Below are positions 1 to 64,000 of a DNA stretch of 64,000 nt, piece by piece (the first letter of the stretch is position 1; every line of letters starts with the position of its first letter). The position numbers and the translations under genes are program-made. This DNA comes from Eledone cirrhosa (taxonomy: Eukaryota), in contig OZ024745.1 of assembly GCA_964016885.1 (NCBI GenBank), forward strand, positions 50,964,001 through 51,028,000, written 5' to 3'. Under the pieces are notes generated by a model. That model was not told the DNA's origin. It saw nothing but the letters and a program-made list of their open reading frames with translations, and did no database searches.

Positions 1-718
1 TTGGATTGCAAAAGCGTATACTTCAAAGTGGGAGCCAATATAGCGGTTGTTGGTCCAAGATAGACTATTTTCCTTATCTATATTACTCTCACTCTGGAGC
101 TTCCTGGCAACATATCCATGCATGATTTTTTGCTGATAAGTATGTAGTTTTTCATCCATGAATTCACTGCGATACTGCTGAGCGACTTCCCTGGGTCTGA
201 GTTTTTGATTATCACACAGGGAATATCTCTCGAGGAGTTCCTTCCCAACTCTCATGATCTTATCTGTTTCATGCAGATAGACTTGCTCGAGAAACGGGCT
301 CCTACGCTTCGAGGTTCGTAGATGTTGTCGGAGAGATATGATGCGACATTCAAATGTTGTCTGGACTGATGTTAGGCCTATGCCTCCCTGCTTACGTTTC
401 AAGTAAAGCCGGTCTATGTCACTGTTGATGTGGAAGTTTCCGGTGCTGTTTAGTATTTTTCGAGTTCCAACATCAACTGCTCGGAATTCGTCTATCGTCC
501 AATTGAGTATTCCAAACGTTGGTGTTAGGACAGGCACAGCAAACACATTGTGAGCCACTGTTTTGTTTTGCGCGGAGAATTCCGATGACCAGATCTTTCT
601 TAATCGGGTGTAGTATTCCCTGGTTACGCGTTTTTTTTTTATTACAGATACCATTATAGGATATGTTCTCATCTATCCCCAGGTATCTGTGGCAGTCCTC
701 ATCAGATATCGGTGAAAT
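1..718 (-). mobile_element. Fragment of R4/Dong-like non-LTR retrotransposon (post-RT region), continues off the left edge
   Basis: Highly similar to 41848-42562 (ttggattgcaaaa...tcctcatcagatatcggtgaaa); ends abruptly at 718. Confidence 0.85.
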
Positions 719-972
719 ATTGATATTATACCCCAGAAAACTGTCGAGTGCTTCGAACCTGTTATAAATATATTTGTTGAATTACCAACAAATTAAATAT
801 CCCTTTGCTTCTATATATATATATATATATATATTCATTAGTTAAGCAAAACAAGACCACAAATTTCACAAGGAAGACATTATTAAAAGATTGTCAACAT
901 AGTTTTAGTTTGATATAAGGAATATAGAGAATATTAATAATAATATTAATAATATTAATAATAATAATGACC

Positions 973-1091
973 GTTTACAATTGTTTCGCTACTCCATATA
1001 ATGTTTCTGGATTAAATGATTATAGATCATTATTGATCTGGTTCAGTTGAAAATAATTAACTTAGGTACGATTAGAGCAGCTCATCGGAAC
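973..1091 (-). ncRNA. Type I hammerhead ribozyme motif, variant core CCGAUGA, long helix II insert
   Basis: Minus strand: gtt-CCGATGA-GCTGCTC...GAGTAGC-GAAA-CAATTGT-A-aac; palindromic helix III ACAATTGT; GUA cleavage triplet. Confidence 0.65.
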
Positions 1092-1388
1092 TTCAAAAGG
1101 AATATAAATTAAAATAAGGAAAGAATGTTACATGAATGTAATGTTCCATATATTGGTATTTCACTATGGTGTCCTGGGTATATATATTGTCTGCCATAGT
1201 CGGGCAGTATTCTTCTGTCGAGTCTGCATTGTGTGAGATCTGCCTATGGGTAACAGCCACCTAGCTGCCTTCCACTGCATATTGCACATTGAGCACATGC
1301 CTTTACGCTTTGGCTTCTAACTAATTCACCAATCTCGCTTCTCCTCTCCTATCTCCATCTCTCTCTTTAAGATTGGTTACTCTTGAAC

Positions 1389-1419
<31 letters not shown>

Positions 1420-1463
1420 TTCTCAGATGTGAGAAAAACCACAGACCCTCCATCTCAACTCAC

Positions 1464-1500
1464 CCTTTGAAAAGCAGAAGAACTGCGAAACCGGTAAAGG
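1464..1500 (+). ncRNA. Degenerate minimal hammerhead motif
   Basis: cct-TTGAAAA-GCAG-aagaa-CTGC-GAAACCGGTA-aagg; core mutated. Confidence 0.4.
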
Positions 1501-1634
1501 AACCAAATAAATATATATATTTAAAAAAAAAATAAGACTCCAGTTGCATTTTCGATTTCATCTCTTTTTCTTTATACTTTCACTCGTGTAGGACACCTCG
1601 GTTATTTTTCATTTTGTAAAAAAAAAAACCTCAC

Positions 1635-1692
<58 letters not shown>

Positions 1693-1697
<5 letters not shown>

Positions 1698-1894
1698 AAC
1701 GAGTAGGACCCCGACGGCTGAGCTCAAGCCGTTTCGACGGCTAATTCTGGACAATTCAGTCCAGAATTAGCCGTCGAAACGGCTTGAGCTCAGCCGTCGG
1801 GGCCCTACTCGTTCCTATTACCCACTCTACTACCCTAAGTATTGAGTACTTTGGTGCGTTATGGTCCACCTGGTTCCTTACCACATTTCCTTCG

Positions 1895-1897
<3 letters not shown>
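1693..1897. repeat. Fold-back palindrome (1693-1818) of an HHR-bearing element end, flanked by (TA)n
   Basis: About 60-bp arms around loop aattca (1753-1758); contains GAAAC-GGC-ttgagctca-GCC-GTC; same family at 52655-52795 and 53300-53492. Confidence 0.85.
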
Positions 1898-1935
<38 letters not shown>

Positions 1936-2027
1936 CAAAGAAAGGGGTATTTAATTTGTTGGTAATTCAACAAATATATTTATATCAGATTCGAAGCACT
2001 CGACAGTTTTCTGGAGTATAATATTAA

Positions 2028-2121
<94 letters not shown>

Positions 2122-5100
2122 ATATATATGTATATATATATGTGTGTGTGAATATGTGAGTAGTTATTCATCGGGCAACATGTACGACCTGGACAGTTGG
2201 CTCTGCTGGATTTTATTTACATCTCACCTAATTAATGATGTAGAAGATAAATTTCGAATAATTATATTACATATTGTCCAGATGCCAGTATAAACATATA
2301 CTGGTTATTTGTCCTCGACTGCATCATCTGAACCAGATACGTGTTATATTCTTTATGTAACTTTTTATCCCATATAATCTGGTTTAAATTGTCTTATTTC
2401 ATCTCCACTCAGGCATTCTCTACTTGCACATCAACCACACTGTGTCCATTCCAGGTCCCATACTACTAGATACGTTTAGTTCCTCATCCCTCTGGAATTA
2501 TGAGAACAATCGCTTCCTCCAGGCCAAAACAATAATAAAAAAAAAAAATTCAGATCGATTTATTAAAAACTTATGGAAGAAATGACAAAACTATAAAAAC
2601 TCATTTGGTTGCAAAACTCACTTCAGAAAATTGTAAATTCTTTTTAAACATTTCATATCCAATCGGGTCAAAATGGCTTTAGTAACGTAAAATGTCGGTA
2701 CACCATACCCTATACTGGTAACATCCAGCACGACCTTTATAAGTTGGTATTTTCATGATTTATTTTGCATCTCCCTTTGTTCTAGCATTGGTACTCAAGA
2801 CATCTCAAACATTTGGAAAAACCAATTCAAGCAATCTAAGAATTCAGTTAATTTGTTGGGAGTGCCACAATATATATAAACTAAGAAAATAAGTAATATA
2901 ACGACAGAATTCAGCAGAGAACAGTGCATACACAAACTCACGGATTAACTAAGAAGATAAAATGCAACGTGGATAAATAAAGCTTAGAAAAATTAAATTA
3001 AACTAAATAGTATTAGGCACCAACGTTAATTACACGAAGAAAGTAAATACCACAAACTCTTACTGTACTTGTAATTAATTGTATATTTTATGTATTAATT
3101 ACAAAATAAGTAAGTTGAAAACTGGAAAATAAGGAAATTCTTAATTAGATTCCTAGTGCCACTAAACTGAAATTTGATACTAATATCCATTCATATAATT
3201 GTAACCTAACCAGTTAGAAATATTCCAAAATAGGAGATAGCTGCAAAGTAGGTAAGTAAATTGAAACTAACATAAAAAACAATATATATATTTTATTGGC
3301 ACGTTTGCAATTCGATAAAATTTATATCTAGTGAATGTGAAAGAGTGTCTAAAGTTAAAAGATATTTCTAAAAAAGCTTAAAATTAAAAATAATTGTTTG
3401 TGAATGGAAAGCATAGTGCGACCCAATAAAACGTTATAATATAGAAATATAAACTCTGTGTTTCTAAGAAATGCAACAATCAAAGTGGGTTATAATAATT
3501 CCATACGAGGAAAAGTTTTTTTTTCAGTATTGTGGATTTCAACATAACCTATTATCGAATTAAGCAAATAGTTATAAATACATTTTCTCCTTGTAGAGAC
3601 ATTTCTACGACCTTTAAACTTCAATTTCAAAATGTGTCTTAAATTTCATTAGATACACCTTATAACGGTAGATATCGAAACAAATATAAGCAACTAAGCT
3701 AAATTGTATTAATACTGAACTATCAATATAGAGGTAACTGTTTACATGATCCTTATATGTAGTAAATCATGTAAACTGTATTAACTCACCTACAAAATAT
3801 AGACATCTAAATCTTTTATATATATTTATTCAGTAAAGTTAAATTGAATACACTCATTTGAAAGGAAACATATTTACGTATTCTTGCACGCATATATAAT
3901 TAACTTGTGAAGGTGTTTTCTTGAGTAGGACATTGTTCTAGTTTTCTCAACCGTAATCCAAATGGTGAACGTAATCACACAGGGCCAGGTTGAATCTCCA
4001 TGAAAATTACATTACGTGTATATATGACGGTGGAATGCTCAGCCACTTGCATGCTAATATCACAGGTAGGCTGTTACGTTGGTCAAACAAGCGGAAAAGT
4101 TCGCAGGACCATCACATAAATATTTAACATAGTGAGCTGACCAAGCAGTTAACCATTAATTGTAATTGATTTTGGAAATGTTTATATTGTATTTTAAGAA
4201 TATCCTTAATGAAGGTCTTACTTATATTTATATATACAAATATAAAAATATAAATATACACTTGGTAGATTAAAAACTGCAGAAATAGACAAAAAGGAAC
4301 AATGAAAAATGCTTGACGAAAGAAAATTTTAACGAATTAGTCTGGCGTGTAATTCATCAGGATCACTAAATCCGGTCATGTTGCCTTTCGCATCAACAAC
4401 ACCAACGCATTTGAAGTATTGTTATCAGCTTTTCACACTTGGAAGTCTCGCCTTTTACTGTTATGTAACGATTGGAACGGCATCTTGGACGTACAAAGAC
4501 ACTGAGTGGAGTTGATTGAAGAAGGGTGCAAAACCCTTAAAACCTGACCAAAGAGTTCCAACTGTCTGAGAGTTAACGACTAGATTTCTTGAATATACCA
4601 TCATGGATAAGGAGTAATCGTACGGGTTAAGGCTAGCAGAAAGAGATAGCATAGGATGTCCACATATTAGATAAATGCTGGTGGACAGGGAAAATCGGCA
4701 AAAAATAGGTGGTGATGCGCTCGTCCCAAAATCACTAAAATACGTGGAGTTAACAAAAGCAACAACAGAAAAAAAAAACATGACCACCACCACCTTAACA
4801 CTGACAGAAACCGTGAGACGCTATCCCCGCCGCCATCATCATTGCTATTATCGCCACCAAAATAGTCGACAGTTAAAACAATAACTCCATCACGAACAGT
4901 TTGCTACCTGTGGCAGTTTTAACATAACAGCGAAGACAAAAGCAAGAAGAAAGACGAAATAACTGCAGAAAATTACAAATAAGATCAAAGATAATTTTAC
5001 ACAAATTCACAGCACAACATTAAAAGCCTCAAAGTCAGCAACAGCGACAAAAGTATAGAGAAAGAAGACGAATGTAACAAAATCAATAATGAGATCAAAG

Positions 5101-5399
5101 TGGGACACTAACAGCAGTCGCACCATCAGCTTGAGAGTTACCGATAGCTAAAATATCACCACCACATGAAAGTAGAAGATAGGGGCTATTTTTGATGTAG
5201 CACCCAACACCGAAGCTTGTCCTTAGTCTCTGAGTGAGGCACCCTTTAGTATCAACATCACAAACACAAGAGGGAGAAACAGCAACAGAGCAACAGAAAT
5301 AACAACGTGAAACAACAACAGAACAAGACACAGACTCCCTAAAAAAAAGAAAAACCTTTCTTCTTGTCCCCCTACTCCCAAACATGCATTCATACATAT

Positions 5400-5908
5400 G
5401 CAAATATACCACACCCCTCGTCTGCCTCAGACCTGTCGAAAGAAGAAATATGTTTTAAGGTGTTCGCACAGAGCTGGTGGGGCTGGATCAAGGGGACGGC
5501 AACAGGCCAGATGGCACGACCGTCTTCCCGTTCCGCGGTGGCAAATCCCTCGTCTGGGATGCCACTTGCACCGACACTTTCTGCAGTCGCAACCTGGTGC
5601 AGTCTGCGACTGACTCAGGTTCTGCTGCACGTCGGGCTGAGGGGGCCAAACTCCTCAAATACCGGTCGCTCTCCGACAGGTTTGCGGTCGTACCCCTGGC
5701 AGTGGAGACTTCTGGTGTCCTCGGCCCCAGGGCTACCTCCTTACTCACCACCATAGGCGCTGAGCTGGTCAGCCGCAGGTGTGAGCCCCGTGAGTTGGAG
5801 TGGCTCTTCCAGCGCGTCACCCTCGCCGTCCTCCGGGGAAACGCCTTCTCCATTCTGTCCGCCGGGGCTGTGGGCGGGCCCCATCGCGTACCGTTGCAGT
5901 TGTTGTAG
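5400..5908 (+). mobile_element. CRE-clade non-LTR retrotransposon 3' fragment (restriction-like endonuclease domain)
   Basis: RPDGTTVFPFRGGKSLVWDATCTDT, VPLAVETSGVLGP and LFQRVTLAVLRGNA motifs; GC-rich island. Confidence 0.8.
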
Positions 5909-8900
5909 AGATCCTTCTAATTAAATGCAGATTCTGAATTATTGTACAGAGTATAAATATATTTAACAGACAGGCTAAACAAGACACACAGGAAAAAAGT
6001 AGAAAAAGCGAAAATAGATTGCCTCAAGCATAAAGCCTCCTCCTTCTCCTCCTTCTTGGGAGGATCATAGAACCGTGAGAAAATGAATTGGCATTTGTAC
6101 GCTTGGCCAATCACACACCCCATCATTAACAACATATAAACAAGATTCGCAACAACAGCTAAGTCTACACACCAGCAGCAAAAAGAAAACAGACGCATGA
6201 ACCTAAATAAGAAACAAAAACAACAATCAAACACAAACCAACTGTATCAACGTCACACTTGTAAATAAATACAATGTGGAGTTGAGTTTCTTTAAAGAAA
6301 ATAAAGGCAGAATATAAGGTGAAGCCCTTCCCTAAATTACGAGAACATATGCTTCTCATAAAAGCCCCAGAAGTATTTATAGGGATATCAGAGGGAGGGA
6401 CTCCCAATTCAAGGGGGAGGGGAGGCACGAAAAGTAATTTAGGGACTACTGCTAAACTCCTGACAGGACCGTTTTCCTGGCCTCACACAGTGGCAACGTA
6501 AGTGGCCTCTTTCACTTATAACTACCAAGGGGGTTTTACAAAGCGCTGCCAGCATAAATACACATAACCTAGGATCGCCTTGGAAGCAAAGCGATGCGTG
6601 ACAGTGTTGCTTCGGAAAGTACAGGATCTCGAGGTAGGACCAATCCTCATGAACTAGGGGGCGTTTATGTACTATATACCGACAGGAGTAGAGCGAGCGG
6701 ATGTCTTCAGCTGTATAGAAACATTTTGAGGATCGTCTGCTGTTTAATACTAAGAGACTCTAGTGGAAGCTTTGAGACACTGTTGAATTATGTAACCTTT
6801 ACAGGTAGGGCAAAGCCTCATAAACCTGCTCAGTCGTTTTCAACTGTTTGAAAGGTAACCTATGGATTCTCCGAATGTACCCATGAAACAACCGAATCGA
6901 AGCATCCATATTGGTATCTGTTAAGTCAATAGATAGGAATGATGTAAAGTATCCACAATTCCAACTATTTATCTATACTGTGCACAAATCTTTGAAATGG
7001 AGAGTCAACTTAGATTGAACCCTAAATCAAGGGCTTTATTATTGATTGTGCCTCTCTCGACACGCACAGCGTGCAGTAACCGGATTCGTTACATATTTAA
7101 GCGGAATTTGACGGGGACAATCGCTAATAACCGGCCAAAAAATACTATAGAAAAGACATATAAAATAAGAACTAGTAAGCAACTTAGAAGAAGTGATTAG
7201 CAATATCATTTGTACCAACAACATAGCAGCAAGAATGATTCTCGACAATTTCTCTCAATGCAAAACCCGTTACAAAATACGATGGAGCTAAAGCCCTTCA
7301 ATGGGTGCCGCTGGAAGAGGCGTATAGTGGCAACAAAATTACAATTAGGTTTTGTACGAACCTGGACGGACGCTTGCTACACAATTCCAAGCGGATGTGT
7401 GCGTCCTTTCATCCGAACTTAAATATTCGATATGAGGGTTAGACCAGAAATGGTGGTGGACTTCAGTTCCTACCTATACGTCATAATGCAAGATGCTGTA
7501 AAAAGTCAATAACAACAGCTGAAATACGGATGGGCTAACGTAGCTGCACGAGGGGCAGATCAGCTGGTTTGGATGATCTGCTCGATTAATTTTGCATATA
7601 TATGCCAGAAATCTTTGTGGACATCATGGTACACGTTTACTACATCTGGCAGCAGAATGATAGTATTATACGAGTCGAGAGATAGTGAAAAGAAGCGAAA
7701 GAGGAAACGTAATTGATCATTTAAGGGGAATAACTCTGCAAAACGTAGAATTTAAGATTTTCACCAAAGACTTGTCGGATATTTGTCGGAAAATTGCAGA
7801 TTTGCGCAATACCGAACATATCTAGCCAGTTGTTGCATTACATAATAAAGAGGTTAGGTAATTAATCTGACTTCAGTGGAGCGCTGCTCAATTTGGATCA
7901 ATCTTAAGATTTCGGTGGAGTTGACCATCAATACCTAGCAGTATCTGCTTTGCAGTAGGAGTAAATCATCACCTTTCGGAATCGTTTCAAAACATGGGCA
8001 TGGTCCATCAATGGTACTGCCTCTCATCCCGTTGCGAAAATGAGGAGTTGAGGGACATAAATATATGGTTTCTATTAAAATATATTTGAAACATCGTTAA
8101 ATGCGTTTTACGATGGAAGTCTGTACACTGACCACTTTCGTGTCCTTTAAACGCAGCTTATTTTGTCTTGGGTGTTCACTATATTAGATTCTCGGGTGTT
8201 CACTATATTCTGAAAATATTAGCCATTGACTAAATATGAAAAATTAACCTGGTATGCTTTAAAACAATGGAAATACACACTGAAAATTTAAATTGTGTAT
8301 CGACCTTACATTTTCCTTTTCGATTGCACAGCGCCTATCTAAACTAAGTATATTCAGATAGAATATTTTAAGATTTGTATGTATCAAGACACATTTACAG
8401 AGGAAGAAAAATGACGATTGCTAACTTGGGGACAAAAGCTACAGTTTCTGATTAATATACAACGTGGTTATCGGACCTGTACTGAAATAAAGCCATTATT
8501 CACGAATCCGACAAGACCCCCCACATTCCTCGTCGCCAACATTTCCTTCTAACCAGTAATTTGTTCATTCTCGCGGCATTAATATCACCAGACTACGTGT
8601 ATCCGAAAAGGTCATGAGCGCTCCATTCCTTCCACCCACCTCTGTTCTTTATCTGCTTAACGTACATACAAAAAGTGTTTAAAGTATTGTAGACAATGAT
8701 AACCCGATGTTATTTTTAGCGCTTCACAGCACAACGCTAAAAGTGCTTAAAATAATTTACTGAAAAGAGAAATTATATTCTTAAAATAAAATAAAAAAAA
8801 TGACTCCTATGAACCCACATATTCTATTGTTTTTAATAATAATTACCACAGATATTTGATTTTCATTTCTTTGTGACTGCTTGAAACAATATGATTTGAA

Positions 8901-9111
8901 AAGCACATTTATATAAATTTGTTCCGGTTGGTATTTTATCAATAGTACTTATTTTGTGAACTTCGAGGGAACAAAACTTAATGCTGATACCATGGGTGCT
9001 AAACTGGCAACATAAAAGGCATAACATTAAATAAAATTCCAAAAACATATGATAATTCATTCTAACATTAATGGAGGGATATATCATTGTTATTATTTAT
9101 CTATATGTAAG

Positions 9112-9302
9112 GGGCGGTGGATTAGCATTATCGGTAGAGGGTCGGATACCATGCTTTGTCGCATAGAGTTATGTCCCTTGCCATTCTGAGTTCAAATCCC
9201 ACCGAGTTTAACTTTGCCTTTCATCCTTACGGGGTCGATAAAATAAAGTACCAGTAATGCACTGGGTAATTGCTGGCCTTGTGCCAAAAGTAGAAACAAT
9301 TA
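9112..9302 (+). mobile_element. tRNA-derived SINE (main family) with TSD
   Basis: A-box-like ggattagcattatcgg, B box gagttcaaatc, core cctttcatccttacggggtcgataaaataaagtaccag; TSD attatttatctatatgta on both sides. Confidence 0.9.
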
Positions 9303-9547
9303 TTTATCTATATGTATTATTTTTTCTGTAAAGTCTTTTGTGGTGGAGTCCTTGTTTTGGGATCAGAAAACGTAAAAATCCGTATACAAATAAATAGCTT
9401 GCCGTCTTTATTTACACTATTTTAAAATTCTGACAGCAGTTGATATTTGCTTTCCAGCTTTCTGTGGTCAAAGAAAAACGTAGCAATCAACTAATGGCGT
9501 CGATCTAATTAACTATATCCTCTCCTGAAATATACCTTAGAAATCTT

Positions 9548-9737
9548 CGGTGGATTGGCAGTATCGGTAGAGGGTCGGACGCCATGCTTTGACGCATAGA
9601 GTTACGGCCCTTTATGGTCTGAGTTCAAATCACGCCGAGGTTAACTTTGCCGTTCACCCTTACGGGGTCGATAAAATAAAGTACCAGTAATACAGTGGGA
9701 TAATTGCTGGCCTTGTGCCAAAAGTAGAAACAATTAT
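9548..9737 (+). mobile_element. tRNA-derived SINE (main family)
   Basis: Same consensus as 9112-9302. Confidence 0.9.
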
Positions 9738-10108
9738 TACTAGTTTGGTATGTTAGAAAGTCATCAGTACTGGTATACTTACTTGATTAACTCTACTCAC
9801 TTCCGAATTGAAATAAAACGGTAAAAACTAATATAACATTATTGTCATCAATTGCGTAGGAAATACTGATCACCTTCCCCCTCTCCTCTCTCTGTATATA
9901 AGTAATTTGCTTGCGACATACAAATATACCAACATGATCACTTCACATAATTGTGTTAACATCTGGTGATGTCAATGGGTGGCTCGGAATCCATCTTAGT
10001 GTTATAGATCCGACTGCAGCCCCAATCTGCTCATCAGACCTCTTAATCAAGCAAAACCCAAATCTGTGAAACTATACACAAACACCAAAACACACACTCA
10101 CACATACC

Positions 10109-10140
<32 letters not shown>

Positions 10141-10223
10141 TATGTGTGTGTGTATATCCCGGGTTCAATCAGGGATAACCACAGTAAGAAGCACGTCTAG
10201 TCATGTAGAAGCCATTTCTATAC

Positions 10224-10261
<38 letters not shown>

Positions 10262-11199
10262 GTGAGATGGCGTCATCGCATGGCTAAAACAGTAACGTGC
10301 TGTGACCAGCGGCGCCGAATGGTGCCCGAACGACTGGTCGGTCAAGGTGATCAAGGTGATATATATATATATGTATATACATGTATATATATATATATAT
10401 GTGTGTGTGCGCGTATGTGTGTGTATGTGTCTGTGTGTGTGTGTACATACATACACGCATAAGTACATATACATATTACATAGGGTGCTTCGAATGAGAG
10501 GAACTCGCTATCAGCTTTAGGAGAATGTATATCTGTTGTCGCCCTAAGGTGAATATGAAAAAATAACTCACCAAACGTTCACTATTTCTTTCCTGCAGGT
10601 AAAGCTTTCTTCCTTCTATCACTTCTGAAGAAATCAATGATAATGTTAATGCTATTTGCTAGAGATGCTGTTATGGTAATATTACTTGTGATATTCCAAC
10701 AGTTTTAAACAAAATATGCCGTATGCCTATTTAGGAACCTTTGAAGTTTAGATACATGAAGGAAAGAAAAGAAAAACAATTGGAAGGCGAAGTCATTTAT
10801 CACGATACTTAGTTCCAGCATTCATATTTCAACTTCCACTCGGAAACTGACATCCTGTGAGATATTTTCAAGCTATAATTAACTTCTGCTTCAGTCTCTG
10901 CCAAACAATAACAAAAGAAATACTGAACTTAAAATAGGAATGACATGCCGCTTCCTTTCCGAAAGGAGGTGGATTTGTAGGATTTCATGTAAGTTATTCA
11001 TTTAAACACAAGCAAATTCTACATTTTTTGTAAGAAAAACAGTAGATTGTTATTCCTATAAAGAGTGGAATATATTGTTCACCTATGTTTATATAATTAT
11101 TAGGCCGATTGCTCTTAATTTGCATTATGCCTAGATGAAAATCCGACGCTGTGCAGAACTCATCTGCAATGTCAGTTTCGGCAGCGCAGGCTGGCAACA

Positions 11200-12040
11200 G
11201 GTGAAACACCCAGTGATGTTCTCTGGCCTCGGCCTAAGATCTGTTTCGGATCTGGCTCTACCTGCCTAGCTTTCCTCAATCTCCTCCAGTCGCACTCTCG
11301 TCAGCAAAGTCCTTAGCAAGACGGCCGAACTGGCGTGACTTCAGAGCTCGAGCAGGCTCTGACCGACTGGACAGGCGAAGACCTCTCAGTCCCCCTGTAT
11401 ACAAATGTCCAACGTAACTGGGACGACATCAAATGCATGGGAGTGGCCCAACGCCTCGGACTCCGCGTGTTTGAGCTACATAAATGCCGTTGTGGCGTGG
11501 TCATTGATAATTTAGCTTACTCCCAGTCATGCCACCAGAGCACAGGCCGGTTCCCCCGACATGCCACACCCAACGACATATTGAGAAGCATCCTGGATGT
11601 AGCTGGCTTCCCATCATAACTGAAGCCAGCAGACCTCGACCGCGGAGATATCAAGCGCCCGACGGAATTCCCCTCTTCCCATTCGGAGGTAAATCCCTCA
11701 TCCGGGACGCCACATGTGACACGTTCCCGCCTACAACATAGTTGCTTCAGCCACAAATCCCGGTACTGCGGCTCACCTTGCAGAGGAAAGATAAACAAAT
11801 ACTTGGGCTTGTCTGGCCGCTTCCTTTTCGCACCGATCGCCGTCGAGATCTCAGGCGTACTTGAACCTCGTACTGCCTTACTTGAACCCCGTACTGCCTA
11901 GCCTTTCTGCAAGATCGCGGAACATCAGCAGCCCGTCTGAGGAAGGAGACCAGCGAGGTAGTGAGGCTGTTGCAGCGGGTGTCGCTAGTCATTGTCCGCG
12001 GAAATGCTTTTGTGGTCTTGTTCCAGTGCGCAGCCCTAAC
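11200..12040 (+). mobile_element. Degenerate CRE-like retrotransposon 3' fragment (zinc knuckle plus RLE)
   Basis: HKCRCG, STGRFPRHATPNDIL, FAPIAVEISGVL and LLQRVSLVIVRGNA; frameshifts and stops. Confidence 0.8.
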
Positions 12041-13464
12041 ACCGCCGCGCTCTAGGCCCAGACCTCATTATCCTGTCCCCCTCTCTTTTTTCTGTGACCT
12101 TAGAATACTTGCTTCTCCCCCGCCTTTTCCTCTCATTTATGGCCTTCCCTATTATGTCCTCATATTTTGACATTTCCATAACGGCTTTAATTAAAAACAT
12201 GTTTGTAGCATGTTTGTAAATCGCATGCATATAAACAATTTTATAATGAGTATTATGGACTTCCTTTTTTAAGTTTAATCACAACGTCAAGGATTACTAT
12301 ACTTTCATATTCTAACTCCCTTATTGCCAAACGAACCATAATACTGATAATATTACGTCATTAAACAATGGCAACATTCAACAGTCACCTAAACTCTGCT
12401 AACACAATGTAATAATTCCAAACTAATTACAATAGTAATAGCATTATATCTACCACTACAACCAGTTCCTTTATAATTGTTATTAAGTGAAGCACACGCA
12501 CTAGGAACACTTTATTTCGAGTGTCGACAATAGAAGCTTTAAAAGCCAGTAGCACCACCACCACCACCACCAACACCGCCAGCAACAGCAACAATACCAC
12601 CAACAACGACAACAAACACAGAATTAACTATAGCAACAACACCATTGCCAACAACATAATCATAATAAACGCAGATGAAGTTAAACTTCTTGATTTAATC
12701 TCACTTTTTCAGAACTGTCTTACTCCGGTTTTACTTTTTTAAAAGACCTATTTTAGATAAGATTTGGGGCATTTCAACATCTTACTTAAAAATAGACATT
12801 TTATTCACGTCTGGCAATCCAGAAGTAGGTTACAAAACAACACAGTTCTAGAGGTTTTGGAATCACCAAAAGATAATAAAAAATATAAAGTGGGGAAAGG
12901 AAAATAACTGTTCCGACTCGTTATAAACAACACTTGTATAAATAGTGGGAAACTATATGAAAAAAACAACAAAAAACAACAACAAAAAAAACAACAACAA
13001 CAAAAAACAACATAATGTGTGAGTTACAATTTTAGCATCTCTCCTAAACAACTAGATTCAACAACATATAACGAAAACAGTTGTATGCGAGATGCAATAT
13101 TATGGGGTCAGAGAGTAAAAGATAAGCTACTGGCTTGTCGATAACTCTTAGCAGGTTCAATCCTCGGTAAAAACCGGAAACTATAAATATCACAATAATC
13201 CATTCACTCTCTGATATCATGTGTCAGTGCTGTTGTGATGTTAAGTGTCATAAAGTTTAGATTTCAAATCGAACCAGTTCACTAGAATTGGTGATGATTC
13301 AAGGCAAAATCATTCCAACGACGTTATATTATAAGTGCTGTTTTCAATACAAAATATTTGGCAGTTGTTCGATAAAACAGGCAGAGACGGTAAAACAATA
13401 ACACTTCATATTTAAAAAAACATGAATAATTGCTTAGTCATAAGTTATCAACTCATATCCTTCA

Positions 13465-13655
13465 AACCTTCGCACCAGTCGCCGTCGAGACTTCAGGCGT
13501 ACTTGGACCCCGTACTGCCGAGCTCCTCCGCAAGCAAAATCGGAGCGTCGACGGTCCGTCTGAGGAGGGAGCCCCGCGAGGTTGGGTGGCTGTTGCAGCG
13601 GGTGTCACAGGCCATCGTCCGCGGGAATGCTTTTGCCGTCTTGTTTGCGGGGCTC
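13465..13655 (+). mobile_element. Short CRE-like 3' fragment
   Basis: FAPVAVETSGVLGP and WLLQRVSQAIVRGNAFAVL. Confidence 0.75.
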
Positions 13656-13977
13656 AGCACTTCTGTCCTCCTGATTTTCCCTTTTCCCCCAAAAGGTAGC
13701 CTTGTGTCAATGCGTGTTTTCAATTCACATGCATGTGCAGGGTACATATTTACAGTGATTTCCCTCTTATTTCCTTTGTATTGAAAGTACTTAGTAGTGC
13801 TATTCTTTGTATGTCGTGTGTATGTATAAACATTGGGAGATTATGTATTCACCAGGTTCTTTTTAATTATTCAAAAGGTACTTATTAAGGGAAGGTGTTT
13901 TTTTTTTGTTGGGGGGGGGGGGGGGGGGGGACTTCTGTTTTTAGGTATTTATATTTCGATAACCTATCCCTTTATTG

Positions 13978-14625
13978 TAATAATTGTTTCTACTTTTGGC
14001 ACAAGGCCAGCAATTACCCAGTGTATTACTGGCACTTTATTTTATCGACGTCGTAAGGATGAAAGGCAAAATTAATCTCGGCGGGATTTGAACTCAGAAC
14101 GTAAAGAGCCATAATTATGCTGCAAAGCATGCTGTCTGACGCTCTACCGATACTGCCAATCAACCGCACTTATTACTTTTAATAATGGTTTCTTATATAG
14201 GCACAAGGCCAGCAATTTTTGGGGGAGGGAAAAGTCGATGAAATTGCCTCCAGTGCGTGACTGGTACTTTATTTTATCGACCCCGTAAGGATGAAAGGAA
14301 AAGTTAACCTCGGCGAGATTTGAACTCAGATCATAAATGGCCGTAACTCTATGCGGCAAAGTATGGCATCCGACCCTCTACCGATACTGACAGTCAACCG
14401 CACTTATTACTTTTAATAATTGTTTCTACTTTTGGCACAAGGTCAGTAATTACCCAGTGTATTACTGGTACTTTATTTTATCGACCCCGTATGGATGAAA
14501 GGCAAAGTTAACCTCGGCGGGATTTGAACTCAGATCATAAAGAGCTGTAACTCTATGCTGCAAAGCATGGTGTCCGATTCTCTAGCGATACTGCCAAACC
14601 ACCGCACTTATTACTTTTAATAATG
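13978..14625 (-). mobile_element. Three head-to-tail copies of the main SINE
   Basis: Units about 13978-14170, 14180-14406 and 14416-14607, each followed by cttattacttttaataat. Confidence 0.9.
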
Positions 14626-15287
14626 TTAATAAATAAATAAAAAAAATCAAAGGCCGGATGTAAATTGTAATGTGTATTAAATGCATTACAATATTTAATT
14701 AAGCTCCTTTATATTCGCTGTTTAAACTAAACCCCACTAATTTAATTTTGCTTGTAATTAATCTCGAGTTATTGAAATGAATATCAATAATGTAGCACAG
14801 TCAATTCGATTATGTCACCTTCCCACATGTGACCTTGTGCTAATGTAGGAAATCCTTAAATTATAAATCTGTTTATTAATTAATTTAAATGCAATATGCA
14901 CAAACACCCACAAGAGCTTAAAAACACCCGTTGTACACGACGAAAACCACCATCAGTAGCAACATCAACAACGATAACTCAGTTAATTTCCTTATATTAA
15001 AACTGTGGATGAAGCAAATATTTTTCAGATTCGTCGACCTATTTTCCAGTTACCTTCTGACATTTTCAACTACTATAATTTGATGACATAATTTACATAT
15101 TTTGCTCGTACGAAACATACACACATACACACGCACATAGACAACATGGCATGTTTATTATAGACGCATACACAAGGACACGCATATTCAGACCCACACA
15201 CGTACATGAATACACACATGCACACACACACAAACAAATACACAAACATATATACATATACATACATATACATACACACACACGCCT

Positions 15288-15367
<80 letters not shown>

Positions 15368-15722
15368 GTATATACACGCACCCAGTCTGCCATATGTTGT
15401 ACCATAACATGTGCTAATAAAAACTTTACTGTATTATTTCGTTTAGCAAATAAAGAAACACTCCTGAATAGTGCGATAGTCACATCAAACTAGCTGACCT
15501 CTTTAAAACCCTAGGGTTGTTAAAATCAGTATTCTGACATATATTTGTTATTTCATCATTGAGTCATTTGGATCATTACCATTAATTTAATTCTTCTTGA
15601 TAGACAATGGTTTTAATGATAGTGTTTCCTCTTTTTTCTTGCTTATTGGAACTCACAACCTTAACAAAAACATGAGTTATTTTTATTTTTAGACATAGAA
15701 ATTGCACCTGAATATTTTCCAT

Positions 15723-15854
15723 GACTAAATACTGGGGTAAGTCAATCCCTGTCTTATTAACTCTTGGACTATGCTTTCTTTATTGACTAAATACTGGCTG
15801 TGGTAATTCAACCCCTGTCTTATTAACTCTTTGACTCTATGCTTTCTTTATTGC
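15723..15854. repeat. About 65-bp tandem duplication
   Basis: gactaaatactgg...ctgtcttattaactct...atgctttctttattg occurs twice. Confidence 0.75.
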
Positions 15855-16518
15855 GATTGTATAAGCTAATCTACCTAGAAACTGAGCTCTTTGTAAAAGG
15901 TTCAATTGAGCAGACGACAGTTAATTGTACAAAAGATCTTGCCTTAAATAAGTGACGATTAAAAAGAAATATCAAAAAACAAAAAGAAAAGTTTTCACCT
16001 CTTCCTTACTACAACCTACCGCCTCTCCATTAATCAATATCCCTAACGATATCTACTATTACCCAATAACCACCACTCTTAACTGTATTTCTCGTAAGTA
16101 TGTGTGCATTTGACTATAAATAGCGTTCTCTCTCACGTTACCTGTGATGTTTTGCCTCTTTCTCAAATCGTGTAATATACAGTAAGTAAATGTCCTATTT
16201 CTTCTAACCACACTCGGTTACTACTTTCCCCTCCTACCAAAACTCTTCTCCCTGTCTATTTTTAATCCTTCCTCCATTCGTGTAACATATACATAAGCGT
16301 AATATTGTAGATGTTATAATGTGTTTCTTCTATAACACAAGTCTTGCAGCCTCCTATTTGCTATCGAATCGGATGGTAGTCAAGTTGGCTAAATCATCAA
16401 TGACTGCAGCTCAGAGTGCTTGGATGCTGGAAGGACTGCATTTGTATAGATTATTCCCGTGATATCCCTACACGACAAAAGTATAGTCTAGAAGGGGGCC
16501 AGAAAATGTTCTTACTGA

Positions 16519-16564
16519 CTAGAACTGATGATTTCCTTCGAATGAAACATTTCTAGTCTTGTAG
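16519..16564 (+). ncRNA. Type I hammerhead ribozyme motif
   Basis: ctagaa-CTGATGA-T-TTC-cttc-GAA-T-GAAAC-atttcta-GTC-ttgtag; related sequence at 23957-23996 (minus) and 10155-10220. Confidence 0.65.
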
Positions 16565-16879
16565 AAGCCATTTTTATATTAAATTTGTTCTATACATTCT
16601 ACTAATACATTGTGTACCTTACTTATTGGGGTTAGCCCCGATTGAACCCGGGATATATATAGATAGATATATAATGCCAAGAGTTTCCGAAGAAATAGAT
16701 CAAGGAAGAAAGCAGTCTAGAGCCAAAATATATTATAAGAATAAGATCTCAACATAAATGCATGCTACGTAAGGTTTCAAACTTCAATCAACATAGGACA
16801 TAAATATCTTATGCCCGCTAGTTTAATTAATTGCAGGAGCTTGTGCAGTAATACGCCAGCTTCAGTATTCAGAAACCAG

Positions 16880-17340
16880 AAGAAGGGAGGTAGGCGTAAA
16901 AACTAAACTCGGTATTTTCAATTCGGTATTCAGCCAACACTTACCTATAGTTGTGAATCTTGGAAAATGACCGAAAGGATACGACAGCGAATAAAAGCAC
17001 CTGAAATGGGGTTTCTTCGAAGGGTCTTTGGAGTAACGTTACTCGTTAGAGCGTGTAACTCGGGGATCAGACAGTCACCCCAGGTAAAGACGCTACTTCT
17101 CCGAAGTGAGGGATTACAGCTCCGATACTATGGGCATGTGTTTAGAATGTTTCAGGAAAAAAGGGCTGGACAGATTTTATGGGCAAAACCAATCGGCAGG
17201 AGACCCAGGGTAAAAGACCCAGAGCAAGATGGCTGGATAACATTCATGAGCTTGGTCTCACTTGGGGACCCAACCGGATCAGTTGGAGACGGTTGCTTCT
17301 GACAGGACCCGCTGGAAGGAGCGTTTAAGGACCCTCAGGA
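16880..17340 (+). mobile_element. RTE-clade LINE 3' fragment
   Basis: EMGFLRRVFGVT...QLRYYGHVFRM...GRRPR, typical RTE post-RT region. Confidence 0.8.
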
Positions 17341-18832
17341 ATAGGGGGGCAAGAAGATATATATATATATACACACATATATATACATACAAATATATAT
17401 ATACATACACACACACACGCACACACATATATATATATATATATATTTGCATATATATATATACTGACACATATTCATCGTCTGTGTGTGAAATACATCT
17501 GCTGTCCTCAGACGCCCTATTTTATATTATACGGATCGTGTATATTTATTTATTTAAGCATAAAATGTAGTACTTTAAGGAAAGCGAAAGGTTTCTAGTA
17601 CGATTAACATTTATATTGTATTTACATAAATGATTCTTTAAATCTCGTACAGCTACATTACTGCAGTATTCTGGTGCTCACTTCATGCTATGCTTTCCTT
17701 ACAGACGTCAACTGCCCCTTTTCCCAAGACTTGAATGTAAAAAAAAAAAGACATTAAAAAAACATCTTGATATTTTAAGTCCATCTAGAGGAATTTATTT
17801 TACCACACTCCGTTTCTCGGTTAAAATTTTGTCCACTTCGCATTTACATTTTTTGGGGGTTTTTTTTCCGGCGCTGCTTTGTCTCGAAGTCCATTCTTTC
17901 AGCGCATGCCGAGAAGTTAATCGAAAGTCATTGACAAGCAGCTGAGAGATCAGCAAATCAATTTCTGTTATCAGAAACGCATTGTATGTATCACTAAAAC
18001 ACTTAAAATTCAAAATTATTGTCCATCCTGACATGTCAGGGGATAGGGGATATCTTTTGTAATTAACCAAGAAGATGTAAAAATTGTTGATAGCTTAATT
18101 TCCTGTGAATATAGTTTGGAGAGGAGCACACGAAACTATGCTCTGTGTTTATTACATGAAGACGAATTTCAGACTGAATTTTCTTTAGAATTCACCTTAC
18201 CTTTAATATTACAGATATGATAAAGATTGTTGTGATTCCATCTAGAATAAAGATTCTCGACGGGGGCATTTCGTAGCCCAAGGCAGGCGTTATGCAGTAA
18301 GGGGGCGTTTGAAGCTTTGAGGACGCTAGAAGCCCTTTTAGTTTGGTAAGTTTTATAAGTCATATTTGTACGTCTCTTAGACAGTCAGTGATTTGAATGA
18401 AGAAAACAAAGAAAATAAATTAAAGAAGCTTGTCAACGAATTCCCTAGGGAGATTAAAGAAAATCAAAAGAAATCAAAGAGAATAAAAGTAAGGACTACT
18501 TCAACAGAAATGACAAGAAGCAATGGTGGTGAACATACACACACATACATACATACATACATACATACACACACATATATATATATACACACACAGGCCG
18601 GCGTTAGTGTTTGATGAAGTTGAGAACCTGGTCAGCTTTCAGCCAGAAGTGTGGTATTTAAACTCCCTAGGTAATAAAATCTGGCGAGAAAAATTTTCTC
18701 CTTACCAAAGAAAGAAGACATAGATCATATCAACATCCTTACACACTTAAATATAAATGCATGTATATATACAAATGTATAAATGGATAGCTATATACAT
18801 ACGTAAATGTATGTATACATGTATGTATGTAG

Positions 18833-18892
<60 letters not shown>

Positions 18893-19037
18893 CTACATAC
18901 ATATATATATATAAATAAATATACATACATACACACATATATATATATATATATATAAATCTACATACATACATATATTTATATATATATATATAAGTCT
19001 GCATACGTACATACATATATGTATACAGACGCACAAA

Positions 19038-19153
19038 TGAGCAACGATGGTTGCTGGACACTACGGCTTAATACGGGATGTTTGTTTACAAACACACCGA
19101 GCATTATAATAAATGCTCGGTGAATCCATACGTACATATATATATATGTGTGC

Positions 19154-19232
<79 letters not shown>

Positions 19233-19758
19233 TACTACTGTGCGTCTGTATACATATATGTATGTACGTATACATACTTATATTTAAGTAACAGCCGTAC
19301 TAAGAGTGGGAAATGAAATTTCATTTCATTTTTTTCCGTTTATCGTTTTCGGTGCACCCGCCCGATTAACCCACTCGATATGCAAATTGGGCTACTCAGC
19401 CGTTAATATGCATAAGGTAAGTATATACGTTCAACAATTGGCAGGAGGTATACGTTGCTGACGATAGCTAATAAGCTTGAAACTAGTACAGCGTTCCTTT
19501 GTCAGTGTTGAACAAACGAGCAACGATGGATGCTGGACACTACGGCTTAATACGGGATGTTTGTTTACAAACACACCGAGCATTATAATAAATGTTCGGT
19601 GAATCCATACGTACATATATATATGTACATGTATGTATATATATATATATGCATACTACTGTGCGTCTGTACACATATATGTATGTACGTATACATACTT
19701 ATATTTAAGTAACAGCCGTACTAAGAGTGGGAAATGAAATTTCGTTTCATTTTTTTCC

Positions 19759-19762
<4 letters not shown>
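19038..19762. repeat. Duplicated about 250-300 bp unit with internal hairpin, embedded in microsatellites
   Basis: gagcaacgatgg...caccgagcattataataaatgctcggtg...ccgtactaagagtgggaaatg at about 19038-19340 and 19518-19762. Confidence 0.8.
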
Positions 19763-19851
<89 letters not shown>

Positions 19852-19894
19852 CATATAAATCTACATACATACATATATATAAATCTTCATACAT

Positions 19895-20506
19895 ACATGG
19901 TGGCTGCCAACTCGTTTTCGAGTACGGCCACTACTTTATATCCATGTAGGAGAACTTTACCGATGCGCTAAACACGTGTGACTTTTTAGTCCAGCCAGCG
20001 ACTTGAAAACTCTGGTACAAACACTACACCTGTGACAATTATTGACACATAGTGCTGGGCCCATGGCACCATGTGACGACAAGTGCAGAGAGATCTCCAG
20101 ATATAAAGCAATGCCTGTGTTGTGAAGATTTTATAGTGAGCAAAGGCACTGGACAAAGCCAGTCCCACTCTCTTAACCAAGACGATATTTACCAAAAAGA
20201 ATAACAAGTCAACATCATTGGATACCATCAGGGTTGCAGGTGTTATATCAGTGTTTTCCTTCTCCTAGAATTCTGCCTTGACAAAGGCTAAGGGATCATC
20301 TCTCCCAGTGATTTTGGATGGCCATTGACTCTTAAGAGCTCCTTTGCCCTTTGACAGGTTTTGTTTTTAGTCCTGCAGGATGTCCAAAGTCACCCTCCTC
20401 ACCAAGAAACTTTGGTGGGGTTGTCAGTTTAGTCGCCAACGACCCAACCATGAGACAGGTTGTACTGGGATACATGTTACCAGTAGCACCAACTGGTGAC
20501 CTGACA
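19895..20506 (-). mobile_element. Bipartite RTE-derived non-autonomous retroelement with (ATGT)n tail
   Basis: Homologous to 40420-40968 and 44102-44390; RTE-like 5' UTR (ctaggagaaggaaaac) joined to a C2H2 zinc-finger-coding 3' end. Confidence 0.7.
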
Positions 20507-20661
20507 TAAACATACATACATACATACATATAATCATACATACATTTACGTATGTATATAGCTATGCCTTTATACATTTGTATATGTATATACATGCATT
20601 TATATTTAAATGTGTAAGGTTATATATATATATATATGTGTGTGTATAATATATATATTAT

Positions 20662-20710
<49 letters not shown>

Positions 20711-20714
<4 letters not shown>

Positions 20715-20960
20715 GTGTGACAAGAAGCTTGTTTCCCAACCACATATTTCCGGGTTCAGTCCCACTGCCCGAGCCGACCAAAGCCCTGTGAGTGGATTTG
20801 ATAGATCGAAACTTAAAGAAGCCCGTCCTTTATATGTATATATGTCTTTGTGTGTCTTCGCGTTTGTGTTTGCCCTCCCACCAATGCTTGTTGGTTGGTT
20901 GACGTCCCCATAACTTACCAAGGTGATGCTCCAGCATGGGCGTAGTCCAGAGACAGAAAA
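20711..20960 (+). mobile_element. Second SINE family (tRNA-like head)
   Basis: B-box-like gggttcagtccc; body gccgaccaaagccctgtgagtggatttg...aagaagcccgtc. Confidence 0.55.
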
Positions 20961-21104
20961 AAAGTAAAATATATATATGTGTGTGTGTCTGTGTGTAGAA
21001 GAGGGGTCTCAAACTCAAGGACACAAAAGGGCTATTACGTCGTGGAGGAGAGGCACAGTGGGCCAAACGTGGTGGTGGGTGAAAACTTTCACCAGTTATA
21101 ATCA

Positions 21105-21315
21105 TTTCTACTATAGGAACAAGGCATGAAATTTGGGGTTTAGGGTTCAGTCGATTGCATCGATCCTAGTACACAACTGGTACTTAATTCATCGACCCCA
21201 AAAGGAGTAAGGCAAAGTTGAGATCGGCGGAATTTGAACTCAGAACGTAAAAACGGAAGAAGTACCGTTAAGCATTTCGCCAGATGTGTTAACGATTCCA
21301 CCAGCTCGCCGCCTT
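21105..21315 (-). mobile_element. Older subfamily copy of the main SINE
   Basis: ctggtacttaattcatcgacccc...gaatttgaactcagaac core. Confidence 0.75.
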
Positions 21316-21646
21316 ATTTTCACCAGTTATAATGCGATATGAAATATTGGTTCTACCATGGGCCACATATAAGTAGTTCGCGGGCCGGAGATAAATAGAC
21401 GTGTACCAAACATACACACATTTCTTACTCTCTCTGTCCCTCCCTCTTTCTCTCTTCATTTATATACATATATATATATATTGCCAGGTCAAAGGCCACA
21501 CCTCTTTTCAGCAACGCCAAATAACAACGCTCCACACACGTTGATGTTGTTGAAAAGAGCTGTGGCTTTTGACCTGGCAATAAAAAACTAGACAAAATTC
21601 TTTCTGTACCAAGGCACACACACACACAAGTTTGTGTGTGTGTATG

Positions 21647-21681
<35 letters not shown>

Positions 21682-21959
21682 CTATCTATGTTTATATATA
21701 AGGGATAAAAATATTGCTTTCTCAGTCACCAAGCTTCTCAATTCATTCCTTATTACTTATTTTGCTACGAGGTATATTATTTTGCAAGGTACTATTTTTT
21801 CCCTGAGTTTGTGATTTCAGAGAAAGGTAAGAAATTCTTCATATTTTGCATCTTTTGTATTTTGACTTTGCAGTTTCAATTGTCTATCCACACAAAATAT
21901 TACAACAGCTAACAGTGAAATATAGAATAAAAAAAAAAGAAGCTTTTTCGACTGAGATC

Positions 21960-22198
21960 AAATGTTTTTTTTTATTTCAAAAATATATAATTTGAAATAG
22001 CTTGCTTTTGTTTTGGACTGAAACTTTTTTGTATTTAATTCGTACGAGTATTTTTTAAAGAATCTAAGATAACTTGATTTGGCCCAGTAATCTACTGATA
22101 TCAAAATATTGAAAAATGGAAAAATAGGGTAGGGGGGCGTTTCGTCATTTCGAGGGGCAAAAGGGGGCGTTTGGCCAAAATGGGTTAAGAACCTTTGA
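21960..22198 (-). mobile_element. Terminal fragment of the Charlie/Buster hAT family
   Basis: TIR caaaggttcttaac next to tctaga target; homologous to 27772-27900. Confidence 0.7.
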
Positions 22199-22548
22199 TC
22201 TAGAATACCAAATTGATTCAAGATGTTTCTAGTTATCTGTCTTCCTGATTTGTCATTAGTGTTATAGTTTTGATGTTTCCCTCCAGATTAGCCCTGATCG
22301 TGCAGGCCTATGATTTCAACTGTGATCACATTGAGTTTTTGTAGTATCTAAGATTATGTTATTTAATGTTCTTATCATTTCTGTCCAAAAGCCTTATACG
22401 TCATGTTGAGTAAAACGAGAAGTTGAGACATATCTGATTTTTTTATGTGTTGTAAACGAAGGAGAATGCAATATGATTGAATTAATTTCGCTTGAGAATC
22501 GACACCAGAGACAATGATCTCCATCAGGGGGATATTATTTGGCACCCG

Positions 22549-22741
22549 GGCGGTGGATTGGCAGTATCGGTAGAGGGTCGGACGCCATGCTTTGCAGCAA
22601 AGAGTTACGGCCCTTTGTGGACTGAGTTCAAATCCCGCCGAGGTTAACTTTGCTTTTCAGCCTTACGGGGTCGATAAAATAAAGTACCAGTAATACACTG
22701 GGATAATTGCTGGCCTTATGCCAAAAGTAGAAACAATTATT
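22549..22741 (+). mobile_element. tRNA-derived SINE (main family)
   Basis: Full consensus match. Confidence 0.9.
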
Positions 22742-23495
22742 ATAAAAGCTACAAAATTGTATAATTTTCTCAAGAATATTAGAGGCAATAATGAATGGGA
22801 TTTCCCTGCAATTTGGAAATTAAAACAGATTCAGAAATTCACATATTCCATTCTATAGCACTTTACAAACCATTTTACTTTAACATTTGTTTCTATTTTA
22901 AGTATAAACACATGTATTGAGAAATATGTATCAAATTACGGAGTACAGTGTATTAAAGGTTTATCATATCCATCTCCAACAGAGATGAAAAGCAAAATCC
23001 TTTCATTTATTGAAACTATTTAGAATCTCCCTTACAATGGTTCTATTTTCTCAAATGAAATTGAATCAAGTATTTCTCCCAGTTCAAGTACCATTCTATT
23101 GCATTCTATTTCTATGTCAAGGACCGAAACATGAATCCTTTCCTGATATTTTTAGTAAATGTAGAGTAATGTTTCTCCGATTAACTATCGTTCCTTGCCT
23201 TTTTGCCTGACTGTCATTAGTTTATTTCATTCATCTCATATACATTAATTGTCTTTAGAGATTCGTGCTACATTTTGGGATAAGGCAACCATTTTGTAAT
23301 TTCCTTCTTTTCACGACTTTGGGGAGTTGAACCACGAGTAAATACGAAGTATTTCAATACAAAAATATTCTAATGAATCTAACGGTTAACAAATATACAT
23401 ATGATTATTTCTTAACTAGTTGCAGATGTATCTAAAACTTACCTTCATTTCTTTATATGAACTATGAATATATACGTATGTATAGGAAGTCGATG

Positions 23496-23526
<31 letters not shown>

Positions 23527-23587
23527 ATTCGTACACATTTGAATGTTTGTATAGGCATGTACTTGTGCTTACACGTAAGTCTATGCA

Positions 23588-23628
<41 letters not shown>

Positions 23629-23956
23629 TTATATATATATACATACGCACACACACATATATATATATGACTGAGGTTGTATATTGAAGCATATACGTAG
23701 TATTCATGCAAAGAAATATTTTTATAGCCTCGGTTTGAAATTTTAGAAGTGGTGATTAACCACCAGTGGCAGTGGTTCTTAGCAACCAAACAAGAGAGAG
23801 CACTCTAACGGCGCCACTTCTGGTTCCTTAACCGCTATTAGAGAAGCTAATTCCTTCTTGGAAGCTGAAACGAAAATAAGTTAAAATCTCATAGGTGTTA
23901 TGCTTATCAACATCGGCTGACGAAGCTCATTTCTATATTGCATATAGAAATGACTT

Positions 23957-23996
23957 CTACATGACTAGAACTGTTTCATTCGTAAGAAATCATCAG
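23957..23996 (-). ncRNA. Hammerhead core (5' strand of helix I lost), next to a small hairpin at 23925-23953
   Basis: CTGATGA-T-TTC-ttac-GAA-T-GAAAC-agttcta-GTC-atgtag. Confidence 0.55.
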
Positions 23997-24539
23997 GAAT
24001 TTCAAATAAAGTTGGTGTCTATTAGGCGGTAGAAGGGTTAATGGGGGTAAGAATAGAAGTGAGAAAAAGAATCTCAACCTTTTGCTTTAGGTTTTGTACC
24101 CATTTGAACTGCGACCATACACCAGTTAATGTGCTAAGTCTTATGAATTCAGTATCTTAATTGAAATTTAATTTGACAGAGGGACGTTGACAAAAAAGTT
24201 TGCGCCCAAAGCGGGCGCAGGCTGAAAACAGGTTGGGAAACCCTGGTCTAGCCTTACGAATATGCCAAAAATAATATTGAAGTAATAATAATAAAAACGC
24301 AATTTCAGAATGAAAATAGCCAGAATGTAATCATTAGGGCAATTGTTTGCTAAAAAGTATAAAATGAAAGTTTAATATGGCCTAAAAATGGCACTTTATT
24401 GTTTTATTGGAAAAGGTAAGAAATAATCCCTATTTTTATTTTACAATAATGATTCAAGTTATGGATGGTATCCTGCATGAAATCGTTGCACGAGAAAACC
24501 TCTTTTACTACTATCAGTTGCTGCCAGGTAAACGGTCAA

Positions 24540-24850
24540 AGTATGTGAAATAAGAAATATGATTTATCCCAATTGTTTTCATGTAAAGTGTTGCGCATCT
24601 CCTTCATAATTGCACCCTGGGTGTTACAGCTTTCTATGAAGACATGGGTGACCTCTTTGTGTTTGTAAAAGCTTCAACAGTAAAAGATCTCACTAGAACG
24701 GCTCTTTTCAAAGATGCCAGATTACTTTCTGAGCCAATAGTCATCTGCTGGGGTAGTTGGATCGAAGCAGCTGTATATTATGCCAAGAATGTATCCTGCG
24801 TTCGTGAGATAATTAATGGTATCGATGAAGGAGGAATTCTCGAAACTCAT
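24540..24850 (+). pseudogene. hAT-like (CGGBP1-related) transposase remnant
   Basis: CVAHLLHNC...EPIVICWGSWIEAAVYYA resembles the C..H and TRW motifs. Confidence 0.55.
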
Positions 24851-26087
24851 CAATATGGACTACAGTTTCTTGTTTAAGTATAGTATATTCTGTTCCGGGA
24901 TGAGCTAGTAAAAGACAATTCTTTTGATTTTACACGATTTAAATAATTTTTCTACAGGGTTTGGATATATTCTACTTACAACAATCTTTACTCAGCATAG
25001 AAAAATCTAATGTGAAAGAAGTTTGACACTAGATACGTGTAGTTCATACGTTACAACTTATGTACAGTTTACTACTTAAAAATGCTGAAAGGTTTTCACT
25101 GGGTTCTTTCAGACTTTGTATATATCAAATACAATTTCAGATCTGCTTGCAACACCATTTCCTACGATATCTATTTCACTTTTCTCACTAAACTAGTCTG
25201 TGCTATTTCGTCAGGTAAATTAGGTATAGCGGTATACATTACTAGAATTATTGGCATTTGTATACTTCAAATGGAAACAGCCTTTAGACTGTGCACTAAA
25301 TATATACATTAAATAAAATAAACAATCCTTATAGCTATTTTAACTGCAGTATTGAATAAATGTGGAGGGAAACGAAAGGTCCAAAAATTACAGCAATTTC
25401 TAGCATTCATGATTATAGTAATGCTTCTTTCAAAATCGTGTATTATACTCCTTTAATCATACTTTCATGTGTTTATATATTATAAATGTCACGCATACTT
25501 TTCAGGAGTAACATACTTTTAACGAAATTGTCGCTTAAAGTATCACAGTTATAAGAGTAGAAGATAAAATTTGAAATTTAACGACACAACAATCACGTTC
25601 ATTTAAGAACAGGAAGTTTTTTTAGAAAGTTAAATTTATATTAATATTCACAATGAATTTCTTTCATTTAAATAAATATGTTTAGTAAATCAATGACATC
25701 CGTATACCAAAATATTGACACAGCCTACTGTCCACTTCAAAATACGTTGTACGTTGTCTAATAATTTGTATTCTGATGTCCTTATATTTTGTTGGTTGTG
25801 CAGCAGTATATAATGTAATAAAGCAATATATTATTTTACGATTTATTTTATTTACTAGCGGCAATGAAGACCAACACAACATATCACGATGCAAAACATA
25901 GATAAATATGTTATGTTATATTGAATTGATTTAAGGAAACCACGATCCTGATGGGCTGTTGATTCCTGAGTCGGGTTGGATAGATACGGATCGTACATTG
26001 AGCTGATCAATCGCGAATCACGCGTCACACCTGAATAAGTTGAATAATGATATTTGGCACCTCGATCCTACTCATTCTATATATAAG

Positions 26088-26477
26088 GGCGGTGGATTGG
26101 CAGTATCGGTAGAGGGTCGGACGCCATGCTTTGATGCATAGAGTTACGGCCCTTGCTATTCTGAGTTCAAATCCCGCCGAGGTTAACTTTGCCTTTCATC
26201 CTTACGGGGTCGATAAAATAAAGTACCAGTAATGTACTGGGTAATTTCTGGCCTTGTGCCAATAGTAGAAACAATTATATATATATATAAGGGCGGTGGA
26301 TTGGCAGTATCGGTAGAGGGTTGGGCGCCATGCTTTTCAGCATAGTTACGTCCCTTTACGATCTGAGTTCAAATCCCGCCGAGGTTGACTTTGCCTTTCA
26401 TCCTTACGAGGTCGATAAAATAAAGTACCAGTAATGAACTGGGTAATTGCTGGCCTTGTGCCTAAAGTAGAAACAAT

Positions 26478-26480
<3 letters not shown>
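26088..26480 (+). mobile_element. Two tandem copies of the main SINE
   Basis: 26088-26278 and 26291-26480, each preceded by tatatataag. Confidence 0.9.
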
Positions 26481-26527
<47 letters not shown>

Positions 26528-26532
<5 letters not shown>

Positions 26533-26752
26533 AGTAAAATGACAGGCGGCTGGACTGGTGAAATTCCTTAAAGATTTATTATAAACACTATGCACATTTC
26601 AATAACCGGGTTCTATATGAACCCGGTGACATCATCAGGTGATGATGATGTCACAGGGTTCATATAGAACCCGGTCATTGAAATGTGCATAGTGTTTATA
26701 ATAAATCTTTAAGGAATTTCACCAGTCGAGCTTCCTGTCATTTTACTCAATA
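26528..26752. repeat. About 110-bp-arm fold-back palindrome abutting (TA)n
   Basis: tattgagtaaaatgacagg...catcatc aggt gatgatgatg...cctgtcattttactcaata. Confidence 0.9.
26586..26641 (-). ncRNA. Type I hammerhead ribozyme motif in palindrome arm
   Basis: cac-CTGATGA-tgtc-ACCGGGTTC-atata-GAACCCGGT-tatt-GAAA-TGTGCAT-A-gtg. Confidence 0.75.
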
Positions 26753-26989
26753 ATAATTAACTCCGTTCTCGCACCACCAACAAGATTCAACATAAACGAA
26801 GATGGATGAGTTGCATTACGTCAAGTGCTTTTCCTAATGTTACATCACGGTTGACTATACGGAATGACCAGTTCTATCCAGTGGTGAACCAACAAACCTA
26901 AATGAATATATATATATATATATATATCTATATTTTTCTCCCCAAACTACCAAAACACATATCTATTTGTATATGCGCTACAATACGTG

Positions 26990-27330
26990 TACAGTACGTG
27001 TTATATAGAGATAGATATAGATATAAAGAGGAGGAGTGTTTGGTGGTAATTGATATAGAGAGGAAGGTCGGGAGAGTGTGTTGTATATTCGATAGAGAGT
27101 GGGAGAGATTGATGTTTATTGATATAGAGAGGGAGATTGGAAGAGAATTCCGTGTAGTAGATATAGGGAGGGGGAGAGTTTGGTTTTAATTGATATAGAG
27201 AGGGGCATTAAAAGAGAGTTCTGTGTATTAGATATAGAGAAAGCGAGAGTTTGGTGTTAGTTGATATTGAGAGGGGGATTAGAAGAGAGTTATGTGTAAT
27301 AGACATAGAGAGGAGGAGAGTTTGGTGGCA
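26990..27330. repeat. Degenerate purine-rich tandem array (gatatagagagggg...), about 30/64-bp period
   Basis: Repeating gatatagagaggg; homologous array at 57610-58330. Confidence 0.8.
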
Positions 27331-27694
27331 CTCACGGGTCCCAAATAATAGGAGGGGTGGGTGCGGGATTGGGAAATCAACATGCAGGGTTGGATATTTG
27401 CTTAAATTCTTATAATTGGGGAGAAGGGGAATCGGTAATTCTTAAATATGGTATTTCTTGAAATGTTCTTCTTTTGTTATATATAATGTTTTTTTTAATG
27501 TAAAATATAATTATTAGATTCTCCAGCTGCTGTATCAATATGAATCACTTACAGTAAAGTTTCGCCAGAGATAGATTAGTAAAATTCAATAAGCGAGTGA
27601 GGGGAGGGGTGGAATAAAAACCGATGGGAGGGAGATCTGACAAATTAATAAGCGGGGTGTGGGGGTGTGGATGATTATTCCAGACCTGAGAGTA
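27330..27694. mobile_element. MITE-like element
   Basis: Ends cactcacgggtcccaaataat and attattccagacctgagagta; homologs at 39088-39407 and 58377-58760. Confidence 0.6.
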
Positions 27695-27771
27695 CGTAAA
27701 TTATTGAAAACTCAATACCGAAGTAGAGCTTAAATATTCATTTATTATGGCTATGCCTTGTTGCTCTAGAG

Positions 27772-30212
27772 CACAGGTTCTCAACCCATTTAGGCCAAAC
27801 GCCCCCTTTTGTCCCTTGAAATCATGAACCGCCCCCCACCCTATTTTTCCATTTTTCAATATACCACTGATTCTGATATCAGTAGATTACTAAAAAATTG
27901 ATTAACAATATTCAGGCAGCTGAGAGTATAAATACATTCCTTGAAAAGAAATATATAAATTTCAAAAAAAGGAACATAAATGTTCTTTTTTATGAATAAG
28001 GACCAGTTGAATTTGTTATATTCCCACCAGGCGATACCAGCTATTTTGAACATTTATACAAGATTTATCCCAAGAGTGCTCTTATCTGGAAGAAAGTGGC
28101 AATTATATCATTTCAAGGCTTTCCAATTTTCCTTTTAATGAAACGGACAGAATAAATGTTGATATCAAACTTGATGTCCCCCTGCTTTGTGAGCTTAGAG
28201 ACCACGGAAGAGGGTTTTCATGACCACGCGGGAGGGTATATTTATTAATAAATGGTAAAATATATACAACAAATGAGTAATTGAATTGTACTAGATGGTT
28301 TCCAGTCCAGTCAGACTGCAACTACAAATAAAAAAATTGTTAGTTTGCTTTAACAATAGCATATCCAAGTTTTCGTATAAATCAACTTACTTTAACTTTG
28401 ACGCATTTCAATTGGACCCTTGAACTTCATGGAGTCTAGCTAACTCTTTGACGCGAGGCTGAATTTTCGTAAGATGTAGCCAGAGATCTCCACGTGTAAT
28501 TACATTGTAGCGGTTGCGAGCCTTACTGTGCAGTCTGGAAACAACACCAAACCTCCTCTCGACTAAGTATGAGCTTGGAAAAGGCAGAGCAAATCTCTTA
28601 GCCTCTGCATGTAGGTGTGGAAATCAACGCTGAATTTCCTCTTGCATCCCAAAAGGGGTTCACCTATTTTGGGAAATCTAATTTTGATCATGTCATCTGC
28701 TTGAAGTTCAATGAATTCTTCCTGAAATTTGACGTCCAAATCGTCGATGTTAGCTATGAAGGGATCTGCTACCCACATTGGGATGTCCATCGGCAAAAGG
28801 TCGACAAACCGTTCTCTCATGTTGTCTTGTAGCGCACGGAGGTGAGTGGTATACATTTTGAGTTGGTCATCGCTTACAATGTTTTGAACATTGGCGACAC
28901 TAGGAAAATTATAGAATTCCCGTCAACAAAGATTCCTTTCGATGACATTCAATTTGGCCAGGAATGTTTTCACAGCATTCCTTGCTTTAAGCAAGGTGAT
29001 CTTCTTCCCCTGCAAAGCCAAAATGACGCTATTGCATTTGTCGAAGATGTTGGTGAGGTAGGCGCAATGTTGCCTCACATCGAAGGTTTTCTTGTACAGT
29101 TCTGTGTTGAGTCCTCGCAGAAACTCAATGATAGAGTCGAAGAGTTCAAAGAAGTGAGTAAAGCACTTGCCCTTTGAAAGCTACCTCACTTCAGTATGAA
29201 GGAGCAACTTGACGAATTCTTCGTCATTATCTTGGCACAGTTGCTGGAAAATTCGTTTATTGAGAGAATGCCGTTTGATAAAATTTATGACATCAATGGC
29301 CACCTGCAAGGACTTGCTCAGAGGCTTGCTGAATTTCTTCGCAGCCAAGTGTTGTCGATGAATGACACAATGAACACCAAATACAGATAGATTTTCTCTC
29401 TTCAGAAGAGTGACGAAGCCCTTATGTTGGCCGACCATTGCTCTTGCGTCGTCTGTAGCACATGAAACAATATGTGTTGTATGTGGTCCTAGATGTATGT
29501 ATTAACTGCCTGTGTGTTGTATGTATTACCTGCTTATGTATTGCATGTAGTCCCAGCTGTATGTATTACCTGCTTGTGTGTTGTATGTGGTCCTAGATGT
29601 GTGTATTACCTCCTTATGTGTTGTATGTGGTCCTAGACGTATGTATTACCTGATCGTGTTGTATGTGGTCCTAGATGTTTGTATTACCTGCTTATGCGTT
29701 GTATGTAGTCCTAGATGTGTGTGCTACCCGCTTGTGTGTTTTCTTTCTTTTTTTTATTTGTAATATTATTTATACAATAGGGAATAAAATAGATCTACGT
29801 AGTGTTAACTCGTTACAGTTGAGTCAATAATTTCAGACATGAAATACATTGTTATCGGTGAAGGAAAGATAAGATTCTAACTGGCTGCACTCAAAGTGTC
29901 CTTGACCCAGATGACTGGGTTTTTTCATTTTTAGGATCTCAATTACCGGTTAATGTCTAGACACGCCTGCACACCTGCGGTCAGACTAAAGTTATGCTGT
30001 CTGCAAGCTCATTCAAATGCATTCACACTGGCTGTCTCAAAGACATACAAATATGGCTTATAAAACTTACCAAAGTAAAGAGTATTCCAGCAACCCCTAG
30101 CCCCCCCCCCCTCAAACTCCAAACGCCCCCCTAACGCGACCTTACTCCGAAACGCCCCGCTGGAGTTCCGAAACGCCCCGGGGGTGCATATGCCCCCCGT
30201 TAAGAACCTTTG
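27772..30212 (-). mobile_element. hAT Buster/Charlie-type DNA transposon with decayed transposase
   Basis: TIRs CACAGGTTCTCAAC / GTTAAGAACCTTTG; TSD CTCTAGAG at 27764-27771 and 30213-30220; VHCVIHRQHLAAK and LLLHTEVR motifs at about 28400-29470. Confidence 0.9.
29473..29740. repeat. About 40-bp minisatellite inside the hAT element
   Basis: tgtgttgtatgtggtcctagatgtatgtattacctgc repeated about 6 times. Confidence 0.85.
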
Positions 30213-30449
30213 CTCTAGAGTCTCACTTGCGTACTCACCAGACAAGACTGGTGTTTCTGTGAGGGCGTAGGTGAACTTTAGTGTAACAAATCTCACCAAT
30301 AGCCATAATAAATGAATGTATATATATATATGTAGGAGATGAATAAATTGGGTATAATTCCAGTTTCTTACCAAATGCGAAGAAGCTCGATATATTAACT
30401 TCTTAGGAAAGGGTACAAAGCATAATTTTTTTTAGATTATATACATATA

Positions 30450-30680
30450 CAGTGGCGGTGGAACTGAGTAGGGTGCATGCTCCCCTCCAATAATTATATT
30501 TTCTCTCCAAACTACCATGACATATCTATTTGGATAAGCGCTACAATTTATGTACATTGTCATGTTTATTGCATATTGAAGTTTTCTGACCATTTTAGAG
30601 TGCAAAGAGCTAAACTAACCGCTACCGGTAATTGTCCAAATTCCCCTCCCCCCAATTCAGAAATGCTTCCACCGCCCCTG
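30450..30680. mobile_element. MITE with TIRs CAGTGGCGGTGGAA / TTCCACCGCCCCTG
   Basis: Inverted termini; internal homology to 58845-59025 and 26933-26985. Confidence 0.65.
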
Positions 30681-31417
30681 GTAATACACCTGAAACCAAA
30701 TTTGGGAGAGGGATAAATGCAGAGAGAAAGACAATTCAAAATCTCATTTTGTGAGTCTTTTATCGATAAAGTTTTTAACCAATTCAGCTAAACCAAGTGA
30801 TGAAGCCTGAGCACGATCAATTGGTATAGTTGTCAAGCCTAGTCTCTCTTGCAACATTGTAGAGTGAATGTAAGATTGTATAAGCTTGAGCTTTGAGAAA
30901 CTACTTTCACCACTGATACTGGAAGTGTGAGAAGGATCCTCAATGCAACATAAGGGAAATTATCTAAAAGTTTTTGTTGGAAAAACTCGTGGCCTATAGA
31001 AAGACGCGAACGTCCTGAAAGTTTCGTATGCGCACGATTTTCACTCAGTTAATTTGCTTGTTCCGCTCAGACTGAATCTACTCGATTATTTGTCCCTGTG
31101 TGAAATCAACCAGGATAAAAAACATCCCTCAATAAAACTTAAATTTATCTATTTATTTTTCAAAATTGTTTTTGATTTGGAGAAATGCGCCCCGTGAAAT
31201 CATCGTCATTATAACGTTAAGGGGAGAATAACTATAGGGCCACTCAACCTGCTAGAAATCGCAGCCAAATATACTAGTCACACCATACTGTATTAAAGGC
31301 GAAATGGCACATTGTATAATATACTCCTGAAGGCATTATGTGCCATTTTACTTTAAAAAATAAAATGGTCATGATGTGAACGCCTTTGGCTATATGAATG
31401 TGCAATCAGAGCTGAAA

Positions 31418-32166
31418 TAATTGTTTCTACTTTAGGCACAAGGCCAGCAATTATCCAGTACATTATTGGTACTTTATTTTATCGACCCCGTAAGGATGAA
31501 AGGCAAAGTTAACCTCGGCTGGATTTGAACTCAGACTGTAAAGGGACGTAACTGCGCTAGAAAGCATGGCGTCCAACCCTCTACCGATACTGCCAATTTA
31601 CCGCCGTTAGAGCTGAAATAATTGTTTCTACTTTAGGCCCAATGCCAGCAATTACCCAGTGCATTACTGGTACTTTATTTTATCGACCCCGTAAGGATGA
31701 AAGGCAAAGTCAACCTCGGCGGGATTTGAACTCAGATCATAAAGGGACGTAACTATGCTGGAAAGCATGGCGTCCGACCCTCTACCGATACTGCCAATCC
31801 ACAATGCTAACCAACAACAGTTTTTATGCTGCTCTGCGGTTATCGCTATTCAGTCAACATATTTTCAAAACCAAAGTATTTCATATCAACCAAAATATTA
31901 ATATTTTGTTATCAGGAATGTGGCTTTGTCCCGAATATTAGGATCACTCCCACTTTAATTACAGTTTCTTATATAGGCACAAGGCCAGCAATTTTTTTTA
32001 GGGTGGGGGGTGGGGTGGGGGGGGAGTCAATTAAATCGACCCCAGTGTGTGACTCGTATTTTATTTTATCGACCCCATAAGGATGAAAGGCAAAGTTAAC
32101 CTCGGCGGGATTTGAACTCATATCGTAAAGGGCCGAAACCCTATGCTGCAAAGCCTGGTGTCCAAC
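31418..32166 (-). mobile_element. Three copies of the main SINE (31418-31606, 31619-31802, 31963-32166)
   Basis: Consensus match; agagctgaaata duplicated at the junction of the first two. Confidence 0.9.
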
Positions 32167-33759
32167 ACTGCCCTTTAATAACGTTGCATGTTGCTGTGGG
32201 GGTCACTGCTGTAAACACACACACACACACACACAAATAATGATAATAAAAATGAAGAAATAGAAGAGAGCTTTGATTGTTTAAAGGAGTGGGAAGAGTG
32301 AAATGAAGACACAATATTTGACGGAAACTCATTAGGCAGAGTCAACATCATCCAACTACGAGATATTCTACTGAATTTTAAATGATTTCCTGGCAACAAT
32401 GCCTGGGATTCAATAATGTGGAATCTTTCGAAAGGTTGTAAAGTATCCACCAGAACTACACTAACCATGGCCAAGATATGTCACTCTAAATGGTCAATGC
32501 CCCTTAGCTTCTTTATTCCTCCGAATGTTTATAATCTACAAGAACCAGAGAAGACATAGCTTTTTATCGGCAAAAATTTGTACTTAACTCTGAAAGAGAA
32601 CAAAATATTCGTTAATGCAACACTACTGCCGTGATTACAGCGGCGAATTATAGACTAATGTATGATAGCTATCAAAAAGCTATGTCGACCCAAATGGTGG
32701 ATATTATGATCCATAGGTCTCTCAGCAAGTTGTCAGTTATTCTATCGACACAGCCATCTATTTTTTTCCTAGATTCCTTCGGTGATTATAAATAGATATT
32801 GTGAGGCAGGTATAACATAGTGATATGTGAGTGCTTCGTTTAACTATAATGATATACTCAACCATGTAATCCCATAAATCTACCTCAAAAAGAAAGGGCT
32901 CTGCTTGACTAGCTTTGAACTAAATATACTCAAAATATTGCACCTTCATATATATATAATATATAGTAAGATAAAAATAAAGGGATATATATGAAGAAAG
33001 CTAAATCTGAAGGAACAATAATGAACTGGTCATGTCTTGCCAACATTTATTTCCATTATACCCCATTATAATGGGAATTTGCTCCTGGTACGTTCTATAA
33101 TGTGAATTTACATCCTGTCTCTCCCTAATATGGATTTACTTCCTTATAAAACGCGCCCTTAGTTTTACACAAAACGTTTGACATTTAACCTTAAAATAAT
33201 TGCTGTCAAGAATGTTGGTAGCGTGACCTTGATTTTTCTACTAGCATGGATTAAATCATCGTTATCGGTTCAGCTAACATTTGTTCTTCATTTATATTAT
33301 ATTTGCTGGAAGACAGAACAACGTAGTTATAAGTTTATCGTAATCAACTATACTGATGTCTCGTGATATTTTGTTGGTGTGTATGGTACCTAATACTCTA
33401 TTCCACTTTATAACTCACCGCTTAAATATTTTCCAGAAAATAGATATTTGGCGTGCGTGTTAGGTAAGAATCGCAAAAAAAAAGTTCCCATCAAATAGTG
33501 ATTATGAGGTGATATCCAAGTTTCAATAAAATTGAAATTGACGATTAATATCAATGTACTAGATTTCCCATTTCTTCATTCTCCCATTTATTTACAATCA
33601 TAGGAAGACACGCAATAATCAAATGAGTAATTTTGCTCGTATCGCTAATATTCTATAGAATTATGATTTAAGAAACATCAGGTGGATCGAATCTGGCTTG
33701 CAACAGCCTAACATCGATGTGTGGTTCAATTCGGTGCGCTCCTCATCAACCGGTACCCT

Positions 33760-34350
33760 TCTTTATGAAGAGTGCACTCTCATCGGTGTGGCCCAACGCC
33801 TCAGCCACCGCGTGTGTGCGCCACACAAATGCCGTTGTGGGGCTGTTATTGACGGGTTTGACCCGCAAAGGAGCGCAGGCCGGTTCCCCTCGACATGCCG
33901 CTCTCAACGACATATTGAGAAGGAGCCTGGACGTAGCTGGTTTCCCATCACAACTAGAGCAGACAGGTCACGACCGCGGAGACAGCAAGCGTCCCGACGG
34001 AATTACCGTCTTCCATTTGAAGGAGGTAAATTCCTCATCTGGGACGCCACATGCTGTGACGTTCTCCGTCTCCAACTTTGACGCGTCGTCCAGAATCCAC
34101 GGTACTTAGGCCTGCAATACAGAGGACAGGAAGACAAGCAAATACTGGGGCTTGTCCGGTCGCTTCCTCTTCTCACGGGTCCTCGTCGAGACTTCAGGCG
34201 TCCTCGGACCCTGTACTGCTGAGTTCTTTCGTAAACTCGGAACGTCAGTAGCCAGTCTAAATAAGGAGCCCGACGAGTTGGGGTAGCTATTGCAGCGTGT
34301 GTCGTTGGCCATTGTCCGCGGTAATGCCTTTGTAGGTTTGTCCGCCGGGT
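33760..34350 (+). mobile_element. Degenerate CRE-like 3' fragment
   Basis: HKCRCG, RHAALNDILRRSL, KRPDGITVF and LIWDATC. Confidence 0.8.
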
Positions 34351-35411
34351 GCGACCGAAATTCCATCCCACCCTAGGTATAGAGCCGATCATCTTCCCCA
34401 TTTCTACACTGCCTTCCGTGGTCTAATAATCCTTACACCCCCTTTTTTTTTCTCTCATTTATGGCATTGATAGTCCTTTCATCTTTTCTTTATAGCCAAA
34501 TCTGCCCTTCTTACCCCTTCCCCCCTCTGTTCATTACTTATTTAAATTTTTTTTCATATTTCCATCATAGCGTTTTGCTTCTTTATATAAGTAAAGTTGT
34601 ATAAGTTTTTTTTTTCTCCAAACTGTTTTCTTAATTCTTAGACGTCGTTTGCGGTCGGCTCAGAAATTCTTATGATCATGGAACGTATAGGGGCACCTAA
34701 ATACAACCAAATGTTTAGTTTGGCATTCTATCGTTTCTACCATATATTGTGACTAGAAAGAATTTTATAAAAGAAAAATGCGGTACGGTGGGGGTGGCAT
34801 CGAGCTTTAAAAGTATCTGACGAATACATATACAACACTAAATAATTTTAACTTGGAGAGCTACTCGCCGGGTGAAAACACATGGGACGTCACCTCGGTT
34901 AACGTACTACTCTTGCATTTTTTTCTAATGAAAGAATATAGCGAGTATTTGCTGGATTGTTGTTTCCATCCATAATGGATAAAGTCACAGACATGATAAC
35001 GAGAGGAAAACATTTTGGCGACTTGTTTTATTTTGAAAGGCGAACACTAAGTTGATTTTTCTATGTATCTCTAGCAGTCGAAACAGGATATGACAGGAAG
35101 GAAAAAACAGGATGTAGTAACAGCAACTTAAATTTAAATGAAATTCGCACGGGTTGCTTGGAGCACGCGTACACACACACCGAGAGACCCACACATTCCC
35201 ACTAACATATATTCATATATAGATGCTCACATGGACCCGTAAACACTCCTAGAAAAATCTGTATTAACTAATTTCCTTAGAAGAATTAGAATGAGACTAG
35301 ATGTCCTAACATTATGTTAAGAATGTTAATTGCCAATAAACACCATTGCTTATTAGTGCATGTCAGGGTGTAAAAACATTATGGTGTTTAATACATTACA
35401 CGTATACTCAC

Positions 35412-35451
<40 letters not shown>

Positions 35452-35498
35452 TATAGATAGATAAATATACACGGGTGTGTATGATTGTGTATAGAAGA

Positions 35499-35756
35499 TT
35501 ATATTAATAAAAGGAATTCCAACTTTGTCTGATTTACTCGTTTTATTTACAATCCTTTAACATTTATAATGGTATTAGAATGAAATAGTATGGTAGAATA
35601 TTAAATGTTAAGTGTTAATTGAACAAGTACTTTCATGCTTTCGCAATCTTCAGGTTCATAATGTGTGGTGACAGTCAAGTTTGCAATTTTCAACTGTTGA
35701 AAATTGCAAACTTGACTGTCACCACACAGTTATGCTGACAGTTGGAATTCCTTTTA

Positions 35757-35765
<9 letters not shown>
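35499..35765. repeat. Nested inverted-repeat cassette between (TA)n tracts
   Basis: Outer IR 35499-35524 / 35740-35765; inner perfect 33-bp-arm palindrome 35662-35728. Confidence 0.9.
35621..35657 (-). ncRNA. Minimal type I hammerhead ribozyme motif
   Basis: gaac-CTGAAGA-T-TGC-gaaa-GCA-T-GAAA-GTACT-T-gttc; palindromic helix III AGTACT; CUU triplet. Confidence 0.8.
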
Positions 35766-35791
<26 letters not shown>

Positions 35792-35839
35792 CAAGGCTCT
35801 GATACCATCAACACCATAAACACAGAGCTGGCATATCTA

Positions 35840-35897
35840 ACTGCCTGATAAGGTCATAGCCATTCAATGGCTATCATCGAAATATATATATAGCAGT
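35840..35897 (+). ncRNA. Hammerhead motif with (AU)n helix III and a G8A change
   Basis: actgc-CTGATAA-ggtcATAGCCA-ttcaa-TGGCTATcatc-GAAA-TATATATAT-A-gcagt. Confidence 0.65.
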
Positions 35898-36028
35898 AAA
35901 TAAAGGATTATGAGTTCATGCAATTGACTTATGTTTCGTCACTATATATATATATATATAAATATATATATGTAAGAATGTGTGTGTGTGTCTATATATA
36001 TATATTAATAAAAGAGCGGAGGAAAACT

Positions 36029-36086
36029 CCGTTATACATATTTCACTGAGGATTATCAGTTATGATAATCTGAACTATTCAGACGG
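36029..36086 (-). ncRNA. Degenerate hammerhead motif
   Basis: ccgt-CTGAATA...GATTATCA-taac-TGATAATC...GAAA-TATGTAT-A-acgg. Confidence 0.5.
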
Positions 36087-38984
36087 CGAAACCTAAAATA
36101 AACATTTTCCTAAGAAAGTTCCTACGAAACCTCCAAATTTGGAAACATTCAAAAATTTCCCCGAAAAGAATTTTATTTTCATGATACAGTGGGCCGACCG
36201 AACGCGTTGATTCTTCAACGGCTGGCCCCTGTATGACCCTAAGAATTTTAGCGGAAGTTTGGGTCAGTTTACGAAGTAACGAAAACGGCTGGTAACCCTT
36301 ATCCTTCTCCTCTCTATCAGTAGCTGTTGTAGTAGTAGTAGTGGAAGCGGCTGCTATAATAGTAGTGACATCAATTTCCTTCCAACTCCATATTGTCCAC
36401 AGGTCTGCAACAACTGAATATTATAACAGTGTATGTAAGTTTGTCTGTCTGTTAGGACGCGCCTGTGTATTCACTTTAATGAGACTTACCACCTGTTGCT
36501 ATGTCTACTGTTAATTCTCACTTATCTATTTCACAAATCTGCACCCTGAAATGTTTTGATGTCGGTAATGACTTTAAGCTGCAGCCTTTTGTTTACTAAT
36601 CTTTACTAAGTTGACTATTCATATCACGAATTTAGGATCCAGTTTCACATTTATCGATTAATCTGACAAAGTATGGCCTGGGTGACATATGTTCTTTTTA
36701 AGTCTATGCTGGTTATTCGTTCAATCTAAGGAATAGCAACCAGTCTGATTGAAAGGCCTGAGACTGTGCGCGGTTTTTACATCATCCTCTCCTATTGGTT
36801 ATTTCCCCATATATTCCCTCTATGGCTTTAATATGCTAATAATTATCATGCGAAATATGTCCCAGCAATATTTTTACATGTCTACAGAAATCAGGTTTCA
36901 CATCTGCCAACAGTCTGCAAAAAAAAAAAAAAAAAAAATCATAGCTTTATTTCTCTCAGGCCCACTGACAAACCACACGAATCTCGGAAAGTCACTAGAC
37001 CTCTAGATCTATTCATTATCCATACTGAGATAGTATACCGCGCCACTAAATACGGGCCGACTGAAATAAGTATCAACCTCTTAGTCAGCCAGCATGACGG
37101 AGAGCGAACGCATCTCAGAAGTCTTGGCCTCGCCTACGGCGACCACATTCAGACGTACTGCCGTGAAGTTGATGAACAGATGTTCATATGTATCATATAT
37201 TCTTGGGGAGGGGTCACTTACTCTTATCTAGACCTAATTCTTTTGCGAGATCCTTGAATGGGCTCTCTGTAGCGCTTTTCGTTGTTCTCGTTGTTATTGA
37301 TATTTCGTTGATCTTCTTGTCGTTGATGTTGTTTTTGCTGTTTTTTTTTTTTTTTGCATTAGTGTAACATCAAAAGTCAGTGTAGCAATGACATCAAATC
37401 CTAACTTCTCCATGGCAGCCAAACCACCATTTGTTATCAGATCTCAAGTTCAGTAATGCTCTTCTCTTTGAAAGTCACCCGATATTATTCACTCACCTCC
37501 CTCTCCTGTTAACCTTATGCAGTATTCTGGTATTCTTCAGTTCCAAGTTTTGTTTTAAAGGACAATGTGAATATTTACAAAATTACAAGCTTTCTACAGC
37601 CGGATCATCAATAAATTACCCCACATCTTAATGATAAAAGTACTTTAGTCTTTCATATATTTCTTTTGTTGTAAAAAGTAGATGTCTGTTTTCCGAGAGC
37701 TCTCATGAGAGATTCTTTGCCGCTCCATCCACATATTGTATGGATTTGCTCGTTCTATATTTTTCATCTTCTAGGGGAGGAAAACGATCATATGGCTTTT
37801 ACTGGCACAAGTATTGTAACTGTTCTTTCTATCCCGCACTATATATCTTATTGTCTTCGACTCGATGCTCATAACGGAAGGGGTTTATGGTGCTGAGGGC
37901 TTGTGGAAATACATGCTGATCCCTCCTGACTATATAATTTCTGAATACGTTGGGAGTTATTTCTACCTTTATTGCTTTACAAAGGTGATATTAAGCAAGG
38001 AGTTAATGTCACTTGCCATGCCTCCAATTAATCTTTTTGTGTTACACTGCCCAATGCATTGGTGCAGAGGCATGTATGCGAATATTTTGCACACTATCCC
38101 TACTTGTTTCTTCACTTCGTTCATAATAATGCCTTTTTCTATGCTTGCAAGGAATCAGCTAGAGTTTCCATGAATTCGCATTTTGAAAGGAAAAAATTAC
38201 TTTCTCTCATCCTTTGAGAAACAAAAGTAGATCAGTTTAATCTCTGCCCACTTCTGATATACGGTTCGACTGCGATTAAACAGAATAGGCTATACAGCAG
38301 AAACTGACACTATGTGTGCACTTTTCGCTTGGTGACATTTGTGTCTATGTATGGGTATCATATATATCATTGTTGTTGATGCTATTGTTTTCACCCATCA
38401 AAGCATTAAAAGACTCTTAGCGTGTGTTTCGGAAAGTTTATTGATTGTTCGTGACAGGTGTTGTCTGTATGTGTGTACGTTGTTACTGTTAGTATTATAT
38501 TTATTACATGAAAATTTACATTTTCAAACATTAAATTTCTACTGTGAGTGACTGTCGATATATACCAGTATATTTTCAGACATTAAATTTCTACTATCAA
38601 TTTGTTTATTTGTCTTTCTTAAAAGATTAATTATTTTGATTTTTGATGCTTCTCTGTGCTGATTGTCTTGCGGTGTTACTCAGTTTCTTCTATGTTACTC
38701 CACCTCATGTTGATGCTTTACAGTGTTCCTCGCGTATATATGTTACATTTTGTAGCACCAGAAGATATAGACACATCTAAGGCTTATTCCAGGCATTAGA
38801 ATAAATACCACGATGTTCGAAATTACTCTGTGTGCAAACATTATATGTATAATATATATATATAATATATATATATATTTATAGAGAGAGATATGTGTGT
38901 GAAATGAAAAATGCTGGCCTCCTGCGGAGGTTAATTGTGTTTTAATAGGGTCCCAAACCCTATCAAGCAAAGGAACGCGAAATG

Positions 38985-39085
38985 AAACGCCATGCTCAAA
39001 ATCCCAGCATGTCACCTGGTCCAGGAATCGAAACCTTGATCATATGATCCTGATTCGAGCATCCTAACAACTAAGCTACGTGCCG
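38985..39085 (-). mobile_element. tRNA-like SINE head remnant
   Basis: Minus strand ggcacgtagcttagttgttagg...ggtttcgattcc (A and B boxes). Confidence 0.5.
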
Positions 39086-40200
39086 TATGTACTCGAAGAT
39101 CCTAAATAATTGGGAGAATTTGCGGGATATTTGCTTAAATTCTTATAAGAGAAGGGATTGGAATAAGGGGTGTGGGTGGAAATTGTATAGAGTCCGTTTG
39201 TAAATATGGGATATCTTGTAATGTTCTTTTTTTGTTATGTATAATGTTATTTAATATAAATTAAATTAATATTAGATTCTCCAATATTGTAAGATCACTT
39301 ACAATAAAACTTCACCGGAGAAAGAGTAGCCAAAATTTAATGGGGGGAAGGGGCGTCTGCAAAATTAGTAAGTGGTGGGTGGGCGATTATTCAAAATCTG
39401 AGAGTACATAGTCTGAAATTTATTGAGGTTATGTTATTGATGATTAGTTAAACAAAATGAAGGCATTCTTTTGTGTTTGCTTGACCAGATCTATAGGGTG
39501 CAGATTAAAGCAGTCAAAATAACTTCATAATTCCATCTGGAATCTCTTTCAGCAAATGTGAAATAAAACAACATCCGAATCTGTTATTATGTGGAATAAG
39601 TTGAATGAATGCCAAGAATGTGAGAAATTTTCAGCGAAGAAATATATATATATATATATTATACAAAAAATAGTACATTTTTGTCGAATCAATACTACTG
39701 GATACCCAAGTCAATATGGCTACGTAGATATTATATACAGTCTGTGTAGTTATTACTAACACAAAGCTAAGTGAAACCTAAACAGACCACTCTCACATGT
39801 TAACTGTGTGTGTTTGTGTGAGTGTGTGTATGTATGTATTCATATGTTGTTAACTGTCGTGCATGTGTTTATGTATGTATGTATTTTTGTTTGTTTGTGG
39901 AGCGAGAGACTCCTAGTCTTCATTAATACATCTCTCTAGGAGAAGGTCACTCTGATATACAAACCGGCGACTTCGTTTGCATCCAATGATGTCGACCAGT
40001 TCTACTTTTTGGGTAAATAGATTCGATGCCAGAGAGTGGGATTTGCCCCACGCAAAGCCTTTCTCACTTAAAAAAGCACAGGCATCGCTTGGTATGTGGC
40101 ATTTTTGCGATGCATGGTATTGCTGTCCATAGGCAAGTCCCTAGCAGGACTAGGAAGCCACGTCCATGATGCTGATACTTAAGTATCAAGTGATGGCATT

Positions 40201-40378
40201 ATTGGCAGTATCGGTAGAGGGTCGGACATGATTTCCAGCATAGTTACGTCCCTTTACGATCTGAGTTCAAATCCCGCCGAGGTTGACTTTGCCTTTCATC
40301 CTTACGGGGTCGATAAAATAAAGTACCAGTAATGCACTGGGTAATTGTTGGCCTTGTGCCTAAAGTAGAAACAATTAT
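40201..40378 (+). mobile_element. Main SINE inserted into an RTE-derived element (about 39930-40410)
   Basis: Consensus match. Confidence 0.85.
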
Positions 40379-40419
40379 TTGAAATCGAGTCGCAGCCATC
40401 ATGTATGTATGTCACTCTT

Positions 40420-40968
40420 ATGTCGGGTCACTCTTGAGTGCTAATGGTAACATGTAATCCAGTACAACTCGTCGCATGGTCGAGTCGTCGGTGACTAAAC
40501 CGGCAACTCCACCAAGTTTACTTGGTGAAGAGGGGGATTTTGGACACCCTGCAGGACAAAAAACAAAACCTGACAAAGGGCGAAAGAACTCATAAGTGTC
40601 AACGGCCATCCAAAAGTGTGTAAATATGTATATTCACATGTACCGCGCAGTTAAACCACTGGGAGTGAAGGACCCCTAGCCTTTGTCAGGGCATTCTTCT
40701 AAGAGAAGGCAACTCAGGAACCTGGGATAACTTCGATATAAAACCTGCGGCTCAGTAGTTACCGATGATGTTGATCTTTTCTTCTTTTCGGGTTATAGCT
40801 ACTGTCGCTCATAGAGTGGGATTGGCTCAGTGCACAGTCTTTCCTCACTTCAAAAAAATAACTTCACGCACAGGCATTGCACGATAGAATTAATTAATAA
40901 TTATTAATAATGGTATATCATGCAATGACCATACTTGATAACGAGGGGGCAGCCATCATGTATGTATG
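40420..40968 (+). mobile_element. RTE-derived non-autonomous element
   Basis: Homologous to the reverse complement of 20140-20506; ends ggcagccatc(atgt)n. Confidence 0.7.
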
Positions 40969-40969
40969 T

Positions 40970-43900
40970 TCTTCTGGTTTTATAATTTCACAAATTTTTT
41001 CCCAATTAAGAGAGTCGGTTTCTAACAGAGGCACAAGACTCTTTCATTGGAATTTAAACATCAACTAGGTAGATTATGTATGCATGCATGTGTAGATATG
41101 GATGTTATTGTATGTGTGGATGTGTATGTTTTGAGTTGAATGTGTGCATGTGTATATGCTTTGCATCTGTACATGTGTATATGCAGTTATTAGATGCAAA
41201 ATATTTGGAATGTTTTACATATTTTTACTGTTCCATTAATGGATTGTACTTGTAATTTCCTAACTAGATGTGTTCTTTCTGTTCCTGTGAAGCCTAGCTT
41301 CTCAAGATTTGTATTGAGGCAGTTACTAACATACCCCAGTGCCCCAATAATCACAGGCATAAATCTGAAGGTGTAATCAAGGTGGAGTATTTGCAGATTT
41401 CTCATCAGTTCTGCATAAATATTCTCCTTTTCGCTAATCTTTGATATTATATTGGCATCTGCTGGGCAGCTAATTTCCACTAGTGTGCATGCTTTCTTCT
41501 CCCTGTCCCATATCATAATATCTGGTATGTTATGCCTGCATATTATTGGGGTTTTTACTGGAACATTCCACCAGTACTCTTTCATATTATGTACATGGAT
41601 GTCTTCCACATTGCTGTAGCTTTTAATGTGTTTATTATCGGATCTATCTTTTCTACGGATTGCATTGTACAGTGTTTTTGCCTCATAGGTAGATAGTACC
41701 GCGATGACATCTTTGGACAGCTGCTGATGACATGGGTGATATCCTCGATGTTAGTTCTGCAGTGTCTGCACTTGTTATCACATTTAGGTGATTTGCCTGC
41801 ATCCCAATCTCTTTTGTGAATCAGGTATTTCGTGTTAATCTCCTGTTCTTGGATTGCAAAAACGTATCCTTCAAAGTGGGAGCCAATATAGCGGTTGTTG
41901 GTCCAAGATAGACTACTTTCCTTATCTATATTACTCTCACTCTGGAGCTTCCTGGCAACATATCCATGCATGATTTTTTTGCCGATAAGTATGCAGTTTT
42001 TCATCCATGGATTCACTGCGATACTGCTGAGCGACTTCCCTGGATGTGAGTTTTTGATTATCACGCAGGGAATATCTCTCGAGGAGTTCCTCCCCAACTT
42101 TCAAGATCTTATCTGTTTCATGCAGATAGACTTGCTCGAGAAACGGGCTCCTACGCTTCGAGGTTCGTAGATGTTGTCAGAGAGATATGATGCGACATTC
42201 AAATGTTGTCTGGACTGATGTTAGGCCTCTGCCTCCCTGCTTACGTTTCAAGTAAAGGCGGTCTATGTCACTGTTAATGTGGAAGTTTCCGGTGTTGTTC
42301 AGTATTTTTCGAGTTCCAACATCAACTGCTCGGATTTCGTCTATCGTCCAATTGAGTATTCCAAACGTTGGTGTTAGGACAGGCACAGCAAACACATTGT
42401 GAGCCATTGTTTTGTTTTGCGCAGAGAGTTCCGATGACCAGATCTTTCTTAATCGGGTGTAGTATTCCCTGGTTACGTGTTCTTTATTACAGATACCATT
42501 ATAGGATATGTTCTCATCTATCCCCAGGTATCTGTAGCAGTCCTCATCAGATATCGGTGAAACAGTTAGGCCATTGATGAGAATGTTGCTAGATTGGGTT
42601 GTTGTTTTCCCCGCTTTACAGTCATATATGAGCATTTATCTTGGCCAAACTCCATTCCTATATCCTTTGAGAACGTTGGAACCAGGTCAAGATTTTTCTT
42701 CATCCCATCCATGTTCTTGGCATAGAGTTTCAGATCGTCCACAAAGAAATTATGGGTTAGGTTCGTCTTTCTGTCCTCCTGTGAGCCAATGATGTATCCC
42801 TCACATTTCTTGAGCAGAAAGGACAAGGGGTTTAATGACAAGATGAATAATATCACAGAGAGACTGTCCCACCTGAAATATACCGCTGCAATATTTTATT
42901 TTATCAGTGAAAATAGAGTCCTCCCTCTCTGTATTTATCCTTAGGATAGTAGCCCAAGAAGAAGACAGCCTCTCTATGCCACTGACAATAATGTCTGGGA
43001 CTTTAGCAAGTTGGAGGGCCTCTATCATCCAAGAGTGGGTAACAGAATCGAAAGCTTTCCTGTAGTCCATCCAGACTGTAGCCATATCCGCCTAAGTTGT
43101 CGCACATCCGACATCGCAGTTTTGTTGATTAAGAGTTGTTCAGCACATCCCTAAACCCTTTTCTTTCCAGCTGCTTGTTCATCTGTGATGATGTTATTAT
43201 TTTTACAGTGATCTTGGAGGAATAGGTTCAAGCAGGCTGTATACATCTTATACATCAGGTTCTGGCATGCAATGTGTCGGTAGTTTTTTGTCAAGTGGGT
43301 GTATTTGTTCTTTGGGACCAGTAATGTTTGTGCTAATGTCAACCATTCTGGTATAAGTGTATCTCCCTTGAGAACTTGTTGGTAGAGGTCAGTAAGATAC
43401 CTCCGATAGAATATCAGTTTTTTGTACCAGTAGCCGACAATCATGTCTCTTCCTGGTTTTTCTTATCTTGGAGTTTTCCTATTACAGTCTCAAGAGTACC
43501 CTAACTTATTTCGTATGTTTTTGTTGTAGTGTAGGAGCAATAGTTCTTTCGGATTTCTCTTAGCCACACTGCATCTTGGTTAAAATTCTTCTTTTCACCC
43601 CATATTTTGCTCAAAAAGGAATCTATGTCTTTCTGGGATGGGGCCTCAGTGACACTTATTATTTTGTTCTTCATATCTCTATAGACTGATGTTTGGTTTC
43701 GTCTGAATCTTTTATTAAGCACTTTTCTCTCATCTACCTTCTTCAGGTATCGGCGTTTTTCGCTAACAGCTCTCAATTCTTGTTTGAGGGTGATCAGCTT
43801 ATATTGAAGAGTTCTGGTTCTACTGTTACCAAACATCGTCTCTATTTTATTTTTCACTCTTTGTTGGTAAGGAGTGAGGTTTTTTTGTGTTTGTTTGCAT

Positions 43901-44040
43901 GTAAGGAGCATTGTCACATATCCTATGGTTTTTCGTAGGTCAGCAATCTTTTTTTCTATTTTAGTTATATATGATGGTATTTTTGGTGCTGTTCTGTTCT
44001 TGTTAATATCTCTGCTATCACCAAGATAATGCTTCACTGT
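40970..44040 (-). mobile_element. R4/Dong-like non-LTR retrotransposon (RT, CCHC knuckle, restriction-like endonuclease), frameshifted and 5'-truncated
   Basis: RT motifs YRHIAC, WMDYRKAFDSVTH, GIFQ, FFVDDLKLY, YRYLG, RLYLKRKQGGRGL; CRHC..E...HVISSC; PDIMIWD...VEISCP. Confidence 0.9.
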
Positions 44041-44101
44041 CGTATGTATGTATGTATGTATGTATGTATGTATGTATGTATGTATGTATGTATGTATGTA
44101 T

Positions 44102-44445
44102 GCATATCATCTTGGTTAAGAGAGTGGGACTGGCTTTGTGCAGTGCCTTTGCTCACTATAAAAGCTTCACGGCACTGGCATTGCTTTATATCTGGAGATG
44201 TCTCTGCACTTGTCATCACATGGGCCCAGCACTATGTGTCATAATTGTCACAAGTGTAGTGTTTGTACCAGAGTTTTCAAGTCGCTGGCTGGACTAAAAA
44301 GTCACACTCGTTCAGCGCATCGGTAGGGGTTCTCCTACGTGGATATAAAGTAGTGGCCGTACTCGAAAACGAGTTGGCAGCAACCATGTATGTATGTACG
44401 TATGTACGTATGTATGTATGTATGCATGTATGCATGTATGTATAA
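44102..44445 (+). mobile_element. RTE-derived non-autonomous element 3' half with C2H2 zinc-finger remnant and (ATGT)n tail
   Basis: About 44255-44326 translates CSVCTRVFKSLAGLKSHTRSAHR*. Confidence 0.7.
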
Positions 44446-46519
44446 CCGTCAGATAATGCCCAATATCACTAGTGTTTGCCACCAACCTACTGAGACTGCA
44501 AGTGGACATGGACACGACTAGATGAGACAAACTTCAGAGAATGGTGAACTCTTGAGGAAGAAAGACTATAGCAGAAAGTATTGCGTTAGCTACGTTGTGG
44601 CAATTTTGCTGCTGAAAAGGAGCAAATTCAGGGTTTACTTCGACCCTCCACATCCAACGGATCTCAACCTTACACACGACTCAAAGGACGTGGTCTATAT
44701 CTAGCTCCTAATGATAACATAGATGGTCCCAATTTACGAACGGCTGCTTTTCCTCCACCACTGTGAGTCACTTCTTAATGTTTGTAATCAATAGGCCAAT
44801 CTAATGAGCAGGATAACAAAGCGTGTCCGGGGGAACATGAAGCTGACGTCATAGATCCTATTTGCATTTTACATATACGGTTCCCTGCCCTATGACAACG
44901 AAACCTGAAGTTTATACTCCAGACAAAAACGGTATCTCGACTCAGTTCACTTTCGCAGCCAGAGATGCATTCTGGCTCGATCGATGTATGCACTGAGTTA
45001 AAATACTGCCAAGATCAAAGTAGAGAGTCAATCCCCCACCAAAAAAAAACAAAAAAAAAACAAAAAAAAACAACAACCTAACTGAGGTTAAGCCTGGAGT
45101 GGAACGGAGTTTGCCAACTTTAAAATGTTTTTTCAGACTTACTCAAGTAAATATATTGTACATAATAGTCTGCAGAATGTCTAAGTGTTATCGAATACAT
45201 CGTTCTTCCAGCTTTTTGGGAAACTATACTGCACACTTCTATATCTAATGTTTATGTTCTAATGTGAACAAATTATGTTTTCTCGCCAACAGAGATAAAT
45301 GGAACTAGAGAGATTATTTACAGTGCAGCTATTTATATGCCTATAAGTCATGCAATTATCCAGAATAAGTGGTTGGAATAGAGGATTTGCTATTGCAATA
45401 GTCTTCTGCGTGTTCATCCATGCTGGGTTGTTTAGAGAATTAAAAACGTAATCGAAAATTAAGACAAATAAAACTTTACCACTTCAGATATACATATTTC
45501 TTTTATTACTCTGAGCTGTTCCAGCCGACATTCGGCGGCTATGCTGGGCATCACCAGAAGCCGATCATGGAAAAAGTACCAAGATTTGAAATATAATATG
45601 TTGTAAAAGATCTACCACCTATATAAAAAAAAATCTTTCGGTATATGGAGTTTACGAAAAAATTCAACAACAGAAACTTCTAACTGCTTTACAGCTTCCC
45701 CTGTTTTCTAATTTTTTTTTATGCTTATTCTGCTTCCCTATTTTAAATGTTATTTTATATTTATCTTTATTTTTATATTCACATGTTTTTTGTTTGTTTC
45801 TCAACTGCAAGAAATAATAGCTACTTTCCCTAGTTTGTCATAGCTTACTAGCTCTATACGGACGTTTAATTTGGAAAAAGAACAACAACAACTAAATAAA
45901 CGCGTTCATAGCTAAACTCTACCAAGGCATTCGACCAGTAGCTAAACGTCCTTTAAATGATATACTATCATTTACTTTTTAATATAAAAGAGAAGAGATA
46001 CAGTGTACGATATAGTCACTAATATTGAAAAAGAAAGAATGTGGATGACTGAAACATCTTTGATCATAGGTATAGTCGTTTCGAGTAAACAACAACAACA
46101 ACAAGAACAACAACTGTCTATATGTAAACGATGCAGGTACAAAAACATACTGATAAAAAGTAGACTGTAAAACAATGCGCCGACCACTGAATTCAAATTA
46201 CGTTTATTTTGACTGGTCACAAAACTTTCAGATTTCAAGTTAGGGGAAATGTGCTGTTGTGATATTTACTTCTTTCCACCGTATCAACATATATCTAGTT
46301 ACTAGACATATGTTGACACTTATTCATGATGTCTGCTCTAAGAGGAACGAAACAGAAACACTCATTACCAACATCAGAATCACCAGCATCAGCACCATGT
46401 TATAAGTTAGCAAGGAGGAGAGGCAGTGCCTCTGTGAGAATGAAAGGAGAAAGGCATCCTCAAAACAGATTCTTGCAGTGAAGTGGATACATTCATTGGT
46501 ATCCAAGGAGTATTAATGT

Positions 46520-46832
46520 TGGTGAAGAATTAAGCCTACTTCTTCGCCCACTTGTTCCTGACAGGGTCTTGGGGGCAGAGTCCTCAAACACTCCTTCCAG
46601 CGGGTCCTGTCAGAAGCAACCGTCTCCACCTGATCCGACTGGATCCCAAAGCGTGACCAGTCAAGCTCATGGATGTTATCCAACCATCTTCCTCGGGGGC
46701 TACCTCTGGGTCTCTTGCTGGTTGGTTTTGCCCGTAAAATCTGTACAGCGATTCTTTCCTGAGATATTCTAACCACATGCCCATAGTATCAGAGCTGTGA
46801 TCTCTCAATTCGGAGAAGTAGTGGCTCTACCT
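46520..46832 (-). mobile_element. RTE-clade LINE 3' fragment
   Basis: KRPRGSPRGRWLDNI...ASDRTRWK; homologous to 16880-17340. Confidence 0.8.
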
Positions 46833-46914
46833 GAATTGAGTTCAGAATTTAAAGAGACAGAATAACTACCCAAACACACCACGTCTGATGCACTAACAAT
46901 AGCACCAATCCACA

Positions 46915-47180
46915 GTACTCGACTGGTACTTTGTTTATCTAATCCAAAATGATCAAAGGCAAAGTTGTCCATGATAGAATATGAACACAGAACACATAGA
47001 GCTGGAATATTTTATTGTATATAGTTACGTCCCTTTAGAGGTGGCCAATTGGCAGAATCATTAAAATGCTGGATTCGTTCTCCAGTACTCTGCGCTCTGA
47101 GTTCAAATACCACCAACATCAACTTTACCTTTCATCCTTTCGAGGTCGATAATAAAAGTGCCAGTCCAGTACTAGGGTTG
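46915..47180. mobile_element. Two old SINE remnants in opposite orientation
   Basis: gactggtactttg... and ctgagttcaaat...cctttcatcctttcgaggtcgata. Confidence 0.55.
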
Positions 47181-47329
47181 ATTCTGCCCCTACCCCCGTT
47201 CTCTCTATCTATCTCCACTTACCTGGAAGAAAATCGGCTGTGTTCAACATAGAGAGAGATGGGCTCCGTCAAGTTTGAAATGCCCAACACCTGGGCACTA
47301 CGACGCTCCCATAACATCTTTTGGAGTTA

Positions 47330-47368
<39 letters not shown>

Positions 47369-47632
47369 ATATATATATATATATACACCCATCTTTACAT
47401 TAAAAACCCACCAGGGTCGATTTAGAGGAATGTTGCTTTTTAAGGTGTCGAACATGAAGTCGGTCCAGAAAACCCAGAACTATTAACAGTAGAACTAAGA
47501 TAGCACGTTTAGATAGCGATAGCGAGGTTCTTATATGATTATTGTATATAAACACAGTATATGCTTTCAAATACACCCCTATTAAGCATATCTATGAAAT
47601 AACAAGGTATTGGTGTGAATCAGTGAGAATGA

Positions 47633-47744
47633 ATAATTGTTTCTACTTTTGGCACAAGGCCAGCAATTAGCCAGTGTATTACTGGTACTTTATTTTATCG
47701 ACCCTGTAAGGATGAAAGGCAAAGTTAACCTCGGCGGGATTTGA
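47633..47744 (-). mobile_element. 5'-truncated main SINE with TSD gagaatgaataa
   Basis: Consensus 3' half; flanking duplication. Confidence 0.85.
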
Positions 47745-47960
47745 GAATGAATAACGAAGGGGAGAAAGATGTGAGAGGGTTTGTATAAAACAGGGAATAG
47801 ATGACTTTTCGGAAACGAAACTGATGAAAGATACATAGAAATTCGCAGTCAAAGAGAAACTGTTCCAATTTGAATTGCAATGAGACGCTGGTCACCACAA
47901 GAAAATAAACAAAGCTCGAAAAGTGAAAATAAACTGTCATTTTCCTCGAATACTTCGATT

Positions 47961-48035
<75 letters not shown>

Positions 48036-48172
48036 ACAACTGGTTGAGGAAAACAATACTTTACAATGATGTTATAGTGAGAAAGTGTCTGTCAGTCTGT
48101 CTGTCTATCTCCCCCCTCTCTCTCTTTATATATATATATATAAATATGTATCATTGTTAATTAATATATGTA

Positions 48173-48265
<93 letters not shown>

Positions 48266-48324
48266 TTACATATATTAATTAACAATGATAACAAAGGCAA
48301 GTTATTTTACACATTTTCATTCAT

Positions 48325-48442
48325 TGTTCTACGATCGTTTCGGAGGGTTGATCATATCGATATATTGACTGATCTATAGCAGTTAACGAACTGTATACTA
48401 TCAGATATAATATATGGGTTCGATGATACCGTCTTCTTCGGA

Positions 48443-48446
<4 letters not shown>
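48325..48446 (-). ncRNA. Hammerhead motif, variant core CCGAAGA, long helix II insert
   Basis: tgttt-CCGAAGA-agacggt...accctcc-GAAA-CGATCGT-A-gaaca; helix II imperfect. Confidence 0.55.
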
Positions 48447-48478
<32 letters not shown>

Positions 48479-48520
48479 CGTCTTCTTCGGAAACAATATA
48501 TATATACCGTCTTCTTCGGA

Positions 48521-48583
<63 letters not shown>

Positions 48584-48981
48584 TAATTAGGGATGGTTAA
48601 ATAAAGTACTTTATACGTTTGTAGAGAATAAGCACATATATTATATAGATATGACATCTACACAACTAGAATTTCTCGTATAAAATCCTCATATGTAATC
48701 CACACAAGGTATGGTTTTAAAATAGTTGGAGCAGGAGGTAAAAAATATCAAAACATGATGGTCTGATGCGCACTCTGAATCGGAGAGGACGTGAAAAAAC
48801 AACCGAATCAACAAAAATTATAATTAATCAAATTTTGAATGTATGTTTTTTTTCTTTTGAGATTTGCCACATCTGCAAGGCATTGCACATTTTCATTATC
48901 ACAATTTCTTGCAGGCTGTAACTTTTTTTTAAAATTGCAATATCTGATGTCTATTGAGAAACTGGAAGAAATTCCAGAAAA

Positions 48982-49020
<39 letters not shown>

Positions 49021-49037
49021 TATGACATTATATATGT

Positions 49038-49094
<57 letters not shown>

Positions 49095-49118
49095 TATATA
49101 CATTACATATACACTTAG

Positions 49119-49156
<38 letters not shown>

Positions 49157-49853
49157 CAAATAATATATGTATAACTTAACTTTGATAGGTTTCGGCTAGT
49201 ATTGGCCCAGGCCATGTCTAACTTAAAAGCATCACCTGGCATATATATATATATATATTATGTTTATATATATATAATATATACAGGGTGTCCCAAATAT
49301 GGATACAGATTTCAACAATCTGTATCCACTACGCCAAATACCTTCTAATATACATCTGTATATACGTAAATATACCTATACCACGTAATCATACGTATAT
49401 GCATAAACATGCATACATACTGGTGTACTAATATCAGTGCACTTACACACACACTTGCATATATACACACTTTATTTCATCCACACATTTGCCAATACAT
49501 GGAATTGTTTTGACTTAGATAAAAGATGCTGTCAATTTTTTAGTGAACGAGGTTTAACCTGATGAAGAATATAGTTACTTTTCAAAGGAAATCCTAATCA
49601 CATATATACATCTGTTCCTACATAGATACAAACTTTCAAACATACATACATTTTGAATCTCTGTGTATCCTTAACATAATTAGTCCCCAGGGAGACTTAA
49701 AATAAGACATACGCACATACCTTTATACATACGCACAAAACATCCATATGCATCCACACACACACAAACATATCCTTTTTTCTTGTATTCTGACATTCGC
49801 TATCTATCTCTCCAATTCTCTGTGTCTCTCTCTCTCCCTCTCTCTCTCTCTCT

Positions 49854-49893
<40 letters not shown>

Positions 49894-49961
49894 CAACAAT
49901 ATGCCCCCCCCCCCAAGTATTTGTTTCGACACACAATTTCATATCAAAAACCTCGCAAAAC

Positions 49962-50022
<61 letters not shown>

Positions 50023-50181
50023 TTATTTCAAAATGACAAACAAGTTAGCAAACGCAGGAGTCAATGGTACATAGTGTTATTAGCTTCACGTTTGGTGAGA
50101 ATGGGATATATACACACACACATATATATATAATATATATATGTGTATATATATATGTATATATATATATATGTGTATATA

Positions 50182-50257
<76 letters not shown>

Positions 50258-50496
50258 GAGAGGGAGAGAGAGAGAGTGAGAGATACATATTTATACATAC
50301 ATACAAATATATGTATATGTGTATAATATATATATATAAATATATGTATATGTGTTGAGGTGGGGGTGTATGTAGGTGTGTGTGTAAATATATATATATC
50401 CGTATGTATTGACGGTCGAGAAAAAAGTGTACTCAATATCTAAGTAGAGTCTACATATTCCTTTTATTATTATTATTATTACTATTATATATATTG

Positions 50497-50567
<71 letters not shown>

Positions 50568-51696
50568 CACACATATATATGTATTCCCTTGAGAGGAAGC
50601 TAACATCTGTACTAGTTTTAAAAATATTTTGATAATAAAAAGCCTTACCTCTATACGTTCAGTAAGGATCCTTCAGGAAAAACTCTAAGAAAGGCGGTAT
50701 GCTCTGCCTTGATCTAGATAATAATGCCAAATGATAAAGCGGTGGATTTTCGAAGACCACGAGGTAACGTGGTATTACTGGCGATATATAATCGGTTTCA
50801 ACCATCGAAAAACAGAGGCCTGTCGTCTAATGACGAAAATTTTATAAAAGAATGAAATGTAGGTTTGGAAAGTTGAGAATGAAAATAGGGAGAAAGAATA
50901 AAAATGCTGTTTGCAATTAATTCCGTTTCATTGCAGTGAAAACTTCTATCCACTTTGGTAGTTATATTCCAACTGGCAAGTAAAAGCAGAAACCAGGGCA
51001 ATATGGGAAGGAACTGTAGAAAAATAAGTTGATGTCATACTGCTATCTCATAGCTTTCACATTCCCATTTCCTCCGAACGCCCTCTGCTGCCACATTACA
51101 TTCCTCTCACCCATTCTTTCTCTGTTTTTGGTGAAATACGGGATGAAAGATGGTAAGATTATCTTATCAGCTACCGAAGAAGAAAATATATGGAAGCAAA
51201 TAAGTGAAAGAATAAAATGGCAAATCTTTATCATATAGATAACATGTTTCAATATCTGCCCGAATACATTTATATTCATATTCATACTTCTCTAACTGAG
51301 AATTAATTCTTCATTTACTCCAACAGCCCTTTTAAAAATATTATTAGCACAATCCTTCATTCATCCACATATTCCTCCATACATGAGGGAATTTATATTC
51401 ATAAAGCGAAAGTGCCCTGTGGTAGAGGTTAGTAGTTTGCGTGATGGCAATATATACATGTACATACGCACACGCACACACACGCACACAAACACCTATG
51501 TGTGCTTGCTCGCGCGCACACACACACACACGTGTGTATATGTGTGTATATATATATATATTAAATGCGTGAAGAATATATATATATGTATGTATATATA
51601 TATATATATATTCTTCACGCATTTAATATATATATATATATATACACACATACATACACAATATATATATATATATATTTATATTAAATGAGTGAA

Positions 51697-51771
<75 letters not shown>

Positions 51772-51797
51772 AGAAGGAGAGAGAATGAAAGAGATGT

Positions 51798-52138
<341 letters not shown>

Positions 52139-52249
52139 AGATAGTTCCTATAAGCATACAGTTTTAATGAAATATCAATTGAAAATTGCATTCAATAAAC
52201 ATATCAAACTAATACACACATATAAAAATCATACATACATATATTATGG

Positions 52250-52630
52250 TAGCCACACTGTGATCGGGTGTGGCAATCAAACGCCATCAGTTTGAGTCCT
52301 GTGTTAACGCTTAGCCATTTACATCATTCAAAAACGCTTATCCATTTACCATGATATCAAGTGATGCATGTGTGTGACGCTTTTACAGTGAAGACAGGTT
52401 TTATACTAGGCCAATCCCACTCACGGAGCTACGATAACAATAATATGAAAAGAAGAACATATCAATATCATTGATTACCACAGGTTGTACATCAGAATTT
52501 CCTCTCTCCTAGACAAATATCCTAATTAGGGCTAGGGGTCTCTCACTCCCTGTGGGCTTAGCGTGCACTCAGATACAAGCCTGAATATTTCTATGTCCCT
52601 ATACATACATACTAGGTGGCTGTCAATGGA
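52250..52630 (-). mobile_element. Degenerate RTE-derived element
   Basis: catatattatggtagcc... and ttcctctctcctagac...ggctagggg similarity to 20230-20310. Confidence 0.5.
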
Positions 52631-52942
52631 ATATTCAAGAGGAATTTCAAGAGGAAAACAAAGAAAGTGTGGTAAGAAAGCAGGTGGACCATAACGCACC
52701 ACAGTACTCGATACTTAGGGTAGTAGAGTGGGTAATAGGAAAAGAGTCAGGATCCCGACGGCTGAGCAAGCCGTTTCGACGGCTATTTCTGAACTAAAGT
52801 AAGATTTTTTTTTAGTCTGGTAAAATACTAAACAAAATACTAAACAAAATACCTATTTGAGTCCTTATCCAGAACTCAAAATACCTATTTATATTGGAGC
52901 TACTGGCCGATCTCATATAAACTTAAAATTAAAACATATGCT

Positions 52943-53116
52943 GGGGTCGGCTGAAAAGTTCATAGGCTGACACTGGCGGATTCAGGCTAGAGCTGGGAAT
53001 TCTTGCAATGCATCAATTTCAAATCTTATTAATAACTGCATTGTTTCTTTCCAGGAACTATGTTGAACAATAAATATTATTTGGTTAGTCCATGAGAGTA
53101 TCTTGTTCAGCCGACC
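52943..53116. mobile_element. Mariner-like MITE
   Basis: Imperfect TIRs ggtcggctgaaaagttcataggctgac / gttagtccatga...ttcagccgacc. Confidence 0.6.
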
Positions 53117-53167
53117 ATTCTAGACAACAAATACAGACATACAACCATACATAGATACACAAACACC

Positions 53168-53492
<325 letters not shown>

Positions 53493-53633
53493 ATATATAT
53501 ATACTTAAGGTAAACATTGATGCAATTCAATTCAAGCACTCAACGTACTTTTTCCACATAGGAGTGACGGAGTATATATATCGAATAAGAAAAAGCGAAG
53601 TAGTTTCAGATGTTAAAGTCCTTTAATGATAAT

Positions 53634-53708
53634 GCTGTGATACATATTTCAATGACGACAGTGGCCACATGGTTCGGTGCGCCCAGTGCCGTCACATCAT
53701 CAGACAGC
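53634..53708 (-). ncRNA. Type I hammerhead ribozyme motif
   Basis: gctgt-CTGATGA-T-GTGACGGCA...TGTCGTCAT-T-GAAA-TATGTAT-C-acagc; AUC triplet. Confidence 0.85.
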
Positions 53709-54715
53709 TCCTTACATAATAAGGTTATGTTTCCGAGGCAATCCAAATTGAATCGCCATGGGAACGGACAAAGCGTGTGCTCTTGAATTCTTCGCCCGTT
53801 CCCTTGTCAGTCCCAATTCACCCCACCGGTCTGCGCAGGCGCAAGTCCGAAGGAAGTTGACCATCAACTACCCCAGAGTTCTACGAAATTCTCCTAGGCA
53901 GGTCCCCCTCTCAACCAAACAATCACCCCATCCAGATCTGTATTATGACACGATTATAGTTTACTGCTAGCCACCATGCCAGTGGCATTTGGCCGAAAGC
54001 TAGTGGGGGTGGGAGAGTATGAGTTTCAATAGGTCTCAATACTACCCCTAAATTAAGCATGGACAGTAGGATTGACCATCACCCGCTAAGAGAATATATA
54101 CTTATTTCTAGGTATTATGGTTTCACTGTGGAAATTATGATTGAGAATTAGAAATTAAAACTAAAAATTTAAAATTTAAAATTAAAAAATTAAAAAAATT
54201 ACTAGTTAAAATCTTGATTGAAGTAAGTAAAAAATATATGTACATATAATAACTAGTAAATAGGGAGAAGTTTAAATTATAGTAAGAAGGATCAATATTA
54301 CAGATATATTATCTATATATTGAACGAGGGTAAATTACAGTATGGAACGTAGTAGTTAGGCAAATACATAGTTAATATCTCTATCACATGAACCAACACA
54401 AAAAATACAAAATACACAAAAAATACAAAAAATACAAAAATACATAGATGCAAAATGAGATAGGAGATATATATGAGAAACATATACGAGGAAGGTAAGC
54501 TCTATGGAAATGAGGGTATATGTGGTTAAGATGATTGTCAATTTTGTCCATTTAAAGTGTATATAAAAATTCGTTATCTGATGGAGTGAGGGGCTTCCAT
54601 TCAAGGCCTCTGTGTAAATGCAATTTGCTGCAGGAAAATAGGGGTTTATCGTTGTTTTTAGTTCCGCGTATTTATCTTGTCGAAAAAAAAAAATATATAT
54701 ATATATATATATATG

Positions 54716-56058
54716 TCCCGTCCGGCTGGCGCCCGGCTAGATATACCGGCATTTTATCTTTTCAGGAATCCCCCTACACTCCAGTGCAAAGATGCCGCAC
54801 GCCCTCTCAAGTCAGCGAGGGGGGGGGGGGGGTAACGTTAAAGAAAATTGATAGTTACAACAATAAAGGCTGAACAGAGAACACATTTTTTTATCAAACA
54901 ATAATTTGTACAACCATAATGGAAATTCCAAGTAACAGAAAATATTTAAATTACATTGTTAGAGCCTCAGGGTATACAATATTTTTTGTTCGGCCCTCCG
55001 GAGCAAAGATGAAGAGATTGTTTGGCGAGCTCACCCTAGAGCATCCTACATACAATTGACCATGGGAGAATCACTGATTTCGTAGCTAGTCTCGCGGAGA
55101 AGCTCTGTAGACGTTGACCTCTGGACACTCCTGTCAGGAGCAGGTAAGCTGTAGTGACTTAGAGGCCTACCACCAATCTCCAGGACACTGTTTTCAAGAC
55201 AAATGAGTGCCTCATTGAAAACGACATCGTATGTTACATATGGATTGTGTCTGCGTGTGCGGTGGAGGATGTCCTCAGCTAGACTTTCACGGTGGTTGTT
55301 CCACAGTGCGAGAGGGTCGGCGAGATCGCAGTTGTGCAGCATAATAGCAAAAGGTTTTCGCAGCTAAGAAGGGACTTTAGCAGTTGGTGCTTCTTGCAGG
55401 GTGAGGTGCCAATAGCTGTCATCGTGTAACATACCACGCATCTGGCAAGCCAAACGGTAAGTGGAACATTGATGGCCATTGATGGTTCTCAGATCTTGGA
55501 AAGATTGTGGTCCTCTAAGCTCGAAAAGTAACAATGATGATAAGCCGTCTGTGCTTTCGTGAAATAAATAAGTTTTGATTTTGTGTATGCAAAAATATCT
55601 GTACACGATTATATATTAAAATAACAGTTTAAGCAAAGAATAGTTGCTTTCACCCTTAACGGGATCTTCTGAAACTAAAAAAATCCGTCTGTGAACGCAG
55701 AAATAAATATTTCGAAAAACGTTATCTAATGCAGACATCAGACATACAGAGACATATTATAAGGGCGTTACGTTATAGCTATGTATCTATCTAAAAAGAC
55801 AGACTAAGAAAAAGAGGGGAATGTTGTGCGACGTCATGAGAAAAAGTGAGGAATGACGTATAACCGGAAGTGTTGACATTTGAAATTTTAAAGAAGTGAA
55901 TATTTAAATAATGTCTTTAATCTTTTAACAAATTCAGCAGACAAATACCCTCACTTTTTTACTTGGAAAAAGTTACATCTATGGTGCAAATTTGGTGCTG
56001 TTTGGTCCAGCCGTTTGGCGGAAAGTTTGTTACCTAAATACGGCCGTCAGCTTTATAG

Positions 56059-56061
<3 letters not shown>
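54716..56061 (-). mobile_element. Internally deleted Helitron inserted in (TA)n
   Basis: Rep/helicase fragments RGPQSFQDLRTING..TYRLAC..RGML.DD, PLALW..HRESLAEDIL and C-terminal YVGCSRV..TKNIVY.EAL; GC-rich hairpin-like 3' end near 54720-54750. Confidence 0.8.
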
Positions 56062-56130
<69 letters not shown>

Positions 56131-56136
<6 letters not shown>

Positions 56137-56462
56137 AGATCAAAAGATGGTTAAAGGAGTTCCATGTATTTTATTATGCGCATTTCAAAAACAAACATCA
56201 TCATGCAATAATATTTGTGTTTTCATCAGATAAAACAGGAGAACATGATATGAAGGCTAAAAAACAGTTGTAGATAGTGCAGTTTTAAATCAACATGCAT
56301 TTTAAATCAACTGCACTATCCACAAGTGTTTTTTAGCCTTCATATCATGTTCTCCTGTTTTATCTGATGAAAACACAAATATTATTGCATGATGATGTTT
56401 GTTTTTGAAATGCGCATAATAAAATACATGGAACTCCTTTAACCATCTTTTGATCTTATATT
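56131..56462. repeat. About 154-bp-arm near-perfect palindrome directly after (TA)n
   Basis: aatataagatcaaaagatgg...gatagtgcagtt [spacer] aactgcactatc...ccatcttttgatcttatatt. Confidence 0.95.
56358..56424 (+). ncRNA. Type I hammerhead ribozyme motif (mirror copy on minus strand at about 56169-56235)
   Basis: ttttat-CTGATGA-AAACA...TGTTTTT-GAAA-TGCGCAT-A-ataaaa; palindromic helix III ATGCGCAT. Confidence 0.85.
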
Positions 56463-56550
56463 ATGTATACTCCAGTCCTACAAACTGTAGAGTGCTTCTT
56501 ATCCGATATCTGCATTGCTTTATTGTACTACAATAAAACTCACCTCCTAC

Positions 56551-56618
<68 letters not shown>

Positions 56619-56664
56619 AATTCCATCTCGCCCGTTCCCTCAATCTATTTTATTTCTCATTCTT

Positions 56665-56700
56665 TCTTCTGATGAAGGACTACCGTCCGAAACGTTAAGA
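56665..56700 (+). ncRNA. Minimal hammerhead motif (PLE-type)
   Basis: tctt-CTGATGA-A-GGAC-tacc-GTCC-GAAACGTT-aaga. Confidence 0.7.
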
Positions 56701-57072
56701 CCCTCTTGCTGCTATATTAAGCGTTATCCTTGTGTGTATATGTATATATATATATATAAAAGAAAATTTTGGCCAGTCAGTTTCCTGTATACGAGCGACA
56801 AATGGCCGGCTTTGCCAAATTCAAATAAAAAAGAAAATTTTCGCTCTACATGGATGAATACAATACATGTAATCTGAGTTTTTCGAATAGTAATAATAAC
56901 ATTCGATTCGTTTGCAATTATGCAATCAAGCCTCAATTTTATAGCCAACTCAGTAGAATGAATACTTCATTCTTGCTCTTGTGTTGGCATGTGAACAGAA
57001 CTGCACCCTTCATCAGTACAGCTCACTGTTCACCTGCAAACGAATCGAATGTTATTATTAATATCAGATTAG

Positions 57073-57123
<51 letters not shown>

Positions 57124-57205
57124 TATATATATAAAATCAAGGTCTAGCAAATAGAGAAAAAGTTTTAAAATAAATTTTAAAAACTTCGCTGTACTTACTA
57201 TATGT

Positions 57206-57287
57206 GCCTTTACCGCGGTTTCAAGTTCCAGAATAAACGGATAATCCAAGCGGATTTCCATTGAGAAGGGAACCATCTTCAGAAGGC
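57206..57287 (-). ncRNA. Type I hammerhead ribozyme motif
   Basis: gcctt-CTGAAGA-T-GGTTCC...GGAACT-T-GAAA-CCGCGGT-A-aaggc; palindromic helix III ACCGCGGT; GUA triplet. Confidence 0.85.
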
Positions 57288-57609
57288 TCTTCTCACTCGG
57301 AGAATATAAAATTCCCGAGTTCAAATCACAAACTGACGCCATACAAAACCATTCCCAGATGAGAGTAGATGATAGAAGAAATAATTCTGTCTGGAGCCGT
57401 GTGCAAAGACAAAAGGCAGGGTGGACAGGTCAATGTCCTTCCACTAGAAATAGCAGCAGTCCAAACGGCCAAGTTTTATCTCTACCTTAGGGGAAATTAA
57501 TAATAATAAAGCATGAATTCCTACGTGTAAAAAATACATATAGGGATGCAAGTATCATCCAACCGTATGCCAATGTGGTTCTATGGCGGGTTAATAAATT
57601 AACAAGGGG

Positions 57610-59025
57610 GGGGGGGATTGATTTAGAGAGGAGTATTGGGAGATGTAAGTGTAGATAGGTATAGAGATGGGGAGAGTTTACTAGTGATATATAAAGTGAG
57701 GGTGATTGGGAGAGATTGGTAAAAATAGATATAGAGAGCGTAATTATGAGAGAGTTTTGTGTTATAGACATAGAGAAGGGAGAGATTGGTGTTAATGGAT
57801 ATCGATAAAGGGATAAGCAGAGTGTGTCGTGTGGTAAATATGGAGAGGGGAAAGTTTGGTGTTAATTGATATAGAGAGGGGGATTGGAAGAAAGTTCCAT
57901 GTAGTAGATATAGAGAGGGGGAGAGTTTGGTGTTAATTAATATATATTTCTATTTATTTGCCACCAGGGCATCAAATTGGAAGAGAGGTCCGTGTAGTAG
58001 ATATAGAGAGGGGGAGAGTTTTAATTGATATAGAAAGGGGTATTCGAAGAGAGTTACGTGTAATAGATATAGAGAAGGGGGAGAGTTTGGCGTCGATATA
58101 TAGAGGGGGATTGGAAGAGAATTCCGTGTAGTTGATATAGAGAGGGGGAGAGTTTGGTAATGATGGATAGAGTGAGAAAGAATGAGAGAGCGTGTGTTAT
58201 ATGGTAGATATACAGAGGAGGGATAGTATGTTCGTGTTAGATATAGAGAGGGGGATAAAAAGGGCAGTATCGTCGTGATAGATATAGAGAGGGAGAAATT
58301 TGGTGGTAGTAGATATAGAGAGGAGTATTAAAATATAGTTTTGAATGGTAGACATTGACATGAGGGGTATTTGTTTGTACTCTCGGGTCCTAAATAATAA
58401 GCGGGTTTGGAACATGCAGAGGGTAGACGTTTGCTTAAATTCTTATAATCAGGGTGGTGGGAATCGGTAATTGTGTAGTGTACGTTCGTAAATATAGGAT
58501 TTCTTTTAATGTTCTTTTTTTGTCATATGTAATGTTATTTTTTTTAAATGTAAAATAAAATTATTATTAGATTCTCGCCGAGGTTAACTTTGCCTTTCAT
58601 CCTTACGGGGTCGATAAAATAAAGTACCAGTAATACACTGGGTATTTTGCCGGCCTTGTGCCAAAAGTAGAAACAATTATTAGATTCTCCAGCTAGATTA
58701 GCAAAATTTAATAAGCGAAGAGGGTTGGAATAAATTTGAAGGATTAATAAGACCTGAGTTTAAATGTTCATTTAATATGGCTAAGTTATGAGCCTTGTTA
58801 GTCTGGGGTTTCACCTACGTACTCACAGGACCATCAGACAAGATGCCTCCCACCAATAATTACATTTTTCTCCCCAAGCTACCGAAACACATCTATTTGG
58901 ATGTCATGTTTATCGCATATCGAAGTTTTCAGACAATTTTAGAGTGCAAAGAGCTAAATTAATCATTAAAACTAAATCGAACAACCCACCTCACACACAA
59001 TTCGGAAATGCTTCCGCGCTCCTAA
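57610..59025. repeat. Paralog of the 26990-30680 composite (purine array, MITE, hAT empty site)
   Basis: Colinear similarity; contains a truncated SINE at 58576-58680 with TSD ttattagattctc. Confidence 0.7.
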
Positions 59026-61700
59026 GGTATCAACTATTATTGTTGTTATCTGCAATGTGATGTATAATATATTAGCTATCTCCCCGATTGAGCACTGCTT
59101 TCCTTTTTCCGTTTTCTTTTTTCATTCGTACAGATATTTTTTACATACACATTTTGCTCATACATGTTTGTTTGTTGGCGTTCTCCAGGTGTTATTTCAT
59201 TAACTGCGTATCCGTGTATTTGAATGTGTGTATGTGTGTGTGTTTATGTTCGCTTGTGTCCGTTTGTGTTTGTGTATCCGTGTGTATTTTTGTTTGTTTG
59301 TTTACTAGCAGCTTCAACTGTCCTATTTACATATTTTCGTTAGTCGATATTTCTATGAAAACTGAGTTAAAAGATAAAACGACTTTTAAAAATGTGTTTA
59401 TTAATTTGTTCCGTTTTCTGTAACCCACCAGATGTTTCATGGTATGCAGGTGGACGTATGTGTATTTGTGTGCATCAATATATGTTTATGTGCGAATGTG
59501 TTTCTTTTGTTCCTTTGTGTGTGTTTGAGTATGTGTGTGTATGCGTGTGTGCGTGTTTTTTGCGTGAGTGTTGTTTGTTCATTCCTCTTCTATATGACCT
59601 ATACTTACAGATTATGGTTAATTTGTTTGTTTTAATGTGTGTACACTAATGTTCGTGTTACACCTATAGTCATGTTTGTTGGTAGTGTGTAGGGTTAGAC
59701 AGTCACCTTGTTCGCAGTGGCTCTCTGTAGTTCGGTTCTATAACAGTCATTAGTTTAATCTATTTTACAGTTTCATTCTCCTATCCAAGCAAGTTTTGAC
59801 CGTGTATCTAACCAAGCATTTCCTTGTTCGTGTTGTTGTTATTGGTGTTTGGCTCCAAACCAACAATAATATATCTGACCGAAGAGCAGGTGTATTAAAA
59901 AATCCTGAGCAACCCTTCACTAAGACACAATATCCTGGATACACTACGTCTCCTTATCTTTTTAAAGCCATTAATAATTGCTAGTAGAGTTGGTTGTTAT
60001 TTTCAGCATTTGACCGTATGGCTCTCTCTCTTTGACTGGATCTCCGTTTTCTGAATGGGGAAGGATATTTCTTTACTATTTAGTAACTGCACCATTGAAA
60101 TTATTTAAAGGTTTTTACTACAAACAGTGTGCCTCATTAATAACGGGATATGACCTGTTGGCATTTTCTGTAGTACTGTTTTCCTCTTGATTAGGCTTTT
60201 CACGTTCTAGATAACCTTTTTACTAAATGCTTGTTGGTAAGTTTTATATACAGTCATAATATATTACGGAACACTAATGCGCCGATGTAAAAAAAACAAC
60301 AACCTAACAAACAAAACCAAACCCAAACAAAAAACGAAAATTCAAAAATTTAACAAGAAAGAATGTAATTAATATAAATGAGTACAGCGTTATTAAAAGC
60401 ATTCAATTCTTAGGCCAAAGCAACTTCACTCGGCATTTATATTTTGCATTTTTGTTTCATATTCACAATATTAAGGATACAAAATTGATTCTAAACCAGA
60501 TTTTGTTTCCCTTGTAGTCACATACTGTTCTCACTAGGTTATGTTAATGAATCCTGTTACAATACTGTTTGGATCAATTTTAGAACGTTGTTACAAATTC
60601 AGATTACTATGTCAAACAAAATTGCCACATACATTGAAATTAACTTGAGACATATCTGCTCGTGCTACGAAATATAAGTAAGTTGATATTTCTTATGGAA
60701 CATTGTGAACTATGAATTTGACTCAGAGAGCGGGTGAATGAATGTATGCTGTTTTATGAAATATGTTACATTATGAACAGTATTATCAAAGTGTCTATTC
60801 AGTGTAAAACAAATACTAATTTGTAGTTAATGCAATACATTTCGGTTATAGTATGTTAAATAAATATGTTCTACTAAAAACATTGTAATATTGATGCATT
60901 TTCTAAGGTATAGTTTGACCTTATTACCAAACGGAAAAAAAGTACGTTTAGTTACAGTATCTATTCTGGAATGCCTAATAACACACTTTCGATATAATAA
61001 TATCCACGCCATTCCCTTGGATAGATATTTGACTTAGATATTGTTTTCTGCAACCAGTAATCGGTCATTTCCATTCTTGCTACGTGTTTGAAGTGGTGAC
61101 ACAAGTGATCGACGGAGACACTCGTTGTAATCGTAGATGTATTAATACGTAAACATTCTAAAAATATTTCCAAATAAAAACCAACACATGAAACATGCAG
61201 CATGACAATGAAACAGATAGAAAATCATGCAGAAACATTATAAATAATGATGAAATCGTTAATACAAAGGGCATTAATGACAGCACCACGAACAACACTT
61301 TTGGTAATATTGTGCATGAAGAGGAACATGAGCTATCTCCAAGGAGAAAAAAAAACGATCGTATATTTTCTAAGGAAGGGCAAGTCATTTACATCTATTT
61401 GGACTCCCCAAAGCCACAAAAGCAAAGTTTTCCTTATGACTTCGACAAGGAAGTAAGAGGGAACCTCAGCCTGTATGTGAAAGGAAACTTACGTCTTCAA
61501 CAGGGACAGAGTAGTTTTTTATGACTGAAAATTGGTTGAAAAATTATATCGTATACTACACCATAGCCCTCATCCTGATGTCTCAGCACACGGATTTCAA
61601 GAATATGATTACCAGATAAATTTTTACTGGTGAAAATTCTTGTATCGTTATTCGCGAAATAGCACGGGTATTTGGAGAATAGGGAAACGGCCCGCAATAG

Positions 61701-61757
61701 CATGCGAACCTGGAATTTCATACAGGTGTGTTATGTATGAAATTCCAGGTTCGCATG
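61701..61757. repeat. Perfect 24-bp-arm hairpin
   Basis: catgcgaacctggaatttcataca-ggtgtgtta-tgtatgaaattccaggttcgcatg. Confidence 0.9.
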
Positions 61758-62919
61758 ACTCCTTGGGGCCACAGAGTTACATTGGATGTATACAGCATGG
61801 TTGCAACAGAAAGGAGATCAAATGGTGCGGAGGAGAAGACCCAGCTGATATACACGTGGGGATTAGTAGCACTTAAATACTTTATACTAAGAAAAGGAAA
61901 GGCGAAAAAAGGAGTTAGAGACAAACAGTAGGAAAGGCAGCAACAGTAGTATCACGCAGAAGCCCATCTGTTGCTGTTGCTTTTCCACTAAAACCGGTCA
62001 CCACCCTCAGGATGGCTAGATCAGAAATATAGACAGTGGCCGACTAGGTAAAAACCGTTCCAGCAATATATTAACGACTAATGGTGCTAATGCTTCTGTG
62101 GTATTGCATGTATCGTCTGCTAACATTTTACGTATATCTATTAAATATTTAAACCAGATGTATAATATCATATTCCTGGGTGACTTCCAGTTGTTTATTT
62201 GGTTTTGGATGCTCTGTTGGTTGTTTTAAACAGTGTCATCCGTCGGGATTCTTTTAGTGTTCAAGCACCTCAGCAAATTTCTTCTACTTTTCTTGCTGTT
62301 TCTTGTATTAATTTCTATTTCATTTTAAAAACATTCTGGGTTGAACTTTTAACACACTTTGGGTTGAACTGAAATTGTTTTGTTCAAGGACTTGCATTGC
62401 GATATAGCGAGGATCCGTCGTTTCAAGTGTTTTTTTGATTAAGGGTATTCTTTTTTGTTATATTATGTTTGTCTATTCTTATTTCACGGAATGCTATTAC
62501 ACGAAAAAATGACATTTCACCCCCAAAACACCAGTGATGAAAACAGCAGACAAATAACCTTACATAACATGTGCGGGAACAAACATAACTAATTTTAAAA
62601 TGTTCTCATTCTACAAATGCTCTGATTCAGTTACAGAACAACGAAAAAAAAAAAAAAGCAATTGCTTAACAAATATAAACCACGCTTAAATGTAACATCT
62701 CCTATAAGGACACATATCAATCAACTATACATGTGAATATTTATTTTAATTTTTCGTTACAAATTTACATTCTCACCGTTAATCGCAAGGAACATTCGCG
62801 GCAAAAGTGTTACTCAAATTGAAAGTATTTTGCTTGTGTGTGTCCATTTGCAGAAAAACGCAGACATACGCACGCACACACACACACATACGTACACACA
62901 CTCACACATGCACACACAT

Positions 62920-62981
<62 letters not shown>

Positions 62982-63142
62982 GTACACACACTCACACACA
63001 CACACATATATATATATGTGCAGAAGGTTCAGTATGTCCGAATAAAACTGGTGACAGTACCAAAGTCAGCACTCGATACAGAGCAGAGTGTATATAATAA
63101 GAAAAAAATGGAGATGTTACATAAGAGATTTATTGCTCACTC

Positions 63143-63230
63143 CTGATTACAAATGTTTCCCAAACAGCTGGCTCGTGATCCGGATTGACGCTCCAGACCA
63201 GATTCCCAAACTAGCTCATCCTCAGACCAG
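63143..63230 (-). ncRNA. Hammerhead motif with weak helix II
   Basis: ctggt-CTGAGGA...GAAA-CATTTGT-A-atcag. Confidence 0.55.
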
Positions 63231-63766
63231 TGTTATCACAACAAAAACAACATCGGATCTGTGGACAAAATAGTCAGATACAAACAAGTGTAGAGAACGT
63301 CCAATCACGGGCCGAGAATTAACCAGGTGCGCATATCGCAAACAATACAAGAAAGACAACCGATATAAAAAAAACAAATAAACAAACAACCAATATAAAT
63401 AAAAACAAAAAAAAATAAAAAAAATAAATGAATATACCAACCAACGTATATAAATACGACCAGATACACGTACCCAAGCCTAACCACCCACACATATATA
63501 TATAGGATACAAAAATACACACGTATATATATATAAACACAGACAAACACATATATATTGGGTAATGACCTAGAAACACGTTGATTGTTCCTCGATGTCA
63601 GTGTTGAACAAACGGATGACGAAAGTTCCCCTCATAGGCACAATCCAGGCATGGTTGTTTGTGGAAGACCAACAGTCGCCCGCGCATACCAGTTTCTCAT
63701 CTCCACGCCTCCGATATAAATCATCAATAATTATTTCATAAAATAATTATTGATAATTTATATCGG

Positions 63767-63953
63767 TGGCGGTGGATTGGCAGTATCGGTAGAGGGTCGG
63801 ACGCCATGCTTTCCAGCATAGTTACGTCCCTTTACGATCTGAGTTCAAATCCCGCCGAGGTTGACTTTGCCTTTCATCCTACGGGTCGATAAAATAAAGT
63901 ACCAGTAATGCACTGGGTAATTGCTGGCCTTGTGCCTAAAGTAGAAACAATTA
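63767..63953 (+). mobile_element. Main SINE with TSD attatttcataaaataat and an inverted flank copy at its 5' junction
   Basis: Consensus match; TSD at about 63731-63748 and 63950-63967. Confidence 0.9.
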
Positions 63954-64000
63954 TTTCATAAAATAATGTATAGGTTGTTCGGAAAACTTTTTTATACAGG

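What the first reader, a model, noticed from the sequence alone, without database searches (positions are those of the whole stretch)
1693..1818. Palindrome whose apex appears to be the ribozyme's own helix II: self-priming fold-back signature
Seen: the right arm reads ...gtccagaattagccgtc-GAAAC-GGC-loop-GCC-GTC-ggggcc, the 3' half of an HHR with a GUC site. The 5' core CUGANGA is replaced by an inverted copy of the downstream sequence. A second copy of the family (53300-53424) folds in the same region, and a third (52655-52795) ends there. Inference: the cDNA folds back on the helix II hairpin and copies itself, so the ribozyme structure sets the point of the inverted end typical of Penelope-like insertions.
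Basis: partly seen in the sequence, partly recalled or inferred. Interest (0 to 1): 0.7.

Follow-up and report, generated by a model that had tools for sequence, protein, structure and literature searches.

The report
Penelope-type insertion with fixed inverted junction
This hairpin is most likely the inverted end that Penelope-type jumping genes are known to leave when they insert into TA repeats; its turning point sits at a fixed spot inside a probable self-cleaving RNA motif, which could help show how such inverted ends are made.

Summary
The palindrome is real: 60-bp arms (59 of 60 complementary), a 6-nt spacer, a 77-nt tail on one side and (TA)n at both ends. This is the known Penelope-like (PLE) insertion shape. 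The family is very abundant in public runs. Those runs and window copy 3 show a native upstream sequence that forms a long two-part helix II, so a hammerhead is likely. Its CUGANGA core was never seen. Copy 3 does not end at the apex; it runs about 30 nt further. Arm ends cluster within about 8 nt at the top of helix II, so breakpoints are not random. The native loop is missing from both palindromic copies, and some copies have a full inverted arm with no matching sequence on the tailed side. Both facts argue against fold-back self-copying. More likely two cDNAs, primed from the two target strands, stop at one point and join head to head (about 50%). That point may be a transcription start: there is an initiator-like word, with a TATA-like word 29-31 nt upstream. 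Two other hammerhead-bearing palindromes in the window have their apex elsewhere, so helix II is no general rule. No RT or endonuclease gene could be linked.

The parts
1641..1695 (.). (TA)n target run on the left
1693..1752 (-). inverted arm without tail (copy of 1759-1818); its outer end joins (TA)n
   Evidence: (AT)n loose ends before 1705 in 1316 reads and behind 1818 in 3248 reads
1753..1758 (+). 6-nt spacer; matches native sequence of the right arm at 5 of 6 letters
   Evidence: X4 record 9 aligns from 1753
1756..1762 (+). initiator-like word (YYANWYY, A at 1758); also the 3' strand of the upper stem of helix II
   Evidence: stem (copy 3) and by-eye pairing loose ends; initiator consensus recalled
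1759..1818 (+). direct arm
1765..1775 (+). 3' strand of the lower stem of inferred helix II
   Evidence: 9-letter complement about 30 nt upstream in loose ends of X4 and X5; chance about 1.4e-4
1776..1799 (+). GAAA, 6-bp helix III, GUC: 3' half of a probable type I hammerhead
   Evidence: the half motif alone is at chance level
1819..1895 (+). 77-nt one-sided tail, shared by all three copies
1896..1933 (.). (TA)n target run on the right
53300..53492 (+). copy 2: older palindrome plus tail, after (TA)n(TG)n and before a short TA run
52655..52827 (-). copy 3: no inverted arm, keeps most of native helix II (upper stem 52817-52811 with 52798-52792, 12-nt loop); no (TA)n at its 3' end and no CTGANGA upstream
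56124..56469 (.). control: palindrome of another family with a full hammerhead-like motif in both arms; apex 55-80 nt upstream of the core
26528..26752 (.). control: palindrome of another family; apex at the CTGATGA core and helix I

Best explanation
The element is the short terminal piece (pLTR end plus tail) of a Penelope-like retroelement inserted into (TA)n. A PLE protein supplied in trans cuts both strands of the microsatellite, and each 3' end primes its own cDNA on the element RNA: one from an internal start site at about 1818, giving the 60-nt arm, and one from about 1895, giving arm plus tail. Both cDNAs stop at nearly the same point (about 1753-1760, the top of a long helix II) and are joined head to head by end joining with a few bases of trimming. 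The stop is most likely the 5' end of the RNA, that is a Pol II start at the initiator-like word at 1758 (roughly even odds). Otherwise it is an RNA break or RT stall at the top of helix II. Shown: the geometry, two fixed (TA)n junctions, clustered arm ends and a native long helix II. Inferred: PLE origin, two cDNAs, and the cause of the stop.
For: Shape equals the published PLE signature: an inverted 5'-truncated copy, a one-sided tail and a (TA)n bias (PMC8557442). A purified PLE protein cuts and extends both target strands, starts at two internal sites that bracket the tail, and gives shorter products on 5'-shortened RNA (PMC11167929). Two fixed junctions with (AT)n: behind 1818 (3248 reads, 71 contigs) and behind 1885 or 1892 (1443 and 1259 reads). 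Arm ends cluster: 1173 reads and 103 contigs leave at 1743 with a variant arm whose shared letters stop at the mirror of about 1756. Spacer variants with 3, 6 or 7 bases left out at 1753 occur in 13, 9 and 6 contigs of X1. Nine of 15 joints shown run from 1747-1752 to 1811-1862, seven of them beyond 1818. Initiator-like word at the apex (chance 3-8% within 7 positions), with a TATTTAW word starting 29 and 31 nt before it in the two X4 loose ends (counted by eye). PLE pLTRs are reported to hold the transcription start (PMC2377424; PMC3846280). The window holds five other hammerhead-like motifs near (TA)n (3 found by descriptor against 0 in 10 resampled sequences; 2 more by eye).
Against: No RT or GIY-YIG gene is linked: no genome is held, and 118 of 157 filtered ORFs scanned gave one RT hit in an unrelated element and no GIY-YIG. 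CUGANGA was not seen. The tail (77 nt) is longer than the 30-40 nt reported as usual. A single central deletion of about 10 nt turns a fold-back product into the apex of copy 1, so fold-back is not excluded. One search shows only 15 of 94 joints, 12 of 59 rows of letters between joints and 20 of 490 loose ends, and the reference itself limits how far an arm can align. The spacer variants appear in contigs only (0 raw reads in X18). The initiator and TATA words were noticed after the fact, 5 of the 7 TATA-like letters are also needed for helix II pairing, and copy 3 has TATTTTA. In D. virilis Penelope the start lies about 120 nt upstream of the ribozyme, not inside it (46 nt plus a 75-nt intron). 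Copy 3 has no (TA)n at its 3' end.
Confidence: 0.5

Rival explanations
1. One reading: the tailed cDNA passes the terminal loop of helix II, folds back on the upper stem, copies itself to 1818, and later central deletions remove the native loop.
For: The junction cluster lies within about 5 nt of the native terminal loop (loose ends). The arms of copy 1 are 59 of 60 identical while copies differ by 13-23% or more. One deletion of about 10 nt explains the apex of copy 1. Self-priming was proposed for PLE junctions (PMC3846280).
Against: Neither palindromic copy keeps the loop. No intact-loop product is among the rows shown (tables 4, 5c, 7), and the X1 loose-end consensus at 1753 is native, not inverted. 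The upper stem is weak (-2.7 kcal/mol, 31 of 200 shuffles as good) and its G-U pair becomes a mismatch in cDNA. Zero-spacer junctions (9 contigs) and seven joints landing in the tail need extra steps. The control palindromes have their apex elsewhere.
Confidence: 0.2
2. The palindrome arose once or a few times and is copied as a unit from palindromic master copies (a non-autonomous PLE derivative); the fixed apex is inherited, not remade.
For: Same outer ends and same apex region in copies 1 and 2; the vast majority of laid contigs lack the native upstream (25 of 21,972 in X1 show it at 1753).
Against: The spacer varies from contig to contig (table 4). Copies without an arm (copy 3) and with a shortened tailed side exist. 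Within copy 1 the arms share the differences that separate it from other copies, which needs many masters or regeneration.
Confidence: 0.15
3. Not a retroelement: a hairpin-ended non-autonomous DNA element that targets (TA)n, with the hammerhead half motif a coincidence.
For: Half motif at chance level; no core seen; no Rfam match; no linked RT.
Against: The inverted repeat is not terminal: a 77-nt tail lies outside it. The upstream complement that completes helix II is present in two organisms. Neighbouring palindromes of the same build carry full hammerhead-like motifs, although Rfam misses those too.
Confidence: 0.1

Closest known systems
Inverted pLTR plus tail of endonuclease-bearing PLEs (Penelope/Poseidon, Neptune, Naiad; PMC8557442, PMC3846280)
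   Same: Head-to-head inverted 5'-truncated copy, one-sided tail, (TA)n target bias, probable hammerhead in the repeat.
   Different: No ORF body between the repeats here; tail of 77 nt rather than 30-40; junction fixed to within about 8 nt inside helix II, whereas published inverted copies are described as variably truncated; clade not determined.
Poseidon of Anolis carolinensis, PAc (PMC11167929)
   Same: Two fixed RT-start-like ends downstream of the ribozyme cleavage site that bracket a tail; AT-rich target; insertion of uncleaved RNA.
   Different: The parts read do not discuss the inverted arm; in PAc the ORF starts at stem II, and no long frame is open here.
Minimal type I hammerheads of metazoan PLEs (PMC4209133)
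   Same: Large helix II; dispersed truncated copies; pairs of motifs close together on opposite strands were already noted there.
   Different: Here helix III is a stable 6-bp hairpin, as reported for fungal and protist PLEs rather than metazoan ones; helix II is two-part with about 30 nt between its lower strands; most copies lack the 5' half.
Animal non-LTR retrozymes (10.64898/2026.07.22.740005)
   Same: Short non-coding PLE-related repeats tied to a type I hammerhead.
   Different: Those are head-to-tail tandems with complete ribozymes; these are dispersed head-to-head copies with half a ribozyme.

Membership tests
Penelope-like element (EN+) | ORF with PLE reverse transcriptase and GIY-YIG endonuclease | not testable with these tools
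   No genome held; no GIY-YIG among 118 of 157 window ORFs scanned; collection scans gave no true copy
Penelope-like element (EN+) | Inverted 5'-truncated copy adjoining the 5' end | tested here: met
   Copies 1 and 2
Penelope-like element (EN+) | Tail present at one end only | tested here: met
   1819-1895; fixed ends at 1818 and about 1892 in reads; longer than the usual 30-40 nt
Penelope-like element (EN+) | Microsatellite target bias (Neptune, Naiad) | tested here: met
   2 of 3 window copies; (AT)n loose ends in X1, X18 and X5
Penelope-like element (EN+) | Tandem or partial-tandem pLTR-ORF-pLTR copies | not testable with these tools
   No long copy could be retrieved
Type I hammerhead ribozyme | CUGANGA core before helix II | tested here: inconclusive
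   Absent from all 3 window copies; loose ends show only 30 letters and stop just short of where the core should lie
Type I hammerhead ribozyme | Helix II closed before GAAA | tested here: met
   9-letter complement upstream in X4 (2 contigs) and X5 (5 contigs); two-part stem in copy 3 (weak: z -1.8)
Type I hammerhead ribozyme | GAAA, helix III and UH cleavage triplet | tested here: met
   Copies 1 and 3, not copy 2; half motif alone at chance level
Type I hammerhead ribozyme | Helix I pairing across the cleavage site; self-cleavage | not testable with these tools
   5' strand not retrieved; needs an in vitro assay
MITE or non-autonomous DNA transposon | Inverted repeats at both termini | tested here: not met
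   A 77-nt tail lies outside the inverted repeat
Non-LTR retrozyme | Head-to-tail tandem units each with a complete hammerhead | tested here: not met
   Dispersed copies, no tandem array at these places

The most novel reading that the evidence does not exclude
This family has its promoter inside its own ribozyme: a TATA-like word on the 5' strand of helix II and an initiator at the top of the helix. Transcripts from the upstream repeat would then lack the catalytic 5' half and could not cut themselves, while a downstream repeat would be complete. RT starting at the two internal sites near the RNA 5' end would give two short run-off cDNAs that join head to head. The apex of PLE inverted ends would then mark the transcription start, which explains the inverted pLTR and the tail by one mechanism.
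Probability: 0.25. Interest if true: 0.7.

Novelty: new member of a known kind. Interest (0 to 1): 0.42.

Why it matters
How PLEs make their inverted ends and tails is described as unresolved (PMC8557442, PMC11167929). A very abundant family whose junction is fixed to within a few bases, with two fixed target junctions, allows three models (two run-off cDNAs, fold-back, inherited master) to be told apart from one genome assembly and one set of capped RNA ends. The structure itself is a known kind; the value lies in the test case.

Tried and rejected
No whole genome is held. Rfam: 0 matches at gathering score in the whole window; 21 weak matches in 52400-57600, none a hammerhead, so Rfam says nothing either way. 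Pattern scans for more copies: metagenome contigs 0 and then 4 loci, viral contigs 0 and then 6, genome contigs 0. All 10 loci were dropped: none aligned beyond 19-24 letters. A protein search with the open frame through copy 3 found none at E 0.01 among 1 candidate. A protein search with an unrelated RT-element frame gave 80 unnamed hits and no host name. No RNA holder was listed. Read ends at 1746, 1753 and 1765 in X18 coincide with AATT words and were set aside as restriction ends of a RAD library (enzyme inferred). A 3' splice site at the apex was considered and rejected because copies keep the letters before the AG. Endonuclease cutting at the ATT word beside the apex remains a minor untested option. 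Earlier findings of the scan: nothing in 4 look-ups. The Frangieh supplements held as text gave no hits; their figures and the GenBank file could not be seen and may bear on 5' ends. Pairing between the loose ends and window sequence was read by eye, not folded by program.

Full report
Observation. The palindrome is as described: arms 1693-1752 and 1759-1818 with one mismatch (1708/1803) and a 6-nt spacer, MFE -124.3 kcal/mol, z -22.4. A 77-nt tail (1819-1895) follows, and (TA)n runs lie on both sides. Two more copies lie at 53300-53492 (+) and 52655-52827 (-). The right arm holds GAAA, a 6-bp helix III and GUC at 1776-1799. That half motif alone is not informative: 14 hits in the window, 3 of them from this family, against 2-13 in 10 resampled sequences. 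No CTGANGA lies in any copy. The window is eukaryotic, rich in (TA)n and repeats. It looks like an octopus genome to me, but that is recalled from its 200-bp repeat family and no call confirmed it.

The family in public runs. No genome is held, so I laid 4 of the 20 listed runs on 1696-1895 at 80% likeness. X1 gave 21,972 contigs, X18 24,433 of 12,467,656 raw reads, X5 532 contigs and X4 (a second organism) 3 contigs; these are not copy numbers, and X1 may be the source of the window. Two outer junctions are fixed. (AT)n follows 1818 in 3248 reads and 71 contigs, and follows 1885 or 1892 in 1443 and 1259 reads. Only the best-supported rows are shown (15 of 94 joints, 12 of 13 indels, 12 of 59 rows of letters between joints, 20 of 490 loose ends), which limits every count below.

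Native upstream sequence. Loose ends before 1753 or 1754 (2 contigs in X4, 125-129 nt long; 5 in X5; 25 in X1, agreement 0.6) show what lies upstream in copies that are not inverted. In X4 and X5 the motif CGGCTATTT lies about 30 nt upstream. It is the complement of the strand before GAAA (chance about 1.4e-4). Only 30 letters are printed, so the place where CUGANGA should be is just out of view. Window copy 3 matches this upstream sequence for about 30 nt beyond 52795 (chance about 2e-6), so it does not end at the apex. It folds into a two-part helix II: a lower stem, an internal loop, a 7-bp upper stem and a 12-nt terminal loop (weak, z -1.8, 14 of 200 shuffles as stable). By eye the X4 and X5 loose ends can form the same upper stem with varying letters. 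Copy 3 loses the match at about 52827 and has no core further up.

Where the apex lies. In these coordinates the native terminal loop spans about 1747-1754 and the 3' strand of the upper stem 1755-1761. Inner arm ends fall from about 1753 to 1760. The left arm of copy 1 stops at the mirror of 1759. In copy 2 the two arms meet within a base or two of 1758. A variant arm in 1173 reads and 103 contigs shares letters only up to the mirror of about 1756. Spacer variants lacking 3, 6 or 7 bases at 1753 occur in 13, 9 and 6 contigs of X1 and in no raw read of X18, where AATT cut sites flank the apex.

Fold-back or two cDNAs. Fold-back on the native hairpin should keep its loop and the base of the upper stem between the arms, about 14-16 nt. 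Copies 1 and 2 have 6 and 4 nt, and no intact-loop product is among the rows shown. Nine of 15 joints shown join an arm complete to 1747-1752 to positions 1811-1862; seven land beyond 1818, where the tailed side has nothing from which the arm could be copied. Nine contigs have no spacer at all. Against this reading, one central deletion of about 10 nt would turn a fold-back product into copy 1, later deletion could produce the asymmetric copies, and the reference limits how far arms can align. In vitro, a PLE protein cuts and extends both target strands, starts at two internal sites that bracket the tail, does not need ribozyme cleavage, and gives shorter products on 5'-shortened RNA (PMC11167929). 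Two cDNAs joined head to head fit the two fixed outer ends directly. I put this at 0.5, fold-back at 0.2, inherited palindromic masters at 0.15 and a non-PLE element at 0.1.

Why a fixed stop. The letters at 1756-1762 fit an initiator (consensus recalled; chance 3-8% within 7 positions). A TATTTAW word starts 29 and 31 nt before the A at 1758 in the two X4 loose ends. PLE pLTRs are reported to contain the start site (PMC2377424; PMC3846280). This was noticed after the fact, 5 of the 7 TATA-like letters also serve helix II, and in D. virilis the start lies about 120 nt upstream of the ribozyme. An RNA break or RT stall at the top of the helix is about as likely.

Controls in the window. Three full hammerhead-like motifs were found by descriptor (56669 +, 57282 -, 53703 -; 0 in 10 resampled sequences) and two more by eye inside other palindromes. 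In 56124-56469 the apex lies 55-80 nt upstream of the core; in 26528-26752 it lies at the core. Four shorter palindromes were not assigned.

Known and new. The inverted truncated copy, the one-sided tail and the (TA)n bias are the published PLE signature (PMC8557442, passages). Self-priming was proposed from palindromic junctions (PMC3846280, part 1 of 5 and passages). Hammerhead pairs on opposite strands were noted in PMC4209133 (parts 1-2 of 4). Of PMC11167929 I read parts 1-2 of 4 and passages and searched its text supplements without hits. Of PMC2377424 and PMC6962438 I saw passages, and of 10.64898/2026.07.22.740005 part 1 of 5. Eight searches of the held library listed no paper whose title or opening abstract lines describe this family or a junction fixed in helix II; most listed papers were seen as listings only, and subscription journals and Repbase are not covered. 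Membership is not proven: no RT or GIY-YIG gene is linked and the core is unseen. It works like a PLE terminal insertion and is probably one.

Verdict. Observation partly confirmed; interpretation partly supported. A new member of a known kind, interest 0.42. The boldest open reading, a promoter inside the ribozyme with two run-off cDNAs, has probability about 0.25 and would deserve 0.7.

Noticed in passing
window 56124-56552: Palindrome with 161-nt arms, 24-nt spacer and an 84-nt tail between (TA)n runs; full hammerhead-like motif (6-bp helix I, palindromic helix III, AUA triplet) in both arms.
   Followed up: partly
window 26528-26906: Palindrome with 110-nt arms whose apex lies at the CTGATGA core of a hammerhead-like motif; tail of about 150 nt before (TA)n.
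   Followed up: partly
window 53635-53710 (-), 57200-57290 (-), 56665-56700 (+): Three more full hammerhead-like motifs of different families, each 47-132 nt upstream of a TA run; the one at 53703 shares a TA run tail to tail with copy 2.
   Followed up: partly
window 21479-21582, 35657-35734, 61701-61757, 63702-63776: Four shorter palindromes, at least two next to TA runs; family not assigned.
   Followed up: no
window 719-834 and 1909-2028: A 116-120 nt repeat present twice in opposite orientation around copy 1, each next to a (TA)n run.
   Followed up: no
window 41190-44106 (-) and 1-717: Broken non-LTR retrotransposon with an RVT_1 match at 42569-42895; 1-717 is a 96% identical partial copy. 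RTE-like by recollection only.
   Followed up: partly
window 9100-9316, 13975-14625, 22548-22747, 26078-26491, 31408-31802, 40201-40380, 63768-63963: A roughly 200-bp repeat in more than 10 copies, some in tandem pairs; resembles an octopus SINE-like family (recalled, untested).
   Followed up: no
window 52828-52900: Upstream of copy 3: a 12-bp unit repeated 2.6 times and a duplicated 13-mer around a small hairpin, possibly a complex insertion junction.
   Followed up: no
window 52935-53125: Short element with terminal inverted repeats of about 14 bp, possibly a mariner-type MITE (recalled, untested).
   Followed up: no
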